This document shows, one piece after another, positions 1 to 39,135 of a stretch of 39,135 nt of DNA. Numbering within the stretch: the first letter of the stretch is position 1; every line of letters begins with the position of its first letter. Source of the DNA: a virus (Duplodnaviria; Caudoviricetes); IMG/VR virus record IMGVR_UViG_3300012665_000609, positions 1 to 39,135 of that record, one strand, 5' to 3'. Both the position numbers and the translations under genes were made by a program. The notes beneath the pieces are model-generated. The model saw nothing but the letters and a program-made list of their open reading frames with translations. It had not been told where the DNA came from and ran no database searches.

Positions 1-55
1 CACAGTTACTATTCCAACTGGTAGTGTCTGGGTTGTTCTCTAAGGAAAAATCATG
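1..55. repeat. 55-bp terminal overlap, identical to 39081-39135 (circular assembly)
   Basis: The first 55 and last 55 bases are identical, and the overlap spans the end of the tail-fibre CDS plus the next SD/ATG, so gene order continues across the junction. Confidence 0.95.
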
Positions 56-637
56 CCAATTACATTAAATGGTTCTGGAACAATCACAGGCGTTACAACG
101 CTAGGCACAACGCTTACTAGCCCAACGCTTACCACTCCTATCGTCACAACAACCATTGGTGTAGGTAACGCCACTCCATCTGCATCAGGTTCTGGTGTGT
201 CTTTTCCAGCAACTCAATCAGCATCATCTGACGCAAATACGTTGGATGATTATGAGGAAGGGACTTTTACTCCCACCATTGTTTACAGCGGTACAAACAC
301 ACCAACGTATACAAATCAATTTGGCCGTTATACAAAGGTTGGGCGGATTGTTCAATTGCAAATACTTTTATCTTGGAATGAAAACGGCTCAACTGGCAAT
401 ATAACTGTTGGTAATTTACCTTTTACAAGCGTTACCTCTTTCGCACGTTCAGTTCCTTCAATTGCTTCTTTTGGATTAACTGGATTGCCAGTTAATGTAT
501 CAATTACTGGTCTTGTATTTAGCAACTCAACAGCAATAGCACTTTATCTTAACGACAACGCAGCGACAACATTATCTGCAACTTATACAGACAACGACCA
601 AGATATGTATGTAACAGTTACATACGAAGCAGTTTAA
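53..637 (+). CDS. Tail fibre/receptor-binding module
   Basis: Thr/Ser/Gly-rich, with the LDDYEEGTFTP...YTKVGRIV...ITVGNLPF motif common in phage tail-fibre domains. SD AAGGA upstream. Confidence 0.7.
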   Translation: MPITLNGSGTITGVTTLGTTLTSPTLTTPIVTTTIGVGNATPSASGSGVSFPATQSASSDANTLDDYEEGTFTPTIVYSGTNTPTYTNQFGRYTKVGRIVQLQILLSWNENGSTGNITVGNLPFTSVTSFARSVPSIASFGLTGLPVNVSITGLVFSNSTAIALYLNDNAATTLSATYTDNDQDMYVTVTYEAV

Positions 638-640
638 TTA

Positions 641-660
641 ACCTGATTGGATTATCAGGT
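641..660 (+). promoter_or_regulatory. Intergenic hairpin with GGA in the loop
   Basis: ACCTGAT-tggatt-ATCAGGT, a perfect 7-bp stem between the stop at 637 and the SD at ~676-680. Confidence 0.4.
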
Positions 661-687
661 CGGACACTTAACTTAAAGGAAATCAAA

Positions 688-954
688 ATGTCACTCACCA
701 AAACAACCAACGTAGACCAAATCACCGTCACCGAGAACGGCACAGTTCTCTACCGTGAAGCGACACGCATCATGGAAGACGATGTGGAAATCAGCAAGAC
801 GTACCATCGTACAAGCCTTGCACCTGGTCAAGACTTGACTGGTGTGCCTGACAGTGTTGTGGCTATTTGCAATACGGCATGGACAGACGCTGTGATAGCT
901 GCCTATCAAGCTGAAGTAATTGCTCAACAAGAGCGTATGGGGTCAACATCATGA
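688..954 (+). CDS. Small tail-fibre-associated protein (possible assembly chaperone)
   Basis: 88 aa, good SD, ATGA-coupled to the next gene. The REATRIMED...TYHRTSLAPG...VVAICNTAWT pattern recurs after DDYEEGT-type fibres (from memory). Confidence 0.6.
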   Translation: MSLTKTTNVDQITVTENGTVLYREATRIMEDDVEISKTYHRTSLAPGQDLTGVPDSVVAICNTAWTDAVIAAYQAEVIAQQERMGSTS

Positions 955-2084
955 GCATCAAAATCACAATTCCAAACACCTCGTCAGATGTTCTGACGTT
1001 TGGTTCTGCCAACACGCCTACAGCCGCACAGATTTCAGGTATTGATAGCGGCTCATCCAACGGACAGTTGGCTCTGTACACCACGGCATCTGGTACTAGC
1101 ACTGAAGCTGTGCGAATTACAGCCGCACAAAATGTGGGGATTGGTACGAGTTCGCCAAACAAAACATCTATTAGTCGTGCTCTAACAGTCAACGGCTCAG
1201 CAAATGCTGGACTTGAACTGGCGGCCGCTGATACCTGCTATGGCCTCCTCTTTGCGAATTCCTCACGCTTTTCGCTAGACACAAACAACTCTGGCGCAAA
1301 CATTATTAACTTTTACACCAGTGGAGCAGAACGTATGCGTATCGACTCCTCTGGTAGATTGTTAGTTGGCACTACTGGCGATATTTCTGCTGGTGGTTAT
1401 TTTGGCGTAGGGCAGTTTAGAGGCTCATATCCAGCACTAGTTCTTAGTGGCACTGAAGGTAGCGGAAAACAATGGCAAATTGGTGAGAACGCTGGAGCAT
1501 TAACTTTTTACGAGACAGTTGGCGGTGAACGCGCCCGTATCGACTCCAGCGGTAACTTGCTGGTGGGAAATACAACAGCCTTAGACAACTCTGGCGTTGG
1601 CGTGAAAATCTTTCCAAGTTATTCTGGTTCTGGAGCGCCAGAAGTTGCTTGTGTAAGTTCGACATCAAGCACAAGCTATGGCACTTGGTATATGTATTCG
1701 ACTGCCGATAGTCAATACAAGTTTTATGTCAACTATGCTGGAACTGTATTTGCGCGAAGCACTTCAATTACTGGCTTGTCTGATATTTCAGAAAAAGAAA
1801 ATATTCGACCTTTGGAAACTGGCTTGTCAGAGGTAATGCAATTGCAACCTCGTCGTTTTGATTGGAAAACAGGCGGCGGTTCAAATGTTGCTGGTTTTGT
1901 CGCTCAAGAAGTTGAAGCCGTTTTCCCTGACTTGGTTGAGCAATATAGGTCTAGTGATGAAACTACAAAACTTGGCTTAAAAATGGGCGACATGATTCCA
2001 ACATTGGTCAAAGCCATCCAAGAACAACAAGCCCTCATCACCAAATTACAGGCAGACGTAGCCGCTTTGAAAGCCCAACCATGA
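951..2084 (+). CDS. Tail fibre with C-terminal intramolecular chaperone (Peptidase_S74-type)
   Basis: ER(M/A)RIDSSG(R/N)LLVG repeats. The C-terminus SDISEKENIRPL...LQPRRFDWK...GFVAQEVEAVFPDLV...LVKAIQEQ is the S74 autocleaving chaperone signature. Confidence 0.85.
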   Translation: MSIKITIPNTSSDVLTFGSANTPTAAQISGIDSGSSNGQLALYTTASGTSTEAVRITAAQNVGIGTSSPNKTSISRALTVNGSANAGLELAAADTCYGLLFANSSRFSLDTNNSGANIINFYTSGAERMRIDSSGRLLVGTTGDISAGGYFGVGQFRGSYPALVLSGTEGSGKQWQIGENAGALTFYETVGGERARIDSSGNLLVGNTTALDNSGVGVKIFPSYSGSGAPEVACVSSTSSTSYGTWYMYSTADSQYKFYVNYAGTVFARSTSITGLSDISEKENIRPLETGLSEVMQLQPRRFDWKTGGGSNVAGFVAQEVEAVFPDLVEQYRSSDETTKLGLKMGDMIPTLVKAIQEQQALITKLQADVAALKAQP

Positions 2085-2581
2085 TGCCAACAAATCAAAG
2101 ACTGTGCAAAATGTTTGAATACAAAGATGGAGTTTTGTACAGAAAAATATCTGTGCAAGGCGCTCCAAAGGGCATCAAATCTGGCATCTCCAAAAGCAAC
2201 GGCTATGAGTATTCAAATGTTGACGGCAAAAAAATACTTAACCACAGAATTATTTTTGCCTTACATCATGGTTATGCTCCAGAGTTAGTTGACCACATTG
2301 ATGGAAATAAAAAAAACAATTTGATTGAAAATTTGCGCGAAGCAACAAAGGCAGAAAACAATTTAAACCGAAAAATTCACAAGAATAATAAATGCGGCAA
2401 GAAGAATATTCATTGGATTCAAAAAGTCAAATCTTGGTGTGTAAAGTTGAACGTGAATAAAAAAAGAATTCATGTTGGTCTTTTTAAAGACTTGGAGCTT
2501 GCGGAACTTGTGGCTATTGAGGCCAGAGAAAAATATCACAAGCATTTTGCTAATCATGGATTTAAAGGAGCATCAGCATGA
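2081..2581 (+). CDS. Free-standing HNH homing endonuclease with AP2-like C-terminal domain
   Basis: HRIIF...VDHIDGNKKNNLIENLREAT (HNH_3-like), followed by an AP2-like KNIHW...WCVKL...HVGLFKDLELA segment. AT-rich, with 4-bp overlaps on both sides. Confidence 0.85.
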   Translation: MMPTNQRLCKMFEYKDGVLYRKISVQGAPKGIKSGISKSNGYEYSNVDGKKILNHRIIFALHHGYAPELVDHIDGNKKNNLIENLREATKAENNLNRKIHKNNKCGKKNIHWIQKVKSWCVKLNVNKKRIHVGLFKDLELAELVAIEAREKYHKHFANHGFKGASA

Positions 2582-3690
2582 GCGTAACCATTAACGGCAC
2601 AAGCGGTGTCACATTCAACGATGCCTCATCGCAAAATACAGCAGCAACAGGATTCGGGTTCAAGAATAGAATCATCAACGGCCAGATGGTTATTGACCAG
2701 AGGAATGCGGGGGCGAGTGTTACTCCTGCAAATTTCGCATACGCACTTGACAGATGGCAAGCTTTTCAAAGCGTTGCTTCAAAATATTCTATTCAGCAAA
2801 ATGCGGGTTCTGTAACTCCACCAATAGGATTTACTAACTATTTAGGAGTTACTTCTTTATCTGCTTATTCTGTTGCGGCAGGAGACTATTTTGCTTTATG
2901 TCAATCTGTTGAAGGTTTTAACATAGCAGATTTAGGTTGGGGAACAGCTAATGCAAAAACTGTAACTCTATCATTCCAAATATATAGTTCATTAACTGGG
3001 ACATTTGGTGGCTCTTTAAGAAATAACGCTGGAAACAGAAGCTATCCATTTAGTTATTCAATTCCAGTAGCAAATACATGGACTAATATTAGCGTAACTA
3101 TTGCTGGTGATACAACAGGAACTTGGCTTACCAACAATAGCATTGGTGTATCTGTATTTTTTGGTCTTGGTGTTGGCTCTACCTATAGCGGAACCGCTGG
3201 TTCGTGGGCAGGTGCAAATTATTTCACAGCCACAGGCGCAACCAGCGTAGTCGGCACAAACGGCGCCACCTTCTACATCACAGGTGTCCAGCTTGAGAAA
3301 GGCTCAACAGCAACGGCGTTTGACTACAGGCCTTATTCCACCGAGCTTCAGCTTGCACAGCGTTATTTTGAAACATCTTATGAGGCAGGAACCGCAGTTG
3401 GATCTACATCAAATCCATCAAGAAGCATGACTTGGTTTGCCCAGTCTACGCAGAATTACAACAATCTACGAACAAGTTTTAGTGTTTATAAAAGATCACT
3501 GCCTACCATTGTTCTGTTAAATCCCGCTACTGGAACAGTTAGCGAGGTAAGAAATCTTGACGCAAGCACTAATTTAGCAGGTGCTATATCTGGCACAAGC
3601 GTTACTGGATTCCTTGGTTATGTAAACAATGTCAGCGTTAGTGTCGGAGTATTTCTTGGATATCACTACACAGCAAGTTCGGAGTTGTAA
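2578..3690 (+). CDS. Tail fibre/receptor-binding protein with carbohydrate-binding-like domain
   Basis: FKNRIINGQM.IDQRNAG, YALDRW, ITGVQLEKGSTATAFDYRPY..ELQLAQRYFE motifs typical of phage tail adhesin modules. Confidence 0.75.
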   Translation: MSVTINGTSGVTFNDASSQNTAATGFGFKNRIINGQMVIDQRNAGASVTPANFAYALDRWQAFQSVASKYSIQQNAGSVTPPIGFTNYLGVTSLSAYSVAAGDYFALCQSVEGFNIADLGWGTANAKTVTLSFQIYSSLTGTFGGSLRNNAGNRSYPFSYSIPVANTWTNISVTIAGDTTGTWLTNNSIGVSVFFGLGVGSTYSGTAGSWAGANYFTATGATSVVGTNGATFYITGVQLEKGSTATAFDYRPYSTELQLAQRYFETSYEAGTAVGSTSNPSRSMTWFAQSTQNYNNLRTSFSVYKRSLPTIVLLNPATGTVSEVRNLDASTNLAGAISGTSVTGFLGYVNNVSVSVGVFLGYHYTASSEL

Positions 3691-3692
3691 TA

Positions 3693-3857
3693 ATGACAAA
3701 CTACAAACAAATTTCTATTAAAGGCGTTGTAAGTCAGAACGCAATCGTGCGCCTATCTGACGGCGCATACATCCCATTTGACCCTTCCAACACCGACTAT
3801 CAAGCCTATCTTGCTTGGGTGGCTGAAGGCAACACACCAGAGCCAGCAGATGAGTGA
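3693..3857 (+). CDS. Small tail-fibre-associated protein, 54 aa (not in the ORF track)
   Basis: Translated by hand: MTNYKQISIKGVVSQNAIVRLSDGAYIPFDPSNTDYQAYLAWVAEGNTPEPADE. SD GGAG. The IPFDPxNxDYQxYLxW...GNTPEPA motif commonly follows such fibres. Confidence 0.75.
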   Translation: MTNYKQISIKGVVSQNAIVRLSDGAYIPFDPSNTDYQAYLAWVAEGNTPEPADE

Positions 3858-4059
3858 CAAGCTTATAACAGAAACAGAGGCACGACTAAATAGTCACGAG
3901 CAAGTATGTGCTGAACGCTATGCATCCATTTCTAAAAGCTTAGAAGGTTGGAATGTACGTATCACTAAGATTGAATACTTGTTGTATGGTGTGATGCTCT
4001 TAGTACTTCTTGGCCCCGGACAAGCAGCAGAGTTCATTAAACATTTTATTGGAGCATAA
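3850..4059 (+). CDS. Small coiled-coil + single-TM protein (XhlA/holin-like), lysis region
   Basis: Start re-assigned to ATG 3850 (MSDKLITETEARLNSHEQVCAERY...). C-terminal hydrophobic helix YLLYGVMLLVLLG. Confidence 0.6.
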   Translation: MSDKLITETEARLNSHEQVCAERYASISKSLEGWNVRITKIEYLLYGVMLLVLLGPGQAAEFIKHFIGA

Positions 4060-4062
4060 CAT

Positions 4063-4743
4063 ATTCCACTCAGCATTCTCCTCGCTGCTAATGCTTGTGT
4101 TGCTGCCATCAAGGAAGGCTGTGAGCTATACAAAACAGTTAAAGAATCCTTTGTAGAAGCTAAGGAAACCTATGACGAGGCATCAGCCCTTGTCAAAGAA
4201 GCTGGAGGCTTCCTAGCCCCTCTGTTAGCTTTCTTCAAAGGCAAACCAAAGCCAAAGCCTGTTGCACAAACCAAGCCTAAGAAAAAGACAAAGAGGCATG
4301 TAGAAGAAACACAGGTGATGGCAGATGTTGTGAAACATCTAACAGAGTTCTTTAGACTTCAAGAAGAGCTGGCAGAGAAGATTAGAAGAGAAGAAGCCCA
4401 GAGTAAGAATGTGTATGACCCAAAGCAGAATGTCATGGAAGCTGCTTTAAACAGGGTGATGGCTTTAGATCAGATGGCTGCTCTGGAGGTGACGATACGA
4501 GAGACAATGGTATATCAAGCTCCTCCTGAGATGGGAGCTTTGTATTCCAAAGTGTTTGAGATGCGAGATGTAATTCGTATAGAACAAGAGGAGGCTAGGC
4601 TGTCCCAAGAAGCTAAGGAGAGGTATGCAAAATGGCAACAAAGGCAAGCGGAGCAAGAAACAGAAATGCTAATAGCAATAGCAGTGGCAGTAGCAATAGT
4701 AGCTGGATACCTCCACCTATGGCTCCTGTACCTGAGCAAGTAG
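4063..4743 (+). CDS. Lysis-region coiled-coil membrane protein with probable non-canonical ATT start
   Basis: The frame is open from 4060 with no ATG/GTG/TTG until 4315. GGAG at 4051-4054 lies 8 nt before ATT at 4063. Protein-like N-terminus and a C-terminal TM helix. Confidence 0.6.
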   Translation: MPLSILLAANACVAAIKEGCELYKTVKESFVEAKETYDEASALVKEAGGFLAPLLAFFKGKPKPKPVAQTKPKKKTKRHVEETQVMADVVKHLTEFFRLQEELAEKIRREEAQSKNVYDPKQNVMEAALNRVMALDQMAALEVTIRETMVYQAPPEMGALYSKVFEMRDVIRIEQEEARLSQEAKERYAKWQQRQAEQETEMLIAIAVAVAIVAGYLHLWLLYLSK

Positions 4744-4931
4744 AAAGAGACTTAGGGTTTAAATATTTAGGGTGGCTTGCAGCCTGTGTGTTAGTAACAA
4801 TCTTATTACCACTAACAGGCCTCTTATATTCTAAACTATATGAAACTCAAATTGAAATAAAACAAACTATAAATGAGATGAATAGACTTAAACAAGAACT
4901 GCAAAGGAAAGAAGATGTCAAAAACCCTTGA
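4632..4931 (+). CDS. Single-TM protein with C-terminal coiled coil (lysis accessory)
   Basis: TM LGWLAACVLVTILLPLTGLLY followed by a heptad-like stretch. GAGG SD before ATG 4632. Overlaps the upstream gene. Confidence 0.55.
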   Translation: MATKASGARNRNANSNSSGSSNSSWIPPPMAPVPEQVERDLGFKYLGWLAACVLVTILLPLTGLLYSKLYETQIEIKQTINEMNRLKQELQRKEDVKNP

Positions 4932-5238
4932 GAAAGATTCAACATACAACCAATTTGATGGTGATGGTGATGGTGTCATTACTGACGAGGAGCTTGCTCG
5001 TTCAGAACGAATGATGATGATTGAGAACATGGACAAGCTTGCTGACCAACAACGTGTCATGGCATGGGCTGCTCTATTTCTTCCCTTTATTATCATCATC
5101 TTCTTGTGCTCTGACATTGTAGCAGCAGACAAAGCCAACCTTGTCATGGGTCTTGCAACAACCTTCTCTGCTGCAATGGGAACCATTGTTGTAGCATTCA
5201 TGGCTGCCACTGCTTACATTCGTGGGAAGATGGAATGA
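4915..5238 (+). CDS. Putative holin: 2 TM helices plus N-terminal EF-hand-like loop
   Basis: DGDGDGVITDEE loop, two hydrophobic helices and a basic C-terminus. Lies immediately upstream of the spanins and endolysin. Confidence 0.55.
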   Translation: MSKTLEKDSTYNQFDGDGDGVITDEELARSERMMMIENMDKLADQQRVMAWAALFLPFIIIIFLCSDIVAADKANLVMGLATTFSAAMGTIVVAFMAATAYIRGKME

Positions 5239-5702
5239 AGCTTGTTATAGGAGCCCTTGTTGCCTTTGTATTATTCATAGGTGGATATTGGAAGGGAACA
5301 TACGACAAGGGCATAGCTGTTGCTATAGAGGTAGCAGAAGCTAATGACAAGGCAAGACAGACAGAATCACAAATGGCTGCTGTAGCAACAACTTATGCAA
5401 CAGTCTTAAAGAAGAATGAAACAAATGCTCAAAAGAAAATTAATGATTTACGTGTTGCTGTTGCCTCTGGTGAGCGTAGGTTGTTCATTCCTACCCAAGC
5501 CCCCAACTGTAGTGTACAAGCCTCCTCAGATGCCCCCACTACCAGTGGAGCTACAGGAGAAGCACGAGCCGAGCTTGACAGAAAGGTTGCTGATTCTCTT
5601 ATCGCCATAGCAGCAGAGGGAGACACAGCAATTCGTAAGCTAAACATTTGTATTGACCAATATAACTCAGTGAAGGAAACAATTAATGCAACTCTCCGCT
5701 AA
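5235..5702 (+). CDS. Rz-like inner-membrane spanin
   Basis: N-terminal TM, periplasmic coiled coil, DLRVAVASGERRLFI and RAELD...IAAEGD.AIRKLNICIDQY motifs. Contains a nested lipoprotein gene. Confidence 0.85.
   Translation: MKLVIGALVAFVLFIGGYWKGTYDKGIAVAIEVAEANDKARQTESQMAAVATTYATVLKKNETNAQKKINDLRVAVASGERRLFIPTQAPNCSVQASSDAPTTSGATGEARAELDRKVADSLIAIAAEGDTAIRKLNICIDQYNSVKETINATLR
5416..5610 (+). CDS. Rz1-like outer-membrane spanin lipoprotein, embedded in the +1 frame
   Basis: Basic N-terminus, hydrophobic h-region, lipobox-like VSVG|C, Pro-rich mature part (PKPPTVVYKPPQMPPLP). Fully inside the Rz-like gene, as in lambda. Confidence 0.8.
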   Translation: MKQMLKRKLMIYVLLLPLVSVGCSFLPKPPTVVYKPPQMPPLPVELQEKHEPSLTERLLILLSP

Positions 5703-6150
5703 CTTTTCTCTGCATGAAATGTCAAAGAGTGAGACAGCCTTACGTATGGGCTTTGATAACACTCCTACAAAGGAAGCAGAAGCTCACCTAAAGCTCCTAT
5801 GTGATAACATCCTACAGCCTGTGCGTGACCATTATGGCAAGGGTGTTAAGATTAATAGTGCCTATCGCAGTCCTGAAAGTAATGCAGCAGTGGGAGGTTC
5901 AAAGACCTCAGACCATTGCCGTGGGATGGCAGCCGATATTGAGATTCCCGGAGTGGCTAATGCTGAGCTGGCTGAGTATATTAAAAACAATTATAAGTTT
6001 ACACAGCTCATCCTTGAATTCTACACACCGGGCATCCCTGATAGTGGTTGGGTTCATGTATCTTATGATCCTGATAATTTAAAGAAGCAATGCCTAACTG
6101 CTACTAAGCAGAATGGTAAGACAGTTTATTTGCCCGGCTTGGTTGCTTAA
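5686..6150 (+). CDS. Endolysin, peptidase M15A family Zn peptidase
   Basis: SAYRS...NAAVGG...SDHCRGMAADI...WVHVSY (His/Asp/His ligands of Peptidase_M15_3). Confidence 0.9.
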   Translation: MQLSANFSLHEMSKSETALRMGFDNTPTKEAEAHLKLLCDNILQPVRDHYGKGVKINSAYRSPESNAAVGGSKTSDHCRGMAADIEIPGVANAELAEYIKNNYKFTQLILEFYTPGIPDSGWVHVSYDPDNLKKQCLTATKQNGKTVYLPGLVA

Positions 6151-6321
6151 ATGAAATCTAAAGTTAATTCAGCAGGGGTATATACAAAGCCCACAATGCG
6201 GAAAGCTTTGTTTGAGAAAATTAAGGCAGGAAGCAAAGGGGGCGATAGTGGTGAATGGAGTGCTCGTAAGGCACAACTCTTAGCCAAGGAATACAAAGCT
6301 AAGGGAGGTGGCTATAAATGA
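6151..6321 (+). CDS. Small basic protein, 56 aa, N-terminal half of a DUF5872-like protein (not in the ORF track)
   Basis: MKSKVNSAGVYTKPTMRKALFEKIKAGSKGGDSGEWSARKAQLLAKEYKAKGGGYK. ATGA overlap with the next gene. Confidence 0.7.
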   Translation: MKSKVNSAGVYTKPTMRKALFEKIKAGSKGGDSGEWSARKAQLLAKEYKAKGGGYK

Positions 6322-6548
6322 AGAAGCAACAACAAAGCCTCAAGGACTGGACAGCACAGAAGTGGACAACCAGTGATGGCTCTCCCTCCAAGGGAAAGAA
6401 ACGTTACCTACCAGAGGCTGCATGGAAGGCCTTAAGTCCTGCTGAGAAGGCTGCTACAAACAAAGCTAAGGCTACTGGTAACGCTAAAGGTAAACAATTT
6501 GTAGCTCAACCCAAGAAGATTGCTGATAAAGCATCTAAATATAGATAA
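6318..6548 (+). CDS. Small basic protein, C-terminal half of a DUF5872-like protein
   Basis: QQSLKDWTAQKW...RYLPEAAWKALSPAEKAATNKAK...GKQFVAQP. Strong SD GGAGG. Confidence 0.7.
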   Translation: MKKQQQSLKDWTAQKWTTSDGSPSKGKKRYLPEAAWKALSPAEKAATNKAKATGNAKGKQFVAQPKKIADKASKYR

Positions 6549-6556
6549 GGAATAAC

Positions 6557-6748
6557 ATGAAACAGACAAAGAAACAAACAGCCAAGATTGGCAAGGTTAT
6601 GAGTGAGTACAAAGCAGGTTCTTTACACAGTGGCAAAGGTGGCAAGGTTGTCACTTCTCCCAAGCAAGCTGTAGCCATTGCCATGAGTCAAGCAAAGATG
6701 CCCATGAGAGGCCAGAGAACAGCCAAGAACAAGGCTAAAAAGGTATGA
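6557..6748 (+). CDS. Small Lys-rich protein (DUF6496-like)
   Basis: KIGKVMSEYKAGSLHSGKGGKVVTSPKQAVAIAMSQA motif. SD AAGGA. Confidence 0.65.
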   Translation: MKQTKKQTAKIGKVMSEYKAGSLHSGKGGKVVTSPKQAVAIAMSQAKMPMRGQRTAKNKAKKV

Positions 6749-7023
6749 AGGATAGCAGACTAGCCAAGGTGGGTGTTAGCGGCTATAATAAGCCTAAAGC
6801 CACCCCTAGTCATCCCACCAAAAGCCACGTTGTTGTGGCTAAGGAGGGGGATAAAGTTAAAACAATACGCTTTGGACAACAAGGCGTGTCAGGAAGCCCT
6901 AAGAAAGCAGGGGAATCTGAAGCTTATAAGAACAGACGAGAGAGCTTTAAAGCCCGTCATTCTGATAACATAGCTAAAGGTAAGATGTCTGCTGCTTATT
7001 GGGCTGATAAAGTTAAATGGTAG
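6745..7023 (+). CDS. Small basic conserved phage protein
   Basis: GYNKPK.TPSHPTKSHVVVAK.G..VKTIRFGQQG...RRESFKARH...SAAYWADKVKW. ATGA-coupled. Confidence 0.7.
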   Translation: MKDSRLAKVGVSGYNKPKATPSHPTKSHVVVAKEGDKVKTIRFGQQGVSGSPKKAGESEAYKNRRESFKARHSDNIAKGKMSAAYWADKVKW

Positions 7024-7024
7024 C

Positions 7025-7053
7025 TTGACAAATATAACAAACCATGTTATAAT
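7025..7053 (+). promoter_or_regulatory. Consensus sigma70 promoter for the tail/ejection operon
   Basis: TTGACA (7025-7030) - 17 nt - TATAAT (7048-7053), with extended TGn. Confidence 0.85.
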
Positions 7054-7074
7054 AGAAACATATAAGGATATAGT

Positions 7075-7722
7075 ATGACATATTTAGAAGCTGTCAATAG
7101 TGTACTACGAAGACTCAGGGAGCGAGAGGTATCCTCTGTGTCTGAGAGTTCCTATAGTAAGCTTATTGGTGACTTTGTTAATGATGCTAAGAACGAAGTG
7201 GAGACAGCTTGGAACTGGTCTGCTCTTAGAACTACATTAACACTATCAACCACAGCTAACATCTTTAACTATGAGCTTAACGGTAGTCAGAACAACTTCA
7301 CATTGCTTGATGTTATTAACGACACCTCCAATCAATTCATGAGCTATCGTGATGGTGTTTGGTTTGATAATGCTTATTTGAACCAAGGGCCACAAACAGG
7401 CTCTCCAGAATATTATAACTTCAATGGTGTTGCCAATGATGGTGATACACAGGTTGACATCTATCCAGTTCCTGATGGTGCATATACCATTCGCTTCAAT
7501 GTCATCTTACGTAATCAAGACCTGACAGGTGATGGTAATGATATTATTGTTCCTGCACGTCCTGTTGTGCTTCTAGCCCTTGCTAAGGCCATTGAAGAAC
7601 GTGGTGAAGATGGTGGAGCCTCAAGCATGAATGCCTATGCTGCTGGTCGTTCTAGCTTGGCTGATGAGATTGCCCTTGATGCTGCTCGTCGTCCTGAAGA
7701 CACTCTCTGGTACACCGTATGA
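7075..7722 (+). CDS. Head-tail adaptor / tail tubular protein A-like
   Basis: MTYLEAVNSVLRRLRE...WNWSALR N-terminus typical of podovirus adaptors. Size and position before the nozzle gene. Confidence 0.7.
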   Translation: MTYLEAVNSVLRRLREREVSSVSESSYSKLIGDFVNDAKNEVETAWNWSALRTTLTLSTTANIFNYELNGSQNNFTLLDVINDTSNQFMSYRDGVWFDNAYLNQGPQTGSPEYYNFNGVANDGDTQVDIYPVPDGAYTIRFNVILRNQDLTGDGNDIIVPARPVVLLALAKAIEERGEDGGASSMNAYAAGRSSLADEIALDAARRPEDTLWYTV

Positions 7723-9308
7723 AACAAATCTCTAGTGCTGCTGTTGCTGCTCCGGGCTTCTATGGGCTTAACACCCAAGAGAGTGGAGCAGTGTTGTCAG
7801 ATGGTTTTGCACTTGTAGCTTCTAACTGTGTCATTGATAAGTATGGACGCTTAGGAGCACGTAAGGGGTGGGTTCAAAAGACTACAACTACTGCTGGTCT
7901 TAGTGGTGCAAACATTTATAGCATCTTTGAATACTTGAATGCTGATGGTACAATTGATTATCTAAGTGCTGGTAATAATAAACTATGGCGTGGTGGCATT
8001 GGTGCTGTGTTAACAGATATTACACCATCAATGACTGTCACAGATAACCACTGGCAGATGGCTTCTTTAAAAGACCATTGCTTGATGGTACAAAAAAGCC
8101 ATCTTCCTGTTTTGTTTACAAGGGAAAGCGGTAGTCCTGTTTGTACAACTCTTGTGGGACATGGCTCAGCACATGGCGGTGCTAGTTTTGCTGCTCCTGT
8201 ATTTGGTACTGGAACAAGTAATGGCCCTAATAGTTGTTTAGCTGCTTATGGTCGCTTCTGGGTGGCAGGTAGTACTTCTTCTCCAACAACAGTGTTCTGG
8301 TCTACAGACATTCTTGATAGTCACTTTCCTACCTTTGATACTGGTGGTGCTCGTACCTCTGGTAGTATTAATATAGCTTCTAAGCTTCCTAATAATACAG
8401 ATGAAATTGTATCTATTGCTGCACATAATGGTTTCTTAATTGTTTTCTGTAAACAAAACATTGTTATTCTAAGTGGGGCTGAGAATCCAACTACAGCAAT
8501 GACCATCTCTGATGTCATTCCCGGCATTGGTTGTATTGCACGAGATAGCATACAGAAGACAGGTAATGACTTGTTATTCTTGAGTGCTTCTGGTTTGCGT
8601 AGCCTTGGACGTACCATTCAAGAGAAGAGTATGCCTATGCGTGATCTCTCTAAGAACATTCGTGATGACTTGTTTAACAACATTGGCAGCACAGAAGCTA
8701 ACCTTATTAAGAGTTGTTATTCAGAGAAGTATGGCTTCTATTTGTTGAGCTTTCCAACAACAGCTTCTCCTATTGTTTATTGCTTTGATTTAAAGCAAGC
8801 TCTTCCAGACGGTGCTGCTCGTGTCACCTCATGGAATGGCTATAGTGCCTATGCTTTCTCTTCTAACAGGGATGGCTCTTTGTACATAGGTAAGCCAGCA
8901 GGTATTGGTGAATACGCTGGTTATCAAGACAATGGTGTTAAATATGTCTTTACATATTATACCAACTACTTTGACTTTGGACAGCCTACAGTTAACAAGA
9001 TTGCTAAGAAGCTTGGCTTTGTATTGATTGGTGGTGGTGGTCAACGCTTTGTTTCTAAGATTGGCTTTGATTATTCAAATCAATATAGTAGCTATCCTGT
9101 TGTTATGGATTCAGGAAACTATGCAGAATATAACATAGCTGAATATAACATAGCAGAATATTCTTCTGGTCTTGTTATTGATGATGTCACTGTTTCTGTT
9201 GGTGGTCAAGGCAAGATTGTTCAAATGGGCTTTGAGGCTGAGGTGTCTGGAAGTCCTCTAAGCGTACAGAAGATGGATATATTTATTAAGCAAGGGAAGA
9301 TTTACTAA
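7719..9308 (+). CDS. Tail nozzle / tail tubular protein B-like (beta-propeller)
   Basis: 529 aa, beta-rich. PGFYGLNTQ N-terminus, GIGCIARDSIQ..GNDLLFLS..GLRSL, C-terminal AEYNIAEYNIAEYS. Synteny. Confidence 0.7.
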   Translation: MKQISSAAVAAPGFYGLNTQESGAVLSDGFALVASNCVIDKYGRLGARKGWVQKTTTTAGLSGANIYSIFEYLNADGTIDYLSAGNNKLWRGGIGAVLTDITPSMTVTDNHWQMASLKDHCLMVQKSHLPVLFTRESGSPVCTTLVGHGSAHGGASFAAPVFGTGTSNGPNSCLAAYGRFWVAGSTSSPTTVFWSTDILDSHFPTFDTGGARTSGSINIASKLPNNTDEIVSIAAHNGFLIVFCKQNIVILSGAENPTTAMTISDVIPGIGCIARDSIQKTGNDLLFLSASGLRSLGRTIQEKSMPMRDLSKNIRDDLFNNIGSTEANLIKSCYSEKYGFYLLSFPTTASPIVYCFDLKQALPDGAARVTSWNGYSAYAFSSNRDGSLYIGKPAGIGEYAGYQDNGVKYVFTYYTNYFDFGQPTVNKIAKKLGFVLIGGGGQRFVSKIGFDYSNQYSSYPVVMDSGNYAEYNIAEYNIAEYSSGLVIDDVTVSVGGQGKIVQMGFEAEVSGSPLSVQKMDIFIKQGKIY

Positions 9309-10006
9309 TGAGTAACTATACTAAACTAACAGCTTACGATACAAAGGATAGCCTCTCAACTGGTGATCCCCTGAAGCGTATTAAAGGAACAGAGCTTGAT
9401 GATGAGTTTGATGCCATCTCTACAGCCATTGCAACTAAAGCAAACCTTGCAAGCCCTGAGTTCACTGGTGTTCCTACAACACCTACAGCTTCTTCTGGTG
9501 TAAACACAACACAGATAGCTTCAACAGCTTTTGTTCAAGCAGCAATAGCCCTTGCTTATCAAACTCTTTATCCTGTTGGTTCTATTTATACCAATGCTTC
9601 TAATGCTACAAATCCAGCTACGTTGTTAGGCTTTGGTACATGGACAGCCTTTGCTGCTGGTCGTGTAATGGTGGGCAATGGCGGTGGCTTTAGTGCTGGA
9701 GCTACTGGCGGCTCTGCTGATGCATCTGTTGTTAGCCATACTCACACAGCTACTACTGCATCAGCGGGTGCACACGTTCACACTATCCAATATCAGATTA
9801 CTGGTACGAATGACCCCGATGGGTTGAACTATTACATTGCTACGGACAGCCGTGGGCCTAGCGGTTATATCCAGCCATCCAATATGTATCTGGAGAGTGC
9901 TGGTTCCCACACTCACTCTGTTACTGTGGATTCCACTGGTTCTTCAGGAACTAATGCTAACTTGCAGCCATATATTGTTGTATATATGTGGCAGCGCACA
10001 GCGTAA
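9308..10006 (+). CDS. Tail needle/short fibre with HxH motifs
   Basis: N-terminal IKGTELDDEFDAI anchor, LYPVGSIY...FGTW...GRV.VG collar-like domain, HTH/HVH/HTH motifs, NLQPYIVVYMWQRTA end. Confidence 0.7.
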   Translation: MSNYTKLTAYDTKDSLSTGDPLKRIKGTELDDEFDAISTAIATKANLASPEFTGVPTTPTASSGVNTTQIASTAFVQAAIALAYQTLYPVGSIYTNASNATNPATLLGFGTWTAFAAGRVMVGNGGGFSAGATGGSADASVVSHTHTATTASAGAHVHTIQYQITGTNDPDGLNYYIATDSRGPSGYIQPSNMYLESAGSHTHSVTVDSTGSSGTNANLQPYIVVYMWQRTA

Positions 10007-10218
10007 TGGCTTTTGAATGTGAACAATGTGGCTTATGTTGTAAGAAAGTAAACTGTATGTATTTAACACAAGATAATAAATGTTCTATATATGAAACAAG
10101 ACCTCTTGTTTGTAATGTAGAAGAAGGCTATAAGGTTTTCTTTGCTGATAAGATGAGCAAAGAAGAGTATAACAAAATGAACAGAGTAATCTGTATCTCT
10201 TTACAACAGGGAAAATAA
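10006..10218 (+). CDS. YkgJ-family CxxCxxCC Zn/Fe-chelating protein
   Basis: Start re-assigned to ATG 10006 (TAATG overlap). FECEQCGLCC...C.YL...NKCSIYETRPLVC matches the CxxCxxCC family pattern. Confidence 0.8.
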   Translation: MAFECEQCGLCCKKVNCMYLTQDNKCSIYETRPLVCNVEEGYKVFFADKMSKEEYNKMNRVICISLQQGK

Positions 10219-10219
10219 G

Positions 10220-11173
10220 ATGATTCCACTTATTGTTGCTGGTGCTGGCTTGCTTAGTTCTTCAATGGCTAGTAAGTCTGCTAAGAATGCTGCTAATGCT
10301 CAACTGCAAGCAGGACGAGAGGCTAATGCAGCCAATCTAGAAGCAGCTCGCATTGCTGCTGAGTCTGCTAAATTTAAACCATATAGCATTACCTCTGGCT
10401 TTGGTCAAGGCTTCTTTGATACAGAGAAGGGCACTGCTGGTTATAACATTGACCCTCGTCTGGCAGCCTTTAGAGACACTCTCTATGGGCAAGCAGAACA
10501 GACAATGGGAAACATTGGTACACCAGAAGACCAAGCTCGTCAATATTACCAACAGCAGATGGGCTTGCTTGCTCCTCAACGGTTACAAGAAGACATTGAT
10601 GCACGTCAGAAAAGCTTAAGTACAGGACGTGTGGGCCTTGGTGTTTCTGCTGGCTATGGTGGTGCAGGGGATGTCTCTGGTATGTTAAACCCAGATGACT
10701 TTGCACGTATGCGAGCACGTGAACTTGCCAATGCTCAAATTGCAAATGAGAGTACCACATATGGACAAAACCTCATTGACAAACTTATTGCTCGTGGCAC
10801 TGGTTTGTTTACCTCTGGAGCAGGTGTTGAGCAGTTTGGTATGACACCTCTGACAATGGGTGCTGACATTGGTAACAAGGCTTCTATCTCCCAAGGACAA
10901 CAGGCTAATGCTCTGTTGCAAGGAGGAATGGCTGGCTCTAGGGCACTGCTTGAGGGTAGCACAGGGGCTTCTCAGTACAACCTAGCTGGTGGCCTTGCAA
11001 CAGCAGGAGCAGTACAAGGAGCTGGTAGAGCTATTGGTGGTATGGACTTTAGCCAAATGCGTAATCCCTTTAGTGGTATGTTTACACAGGCTCCTTCTCC
11101 TTCTCCAAGTTCAAGCTATTGGTCAGGAAATACACAGCCAACTATGCAAGGCAACTATTCCTTTGGAGGTTAA
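10220..11173 (+). CDS. Internal virion/ejection protein 1 (pilot-like)
   Basis: Gly/Ala/Gln-rich, hydrophobic N-terminus followed by SAKNAANAQ, no Cys. Position after the tail genes. Confidence 0.65.
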   Translation: MIPLIVAGAGLLSSSMASKSAKNAANAQLQAGREANAANLEAARIAAESAKFKPYSITSGFGQGFFDTEKGTAGYNIDPRLAAFRDTLYGQAEQTMGNIGTPEDQARQYYQQQMGLLAPQRLQEDIDARQKSLSTGRVGLGVSAGYGGAGDVSGMLNPDDFARMRARELANAQIANESTTYGQNLIDKLIARGTGLFTSGAGVEQFGMTPLTMGADIGNKASISQGQQANALLQGGMAGSRALLEGSTGASQYNLAGGLATAGAVQGAGRAIGGMDFSQMRNPFSGMFTQAPSPSPSSSYWSGNTQPTMQGNYSFGG

Positions 11174-11175
11174 TA

Positions 11176-12267
11176 ATGGCAGCAGATACAGTAGGTAGTT
11201 TGTTTAATTTACCAACAGCACAACAAGCAGGTCAGCAATATTATGAAGGTTTGATGTCTAGTCCTGCTCAAATGAATCAGCTTGGTTTATTGCAACAGGT
11301 AGTGGCAATGGGCCGTGATGGTGGTGCTAGTTTGGGCTATGGTGCTGGTCGCTTGCTTGGTGGACGTACAGCAGATGAAGTGCGTATTCAAGGAGTGAAT
11401 GAAGCAATGGCAGAAGCTACTCGCATGGGTGGTACAGATGCTGATATGTATGCCAACCTTGCTAAGGGCTTGGCTGCTCGTGGGCTTACACAAGATGCTA
11501 TGGCTGCAACAGAGAAGGCTCGTGCTGCTAAGCGTGACGAACAGGCCATGACATTGGCGGCAAGCCAAGAGGCTCGTGCTGTATCAAAAGAAGGTCGTGA
11601 TGTTTCTGCTGAGCAACGTGCTATGATTGCTGCTAAACAAGCAGAAGATGAATACAAACAACGTATGGCAATGTATCCTCTTGATCTACAAGTTAAAGGA
11701 CTGGCTATTCTGAAAGCAGAGCAAGACCTTAATGGTGCTATGGGTGAGATTACTATGACCCAAGAAGCTTTGAATACTGGAATCAATCCCAAAACTGGTC
11801 AGCCCTTAACAAATACAGAAGCACAGGGTTTACGAGCTCGTCTTGCACAAGCAACTCTTGCAGTTAACAATGAAGCTACTAAGATTGCTAATGAGAAAGC
11901 AGAGCATGAGCTTAAGATGAAGAGCTATGAAGCTTCAATAGCTTCAAGTAAAGCTTCAACATCTGCTGCTAATGCAAGAGCAAAACAAGAATCTTTTACG
12001 CAGTCTCTTTTTACTGATCCAGATGTTATGGGTCAAAAACAGTATATTGGTAAGATGGATAAACAAGGACGAGTGCTAGGTAGTGATGGTGTTGAATATT
12101 CAAATAGAGATGCAGCAATAAGAGGACAAGGCATTGGTGTTGAGCCTATGGCCCCTGCTGCTCAAGCGCCTGCTCAAGCTGCTCCTCAACCGGGCTTCTT
12201 TGATCGTCTGTTTGGTACTCCTGCTCCTGCTTCTAAAACTCCTCAGAAACCTTTGAGCGCATACTGA
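11176..12267 (+). CDS. Internal virion/ejection protein 2
   Basis: Start re-assigned to ATG 11176 (SD GGAGG). Ala/Gln-rich, helical, no Cys. Synteny. Confidence 0.6.
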   Translation: MAADTVGSLFNLPTAQQAGQQYYEGLMSSPAQMNQLGLLQQVVAMGRDGGASLGYGAGRLLGGRTADEVRIQGVNEAMAEATRMGGTDADMYANLAKGLAARGLTQDAMAATEKARAAKRDEQAMTLAASQEARAVSKEGRDVSAEQRAMIAAKQAEDEYKQRMAMYPLDLQVKGLAILKAEQDLNGAMGEITMTQEALNTGINPKTGQPLTNTEAQGLRARLAQATLAVNNEATKIANEKAEHELKMKSYEASIASSKASTSAANARAKQESFTQSLFTDPDVMGQKQYIGKMDKQGRVLGSDGVEYSNRDAAIRGQGIGVEPMAPAAQAPAQAAPQPGFFDRLFGTPAPASKTPQKPLSAY

Positions 12268-14351
12268 TGGCTACATTCTTAAGCCCTGAAGAACAAGTGA
12301 TGGGCTCCATTGGAGCCTCTGGTGTAGAGCCTTCTAGTCGCTTTGACTTAACAGGAGCTTTACAAGATGGCTATACCCCTGCACAAATTGCTGATGAACT
12401 AGCAAAGCGTAAGGGGTTTAACATCACAGGAGCCAGACAGGACGGCTACAAAGATGACCAAATCATCTCTCACTTGATGGGAGAGACAGCCTTTACAGGA
12501 GCTATGCAACGTTTTATTCAAGCTGGTGGTAGTACTATCAAAGGCATTGCAGACCTTGCATGGGGTGGTCTTGATAAAGAAAGAGCCTTGGCTGAACGTA
12601 CAGCAGCAAGCATTGCTTCTGCTAATGCTCCTATTGCTGGCCTAGCTGGTGAGTTTGCTGGTGCTATAGCAGACCCCATCACAGCCCCTGCCTTTGCTCT
12701 TAAAGGCTTGAAGGCTGCAACTCTTGCTGGCACTATGGCTAAGCAAGGAGCTTTACAAGGCGGTGTTGGTGGCTTCTTAGAGCCTGTTCTCACACCAGAA
12801 GAGAGTCGTTTGTTTAACACTGTAGCTGGCACTGCTGTTGGTACTGTCTTTGGTGCTGGCCTTGGTAAAGCTAGTGAAGGAGTTATTAACTTCCTTGAGA
12901 AGCGAGCCATCAAAGCAGCAGATACAGAAACAACTAAAGCTGCCATTGATGATGTGGCTAAGACAGTTGATAACCCACCAAGCAAACAAGCAGCAGAAGC
13001 ACAGGCTGTTAATTATGAAACCCCTGCTTATCTACGTAGGGCAGAAGCTGAAGGTGTTCCTGCTGCTCCTGTTGTACGTGAGCCTGATGCTGTACAGATT
13101 AAGCTTGTTGAAGACCGCATTGCTAAGACAGAAGCTGAAATTGCTAAGCATGAAACAGACCTTGCTAATGTACAGAAGCAACAGCCAGAGAAAGAAGTTG
13201 GTGACTTGCTTGGTTTGAAAGACCCCACCAAAGTTCCAACAGAAAAACAAGTGGCTGCTCTGTTCAAAGCTCCAGAAGGACAAGACCTTCCTGCTAGGTT
13301 TGGCCTTGTTGCTCCAACTAAAGAAGCCCCTGCTAAGCAAGTGGCTGCTTTGTTTAAGAGTGCAGCTCCTAATGAAGTTCCTGTTATCAAACAACAAATC
13401 GTTGAAGCTGCCAAACAAGGGACAGCACAGGAATATTTGTTACGACAAATTGAGACAAAGAAGGCTGAGGTTGAGAAGCTCAAGGGAATGATTGCCCCTC
13501 CTGCCAGAGAGTTCCCAATACAAGTTGAAACACGACAGGGGGTTCTTCCAGAACAGGTGGCTGCACGTGATGCACGTGTGCAGCAGACAATGGAACGTAC
13601 AGGCAGAGCAGAGCCAATGCCTCAAGAAGCCCCTAGAATGGCTCAGGAAGCCCCTATTCAGGGAGTTCCTATGCCTACCCCTACGCAAGCACCTATGGCT
13701 GCTTCTAGAGGTTTTCAAAGTGGTGGTTCTGCCGCTACTCCTAGAGAGCTGTTGTATGCTGAGAGTGTTCCTTTTCAGACCAATGCAGAGAAGCTACTCA
13801 CTGGTGGTCAAACACGTGGGGCTAATGTAGCTCCTGTTTCTGCTAACGAGCAATGGAATGATTTATTCTCTAAAGCTGTGGGTGTTCTTGGTGCTAAGGG
13901 AAGACAGCTTCGTGGGCGTGGAGAGTTTGGTGGTAGCCTTGAAGGAACAATGAAGGCTGGTGAGAAGGCTGCTGCTAGGATGCAGCGAGAAGAGGGCTCA
14001 ATAGAAGATTGGGTGTTCAAACAGAATGATGATGGTACATTCCCTAACATCGACAAGAGCTGGAACAGGGCTGAGGTTGAAGCCTTCCGTCCTGTCTATG
14101 AAGAAGCACGAGCCACTCTGTCTGCCAACCTCGCTGAGATCAATCGCTTACGTGATGCTGGTGAGCTTACAGAGAGTGCTCTAAATAACCTGACCTACAG
14201 AAGCCAACTGCCTATTGGCATCCTTGGCATCTATCAAGGACAACGAACAAAAGCTTCTGACACCCTCAATGCTTTTAAACTGGCTAAGTCTGAATACGAA
14301 GCTGGCAAAGAAGTTAAAGGACTATTTCAACCCGGTGTTGATTGTCAATAA
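12267..14351 (+). CDS. Large internal virion/ejection protein, part A
   Basis: 694 aa. Duplicated N-terminal F..TGA.QDGY repeat, Gly/Ala-rich membrane-like segment, KQVAALFK repeat. The only Cys is the penultimate residue. Confidence 0.6.
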   Translation: MATFLSPEEQVMGSIGASGVEPSSRFDLTGALQDGYTPAQIADELAKRKGFNITGARQDGYKDDQIISHLMGETAFTGAMQRFIQAGGSTIKGIADLAWGGLDKERALAERTAASIASANAPIAGLAGEFAGAIADPITAPAFALKGLKAATLAGTMAKQGALQGGVGGFLEPVLTPEESRLFNTVAGTAVGTVFGAGLGKASEGVINFLEKRAIKAADTETTKAAIDDVAKTVDNPPSKQAAEAQAVNYETPAYLRRAEAEGVPAAPVVREPDAVQIKLVEDRIAKTEAEIAKHETDLANVQKQQPEKEVGDLLGLKDPTKVPTEKQVAALFKAPEGQDLPARFGLVAPTKEAPAKQVAALFKSAAPNEVPVIKQQIVEAAKQGTAQEYLLRQIETKKAEVEKLKGMIAPPAREFPIQVETRQGVLPEQVAARDARVQQTMERTGRAEPMPQEAPRMAQEAPIQGVPMPTPTQAPMAASRGFQSGGSAATPRELLYAESVPFQTNAEKLLTGGQTRGANVAPVSANEQWNDLFSKAVGVLGAKGRQLRGRGEFGGSLEGTMKAGEKAAARMQREEGSIEDWVFKQNDDGTFPNIDKSWNRAEVEAFRPVYEEARATLSANLAEINRLRDAGELTESALNNLTYRSQLPIGILGIYQGQRTKASDTLNAFKLAKSEYEAGKEVKGLFQPGVDCQ

Positions 14352-14359
14352 GGAAAACT

Positions 14360-16378
14360 ATGGCTGGTAAATTTGATCCTAAATGCACGTTGAACATCCT
14401 TGAGATGGCTGACATGCATAAGCTTGTTGATGACATTGTAAAGAATGGTCAGCTAACACAAGCAGAAGCTAACGCTTTAAAAGCTGAGATGACAGGACGC
14501 ATCATTAAAGAGGGAGCAAGCTTCAAGAAAATACGAGCAATGACTGCTGAGTATGTAATCAATGGATACCTCACTGCTCCTACAAACATTACAACCAATG
14601 CGATGTCTGGTGCTGGTCAGGTGCTTCTCAGTCCTTTGTTAAGGGAGATGGAAGCCATTGTAGGCAAGGCAACAGCAAACAAGGTTGACCAACGTAAGAG
14701 TGGTGAAGGCCTTATCATGCTCAAGGGAATCCTCCAAGGCTTCAGTGAGGGTATGGACTTCGCTAAGGCTGGTTGGGTTACAGGTAAGCCTCTTGATTTA
14801 AAGGTTGATGCTGCTTCTTTTGGTATGACAGCTAAAGAGTTTAGGGATGCTCAAGTTAAATATGGCTTTGATGACATCAAGGCTGAAGCCCTTAAGGAAG
14901 TGTTATATGACCAAGCAACACAAGCCATTCCCGGAACTATAGGTAAGGTGTTACGTTTTGGTTCTAAGGCTGGTGTAGCTATTGATGAGTTCTGGAAAGC
15001 CACGCTGCGTAGAATGGAATTCAATGCTAAGGCTTATAGAGATGCTGACCTCTTAGCTGAAAAGTTTGGTGTGTCCAAAGAAGAAGCATATGCTAAGGCA
15101 ACAGAGAATCGTATGAATCCAGATAACTGGAATTCTCTGATGCGTGAAACCTTTGGTGTTAAGGGAACAACAGACATAGCAAACTTTGCTAAAGAGAAGG
15201 TGTTCCAAGAAAACCTTGGTGGTCTTGCTAAGACAGTGCAGGAACTGAGAGCTAAGAATCCTCTTGCTGGTGCTTTGATTATTCCCTTTGTTAAAACACC
15301 ATACAACATTCTTAAAGAAGGTGCAGCATATATGCCCGGCATTGGGGCTTTGGCACGTAAGGAAATCATTGACCCATTGGTTGGTAAAGGAACAGGGAAG
15401 TTTGATTGGGCATTGGCTCAGCCTGTACAAAGAGAACGCCTCATTGCTAAACAGATGTTAGGCATGGCTGCAACTCTGTATGTTAATGCATTGGTTGAAC
15501 AAGGAGCTGTAACAGGTTCTAGCCCTAAAGGAGATTTACCTAAGTTCTCTGTAAAAATTGGAGACTCTTGGTATAGCTATGCTCGTATTGAACCATTAGC
15601 CACCATGTTTGGCTTGGTTGCTGATATGCATCAAACATATAACGATTATAGGAAAGACCCAAAGTGGAATAAAGAAACAGCAGATAAGATAGCTGGACAC
15701 TTTGCTAAAGAAACTGCACAAAGCGTAGCTGATAACATATTGAATAAGTCTTTTGTTGAAGGCATTGCTAAGGCCATATCTGCTGTGTTAAATCCAGAGC
15801 GTTATGGAGATGCTTTCATAGAATCATATTCAACCACTGCCATCCCTGCTGGTGTGGCTGCTGTTGCACGAGGCTTTGACCCATATGAACGACAAGTAGT
15901 TGGCTTCACTGACAAGCTCATGGGACGTATCCCCGGCTTACGTGACAACCTGCCTGTGCGTTATGACAACATGGGCCAACCTATTCAAACAAGCATTAGT
16001 GAGGTGCTTGCTGGTGTTAAAGTGTTTACACCTACAGAACTTCAGAAGCGTTTGAATGAAGTTGATGTAGACATCAAAGGTATAGGCAAGAAGGTGGGGA
16101 GAGTTGAGCTTACATCAGACCAACTGTCACGCTATGGACAACTGGCTGGTGGCTACTTTGCTGCTGGTTTAGAGAAGGGTATGAATAGCCCTCAATGGCA
16201 GAAGTATGATGCTTTTCAACAAGAACAATATGTTAAAACAACTCTTGAGAAAAGTAGAAGTGCTGCTGCACGACAGTTAGCGGGTGAGCTTTACAAGACA
16301 GACCCTAAGTTTGCTACTGACTTCTATAATGAATATCTCATAAGCAAGGGCTTGCAAGGTCGAGTACCATTAAAGTAA
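14360..16378 (+). CDS. Large internal virion/ejection protein, part B
   Basis: ATG 14360 with SD AAGGA. IDEFWK, IIPFVKTPYNI and WYSYARIEPL motifs typical of large podovirus ejection proteins. Last gene of the arm. Confidence 0.65.
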   Translation: MAGKFDPKCTLNILEMADMHKLVDDIVKNGQLTQAEANALKAEMTGRIIKEGASFKKIRAMTAEYVINGYLTAPTNITTNAMSGAGQVLLSPLLREMEAIVGKATANKVDQRKSGEGLIMLKGILQGFSEGMDFAKAGWVTGKPLDLKVDAASFGMTAKEFRDAQVKYGFDDIKAEALKEVLYDQATQAIPGTIGKVLRFGSKAGVAIDEFWKATLRRMEFNAKAYRDADLLAEKFGVSKEEAYAKATENRMNPDNWNSLMRETFGVKGTTDIANFAKEKVFQENLGGLAKTVQELRAKNPLAGALIIPFVKTPYNILKEGAAYMPGIGALARKEIIDPLVGKGTGKFDWALAQPVQRERLIAKQMLGMAATLYVNALVEQGAVTGSSPKGDLPKFSVKIGDSWYSYARIEPLATMFGLVADMHQTYNDYRKDPKWNKETADKIAGHFAKETAQSVADNILNKSFVEGIAKAISAVLNPERYGDAFIESYSTTAIPAGVAAVARGFDPYERQVVGFTDKLMGRIPGLRDNLPVRYDNMGQPIQTSISEVLAGVKVFTPTELQKRLNEVDVDIKGIGKKVGRVELTSDQLSRYGQLAGGYFAAGLEKGMNSPQWQKYDAFQQEQYVKTTLEKSRSAAARQLAGELYKTDPKFATDFYNEYLISKGLQGRVPLK

Positions 16379-16391
16379 CTTCCTAGTTACC
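16374..16391. promoter_or_regulatory. Palindromic box copy (AGTAACT-TCCT-AGTTACC)
   Basis: One of eight copies of the GTAACT-N4-AGTTAC motif. Confidence 0.6.
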
Positions 16392-16425
16392 AAAAAGAAA
16401 GGGGACTTAATAGTCCCCTTTTTTG
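16392..16425. terminator. Bidirectional rho-independent terminator between the convergent arms
   Basis: A-tract, GGGGACT-taat-AGTCCCC stem-loop, T6 tract. Lies between convergent stop codons. Confidence 0.9.
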
Positions 16426-16614
16426 TTACTTAGTTGGTTCGGTGTCTTCTAGATCAAAGAAGTCACCAATGTAGCAGGTTAGAAAGGGTAGCTTAATCAA
16501 CACCCCACAGAAAGCAACCACTTGTTCTTCTGTGCCATTAGTTACAATGTGACAGATGTCCTCATTATACTCAATGTCCAGACCAATACCCTGACGAAAC
16601 TTAAACATAATCAT
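16426..16614 (-). CDS. Hypothetical protein (62 aa)
   Basis: SD AAGGAG. Fills the gap between the RNR and the terminator. Confidence 0.6.
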   Translation of the reverse strand: MIMFKFRQGIGLDIEYNEDICHIVTNGTEEQVVAFCGVLIKLPFLTCYIGDFFDLEDTEPTK

Positions 16615-16623
16615 ACAGTCTCC

Positions 16624-18528
16624 TTAGATTTCACAAACACCAGACACACATGCAAGCATCTGTGTACCTTCGACATTATCTTCCGCTTCAATCAAACTAT
16701 CCCAATCAATATCTTGAGGAGTGATAGCCATCAAAGCATCGTATTGCTCTTTCGTGCAATCTTCATAGGGGGCTTGTCGATACGAGCCACCATCATAGGG
16801 CAAGAAGGACACACCACTCATCTCATCGAAGTGCTCCCACACAAAAGCTCCAACTTCCATCCACTCGTGTTCCTTAACAGAGATGGTGACAGAGGGCTTG
16901 TGCTCACACCAGTGACGCTGGAAGACCAACCACAGACGCAAGTGCTCAATAGCTGTCAGGCCATCACGCAACAAGGCTCCTTCTGGTGCTTTCTTGGGGA
17001 AGGTGAACACCATAGTCTGGTCAGGCTTCATGACACAAGGCTCTGCTTGAACCCCTGCTGCAATTAGGTGTTGCGTAAGAGGGTCTTTAATGTCTGCACG
17101 TACACGACGATAGTAGTAAGAAGCATGACGAGCGTGAATACCAGAAGCACTATCGGTAAGCTGACTAACAGTGCCAGAAGGTTTAACACAAGTAATGGCA
17201 GCCGACTGAGGAATGCCAAGTTGTTCTGCCAAGAGTTGGTTTGTTGCGATACAGACATTCTTAATTTGCTCCAGAAGTACACCAACACCCATATCATTGG
17301 GATTGTTAAGTCGTGCGTTGTCCATGATGCCTGTCATTGATACACCCAACAGACGCTCTTCCTCTGTGTTCTTTTGCCACACCTTACGTAGGTAAGGGAA
17401 GTGGGTCAATGTGCTCTGGAATGTGCCTAAGATTGTGGCTAAACGTGCTTTACGTTTCAAGCTATCAATAGTGTCCTCAGAACGTACAACAATTTCGGAA
17501 AGGTTACAGAACTGATATGGTCGAAGAATAATCTCAGAACATGGGTTAGTTCCGAAATCAAAGTCAGGAGAACGTCTTCCATTTTTCTTTACAATGTTCT
17601 TAGCAGCTTCACGATTAAACACGCCTCGTTCACCACTCTTGCTTTCATACAGGCTAGTCCATTCTTGCATAAAGATGCCCATGTCAGGACGCTCTGTATA
17701 GCAAGCACTGTTGTTAGCCAACGCACGTTGTCCATTCTTCTCCCACCATGCACCACTCTTAGCATGTCGCATACGGTCATCAGACAGATTGGACAAACTA
17801 ATCATAGCACTACGGCGAACACCACCTACGACAACAACCTCACCAATCTTACACATGATGTCATGACACTCAAGGCTATTGAGCTTACGTCCAGCAGCAT
17901 TCTTGAAGATGTTACTGACGAAGGAGAAGAGCTCCTTCAAAGGCTCAGGGCCACTAGCACGTCCACCAAATACCTTCAGACGAGCACCAGCGGGACGCAC
18001 CTTAGATACATCAAACTTAGGAACTTCACCTGAATAGAGTAAGGCAATGCATTGACGCAAAGCTTTAGCCCATCCTTCTTTACTGTCTGCCACTACGATA
18101 GTGGTATCACTATTGAAGAGTTGTTCTGGAATATCAGGAAGCTTTTGTACAAACTGACGTTCAACAGAAAAGCCAACGCCAGTACCACACAGAAGAATAT
18201 ACATAGCCTCATCGAAGGACTTAGGGTCATCCACAGGAAGATAAGAGCAATTGTAACCAGCAGTGTTATCACGTTCCAAAGCCTTTCCAGCAGTCATCAC
18301 GCTACGCATAGAAGGCATAACTTCCATGTTGTAGATGGCATCATAAAGTTCTGCATACAACTTACCGTCCAGATTAAAGCCATGCTCTTTATCCAGATGG
18401 TTTGACATAAAGTCTAAGTATCGAGTTACTGTCTCATCCCAGTTCTCTCGACGTTGTTCATCATCCAAGTAACGAGCATACCGACTCTTGGCAATAAACT
18501 GCTCATAACTTCCCATATAATTACTCAT
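16624..18528 (-). CDS. nrdJ: Class II (adenosylcobalamin-dependent) ribonucleotide reductase
   Basis: YNCSY, VVVGGVRRSAMISL, GTNPCSEI, CNLSE, TCVKPSGTVS and C-terminal ACVSGVCEI. No class I beta subunit in the genome. Confidence 0.88.
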   Translation of the reverse strand: MSNYMGSYEQFIAKSRYARYLDDEQRRENWDETVTRYLDFMSNHLDKEHGFNLDGKLYAELYDAIYNMEVMPSMRSVMTAGKALERDNTAGYNCSYLPVDDPKSFDEAMYILLCGTGVGFSVERQFVQKLPDIPEQLFNSDTTIVVADSKEGWAKALRQCIALLYSGEVPKFDVSKVRPAGARLKVFGGRASGPEPLKELFSFVSNIFKNAAGRKLNSLECHDIMCKIGEVVVVGGVRRSAMISLSNLSDDRMRHAKSGAWWEKNGQRALANNSACYTERPDMGIFMQEWTSLYESKSGERGVFNREAAKNIVKKNGRRSPDFDFGTNPCSEIILRPYQFCNLSEIVVRSEDTIDSLKRKARLATILGTFQSTLTHFPYLRKVWQKNTEEERLLGVSMTGIMDNARLNNPNDMGVGVLLEQIKNVCIATNQLLAEQLGIPQSAAITCVKPSGTVSQLTDSASGIHARHASYYYRRVRADIKDPLTQHLIAAGVQAEPCVMKPDQTMVFTFPKKAPEGALLRDGLTAIEHLRLWLVFQRHWCEHKPSVTISVKEHEWMEVGAFVWEHFDEMSGVSFLPYDGGSYRQAPYEDCTKEQYDALMAITPQDIDWDSLIEAEDNVEGTQMLACVSGVCEI

Positions 18529-18680
18529 TCAAGTTCCTTTTCTATTTTATCAGCTTTATCTTCTATCACATCCATAAACCTATCAACAAGGTCATCACTG
18601 CTTATGTCCAACAGTTCTAATATTGTAACACAATCTTCCCTTCTTAGCAAGTCTGCAATGTCGTACAGGGTGAGGCTCAT
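18525..18680 (-). CDS. Small acidic hypothetical protein, 51 aa (not in the ORF track)
   Basis: MSLTLYDIADLLRREDCVTILELLDISSDDLVDRFMDVIEDKADKIEKELE. ATGA overlaps on both sides. Confidence 0.7.
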   Translation of the reverse strand: MSLTLYDIADLLRREDCVTILELLDISSDDLVDRFMDVIEDKADKIEKELE

Positions 18681-19438
18681 GAGTAAGTCTCTCGTAAGTA
18701 ATTAAGGCTTACAGGCAGCTCATCGAAGCTTCCTTCAACCACCTCATTGAACATCCACACACCAGCCCAAGAGCCATTTGTTTGTGGTGTTAAATAGCCC
18801 TCATCATGTTGGTAGCAGATGCCAGCAAACAAGCCTGTCATGCGCTTACCATCAGCCCTACGAGCATAGGCAATGCCCCTATCCTGTACATGCCCCATGA
18901 CACAGCTCATGTGCTTCTTAGCAAGCATCAACGAAGGCGAGCTGACAGGCCTTCCCATAACACCAGAGGTAAAGTAATGGCAATAAGCAATACCGTCCAG
19001 CACCACAGGCTGAAGAAAATCATAACACTCCCAGCCATAAGAACTGAGTTTAAGGTCGTGATAACCAACGAGCCCATCCAGTTTTCTGTCGCTCTCAATA
19101 GCTCTTTGAATGCGTTCTTCATGGTTTCCAAGTAGAAAGACAAGGCGTGGGTTCCACTGTTTTTCTTTATTTCTTTTAAGACGCTGTTGTTCAGCTTTAA
19201 TCGGAGACAAAAGAAGTTCCATTCCAGTGTGACCTGCTTCAATATCAGCTTGATATGTTCGACCTTCAAAGCTTTTCTTCCCTACATCATAAATTGAAAG
19301 GCTTGGCATATCCCAATGATCGCCAAGGTGGATGATAACATCTGGTTTCTTCTCTGCTGCATACTTGCCAACCCACTCTAGATGTTCAAGAGAAACTCCG
19401 GGCTTGCATTGTGTGTCAGGAATAACTAGATGTCGCAT
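18677..19438 (-). CDS. Calcineurin-like metallophosphoesterase
   Basis: PDTQ, LGDHWD, LGNHE, CHY and MGHVQ motifs. Confidence 0.85.
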   Translation of the reverse strand: MRHLVIPDTQCKPGVSLEHLEWVGKYAAEKKPDVIIHLGDHWDMPSLSIYDVGKKSFEGRTYQADIEAGHTGMELLLSPIKAEQQRLKRNKEKQWNPRLVFLLGNHEERIQRAIESDRKLDGLVGYHDLKLSSYGWECYDFLQPVVLDGIAYCHYFTSGVMGRPVSSPSLMLAKKHMSCVMGHVQDRGIAYARRADGKRMTGLFAGICYQHDEGYLTPQTNGSWAGVWMFNEVVEGSFDELPVSLNYLRETYS

Positions 19439-19719
19439 TAGTCTTTTGCTTTCTTAGTTTTCTTCTTTGGCTTGGCTTGCTCTTGTTGGTATGCAACCAA
19501 GGGGTCTATATAAATCTTATTAAACTCTGCCTCTACATCATAGCCATAGACATTGCTTAAGAAGCGAGCAAAGGCACGAAGTATATCAGGCCATCGTTCA
19601 TCACCATTGAAAGAAGCATACTGTGTTAACACAACATCTGGATATGCACGGTATTCAATGCCATCATAATATCCTTTTTGTTCTACATGAAACATGAAGC
19701 GAGTGTTTTCGTTGTCCAT
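19438..19719 (-). CDS. Hypothetical protein
   Basis: SD AAGGA, TAATG coupling to the next gene, Lys-rich tail. Confidence 0.6.
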   Translation of the reverse strand: MDNENTRFMFHVEQKGYYDGIEYRAYPDVVLTQYASFNGDERWPDILRAFARFLSNVYGYDVEAEFNKIYIDPLVAYQQEQAKPKKKTKKAKD

Positions 19720-19727
19720 ATAAGTCC

Positions 19728-20336
19728 TTAAATGTTTGGGAATTGTTGTTTGATAATCTCACGACACTGCTCAGCAATGAGGCGATGTTCTTTCTGTGTT
19801 GCCTTGTCACAACGAATGTCAATGTAATGAAGCCAGCTACGCAGGGTTCCATTCATATACATTGTACTCTCTGTTAGTCCTTCTGGCAACACCTTACGTG
19901 CTGTCTCTTTTGCTATGCCTCTTTCCAAAGCCAGCTTATACAAAAGAGAAGACTCACGAATCATACGTTCTTGTATATCTTTCCACCAAGTTTGTGTTAT
20001 TACATCATCAGTATCAATGCTATTCTGTCTATTCTTTTCATCTTGAAGACGAGCTTCTGAAGAGATAAATGAATTAGCAACAGCATACCTCTGACTAAAC
20101 TCTTGAAAGCTAAAGCTTCTGTGTCTAAGTATCTGTCTAGCAATGTCACGTGTTGTGACAATTTCCATACATACATTGACCATCTCGAAAGGACTCCAAT
20201 GCTTATTATCTATTAGATATTTAATAAGCTTAGGAGCAGTGGCTGTGTTGTTCTTGTTGTCTGGATTGGACACACGAGCCATCTCTGCAATGAGGGCTTC
20301 ACCATTAGGTGTTGCCCATACAAGCCTAACTCCCAT
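19728..20336 (-). CDS. thyX: Flavin-dependent thymidylate synthase
   Basis: HWSPFE, ARQILRHRSFSFQEFSQRY (RHRx7SxR), ARKVLP, NGTLRSW, TQKEHR. Start re-assigned to ATG 20336. Confidence 0.93.
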   Translation of the reverse strand: MGVRLVWATPNGEALIAEMARVSNPDNKNNTATAPKLIKYLIDNKHWSPFEMVNVCMEIVTTRDIARQILRHRSFSFQEFSQRYAVANSFISSEARLQDEKNRQNSIDTDDVITQTWWKDIQERMIRESSLLYKLALERGIAKETARKVLPEGLTESTMYMNGTLRSWLHYIDIRCDKATQKEHRLIAEQCREIIKQQFPNI

Positions 20337-20505
20337 CCACTGTATCCTCTGGTACTGCCATCTTATTCCCTTGAGCAATGGCTTCTTTCAAGAGAGCCAT
20401 CAAGCCATAACGTAGGAGAGCTTCTTTGCCTTCCTTGTCTGCTTCAAAAGAACAATCGGCTGAGCCATCTTCATTCTCATTAATCATTGTTAATGAAATA
20501 TTCAT
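20326..20505 (-). CDS. Small hypothetical protein, 59 aa (not in the ORF track)
   Basis: MNISLTMINENEDGSADCSFEADKEGKEALLRYGLMALLKEAIAQG... SD AAGGAG, ATGA overlap. Confidence 0.65.
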   Translation of the reverse strand: MNISLTMINENEDGSADCSFEADKEGKEALLRYGLMALLKEAIAQGNKMAVPEDTVDGS

Positions 20506-20804
20506 GTTTCAAAACTCCTTACAACATGCGGTTCATCATAACTACCAATGACAGGGAACACTTCTGCTTTGTTGAGTCGCATCTCAATGCGTTCATCTGC
20601 ATCTTTGAAGGAGCCCACCATGAAGTCTCCTGCTGCCTCTTTAATAACTTCCTTAGCCTCTTCTTTGGTACGTGCTAAGACACACTGAAGGCCACCATAT
20701 TCACTACTTGGAAATGGAACCCAGTAGTTAACAAGGTATATATACCACTGCTCATTTGTGCTTGGCTCTACTTGTTCTGGTTGTATTTTCTTTGGTCTGC
20801 CCAT
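20502..20804 (-). CDS. Conserved phage hypothetical protein with N-terminal GRPKK
   Basis: Start re-assigned to ATG 20804 (SD AAGGA). YLVNYWVPFPSSEYGGL motif. Confidence 0.65.
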   Translation of the reverse strand: MGRPKKIQPEQVEPSTNEQWYIYLVNYWVPFPSSEYGGLQCVLARTKEEAKEVIKEAAGDFMVGSFKDADERIEMRLNKAEVFPVIGSYDEPHVVRSFET

Positions 20805-21222
20805 TCTCTTTCCTTTGTAATTTCTCTGAAGCTGTCTTCTCTGAATGACATGGTTTGCATAGCACCTGTAGGTTTTCTTTCTCACAGAACAACCTAGTGA
20901 TGTATGTCTCCCAATCAACAAAGCCTGTCCTTGGGTCAACAACAGGGAAGATGTGGTCAACCTGTACATCTTTGGCAACGAAGTGTCTTGAGCAGTGAGC
21001 ACAAGAGTAATGCATTGCCATTTTGTTTGTCTTCTTGTTAACCTGTCTGCCAATGTATGCAGCCTTTAAAGCCTTAAACTTTGGGGGCCACCTACGTGTT
21101 GCTGTCCTCAGAGCAGAGACAACAAAGCTTCTAAACCTTGCTGCTGTCCACTCACTGTCATTATACTTTTGTTCTGTACCACTGACAGAGGAGGTTCCCG
21201 AATCCTTCAGTTTCTTTTTCAT
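20752..21222 (-). CDS. HNH endonuclease (Zn-binding)
   Basis: CAHC...VQVDHIFPV...NLQVLCKPCH. Start uncertain. Confidence 0.8.
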   Translation of the reverse strand: MKKKLKDSGTSSVSGTEQKYNDSEWTAARFRSFVVSALRTATRRWPPKFKALKAAYIGRQVNKKTNKMAMHYSCAHCSRHFVAKDVQVDHIFPVVDPRTGFVDWETYITRLFCEKENLQVLCKPCHSEKTASEKLQRKENGQTKENTTRTSRAKHK

Positions 21223-21448
21223 CGTGGCTTGTATCTCCCATTGTAAATCTTATTGCATGTACAAGCTCATGGAAAAATGTAGCTCGTGTTGCTTGCTCAT
21301 TCATGTTGGAACGAAGAAGTATTTCATACTTGCCCGGATCACACATGCCAAAGTCATGAAGCTCATCAACGTAAGTTACATTCCATTCACAACCTCCGAG
21401 CCAGAAACTGGAGGGAACCACATCTGATTTGGGAATCGTCTTAGCCAT
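21161..21448 (-). CDS. Small HExxH metallopeptidase-like protein
   Basis: G.CD...EILL...TFFHELVHAI...DEKETE, an ImmA/IrrE-like zincin pattern. Confidence 0.6.
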   Translation of the reverse strand: MAKTIPKSDVVPSSFWLGGCEWNVTYVDELHDFGMCDPGKYEILLRSNMNEQATRATFFHELVHAIRFTMGDTSHDEKETEGFGNLLCQWYRTKV

Positions 21449-22071
21449 AATAAAAGTCCATTCTCTTTAACTCGTTCTTCGCCCAGAGCCTCCAAGCAAA
21501 CTGCAAGCATCTCGCTTTCTGTCTTGGCTTTGGCAAGCATCTTTGTTGCTTTCACATCCCCCACTCCCTTGATACCCACAATGTTGTCGGCTCTGTCGCC
21601 CATCAACATCTGCTTGTAAAAGAAACGGAGTCCTTGTTCTTCGGAAACAAAGTACTTGTCTTGCTTCACAAAATTGTAATGCCATCCTGCCACCTGATTG
21701 AAGTCTTTGTCTACTGAGACAATGATGCAGTCGTCTTGAAGTTCTGTTGCTCTAATTGCTATTAGGTCATCAGCTTCTTCATCAATGCTCATCGTTGCTC
21801 CCCATGCAGTAACTAGGTAGTTACGTAGCATCTCTAAATGCGCTGGCTTCTCTTGTGTTCTGTTCCCTTTGTAAGGGGCAGTTATCGCTATGTCTTTTCT
21901 ATAGTTGGTCTTCCCTGTAAGGAACACCTCCCAAGATTCAAGACCTAGTTGATTCATAAGGATGTCCTCAAGAAAGTTAGCCATCGTTGTAATGGCTTGG
22001 CTTTCTGAGTCATCCTTACAAGAGAAGGCAATGCGATAGCACATCACATCACCATCTACTAATGCAATCAC
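21376..22071 (-). CDS. 5'-3' exonuclease (T7 gp6 / PolI 5'-nuclease-like)
   Basis: ALVDGD, YKGNR, EADDLI, SVDKDF and GDRADNIVGIKGVG motifs. Confidence 0.9.
   Translation of the reverse strand: MIALVDGDVMCYRIAFSCKDDSESQAITTMANFLEDILMNQLGLESWEVFLTGKTNYRKDIAITAPYKGNRTQEKPAHLEMLRNYLVTAWGATMSIDEEADDLIAIRATELQDDCIIVSVDKDFNQVAGWHYNFVKQDKYFVSEEQGLRFFYKQMLMGDRADNIVGIKGVGDVKATKMLAKAKTESEMLAVCLEALGEERVKENGLLLWLRRFPNQMWFPPVSGSEVVNGM
21808..21825. promoter_or_regulatory. Palindromic box copy inside the exonuclease CDS (AGTAACT-AGGT-AGTTACG)
   Basis: Perfect 16-bp core match to the repeated motif. Confidence 0.5.
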
Positions 22072-22508
22072 AGGACTACTTCTGCTTCTTCTTCTTGAAC
22101 AACAGGAGGAGCAGCCAACTCTTTGATACGCAGAGCAGGGTTATCCTTGCTGTGCAGCAGAGAGGGAGCATTGCCATGCATAGCTGACATCTTATGTGTA
22201 TAGCTACTGATGGTTGCTTCTGCAATAGTGCCATTGCCAATCAGGTCAGGAGGAACAATACCATTCTTATCATCGACAGCCTTGATAGCATAGTTGCTCT
22301 TGACGATGATGTATTTACCACGACCATACTTGTCATCTGCTTTCTCTTTCACCTTTACACCAAGCTCTGATGTAAGGCGTTGTGCAATGGAATCACTCAG
22401 GCCACCGATACAAATCTCAAAGCGATTATTATCTGCATTGAACTCCCGATTTGGGACTTCCATATGCTTAGCCCAGAACAATTTACCCACCACTTTAACT
22501 TGGTTCAT
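22068..22508 (-). CDS. Single-stranded DNA-binding protein (T7 gp2.5-like)
   Basis: Start re-assigned to ATG 22508 (SD AAGGA). GKLFWA, IGNGT.A and an acidic tail (EEEAEVVL). Between the polymerase and exonuclease. Confidence 0.65.
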   Translation of the reverse strand: MNQVKVVGKLFWAKHMEVPNREFNADNNRFEICIGGLSDSIAQRLTSELGVKVKEKADDKYGRGKYIIVKSNYAIKAVDDKNGIVPPDLIGNGTIAEATISSYTHKMSAMHGNAPSLLHSKDNPALRIKELAAPPVVQEEEAEVVL

Positions 22509-22533
22509 CTTTTTTCCTTTGTATAAAAACAAT

Positions 22534-22562
22534 ATTATAACACATTTTTCAATGCGTGTCAC
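22534..22562 (-). promoter_or_regulatory. sigma70 promoter for SSB and downstream genes
   Basis: Minus strand GTGACA - 17 nt - TATAAT, with extended TGn. Confidence 0.7.
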
Positions 22563-24252
22563 GCCATGTCTTACCTATATTAAACTCACCAGATACAGGG
22601 CAACGTAAGCCTAACAAAGTTCCTGCTTTTTCTATGCTCTGCACTGCTAGTTTTCCTACAAGCTCGCCATCTTTTTCTTTTGTTTCAATCTGCCATTCAT
22701 CATGGACATTTGCACAAAAGCCATACCAAATTTTATTCTTCCTAAGCTCTTCATCTAACAAGACAAGAGCCTGTTTCATTACAACTGCGCCAGCTCCTTG
22801 CAATAGGCTATTAACTGCTGAGTGTTCGGAACGTACCCATATTTTTCTACCATCAAGCCCCGGTACAAAACCCTTGCTCGCATACTTGGATACGTTATTT
22901 CGTAAACTCTTGAGTGCGGGAGTGTTGGAAAGAAAACTTTCGATGAGCTTCTGTCCAGCACGAGCATCACCACCGACCACTTTACCAATTTTCTCTGCCC
23001 CTGCACCATAGAGAAAGGCGTAGATGAATGTTTTAGCTTCATCCCTTGTCGATAGACCCGCTGCCTTTTGGTTCTGAGTGTGTACATCAGTGCCATCTTT
23101 TGAACTTCCTTCACAAACAGTTTTGATATAGGCATCATCCTTCATGTAGTGTGCCAGCATTCTAAGCTCAAGACCACTGGCATCAGCACCAACAAGAACA
23201 TTACCCTCATCTACAATCCAAAGCTCACGACAGTCTTCCCCATAAGGACTTCCTTTGTTAGGAACTTGAGCCATGTTTGGAGAACTGTGTGTCATCCTAC
23301 CAGTGACAGCACCATTGGTGATAACACTGCCATGCACACGGCCTGTCTCCTTCACCTCTTCAAGCCAACTACCAATCTGAGCTACACGCTTTTGTAGCAT
23401 GAGGTATTCAGATAAGAGTTTAGCTTCTGGTAGAGCAATGGATGCAAGTACTGTCTCGTCAACAATAACACTACCCTTCTCTGTCTTCTTTGTAAACTTA
23501 ACACCAAGCTTCTCAAGACGCTCAGCAATTTGTTGTCTACTTCCCGGGTTGAATGGAGACACAATGTCTTTCAATGGAGCACCAGTTCGTTTGTTCTTCC
23601 TCCCTGTCTCTACGTATGGAGGGAACACAACTTGCATGGTGTTCTCAATGTCAACCATCTTCCCCTGAAGCATAGCCAACAAGCCCTGAGCTTTCTTGAT
23701 GTCTAGCTTGAAGCCATGCTCCTTCTGCTTCTGAATAATGATTGCAACGTCATGCTCTAGCTTGATGCTTTGTTCAGAGAACTTATCCTTTTCTAGCATC
23801 TTATTAAGCATGTGGTATGTAGCAACTAAAGCAGCAACATCATCCTTACAATATTCATAGAGAAGCTCAAGGTCTGGTTTGTCCCAACGGTAACTAGCTA
23901 GTAACCCTGTCTTGTCTACATAGGCTTGAGCATAGTCAGTTTTCTTTTGCCCTGTCCTGTCCCCCCATGCTGCTAAACTGTGGCCGTTTTCTAAATTTGG
24001 ATTGTATAGCCTTGATAGTATCAATGTATCTATCGCTTTCTTGGCTGGAATCTTCACTCCCCAACACTTCCTCAGCACTCCAGCGTCGAAGCCTATCAAG
24101 TTGTGTCCTATCACTTTGTCTGAGTTTTCTATTAAGGGAAGTAGTGTACTTGCTTCTGTGTGACATACATATCCATCTTCATCATACGTGTAACAGCACC
24201 ATATGTGGTCATGGGTGCTGTTAGTTTCTGTATCTAGAAAGAGCCTCCGCAT
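22549..24252 (-). CDS. Family A DNA polymerase with 3'-5' exonuclease (T7-like)
   Basis: FLDTET, GHNLIGFD and YCKDDV exo motifs; TGRMTHSSPNMAQ, DASGLELR (motif A), RDEAKTFIYAFLYG (motif B), NVHDE (motif C). Confidence 0.95.
   Translation of the reverse strand: MRRLFLDTETNSTHDHIWCCYTYDEDGYVCHTEASTLLPLIENSDKVIGHNLIGFDAGVLRKCWGVKIPAKKAIDTLILSRLYNPNLENGHSLAAWGDRTGQKKTDYAQAYVDKTGLLASYRWDKPDLELLYEYCKDDVAALVATYHMLNKMLEKDKFSEQSIKLEHDVAIIIQKQKEHGFKLDIKKAQGLLAMLQGKMVDIENTMQVVFPPYVETGRKNKRTGAPLKDIVSPFNPGSRQQIAERLEKLGVKFTKKTEKGSVIVDETVLASIALPEAKLLSEYLMLQKRVAQIGSWLEEVKETGRVHGSVITNGAVTGRMTHSSPNMAQVPNKGSPYGEDCRELWIVDEGNVLVGADASGLELRMLAHYMKDDAYIKTVCEGSSKDGTDVHTQNQKAAGLSTRDEAKTFIYAFLYGAGAEKIGKVVGGDARAGQKLIESFLSNTPALKSLRNNVSKYASKGFVPGLDGRKIWVRSEHSAVNSLLQGAGAVVMKQALVLLDEELRKNKIWYGFCANVHDEWQIETKEKDGELVGKLAVQSIEKAGTLLGLRCPVSGEFNIGKTWRDTH
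23889..23906. promoter_or_regulatory. Palindromic box copy inside the polymerase CDS (GGTAACT-AGCT-AGTAACC)
   Basis: One-mismatch copy of the repeated motif. Confidence 0.45.
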
Positions 24253-24261
24253 TTGGTTTCC

Positions 24262-24528
24262 TTATTCATATCCAAGTTCCTTAACCACAAGTGTAGCATA
24301 CCCTGAGATGTCATGCCAACTATCTGCATAGTATGGGTTGCCGTTAAGGATGCGAGCCATCTTATTACAAATCATGTCCATGCTTTCTTGCATAGCTGGT
24401 GACATGTCATGCCAGTTACCACGTGTACGCACAATTTGTTTTAAGTCTTGTGCTGTTCGTGCAACATCTTTGTAGTCACCATAGGTGTCTTGACGTTGTG
24501 CTAATGTACCTTCAATTGTTAATGTCAT
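24262..24528 (-). CDS. DUF6378-like small helical protein
   Basis: TLAQRQDTYGDY...MICNKMARILNG.P...DSWHDISGYATLV. Confidence 0.7.
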   Translation of the reverse strand: MTLTIEGTLAQRQDTYGDYKDVARTAQDLKQIVRTRGNWHDMSPAMQESMDMICNKMARILNGNPYYADSWHDISGYATLVVKELGYE

Positions 24529-24689
24529 TTGTCTTCCTTAATTGTTACTTCTGTCCAAGCTGCTAAATGTACGATGTTTCCACTATCAGTATAACACACA
24601 CTATACATGCCATCAATATGGTCGAAGGTGAGTTCTGAGTCATCTTCAAGAACAATCCTACTGTGTCTTGGAACTTCATATAGTTTCAT
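24525..24689 (-). CDS. Small hypothetical protein, 54 aa (not in the ORF track)
   Basis: MKLYEVPRHSRIVLEDDSELTFDHIDGMYSVCYTDSGNIVHLAAWTEVTIKEDK. SD AAGGAG. Confidence 0.7.
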   Translation of the reverse strand: MKLYEVPRHSRIVLEDDSELTFDHIDGMYSVCYTDSGNIVHLAAWTEVTIKEDK

Positions 24690-24714
24690 ATTTTCTCCTT
24701 GATATATACATCAA

Positions 24715-24861
24715 TTATAGCTTAGCCTCCATATACAAACCAACATTACCAAGGGAATAGCCAATGAAGGCAATGCCAAGTCCTGTCTTTCCTGTCATCA
24801 ACAGATTAACGGCAACAACGAGATAGACAATACCAATTAGTGCAATGAGCCAACTAGCCAT
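24715..24861 (-). CDS. Small two-TM membrane protein (48 aa)
   Basis: MASWLIALIGIVYLVVAVNLLMTGKTGLGIAFIGYSLGNVGLYMEAKL. Confidence 0.6.
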   Translation of the reverse strand: MASWLIALIGIVYLVVAVNLLMTGKTGLGIAFIGYSLGNVGLYMEAKL

Positions 24862-25063
24862 GTTGTTCTTCTTTCTGTGGTTTATAGATTGTGTTAAGTG
24901 TTTCAAAGCTACCATCATCAAACTTGTTTAACACGCTACTGGTACGCACCATATCATTGTCCCATATAGGATGGTCTAAGGCATGTACACGTGCAACTAC
25001 ATGTCCTTTATACATCTTGGAATCAAACACAGCCTCACCAATAAAAGTTACAACAGGCTTCAT
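24854..25063 (-). CDS. Hypothetical protein
   Basis: ATGA-coupled. LDHP...VRTSSV...FETLNTIYKP pattern. Confidence 0.6.
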   Translation of the reverse strand: MKPVVTFIGEAVFDSKMYKGHVVARVHALDHPIWDNDMVRTSSVLNKFDDGSFETLNTIYKPQKEEQHG

Positions 25064-25341
25064 GAATAGGCCTCAGTATATTCCTTAAGGGTTGCCTCCA
25101 CAAAGCCAATGTCTTTGATTGACATCATGTTTGTAATTTCAACACCATTAACAAAGGCTTGCCATGAGAAGCCTCCAGTATAGCCAACACTAGGCTCATC
25201 TGCATCCCATTCAAATTCAATTGTAACATCCTGTGCATCAGGGAATGTTTCATAGAGGCTTTCCTCCATGCATAGGGTAGGGAAGTCACACAGTTCTAAC
25301 AAAAGAGTATCCATATATTTCCTTATCTGTCGTTTTCTCAT
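25060..25341 (-). CDS. Hypothetical protein
   Basis: ATGA-coupled to the helicase stop. Acidic. Confidence 0.55.
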   Translation of the reverse strand: MRKRQIRKYMDTLLLELCDFPTLCMEESLYETFPDAQDVTIEFEWDADEPSVGYTGGFSWQAFVNGVEITNMMSIKDIGFVEATLKEYTEAYS

Positions 25342-26951
25342 AGCTTCTCATCTTCTGTCTCAACCATGCGTCCTGTGTACTTGCTATACACAAGGTTACA
25401 AGCATGTCCTGTTAAGCCAGAGAACCTGTTTTTCAATACACGCACCTTGGTAGTGTTACGTTCCTTCTCATCGTCTGCCTGACCATTACGTTCAAGGCCA
25501 AGCACCATGTCAGAGAGCTGAGCAATGGAGCCTGAGCCACGAAGCTGAGCCAAGGTGGTAGCAACCCCTTCCTCATGTCCTTTGCCCCCATCAGGACGCT
25601 TTAAGTGGCTCACAAGGACAAGGCTAATACCTGTACGTTGAACCAATGTACGAAGCTCAGTCATGATGGTGTCTAAAGCCTTACGTTCATCACCATTCTG
25701 CTGAGAGCTTACAACAATGGACACGTGGTCAAGGAACACATAGCCACAACCAAAAGCATTAGCAAACTCTTCTGTCCTCTTCACAATGTTCTGGATGTCT
25801 GTGCTACCGAAGTGGTCAAACATATACAGTCTGTCTGTACCAAGGGTGACATCAAAAGCTGCCCTCTTCTCTTCCATTGTAGCATCACAATCAGGCAAGT
25901 GCAAGGGCTTGTTTGCAGCCAAAGACATGATGGATGTGCCTGTCTTACGAACACTTTCTTCCAAGAACATCAAGCCAATGTTGTCCTGTGTCTTGCATAG
26001 GATGTGCCAGATAAGCTCACGCAAGAACTGACTCTTACCTAAGCCACTACCAGCAGTGACAGTTACAAGCTCTCCCTTGCGAATACCATAGGTGAGTTTG
26101 TTAAGGCCATCAAATGGGTAGGACACCTCTGCCTTCTCCAAAGGCTTAGACACCTGCTCCCACAAGGTGGAGCCAGCAACAATACCATCGGGGATGTGCT
26201 TCTCAGCAGCCCACCAACGGTCAATAAACTCCTTCTCTTTGCCAGCAAGGAGCCAATCACAGCCATCCTTCAGGCCATCAACCCCCTTCATAACCTTCAC
26301 CTTAGAGCCAAGCACAGAGCATAGCTGAGCTGCCCCTTGTTGCCCCTGCTCGTCATTGTCAAAGCAAACAACGATGTTCTCAAAGCTATTGAGCCACTCG
26401 TAATGCTCCTTGGCATCCTTTGCTGCACCTCCTGCACCGTTACGCACAGAGACAACAGGCCACTTGGAGCCAAGCATTTGGAACACAGCAAGGGCATCAT
26501 ACTCACCCTCAACAATGGTTAAATACTTCCCTCCCTTGGTGAACAAGTTCTGCCCGAACAAGCAGGTGGCTTTCCAGTCTCCCTCAATGACAAACTTCTT
26601 CTCCTTGATGCTTCGCTTCTTTGTTGCAAAGAGCTTCCCATCGCTGTCATAGTAGGGAAACCATACATGAGAGGCATCAGAAACAATACCATACTTCTCC
26701 ACTGTGCTCCTGCTAATACGTCTACTTCCAATGGCTGGTGTTGCCAATGTTTGAAAGGCCAATCTAATGGCATCTATAGCCCCATCCACAGGCTTTGTGG
26801 CGGTTGTTGGTGTCTGCATACGTCCTTCTTCTTTTGTTGGCCTTGTGTGCGTGTTACAAACAAAGCAATAGGTTGAGCTGTCATCATTTACAGACATGCC
26901 ATCACTGCTATCACATGATGTGCATGGCTGATGTGTCTTAACAAAAGCCAT
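25338..26951 (-). CDS. DNA primase-helicase (T7 gp4-like)
   Basis: CxxC...CxxC Zn finger, TOPRIM EGEYDA/FDND, Walker A AGSGLGKS, FLDH, LVSHL, LRGSGSIAQLSD, KNRFSG. Start re-assigned to ATG 26951 (SD GGAAG). Confidence 0.95.
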   Translation of the reverse strand: MAFVKTHQPCTSCDSSDGMSVNDDSSTYCFVCNTHTRPTKEEGRMQTPTTATKPVDGAIDAIRLAFQTLATPAIGSRRISRSTVEKYGIVSDASHVWFPYYDSDGKLFATKKRSIKEKKFVIEGDWKATCLFGQNLFTKGGKYLTIVEGEYDALAVFQMLGSKWPVVSVRNGAGGAAKDAKEHYEWLNSFENIVVCFDNDEQGQQGAAQLCSVLGSKVKVMKGVDGLKDGCDWLLAGKEKEFIDRWWAAEKHIPDGIVAGSTLWEQVSKPLEKAEVSYPFDGLNKLTYGIRKGELVTVTAGSGLGKSQFLRELIWHILCKTQDNIGLMFLEESVRKTGTSIMSLAANKPLHLPDCDATMEEKRAAFDVTLGTDRLYMFDHFGSTDIQNIVKRTEEFANAFGCGYVFLDHVSIVVSSQQNGDERKALDTIMTELRTLVQRTGISLVLVSHLKRPDGGKGHEEGVATTLAQLRGSGSIAQLSDMVLGLERNGQADDEKERNTTKVRVLKNRFSGLTGHACNLVYSKYTGRMVETEDEKL

Positions 26952-27148
26952 CAATACTTCCAATCATTCCATAAATTTTTCTGTCTTTCTTCTAGCTCTT
27001 CTTGAGACAAAGGTAAAGAGTTTTTCTTTGTTAAGAGAGCTTCTTGAAAGGCTTCCATGAATTTAACATAACCAACGAGAGATACAAGCTCAACACAATC
27101 AGCAATTGTGAAAGACATAAACCTCTCTATCTTTTCATTCTTCGTCAT
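26951..27148 (-). CDS. Hypothetical protein
   Basis: Probable start MTKNEKIERF. TGATG coupling to the primase. Confidence 0.55.
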   Translation of the reverse strand: MTKNEKIERFMSFTIADCVELVSLVGYVKFMEAFQEALLTKKNSLPLSQEELEERQKNLWNDWKY

Positions 27149-27323
27149 CTTCAATGTCCTCATCATCTGATGCATGTTGTAAGTCTTGTCTCTCTACAAC
27201 ATCCATATCATCTTTAACGTGAAAGAAACAACCATTACACATGTCTAAGAACTCACCACTCTGAGCACTCTTACGAGTAGCTTCAAAGTCAGACAACACA
27301 GCATTACAACAATAACATCTCAT
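27135..27323 (-). CDS. Small Zn-finger protein with acidic tail
   Basis: MRCYCCN..LSDFEATRK...LDMCNGC. SD AAGGA. First gene after the promoter at 27369-27397. Confidence 0.65.
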   Translation of the reverse strand: MRCYCCNAVLSDFEATRKSAQSGEFLDMCNGCFFHVKDDMDVVERQDLQHASDDEDIEDDEE

Positions 27324-27368
27324 ATGTTTTCCTTAATATTATTAATTAGAAGCTTCTTATATGTATTT

Positions 27369-27397
27369 ATTATATGACACATACAAGAAGCTGTCAA
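27369..27397 (-). promoter_or_regulatory. Consensus sigma70 promoter for the replication operon
   Basis: Minus strand TTGACA - 17 nt - TATAAT. Confidence 0.85.
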
Positions 27398-27407
27398 GGG
27401 CATCATA

Positions 27408-27425
27408 GGTAACTGGCTAGTTACC
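27408..27425. promoter_or_regulatory. Palindromic box copy (GGTAACT-GGCT-AGTTACC), 10 bp upstream of the -35
   Basis: Perfect 7-bp arms. Confidence 0.65.
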
Positions 27426-27864
27426 ACGAGGAACAGTAGTAAAAATCATACTTACGAGAATCTTCTATTGACAAAACATTTTCTATGATGGCTTTTGTGT
27501 TGATGAGGTCATCGAAGTAGCTCTCATCATACAAGTCACTACCAAAGAAGAAGCCATTGGTTGTAGGCAACAACTCATTTGCCTTGTCTTTATTACGCAA
27601 CACCTCATTGACAAGCTCAAGCAGACGTTCCAATGCCTCATATGTGACAAGATGCTCAGCACAATTATCAACACCTCCCTGAACATTATCAACAAACCAC
27701 TTATGAATTTGGTTAGCTTTACGCCAGTAGCCAGCCTCATATGACAGCTCTTTGATAGGCATACCATTAACTTTTAAATTTTCCAAAGCATCACGCAAAG
27801 TCTTGCCATCATCTCCAAAGCTATAGATGTAACGCTTTGCTGTCAAATACATATCGAGTCCCAT
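27421..27864 (-). CDS. Conserved phage hypothetical protein (MGLDMYL family)
   Basis: MGLDMYL...YWRKANQIHKWFV...LPTTNGFFFGS..YDE.Y...YYCSSW. Confidence 0.75.
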   Translation of the reverse strand: MGLDMYLTAKRYIYSFGDDGKTLRDALENLKVNGMPIKELSYEAGYWRKANQIHKWFVDNVQGGVDNCAEHLVTYEALERLLELVNEVLRNKDKANELLPTTNGFFFGSDLYDESYFDDLINTKAIIENVLSIEDSRKYDFYYCSSW

Positions 27865-27966
27865 TCATTTCTCCTTCTGTTTAAAGAATCTAATTATACA
27901 CAAACCAATAACAAACCCAATGATATACACCAAGAAGATGCCAATGCCATCAACATGGTTCCGCAT
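27865..27966 (-). CDS. Small single-TM protein (33 aa)
   Basis: MRNHVDGIGIFLVYIIGFVIGLCIIRFFKQKEK. SD GGAGG. Confidence 0.5.
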   Translation of the reverse strand: MRNHVDGIGIFLVYIIGFVIGLCIIRFFKQKEK

Positions 27967-28330
27967 TACCAGCCTCCACAAATGGAACACCGTCATGAAT
28001 TGCCATTCTAGCAAACCTAGCAGTATGCACAGGCTTACCAAGCATTGTGACAAACGAAGAGAACATGTATGGATTGTACAACACAGGAGTCCATAACACC
28101 TCTTCCTTAGTCCAATCATAAGAGGATGTTACAAAACCAACAACCCCTGCATGTACGTTCTTACGCCTCTCACGCACCACACGCTGTCTTCCAGCCTCTG
28201 AAACCTTGAAGGTTGGACTATCAATGGCTAGCATTGTTCTATGGCCTATAACCCTACCCTTCTGTGGGCCTTCTAAAGCCTTCACAGAGAAGACACGCTT
28301 GTGCAAGTTGAAATATACAAACACCTTCAT
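27950..28330 (-). CDS. Conserved phage hypothetical protein
   Basis: Start re-assigned to ATG 28330. VFVYFNLHK..FSVK...GRVI...F.VSEAGRQRV.RE.RKNVHA...YNPY. Confidence 0.7.
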   Translation of the reverse strand: MKVFVYFNLHKRVFSVKALEGPQKGRVIGHRTMLAIDSPTFKVSEAGRQRVVRERRKNVHAGVVGFVTSSYDWTKEEVLWTPVLYNPYMFSSFVTMLGKPVHTARFARMAIHDGVPFVEAGNAEPC

Positions 28331-28605
28331 GCTGCTTTCCTCATCAAAAGCTCTAGGAAATTCTCCCCAATGTAGGGAAGTTTTACCCAAACTTTGCCAT
28401 TCTTTTTACCATGAAAATCATAAAGTACTTCTTCATAGCCAGCAATGTCATGGGCATAGATGCTGCCCATCTCTGTGTATGTACCAAACACAGTAGCCAT
28501 GCGTATGGAGCCACGCTTGTTGTCTTCAAGCACAGCCTCCCAACCATTACGTAAGACAACACGTGTCCCCTTCTTTAACGCATTTGTTTGTGCATACTTA
28601 CTCAT
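28327..28605 (-). CDS. Hypothetical early protein
   Basis: SD GGAGG, ATGA-coupled. LKKGTRVVLRNGW...EMGSIYAHDI. Confidence 0.6.
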   Translation of the reverse strand: MSKYAQTNALKKGTRVVLRNGWEAVLEDNKRGSIRMATVFGTYTEMGSIYAHDIAGYEEVLYDFHGKKNGKVWVKLPYIGENFLELLMRKAA

Positions 28606-28817
28606 ACTGCCTCCCCTAAAATCTCTACATAATCTGGAGCATCTTCTCTTTCAAGAACGACAACTGTCTGTTTAGCCATCGCCTCAATATACGTACTTAC
28701 ACCTTCCACAAGAACATGGAAGTTATCATCACTCATATGCCCATCAAGATTATTCAATGTTGCAACTAGCGTCAAATCGCCATCTTCCCGCATAAACCCT
28801 ATCGATACTGTTTTCAT
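28602..28817 (-). CDS. Hypothetical early protein
   Basis: Start re-assigned to ATG 28817 (SD AAGGAGG). Confidence 0.55.
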   Translation of the reverse strand: MKTVSIGFMREDGDLTLVATLNNLDGHMSDDNFHVLVEGVSTYIEAMAKQTVVVLEREDAPDYVEILGEAV

Positions 28818-28948
28818 ACTGCCTCCTTGATGATGACACAAGACAAGCCCATTTGTTGCCATTTAACAACAAGAGCATTGGCCTCTTCTTCTGTCTCTTT
28901 GTAATTGATGAAGTCAATAACTCCCTTACTGCCTACAATTTTATACAT
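28814..28948 (-). CDS. Hypothetical early protein (44 aa)
   Basis: MYKIVGSKG...EEEANALVVKW. SD AAGGA. Confidence 0.5.
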   Translation of the reverse strand: MYKIVGSKGVIDFINYKETEEEANALVVKWQQMGLSCVIIKEAV

Positions 28949-28949
28949 G

Positions 28950-29585
28950 TTAGATTCCTTTGATTTGAAAAACTTTAGCCATCTTACGTGAATGGGAAAC
29001 ATACGCAACAACCTTGACACCCTTGTCCCAACAAGCCGTGCATGTGTCACATTTCCCTGCTTGCAAACTACTAGGGCATACGTGAATGCCCCTTCTGTGC
29101 TCGTGGGATTTAATCACCATTGATGTGGTGTTCCCATCTATTTGTTCTTCTACATTGTCGGCACTGAGGCGAACAACAACATTAGGTAGACAATCCAAAG
29201 CCCCTAAGACATTGGCATATTTCTCAAACTTGTGCATACGTGTGGGCAACCAATGCTTGACATGTGGTGTGAGCCTACAAACATCGTAGATTTTCCATGC
29301 CAAGTCAACGGAATAAATGTCTCCACTGTCAAACCATCTGAATTTCGTCTGCTTGACAAGGGATTTGACCATACGGTCTACCCAATCGTCTGTTTGCCAG
29401 TCTTCTTTGTTACTTTTACGCAACTTTATGGCATCTGGCATGTGATAAAACCCTTGCGTGGCATAACAGCCTTGACAAACCTCGACAAGCTGTCCGTCTT
29501 TGCCAACACTGCCTTGACAAGTTTCAAGGGCTTGAAGGCTCCAACTAAAACAGCCAAGCTTTGATGTACGACTAAGCATGTCCAT
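28950..29585 (-). CDS. GP88-like Cys-rich, radical-SAM-like Fe-S protein
   Basis: TSKL...SWSL.A..TC-x13-CQGCYA, FRWFDSGD, HWLPTR, NVVVRLS, C-terminal C-x8-CxxCxxCW. Confidence 0.7.
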   Translation of the reverse strand: MDMLSRTSKLGCFSWSLQALETCQGSVGKDGQLVEVCQGCYATQGFYHMPDAIKLRKSNKEDWQTDDWVDRMVKSLVKQTKFRWFDSGDIYSVDLAWKIYDVCRLTPHVKHWLPTRMHKFEKYANVLGALDCLPNVVVRLSADNVEEQIDGNTTSMVIKSHEHRRGIHVCPSSLQAGKCDTCTACWDKGVKVVAYVSHSRKMAKVFQIKGI

Positions 29586-29658
29586 TCTCCAACAAAAGAA
29601 TTAACAAGGTGATTGCCAGCAAAATGGCGCATGTAACTGTGAATTGTTTATCTGTCAT
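29572..29658 (-). CDS. Tiny hydrophobic peptide (28 aa)
   Basis: MTDKQFTVTCAILLAITLLILLLENGHA. SD GGAG. Confidence 0.45.
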   Translation of the reverse strand: MTDKQFTVTCAILLAITLLILLLENGHA

Positions 29659-29673
29659 TTGATGCTCCAACAA

Positions 29674-29724
29674 GGCAGGATTGCCACATAAGCCCACAGC
29701 AATGGGCTTATGAAGAGCCCTGTC
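29674..29724. other. Long interrupted intergenic hairpin (possible RNA processing site)
   Basis: CATAAGCCCA-cagcaa-TGGGCTTATG 10-bp stem (29687-29712) plus an outer CAGG/CCTG stem. Confidence 0.5.
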
Positions 29725-29968
29725 AAATTGCAATTGCTTGCTTCTGTACGGACAAACGCTTCTTGTCACGGTGCACACGAATGACAGCACTAGGGGAAAC
29801 TTTGACAACATGGCCTCCCTGTGCAATTTTCACTGCCACCTTGAAAAACCCACGACTGACAATCTTTCCATTGTAGTGCTTACCACCCACATAAACAGTG
29901 AGGAAACGTCCACCATGATTGGCGACAAACTGCTTGGCGACAAAAAATGCCTTGATTGATGAAAACAT
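29723..29968 (-). CDS. Small basic beta-rich early protein, possible Sm/Hfq- or SH3-like fold
   Basis: Start re-assigned to ATG 29968 (SD GGAG). FLTVYVGGKHYNGKIVS..FFKVAVK...VVKVSPSAVIRV. Confidence 0.55.
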   Translation of the reverse strand: MFSSIKAFFVAKQFVANHGGRFLTVYVGGKHYNGKIVSRGFFKVAVKIAQGGHVVKVSPSAVIRVHRDKKRLSVQKQAIAI

Positions 29969-29978
29969 AAAAACTCCA

Positions 29979-29996
29979 AGTAACTCGCTAGTAACG
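29979..29996. promoter_or_regulatory. Palindromic box copy (AGTAACT-CGCT-AGTAACG) next to an SD
   Basis: One-mismatch core copy of the repeated motif. Confidence 0.55.
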
Positions 29997-30015
29997 CTAG
30001 CACGTTTCCTACAAA

Positions 30016-30134
30016 GCGCAGGGAAAAGCTTTGGTGCTTTTCTATGTGCTCTGAAACCCATCAAGGGCTAGGGGCTTTGTCACCGGAAGGTTACATTTAG
30101 CGCAACTTTCCGATTACTTCCCCTAGGCTTTCCC
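30016..30134. other. Two imperfect stem-loops in an early intergenic spacer
   Basis: GAAAAGC/GCTTTTC stem with extension (30016-30049). Nested CTAGGGG/CCCCTAG and CGGAAGGTT/AACTTTCCG stems (30068-30126). Confidence 0.45.
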
Positions 30135-30137
30135 TCA

Positions 30138-30695
30138 TCATACCTTTTCGTTGATTTTAGCCATCGCTTGAAGAATCAATTCGCTAGCGATTTTGTAACC
30201 CTTATCATAACAGAGGGCTTGAATTATCTCTAAGTTATTCAAGATTTTATCATCTTCGGAGAATGTAACTTCCTCTGTCTCTGCTTCCTCTGTCTCTGTC
30301 TCATCTTTAGGGGCTTTGCTTACATTGCCTTCCTCATCGATAACCTTGCTTCCCGATTCAAGGCCTCTAAGGTCTTTGACTAGGCTTTGCACCGATTCAT
30401 AATTGTCGATGATATTGAAAAGTGTGTTTCTTGTTTCTTGATTGCTAGCATGGTCGCATATTTTCTTGAATTCTGATTTTCTGGTCTTTGCCGTGTTCGG
30501 GTTATACAAGGTCTTGCATTGTGTGGCATACCCTTCAATCATCGCCTCATATTCTGCTTTATTTTCCACAGTGTAAACCCCGATTGTTTCCTTCAGGGTT
30601 TTCAAAAGCTTCCCGTTGACGTTAGCTTGCTCGCATGCGAATGCCGCTCCCAGTGCTTCGGGCGACGTGCCCTCTTGTTTCTTTGCTTTGCTCAT
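30138..30695 (-). CDS. First early gene, hypothetical protein (185 aa) with acidic linker
   Basis: Start re-assigned to ATG 30695 (SD GGAGG). DETETEEAETEE patch. Confidence 0.65.
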   Translation of the reverse strand: MSKAKKQEGTSPEALGAAFACEQANVNGKLLKTLKETIGVYTVENKAEYEAMIEGYATQCKTLYNPNTAKTRKSEFKKICDHASNQETRNTLFNIIDNYESVQSLVKDLRGLESGSKVIDEEGNVSKAPKDETETEEAETEEVTFSEDDKILNNLEIIQALCYDKGYKIASELILQAMAKINEKV

Positions 30696-30710
30696 GGTGT
30701 TCCTCCGTTT

Positions 30711-30730
30711 GGTTACTAGGTAGTTACCGA
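30711..30730. repeat. 20-bp direct repeat / palindromic box (GGTTACTAGGTAGTTACCGA), copy 1
   Basis: Identical to 30817-30836. Confidence 0.85.
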
Positions 30731-30755
30731 GACCCATTCTCTGTAACATGGTGTC

Positions 30756-30786
30756 ATTCTAACATGGTTTCAATTGTGCATGTCAA
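30756..30786 (-). promoter_or_regulatory. sigma70-like early promoter with a long spacer
   Basis: Minus strand TTGACA - 19 nt - TAGAAT, with extended TGn. The spacing is non-optimal. Confidence 0.5.
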
Positions 30787-30816
30787 TCGCTCAATTAATA
30801 CCCTACTAGAACATGG

Positions 30817-30836
30817 GGTTACTAGGTAGTTACCGA
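30817..30836. repeat. 20-bp direct repeat / palindromic box, copy 2
   Basis: Identical to 30711-30730. Just downstream of the sigma54 site. Confidence 0.85.
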
Positions 30837-30859
30837 TTGTTTCCCCATGCTATATACTA

Positions 30860-30875
30860 TGCAAGTGCTGTGCCA
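30860..30875 (-). promoter_or_regulatory. sigma54 (RpoN) -24/-12 promoter pointing into the early arm
   Basis: Minus strand TGGCAC-AGCAC-TTGCA, with exact GG-N10-GC spacing, in non-coding DNA. Confidence 0.7.
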
Positions 30876-30985
30876 TGTATACTTAAGTAGTAGTGTCGTT
30901 AGTACGTTTGTTTTCAGAAGCCATGGACTTGTAATACTTTTGTTTTCAACTATTATTTATTACTACTTATAGGTTACATTATTTC

Positions 30986-31063
30986 TGCACCATATCTGTG
31001 CATTTGACCCTTCTGTGCACTGTGTTGGTGCTTCATGTGCGAGAGTTTCCCCATAGTGGTGCA
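30986..31063. promoter_or_regulatory. Three NtrC-like enhancer boxes
   Basis: TGCACCAtatCTGTGCA (30986), TGCACTGtgtTGGTGCT (31016) and TTCCCCAtagTGGTGCA (31047), versus NtrC consensus TGCACCA-N3-TGGTGCA. Period 30-31 bp. Confidence 0.6.
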
Positions 31064-31230
31064 TTTTGTGTGACAGTTAATACATAGGTAGTATACTAGG
31101 TAGTTTCCCTATAATGCTTTAGGTTTAGCTTCTGAGCTACTTGTTTGTTGTTGTAGTACTTAGGGTTGTAGGTGGCATCAGTGGTTGCCACATTAGTACT
31201 CATACCTCTTTAGTTTACATATCCCCCTTG

Positions 31231-31243
31231 TAAGTGCTTGATT
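31231..31243 (-). promoter_or_regulatory. IHF consensus site
   Basis: TAAGTGCTTGATT, the reverse complement of WATCAANNNNTTR. Confidence 0.55.
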
Positions 31244-31368
31244 TGTAACACAAAAGTACTACCGGGGGAGGGGACAACTTGTGCCAATATATGCGGAACC
31301 CGTAAGCATACAAAAAAGGGCTAAAATAGCATATAAGTAACAATTATTCGCATCTACTAAAAAGATTG

Positions 31369-31381
31369 TAAGTTATTGATT
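31369..31381 (-). promoter_or_regulatory. IHF consensus site
   Basis: TAAGTTATTGATT, the reverse complement of WATCAANNNNTTR. Confidence 0.55.
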
Positions 31382-31489
31382 TATATAACTAAAAGTAGTA
31401 AGGCATTCCACAATGTGAAAAGGAGATTAATGGGGGGACAGAACAATTAGAGTGTCCAGTCTAAAGTGCACTAAAGTCCTAGAAAGTGC

Positions 31490-31518
31490 TTGACAAGTTG
31501 AACAATGTATGTTATAAT
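31490..31518 (+). promoter_or_regulatory. Consensus sigma70 promoter for the packaging operon
   Basis: TTGACA - 17 nt - TATAAT, with extended TGn. Confidence 0.85.
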
Positions 31519-31578
31519 AAATACATATAAGCAATTAAGGAAGCTTAGATAATTATAAACATAATAAGCTTAGACTTA

Positions 31579-31600
31579 TAAGTAACTATGTAGTTACTTA
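31579..31600. promoter_or_regulatory. Palindromic box copy with 10-bp perfect arms
   Basis: TAAGTAACTA-TG-TAGTTACTTA in the terS leader. Confidence 0.65.
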
Positions 31601-31663
31601 GGAGCTGCACTGAAGGACTTAGAAGCTGCACAGATGGGCATAGAAGCCGCACAGAAGGACTTA
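31601..31663 (+). repeat. Three tandem imperfect 21-bp repeats abutting the terS start
   Basis: GGAGCTGCACTGAAGGACTTA / GAAGCTGCACAGATGGGCATA / GAAGCCGCACAGAAGGACTTA. Confidence 0.75.
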
Positions 31664-32037
31664 TGAACATAGATGTTCCTGTTAGAAAAAGAGGACGACC
31701 CAAGAAGACAGATATTGTTGCCAAGACACCCGGCAAAAGAAATGCTGTTGGAAGGCCAAAGGGCGAACAGGCAATTATTAACGAATACCGTGCTAGGATG
31801 TTAAACAGTCCTAAGAGCGAGAAGGTTATTGAGGCCATATATGGGGCTGCTTTGGACGACTCCCACAAGAACCAAGCAGCAGCGTGGAAGCTCATCATGG
31901 ATAGATTGTTGCCTCTCAGTCATTTTGAGAAGGACAAGAATGGTGGTGGTAGGGCTGCTGTGTCTATTACTATTACTGGTGTTGGTGGGGAGCAAACCAT
32001 CATCTCAGGTGGAGAAGACGAGGTTATTGATGTCTAA
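31663..32037 (+). CDS. terS: Terminase small subunit (putative)
   Basis: RKRGRPKK and GRPKG basic motifs, helical core, C-terminal beta strand (VSITITG). First gene of the packaging operon. Confidence 0.65.
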   Translation: MNIDVPVRKRGRPKKTDIVAKTPGKRNAVGRPKGEQAIINEYRARMLNSPKSEKVIEAIYGAALDDSHKNQAAAWKLIMDRLLPLSHFEKDKNGGGRAAVSITITGVGGEQTIISGGEDEVIDV

Positions 32038-32557
32038 AGAAGCTGTTGAAAAGAAACTGAAAAAGCTTGGATATAGCGATGCTGTTGTTGCTGCTATGAT
32101 GGGCAACATTGCTGTTGAGACAGCAGACACCTTTGATTATAAGACGAAGCAAGAGGGAGGCCCCGGCTATGGCTTGCTTCAGCTTGACTTCATGAAACCA
32201 CATTATGAAAAGTGGAAGAAGCAGAATAAGGTTAAAGATAGTGCTGATGCTCAGCTCAAGTTTTTTCATGACACTGTTTATGGGAAGAGCCAAAACATCA
32301 TTGGAGCAGGGAATGCTGCTAAGCTGAGGGATGTGTTAGAGACAGAACAAAACCCTGCTGTTGTTGCTGATGTGTTGGCTAAGGGCTGGTTTAAACCAAA
32401 CCCAGAGCGTAATCCAAAGTATGATGAGAGAGCACAGTATGCTTTACAGATGAGTGGCTACCAGCCCCCTGTAGCAGCTCCTGTGCAGCCAGAACCTTCT
32501 TGGTGGGAGAACCCCTTAGCCAGAACAAAGAGTGCTTTAGGGAGTTTGTTTGACTAG
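32030..32557 (+). CDS. Phage tail-lysozyme-like peptidoglycan hydrolase
   Basis: Start re-assigned to ATG 32030 (SD GAGG). GYS..VVAAMMGNIAVET...QEGGPGYGLLQ...AQLKFF...ERAQYA resembles Phage_lysozyme2. Confidence 0.7.
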   Translation: MSKEAVEKKLKKLGYSDAVVAAMMGNIAVETADTFDYKTKQEGGPGYGLLQLDFMKPHYEKWKKQNKVKDSADAQLKFFHDTVYGKSQNIIGAGNAAKLRDVLETEQNPAVVADVLAKGWFKPNPERNPKYDERAQYALQMSGYQPPVAAPVQPEPSWWENPLARTKSALGSLFD

Positions 32558-33797
32558 TCTAGATATTAAGCTCTTGCCGTGGCAGCAAACTGTATGGAAT
32601 GACAAGTGTCGTTTTAAAGTGGTGGCTGCTGGACGAAGGACAGGTAAGAGTCGCTTAGCTGCCTACTTATTGTTGTTCAATGCTTTGCAAGCAGAGAAGG
32701 GCCATGTGTTCTATGTTGCTCCTACACAGGGACAAGCAAGGGACATTATGTGGCAAACCCTGCTTGAGGTGGGCCATGCTGTTATATCAGGAAGCCATGT
32801 TAACAACTTACAGGTTAAGCTTGTTAACGGAGCCACCATTAGTTTGAAGGGTGCTGATAGGCCAGAGACAATGCGAGGAGTTTCCTTGAAGTTTCTGGTA
32901 ATGGATGAATATGCAGATATGAAGCCAGAGGTGTGGGAGCAAATCTTACGTCCTGCTTTGGCTGACCAGAAGGGTCATGCCTTGTTCATTGGAACACCAA
33001 TGGGTAGAAATCATTTCTATGAGCTGTACCAGTATGGCTTGTCTGAGAAAGATGAAACATTTAAGAGCTGGCACTTTACCAGCTATGACAATCCTCTCAT
33101 TGAACCAGATGAGATTGAGAGTGCTAAGAAGAACATGAGCAGCTTTGCCTTTAGGCAGGAGTTCATGGCCTCCTTTGAAGCACAGGGTGGAGAACTCTTC
33201 AAAGAGGAATGGGTTAAGTTTGATGAAGAAGAACCTGATGGCGACTACTTTATTGCCATTGACTTGGCTGGCTTTGCAGATGAAAGCAAAGGAAGCAAGA
33301 GCAAGAAGCTAGATGATAGTGCCATAGCCATTGTTAAGACTAGTGGCTCAGGTTGGTATGTTAAAGATATTGTCTTTGGTCGATGGACAGTAGAAGACAC
33401 AGCAAAGAAGATATTTGCTGCTGTTAAGAAGTATGAGCCAGTTTCAATTGGAATTGAGAAGGGTATTGCTAAGCAAGCAGTGATGCCCTATTTGTCAGAC
33501 ATAATGCGAAGAACACAAACCTTCTTCAGAGTGGAAGAACTAAGTCATGGAAACAAAAAGAAAACAGATCGAATTGTATGGGCATTACAAGGGCGTTTTG
33601 AACACGGTCAAATTGTCCTTAACAAGGGAGAGTGGAACATACAGTTTCTTGACCAACTCTTCCAGTTTCCAAATACTCTTGTGCATGATGACTTGATTGA
33701 TGCCTTAAGTTACATAGAGCAGCTCAGCAAGGAAAGCTATGCAACAGACTATGAAGAAGAAGAATTTGAACCAATGGACGCTTTAAGCGGATACTAA
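32550..33797 (+). CDS. terL: Terminase large subunit
   Basis: Walker A AGRRTGKS, YVAPT, Walker B LVMDEYA, GTP coupling motif, nuclease AIDLAG...HDDLIDAL. TTG start with GGGAG SD. Confidence 0.95.
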   Translation: MTSLDIKLLPWQQTVWNDKCRFKVVAAGRRTGKSRLAAYLLLFNALQAEKGHVFYVAPTQGQARDIMWQTLLEVGHAVISGSHVNNLQVKLVNGATISLKGADRPETMRGVSLKFLVMDEYADMKPEVWEQILRPALADQKGHALFIGTPMGRNHFYELYQYGLSEKDETFKSWHFTSYDNPLIEPDEIESAKKNMSSFAFRQEFMASFEAQGGELFKEEWVKFDEEEPDGDYFIAIDLAGFADESKGSKSKKLDDSAIAIVKTSGSGWYVKDIVFGRWTVEDTAKKIFAAVKKYEPVSIGIEKGIAKQAVMPYLSDIMRRTQTFFRVEELSHGNKKKTDRIVWALQGRFEHGQIVLNKGEWNIQFLDQLFQFPNTLVHDDLIDALSYIEQLSKESYATDYEEEEFEPMDALSGY

Positions 33798-33805
33798 GGA
33801 AATAT

Positions 33806-35776
33806 ATGAGCTTTGATTCTGAAGAAACGTACAAGGGTAGTAGCCTCGCTGGTTGGGTTATTGAGAAGGCTGATAAATGGCGTGACCATTATGTTGGCAA
33901 CCATCAAGAGAAGTTTGATGAATATTACCGCTTGTGGCGTGGTCAGTGGGATGCTGCTGATAAGACACGTGAGAGTGAGCGTAGTAAACTTATTAGCCCT
34001 GCCTTGCAGCAAGCCGTAGAGAGCAGTGTTGCTGAAGTTGAAGAGGCCACCTTTGGTCGTGGTAAGTGGTTTGACATCTATGATGACATGCGTGACGGTG
34101 AACGAGAAGACATTGTTTTTTTGCGTAATGCTCTGGATGAAGAGTTTAAATATACCAAGACACGTAAAGCTGTAGCTGAATGTTTGTTAAACGCTGCCGT
34201 GTTTGGCACAGGCATGGCTGAACTTGTCCTTGATGAAGTGCAAGACTTCACACCAGCTACACAGCCCATCCTTGATGGAGCCATGCAAGCAGTGGGTGTG
34301 ACAATCAAGCCACGTACAGTGGTGAAGGTTCGTCCAATTCTGCCACAAAACTTCCTCATTGACCCTGTAGCTTCTTCCATTGAAGAGGCTTTGGGTGTTG
34401 CCATTGATGAGTTTGTTCCTAAGCATCAAGTGGAAATGCTCATTGAGAAGGGCATCTATCGTGATGTTGACCTGACAGCCGCAGCTCCTGACCAAGACCT
34501 TGAGCCTGACCAAGACTTAGTTATTTACCAAGATGACAAGGTGCGTCTGACTAAGTATTATGGCCTTGTTCCTCGTAAAGAGTTTAACGAAGCTATGGAC
34601 TTGCCTCCTCCAAAAGAAGAGAGCAAGAAAAAGGAAGGCTCTAAAGAACATGAGTTGGATGAAGAAAGTGAATATGTAGAAGCCATTGTTGTTGTGGCTA
34701 ATGGTGGTCAGCTCTTGAAGGTGGAAGAAAACCCCTACATGATGCAAGACCGCCCTCTGATTGCCTTCCCTTGGGATGTAGTTCCCGGACGCTTCTGGGG
34801 TCGTGGTATTTGTGAGAAGGGTTATAACAGCCAGAAGGCTTTGGATGCAGAGCTTCGTGCTCGTATTGATGCCTTGGCATTAACTGTTCACCCAATGATG
34901 GCTATGGATGGTACACGGATGCCTCGTGGCTCTAAGTTTGAGATTCGTCCGGGCAAGACCATCATCACGAATGGTAATCCTACTGAGATTATGATGCCAT
35001 TTAAGTTTGGCAACCTTGACCAAGTGAGTTTTACACAGGCAGAAAGCCTCCAACGCATGGTTCAGATGGCTACAGGAGCCATTGATGCAGCAGGAATTCC
35101 CGGAAGTATCAATGGAGAGGCAGCAGCAGGGGCTGTTAGCATGTCTTTGGGAGCCATTATCAAGCGTCACAAGCGCACATTAATTAACTTCCAAGACTCA
35201 TTCCTCATTCCGCTGGTTAGCAAGGCTGCATGGCGTTATATGCAGTATGATCCAGACAATTTCCCTGCACAAGACTACAAGTTTGTAGCTTCTAGCAGTC
35301 TTGGTGTCATTGCACGTGAGTATGAGGTGACACAATTGGTGCAACTGCTGCAAACCTTGGGACAAGATAGCCCAATGTACCCCATGTTGGTGGAAGCTGT
35401 CATTGAAAATATGAGCTTGTCCAACCGAGAAGGCATGATTACTAAGCTTCGTGAGATTAATCAGCCCAATCCACAGGCACAGCAGGTACAGCAAGCCCAG
35501 ATGGAAGCTCAAATGGCAGCAGCACAGGCTCAGACAGCCCTCTACCAAGCACAGGCTGCTGAAAGTCAGAGCCGAGCACAGAAGTTACAAGCAGAAACAC
35601 AGGCAGTGCCTATTCGTTTGGAGAATGATCGCATCCGTGCCATCTCTTCCAACCTACAGGTAGGCAACCAAGACGATAAAGAGTTTGAACGCAGGGCTAA
35701 GCTTGCAGAACTAGTTTTGAAAGAACGAGAAATTGCAAGCAAAGAAGCAATTGTGTCTAAACAGATGCAACAATAG
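33806..35776 (+). CDS. Portal protein
   Basis: 656 aa directly after TerL. PGRFWGRGI.E motif and a long Gln/Ala-rich C-terminal coiled coil resembling the P22 portal barrel. Confidence 0.85.
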   Translation: MSFDSEETYKGSSLAGWVIEKADKWRDHYVGNHQEKFDEYYRLWRGQWDAADKTRESERSKLISPALQQAVESSVAEVEEATFGRGKWFDIYDDMRDGEREDIVFLRNALDEEFKYTKTRKAVAECLLNAAVFGTGMAELVLDEVQDFTPATQPILDGAMQAVGVTIKPRTVVKVRPILPQNFLIDPVASSIEEALGVAIDEFVPKHQVEMLIEKGIYRDVDLTAAAPDQDLEPDQDLVIYQDDKVRLTKYYGLVPRKEFNEAMDLPPPKEESKKKEGSKEHELDEESEYVEAIVVVANGGQLLKVEENPYMMQDRPLIAFPWDVVPGRFWGRGICEKGYNSQKALDAELRARIDALALTVHPMMAMDGTRMPRGSKFEIRPGKTIITNGNPTEIMMPFKFGNLDQVSFTQAESLQRMVQMATGAIDAAGIPGSINGEAAAGAVSMSLGAIIKRHKRTLINFQDSFLIPLVSKAAWRYMQYDPDNFPAQDYKFVASSSLGVIAREYEVTQLVQLLQTLGQDSPMYPMLVEAVIENMSLSNREGMITKLREINQPNPQAQQVQQAQMEAQMAAAQAQTALYQAQAAESQSRAQKLQAETQAVPIRLENDRIRAISSNLQVGNQDDKEFERRAKLAELVLKEREIASKEAIVSKQMQQ

Positions 35777-35777
35777 C

Positions 35778-35806
35778 TTGACAAAGTAAAACTTTTGTGG
35801 TATAAT
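35778..35806 (+). promoter_or_regulatory. Consensus sigma70 promoter for the head operon
   Basis: TTGACA - 17 nt - TATAAT, with extended TGn. Confidence 0.85.
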
Positions 35807-35834
35807 AAACACATCAGCATCCATTACAGGAGAA

Positions 35835-36083
35835 ATGCTCATGGATAAAGAGTTACAAGAATATTATGAATCTCTTCTAGACTTGTTTGTACACGAGGGC
35901 TGGAGCAAATATCAGGAAGACCTTAAGCGTAGCTTAGACAACCTTTCTGACATTCGCAATACCTCAGATGCTAACATGTTCTGGTTTAGAAAAGGGCAAG
36001 TGGAAGTTTTAGAAACACTTCTTGGTTATCGTAATGCTATCGAAGCATCATATGCGGAGCTTACAGATGATCAGAGTATTTGA
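35835..36083 (+). CDS. Small conserved protein downstream of the portal
   Basis: SD AGGAG. LF..EGW...FRKGQ..VL pattern typical of post-portal genes. Confidence 0.65.
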   Translation: MLMDKELQEYYESLLDLFVHEGWSKYQEDLKRSLDNLSDIRNTSDANMFWFRKGQVEVLETLLGYRNAIEASYAELTDDQSI

Positions 36084-36300
36084 TTTCCTTTGTTCAAACG
36101 GTCATATGCAAGAACGGTTTATTTCTGTGGAAGCAGAAACAGTAGATTGTAATGTGTGTGGCAACAAAGCCTTTCGTCAGTTAAGCACTCCCCAAGTTAA
36201 GCTTGAAGGAGTGACAGGAAGTTTCCCCGGGGCTGCAATGAAGTGGGATAGGAAACATCGAGAACAATTGGCGAAAGAGCAAAAGCGGAATGCCTCATAA
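36067..36300 (+). CDS. FmdB-like zinc-ribbon protein
   Basis: Start re-assigned to ATG 36067 (SD GGAG). FDFLCSNGH..E.F...CNVCG..A.RQLSTP. Confidence 0.7.
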   Translation: MIRVFDFLCSNGHMQERFISVEAETVDCNVCGNKAFRQLSTPQVKLEGVTGSFPGAAMKWDRKHREQLAKEQKRNAS

Positions 36301-36351
36301 GAGGGAACATTCTTAAATTTCTTCCATAATGCTATTAAGCACGGAGACTAT

Positions 36352-37116
36352 ATGGCAACATTTATTGATGACAGCGTACAAGACACAGAAGAGGACATCT
36401 CTGTAGTAGAGCAAGCTCAAGAGGAACCCCAACAGGAAAGCCCTCAAGAACAAGTCCCAGAACGATACAAAGGTAAAAGCGCAACTGATTTGATTCGTAT
36501 GCACCAAGAGGCTGAGAAGCTGATGGGGCGACATTCACAAGAAGTTGGAGAGCTTCGGCGTATTGTAGATGATTTTGTAAAAGCACAAGTCGTTACCAAA
36601 GAAGCCCCACAGGACGAAGAGGTAGATTTCTTCTCTGATCCTCAGAAGGCTGTTGAACAGGCTGTTTCACGACACCCTAAGATTAAAGAAGCAGAAGCTT
36701 TGAATGCACAGATGTTAAAGGCTCAGGCCTTGAACAACTTGAAAGCTGCTCACCCTGACTATGCGGATATTATTAATGACGATGGTTTTAAGGAATGGGT
36801 TGCTAAGAGTAAGGTGCGAAGCGAACTTCTTTCACGTGCAGACCAGCGGTATGACTTTGACGCAGCAGACGATCTTTTGACTACATGGAAAGAACGTCAG
36901 CAGATGTTGAGTAACACTGTTGAAATGCAAAAGGCTGATCGTAAACAACAACTTAAACAGGCATCAACTGGTTCTGTTAAAGGAACTGGCGAGACACAGA
37001 GCAAGAAGATTTATCGTCGTGCTGACATTGTAGACCTCATGCGTAAAGACCCTGATCGCTATATGTCTTTGCAGCCAGAAATCATGGCAGCATATGCAGA
37101 AGGCAGGGTTCGTTAA
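36352..37116 (+). CDS. Capsid scaffolding protein
   Basis: Acidic N-terminus, PERYKGKS, coiled coil, C-terminal AYAEGRVR. Directly upstream of the capsid gene. Confidence 0.8.
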   Translation: MATFIDDSVQDTEEDISVVEQAQEEPQQESPQEQVPERYKGKSATDLIRMHQEAEKLMGRHSQEVGELRRIVDDFVKAQVVTKEAPQDEEVDFFSDPQKAVEQAVSRHPKIKEAEALNAQMLKAQALNNLKAAHPDYADIINDDGFKEWVAKSKVRSELLSRADQRYDFDAADDLLTTWKERQQMLSNTVEMQKADRKQQLKQASTGSVKGTGETQSKKIYRRADIVDLMRKDPDRYMSLQPEIMAAYAEGRVR

Positions 37117-37139
37117 TAACCTTATGAAAGATATTTAAA

Positions 37140-38087
37140 ATGGCAACAAGTACATACCCAGCAATGGGCGGGGCCGCTGGCCTCACAGAAGCTTCTAGTT
37201 TTCTTCCCGACCTGTGGAGCGACGAGATTATCGCTGCTTACAAGAAGAACCTCGTCCTTGCACAATTTGTGCGTAAGATGAGCTTTAAGGGTAAAAAGGG
37301 CGATGCTCTGATTATCCCTAATCCCTCACGTGGTTTGGCTGCTCAGACTAAAGGCGAGAACACAGCAGTGCAAATGCAGAACTTGTCACAAAGTTCCATC
37401 ACTGTCAACCTGAACCTGCACAAAGAAGTGTCTTACTTGATTGAAGACATTGTTGAAGTGCAAGCTCTTCCCTCTTTGCGTAAGCACTACACTGATGACG
37501 CTGGCTATGCTATGGCAAAGCAAGTTGATGACGACCTGTGGGCTTTGATTAAGAGCTTGGGCAACGGTGACGGTAGCAGCTATGTTCACAACCGTGCTTT
37601 CCAGTTCAATAGTTCCACTGGTGTTTTGGAAGCTTATGACGCTGACGGTACTGGCGACATCGGTGCATTCTCTGACGTTGGTTTCCGTCGTTCCATCCAG
37701 TATTTGGATGACGCTGACCAGCCAATGGACGGTCGTGTGCTGATTATTCCTCCTTCAACTCGTAACACTTTGAATGGTATCAACCGCTACACCGAACAAG
37801 CCTTCGTTGGTGAAGCTGGTAGTGCCAATACCATCCGTAACGGTGAGGTTGGTAACCTGTATGGTATCCCTGTTATTGTGTCTAGCAACTGCCCCACCTT
37901 GGAAACAGGTGTGAAGGGTGCTTTGCTGGCTCACAAAGACTGGGCTGTTCATATTGAGCAAATGTCTGTTCGTTCACAACAGCAGTATAAACAAGAGTTC
38001 TTGGCTACTCTGTTTACTTCTGACATGTTGTATGGCACTAAAGTGCTGCGTTCAGATGCTGGTGTTGTGATGGCTGTCGCAGCCTAA
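37140..38087 (+). CDS. Major capsid protein (HK97 fold)
   Basis: FLPDLWSDEI, GDALIIP, AGYAMAKQVD, GEVGNLYGIPVIVS and DMLYG..VLR motifs. Followed by terminators. Confidence 0.88.
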   Translation: MATSTYPAMGGAAGLTEASSFLPDLWSDEIIAAYKKNLVLAQFVRKMSFKGKKGDALIIPNPSRGLAAQTKGENTAVQMQNLSQSSITVNLNLHKEVSYLIEDIVEVQALPSLRKHYTDDAGYAMAKQVDDDLWALIKSLGNGDGSSYVHNRAFQFNSSTGVLEAYDADGTGDIGAFSDVGFRRSIQYLDDADQPMDGRVLIIPPSTRNTLNGINRYTEQAFVGEAGSANTIRNGEVGNLYGIPVIVSSNCPTLETGVKGALLAHKDWAVHIEQMSVRSQQQYKQEFLATLFTSDMLYGTKVLRSDAGVVMAVAA

Positions 38088-38096
38088 TAAACTAAC

Positions 38097-38127
38097 AGGA
38101 AGCCCTCACAAGGGGCTTCCTTGTTTT
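38097..38127 (+). terminator. Rho-independent terminator after the capsid gene
   Basis: AGGAAGCCC/GGGCTTCCT stem followed by TGTTTT. Confidence 0.75.
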
Positions 38128-38132
38128 GAAAG

Positions 38133-38166
38133 AGGCTTTGTTTGTTATGTGCAAACAAAGCTTTTT
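38133..38166 (+). terminator. Second tandem terminator-like hairpin
   Basis: GCTTTGTTTG/CAAACAAAGC stem followed by T5. Confidence 0.5.
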
Positions 38167-38184
38167 CCATAACAAGGAGAGTAC

Positions 38185-39123
38185 ATGGGAATATTTCGTG
38201 GTGTTGGAGGCACAGGAGAATCCTCTAGCGACTCAACAATTAATACTACTACAGCTTTAGCCTTACAAGCTGAGGCTTCCGCTGCTGCTGCTCTGGCTTC
38301 TGAGAATGCCGCTGAGACAGCAGAAACTAATGCAGCTTCTTCTGCCTCTGCTGCTTCTACTTCTGCTTCTAATGCTTCTACTAGTGCAACTAATGCAGCT
38401 TCTTCTGCATCTAGTGCATCTTCTAGTGCTTCTAGTGCTTCTAGTTCAGCAAGCACAGCAAGCACACAAGCTACCAATGCAGCCTCTAGTGCTTCTGCTG
38501 CGGCTACTAGTGCAACCAATGCTGCTTCTTCTGCCTCTAGTGCTTCTACATCAGCAAGCACAGCTACAACACAGGCAGGAATCGCTACAACTAAAGCTTC
38601 AGAGGCTAGCACCTCTGCTACTAATGCTGCCTCTTCTGCTAGTGCAGCTTCTACCAGTGCAACCAATGCTGCCTCTAGTGCTTCTACGGCAAGCACAGCA
38701 GCCTCTACAGCCACCACTAAAGCTTCTGAAGCCTCTACATCTGCAAGCAATGCAGCAACCAGTGCAACCAATGCTGCTGCTTCTGCAACACTAGCTGCTA
38801 GTTATACACCTTCACAGACAGGCAATGCTGGTAAGTTTCTAACTACCAACGGTGCAGCAACCTCATGGGGCACTGTAGATGCTTTGCCTAGCCAAAGTGG
38901 GAACAGTGGTAAATATTTAACTACCAATGGCACGGCTGCTTCATGGGCTACATTAAATGTAGACCCCAATGTAACCACTAAAGGTTTGTATGAGATGGCT
39001 AATACTATCAGTGCTAACTATTCCATAACTGCTGGAAACAATGCTGTAAGCACAGGCCCTCTTTCTATTAATTCTGGCATCACAGTTACTATTCCAACTG
39101 GTAGTGTCTGGGTTGTTCTCTAA
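38185..39123 (+). CDS. Tail fibre proximal protein with Ala/Ser/Thr repeat shaft
   Basis: Long SAT(N)AASSAS repeats (Stf-like), two PSQxGNxGKxLTTNGxAxSW repeats, C-terminal GITVTIPTGSVWVVL. SD AAGGAG. Confidence 0.75.
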   Translation: MGIFRGVGGTGESSSDSTINTTTALALQAEASAAAALASENAAETAETNAASSASAASTSASNASTSATNAASSASSASSSASSASSSASTASTQATNAASSASAAATSATNAASSASSASTSASTATTQAGIATTKASEASTSATNAASSASAASTSATNAASSASTASTAASTATTKASEASTSASNAATSATNAAASATLAASYTPSQTGNAGKFLTTNGAATSWGTVDALPSQSGNSGKYLTTNGTAASWATLNVDPNVTTKGLYEMANTISANYSITAGNNAVSTGPLSINSGITVTIPTGSVWVVL

Positions 39124-39135
39124 GGAAAAATCATG

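Follow-up and report, generated by a model that had tools for sequence, protein, structure and literature searches.

A conserved putative NtrC-activated sigma54 promoter near the probable leading end of an uncultured phage genome

Genome setting of the region

The window (the whole stretch of DNA analysed here, 39,135 bp long) is the complete record of an uncultured phage, whose genome is laid out in two arms: a replication arm on the minus strand, encoding a primase/helicase, a DNA polymerase, ThyX and a B12-dependent RNR, and, opposite to it on the plus strand, the arm of the terminase and structural genes. The region considered in this work occupies the gene-free gap between the two arms and precedes the first early gene. 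Neither DNA matches nor close protein matches gave a cultured close relative, and a domain search detected no phage integrase domain in the window or in four of its relatives. Sequences similar to the window are present in freshwater and plankton metagenome runs. No RNA run was among those listed; in one run that may be RNA, the contigs leave 30787-31605 uncovered, which counts neither for nor against transcription.

At the far side of the gap, a consensus sigma70 promoter (31490-31518, plus strand; 12/12 match) serves the terminase and structural arm. The left, leading end of the genome probably lies near 31297, followed on the minus strand by a conserved C-rich tract (31273-31265); this position was chosen because the first C-run is found at base 21 of the mapped left ends of phages ICBM1 and ICBM2. 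The contig of one relative (L003) starts 24 nt before the family C-tract, and that of another (L020) turns into library adapter sequence at about the position matching 31187, a single weak hint of an end; the contig ends of the relatives are scattered and do not map the genome ends. With an end at 31297, the distance from the terminus would be 234-311 bp for the NtrC-type boxes described below and about 420-440 bp for the sigma54 motif. Two sites matching the IHF consensus are also present, one upstream of the enhancer (31231-31243, minus strand) and one at 31369-31381.

The sigma54 motif and the NtrC-type boxes

A -24/-12 promoter motif of the sigma54 type is found on the minus strand at 30875-30860, with a predicted start at about 30849; among the seven matches at no more than one mismatch in the window, it is the sole exact TGGCAC-N5-TTGC, and it sits in non-coding DNA, oriented upstream of a gene. 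Three 17-bp NtrC-type boxes lie further upstream: box 1 (31047-31063; centre at -206, two mismatches), box 2 (31016-31032; centre at -175, three mismatches) and the promoter-proximal box 3 (30986-31002; centre at -145, two mismatches). Box 3 is separated from the promoter motif by a 110-nt spacer (30876-30985), 72% AT, which contains a degenerate IHF-like core (30929-30917). The motif, the three boxes and the AT-rich spacer had all been described in the original prediction, and were recovered base for base. The scans used general consensus motifs, with the E. coli glnAp2 sites (NC_000913.3), whose boxes are 32 nt apart, as a control; boxes 2 and 3 are each identical to the glnAp2 sites at 13 of 17 positions, box 3 to each of the two sites. 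The window has at least two in-phase TGCACCA-N3-TGGTGCA-like boxes more than 70 bp upstream of the motif, a feature of NtrC-activated promoters of the glnAp2/glnHp2 type. An eroded sigma54-like word lacking the GG overlaps box 1 (31060-31076, minus strand) and is largely conserved in the clade.

Taken singly, these elements are close to chance expectation (seven sigma54-like matches in the window versus 4.6 expected, four NtrC-like matches versus 3.3), and since relaxing the sigma54 pattern gives 8-13 matches per genome, single sigma54 hits were not taken as evidence. The layout is another matter: none of 150 simulated 39-kb sequences had three boxes within 100 nt, or an exact sigma54 motif preceded by two boxes at a distance of 60-250 nt. 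This simulation, together with the conservation in relatives, rules out a chance origin of the layout.

Conservation among close relatives

A search with gene 1, the first early gene, gave 19 loci at 77-90% identity, that is, 20 sequences with the window. In all 20, box 3 is followed after exactly 110 nt by the sigma54 motif (mean identity within the spacer, 72%); the expected conservation of motif and spacing in the equivalent regions of related phages is therefore seen in every one of the 19 relatives. Intervals were counted in 16 members, comprising L015, L022 and 14 non-redundant sequences: box 1 to box 2 measures 31 nt and box 3 to the sigma54 motif 127 nt in 16/16, and box 2 to box 3 measures either 30 nt (11/16) or 40 nt (5/16), a difference of one helical turn. 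Unlike these, five neighbouring intervals take three to seven lengths each in the same members. Such fixed intervals are the pattern expected if the proteins presumed to occupy the sites must face and contact each other.

The substitutions follow the motifs as well. Averaged over pairs of the 14 non-redundant members, positions that define a motif have an identity of 0.92, compared with 0.72 for the spacer and 0.67 for the positions within motifs that are free to vary; in box 3, 11 of the 14 defined positions are invariant and none of the three central ones. The GG and GC of the sigma54 core, GG-N10-GC, are kept at the exact spacing in 16/16 members, the interior varying (nine variants), and variation around the NtrC palindrome goes down to zero mismatches in one member (L016). 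The spacer is not neutral, 39 of its 110 positions being invariant; its IHF core, which lies between enhancer and promoter as does the IHF site of glnHp2-type promoters, scores 6/9 in the window, 9/9 in L014 and L015, 8/9 in one further member and 3-6/9 in 13 of the 16.

The downstream promoter, the X-boxes and gene 1

A sigma70-type promoter (30756-30786, minus strand) follows the sigma54 motif. It consists of an extended -10 (30764-30756) with a TTGACA at a 19-nt spacer; the sigma70-like promoter that had been proposed here is present, but its long spacer makes an extended -10 promoter the better reading. The extended -10 is kept in 15/15 members covering the region, and TTGACA occurs at 19-20 nt in most of them, the -35 being lost in two (L013 and L017).

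Two identical 18-bp palindromes, GGTWACT-N4-AGTWACC (hereafter X-boxes), accompany the two promoters: X-box 1 (30817-30834) covers +15 to +32 of the predicted sigma54 start and X-box 2 (30711-30728) approximately +21 to +38 of the predicted sigma70 start. The pair was correctly anticipated, but it is not local to the region, the motif having eight copies in the window (at 16374, 21808, 23889, 27408, 29979, 30711, 30817 and 31581) and 8-10 copies in each of four relatives (4/4), versus none for a control motif; some copies lie inside coding sequence. A host regulon was considered as the source of the motif and rejected, as in 301 genomes of one bacterial order (that of the metagenome-assembled genome G001, see below) no enrichment was observed: eight of the 301 have one match and none has more, with six for the control. 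Since a copy is found just downstream of each predicted early start, the X-box is likely to be an operator for a phage-encoded protein that would shut off the early promoters.

The 154-nt leader shows no conserved covarying structure; two small stems form on the X-boxes (-7.3 kcal/mol), with compensatory changes in 3 of 13 pairs, so that a structured leader RNA or riboswitch finds no support. The leader ends in a ribosome-binding site (30706-30701) and gene 1 (30695-30138, minus strand; the whole unit spanning 30138-30706), which encodes a 185-aa helical protein. Gene 1 has 156 homologues, with no functional name among the 120 listed, and gave neither a significant family match nor a fold match. 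In four relatives (L005, L009, L010 and L011) an extra small ORF is present between X-box 2 and gene 1, the promoter block being unchanged.

A sister lineage with the same arrangement

A composite pattern scan of viral contigs returned 52 stretches, including family members at 52-82% terminase identity. One of these motif hits, L112 (large terminase about 53% identical to that of the window), was used to seed a terminase search, so that the choice of this sister lineage is motif-biased and that of its members is not. The search gave 80 loci, 73 with a small terminase, 51 of them long enough and 47 non-redundant. A forward sigma54 site is present in 33/47 and at least two boxes 60-250 nt upstream of the site in 13/47; at least two boxes at no more than three mismatches are found in only 14/47. 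The 14 distinct box spacings include 11 that fall within 2 bp of whole helical turns (40% expected; p=0.004, the values not being independent).

Thirty-seven non-redundant forward sigma54 sites were collected from 40 of the 80 loci, and 31 of the 37 lie 52-100 nt before the RBS-ATG of the first gene; in 25 of these 31, the stretch from -200 to the ATG contains no sigma70-like consensus, in a scan whose miss rate is unmeasured. The sigma54 promoter thus appears, judging from motif content, to be the only one at the head of the arm in this lineage. As the first ORFs behind the sites belong to 15 unrelated groups, the promoter heads the arm rather than a particular gene. In 12 of the 31 loci the first ORF is a hydrophobic peptide of 25-27 aa (L297:1994-2068, minus strand, and 11 others). 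A conserved AT-rich quasi-palindrome is also seen at -30 to -10 from the sigma54 motif (e.g., in L359, L302 and L342), either IHF-like or belonging to another factor, whose AGTA-TACA core is located at offset -30 for 24 of the 37 sites; a similar word occurs at about -22 in the clade of the window.

Arrays of host-protein sites in distant relatives

In more distant relatives, the corresponding slot, which precedes the terminase genes, is occupied differently. A terminase search from the window gave 74 loci (70-80% identity), 62 with a small terminase and 38 with enough upstream DNA. A sigma54 site is present in the slot of 21/38, several in 16/38 and DnaA boxes in 17/38, at least two NtrC boxes being found in only 2/38; over these relatives, sigma54 sites total 51 in forward and 13 in reverse orientation, where shuffles give about 1 each, and DnaA boxes total 60, where shuffles give about 0.2. 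A second terminase set (69 loci fetched, 50 long enough, 46 non-redundant, with 11 close-clade loci left out) has forward sigma54 sites in 22/46, DnaA boxes in 22/46 and NtrC pairs in 0/46.

The sigma54 sites of these relatives often follow one another in tandem or face each other head to head, with DnaA boxes interspersed among them, an arrangement needed by no promoter. Arrays of three to nine sigma54 motifs without NtrC pairs, in which some motifs are spaced by 26-28 nt or oppose each other, lie upstream of terS near the probable genome end in L085, L099, L065, L077, L078, L434, L437 and L440. In the same slot, five to ten exact DnaA boxes are found in L096, L081, L086, L075 and L059, and a parS-like palindrome, recalling the Spo0J sites of phi29, in L028, L306, L307, L309 and L358. 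Four family members (L102, L114, L137 and L143) have a head-to-head sigma54 pair right after the C-tract, with NtrC boxes downstream of the pair, and L114 also has repeated TGTTGC-N3-GCA words, which resemble PhaR/PhbF sites. Three viral contigs without a match to proteins of the window (L110:780-1200, L113:1900-2350 and L139:2900-3300) combine dense perfect NtrC boxes, seven of them in L110, with head-to-head sigma54 pairs and Fur-like boxes. The slot is thus a modular patch of sites for host proteins, and selection in the array-bearing lineages may act on binding itself. The suggestion that such sites serve as decoys titrating NtrC or RpoN fits these other relatives, with their sigma54 and DnaA arrays and almost no NtrC pairs in the slot; for the DnaA arrays, titration of DnaA or a role in entry, as proposed for T5, is possible.

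Activator, host and nitrogen link

According to the account in PMC7408454, nitrogen limitation in E. coli leads to phosphorylation of NtrC, which binds to sites arranged in tandem upstream and, through looping, opens the sigma54 complex. The sigma54-activator ATPase domain (PF00158) was found in none of six records (the window and five relatives), and the Fis/NtrC-type HTH (PF02954) in none of five genomes including the window; the phage, as had been claimed, appears to encode no activator of its own, so that activation would have to come from the host. The putative link of the phage promoter to nitrogen is drawn from the identity of its motifs. As a partial control for the pattern, 119 metagenome stretches were collected and 30 of their 89 ORFs scanned against Pfam: where a full box accompanies the sigma54 motif, the 15 ORFs that follow comprise three amino-acid-binding, one urea-type and one Gcw_chp protein (genes of kinds targeted by NtrC), two others and eight with no Pfam match.

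Several candidate clues to the host were discarded. The metagenome-assembled genome G001 encodes both rpoN and ntrBC, and its terminase-bearing contig differs in gene order upstream; six GTDB hits to terL belong to unrelated taxa and look like binned phage contigs; the locus L154, in a Burkholderiales assembly, has a different gene context. A cluster look-up returned no host names.

Comparison with known systems

The region is built like E. coli glnAp2, in which a -24/-12 motif is likewise preceded by NtrC boxes in tandem, spaced by about three turns (compare the description in PMC7408454), and it is by this sequence anatomy that it is called a putative NtrC-activated promoter. It differs from glnAp2 in having three boxes, a proximal box 127 nt (instead of 90) from the motif and a sigma70 promoter downstream, in driving phage early genes and in that the activator gene is not on the replicon. 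In E. coli, glnAp2 is itself paired with a sigma70 promoter, glnAp1.

The original prediction knew of no described phage system of this kind. This holds for the NtrC enhancer, none having been found in a phage in the open-access literature (supplements excluded), but not for the broader wiring. Promoter P015 of the lytic Pseudomonas phage YuA is a sigma54-like promoter of host type beside sigma70 promoters, for which, unlike the window, no enhancer, activator or nitrogen link is named in the passages that describe it (PMC10914365). Virulent phages under host regulators are likewise in print, Spo0A and Spo0J acting on phi29 and CtrA on CbK-like phages ("lytic deferment"); as presented in that account (PMC9437464), they share with the window a cis-only wiring of phage genes to a host-state regulator, and differ from it in the regulators and signals involved and in the ATP-dependent, enhancer-type activation proposed here, apparently at the promoter heading the early arm. 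The injection-stop region of T5 has DnaA boxes in first-entering non-coding DNA, like the arrays of the distant relatives, and the sections concerned (10.1101/866236) propose no promoter role and leave sigma factors unmentioned. The bEBP-like phage protein in the relevant part of the Htm preprint (10.64898/2026.10.06.757011) is something different from a host-driven promoter.

As to affiliation, the cobaviruses (Zobellviridae), as portrayed in PMC6775973, share with the window a two-arm layout of about 40 kb, the B12-dependent RNR, ThyX and a C-rich left end, and the primase/helicase of the window is 45% identical to its cobavirus counterpart. With regard to membership of Zobellviridae/Cobavirinae, the two-arm layout is thus found, and cobavirus capsid, portal and terminase proteins are not among the matches listed (all 26 for the portal, the best 30 of 46 for the capsid and the best 50 of 1509 for the terminase), in a collection that contains cobaviruses; none of the 50 terminase matches covers 80%. 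The first 900 nt of ICBM1 and ICBM2 contain no sigma54, NtrC or DnaA motif. Near the left end of these two cultured cobaviruses there is a palindrome (L162:144 and L163:284, respectively) resembling the Zur consensus.

Proposed mechanism and alternative explanations

We consider it fairly probable, from the anatomy described above, that the region is a working NtrC-activated sigma54 promoter near the leading end of the genome, which boosts early transcription in nitrogen-limited hosts by OR logic with the sigma70-type promoter. The conserved nitrogen-type promoter and the absence of a detectable phage-encoded activator make it likely that the host nitrogen regulator boosts the start of infection, and that the sigma70-type promoter follows the sigma54 motif argues for a boost rather than a gate. 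The region would belong to the leading ~450 bp of the linear genome and so be the first to enter the cell. Host sigma54 holoenzyme would form a closed complex at 30875-30860; phosphorylated host NtrC would oligomerise on the boxes, loop across the fixed-length spacer, perhaps aided by IHF or intrinsic bending, and open the complex, and transcription from near 30849 would proceed through gene 1 to the replication arm. NtrC-independent expression would come from the extended -10 promoter further down, and both promoters would at a later stage be turned off by a phage protein bound to the X-boxes, which lie a short way past each start. Of the wiring to host NtrBC and RpoN originally proposed, the promoter-enhancer anatomy stands, being conserved in 19 relatives and recurring in the sister lineage; a strict gate is unlikely in the clade of the window, as the extended -10 promoter follows in all 15 covering members.

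A rather unlikely alternative treats the leading end as a landing pad on which abundant host proteins settle (sigma54 holoenzyme, NtrC, DnaA, IHF, Fur and ParB), with selection for binding and not for transcription; the bound proteins would coat or ratchet the entering DNA, shield its end, or be titrated after genome amplification. The crowding of the slot in the 38 relatives (51 forward and 13 reverse sigma54 sites, 60 DnaA boxes), the nine sigma54 sites of L085 and L099, including head-to-head pairs, the parS-like site of L028, the seven perfect NtrC boxes of L110 and the DnaA boxes that T5-like phages have in their terminal repeat, at least as set out in 10.1101/866236, all point this way. 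It leaves unexplained, however, the single forward site and the invariant enhancer-promoter distance, as well as the fixed placement of the site, in the sister lineage, immediately ahead of the first RBS, and the slot of the window has no DnaA box. The two roles may coexist.

It is improbable that the sigma54 promoter is a true one whose boxes are read by some other host enhancer-binding protein, or by a Fis-family protein with an NtrC-like DNA-binding domain (the DNA-binding domains of NtrC and Fis are related), the signal then not being nitrogen. The boxes of the window do have two to three mismatches, those of the sister lineage are more degenerate and most of its members lack a clear pair; only 5 of the 15 metagenome ORFs were of the amino-acid/urea transport or Gcw_chp type, eight having no Pfam match. 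Yet variation in the clade stays near the NtrC palindrome, down to zero mismatches in L016, and the 13/17 identity of boxes 2 and 3 to the glnAp2 sites speaks against another reader. Even less credit is given to a reading in which the conserved words only look like host motifs and are either signals addressed to phage proteins, for the terminus, packaging or replication, or a sigma70 promoter, weak and overlapping. It is true that the region is next to the probable genome end and upstream of the terminase genes, that TACA and TAGTAT are conserved as flanks, and that the X-box is a motif of the phage's own; such a reading would nevertheless require two independent coincidences, correct in order, strand and distance, and the boxes come and go across the family as the C-tract stays. 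The overlapping TATACA-N16-TAGTAT, already named as a possible driver, is itself weakened: TAGTAT is kept in 15/16 members and TATACA in 11/16, so that the -35 candidate decays in 5/16, and it is missing from the sister-lineage consensus.

Biological significance

For the phage of the window, a boost of this kind would likely have the benefit of maintaining early expression in starved hosts. It may further be suggested, tentatively, that in a widespread group of uncultured podoviruses the first ~500 bp act as a swappable panel of host-state sensors, and that in the sister lineage early expression, perhaps together with transcription-driven entry, is gated by host nitrogen, infection being committed only when the Ntr system is on. 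The Zur-like box of ICBM1 and ICBM2 offers a cultured model for the use of host sites at genome ends. Nutrient limitation is generally regarded as acting on lysis in aquatic systems only passively, via the resources of the host; a cis-encoded NtrC/sigma54 input on a phage in which no integrase was found would actively couple infection to the nitrogen status of the host, and a genome-end slot repeatedly filled with sigma54, DnaA, NtrC, IHF and Fur sites raises the question of what the first-entering DNA recruits.
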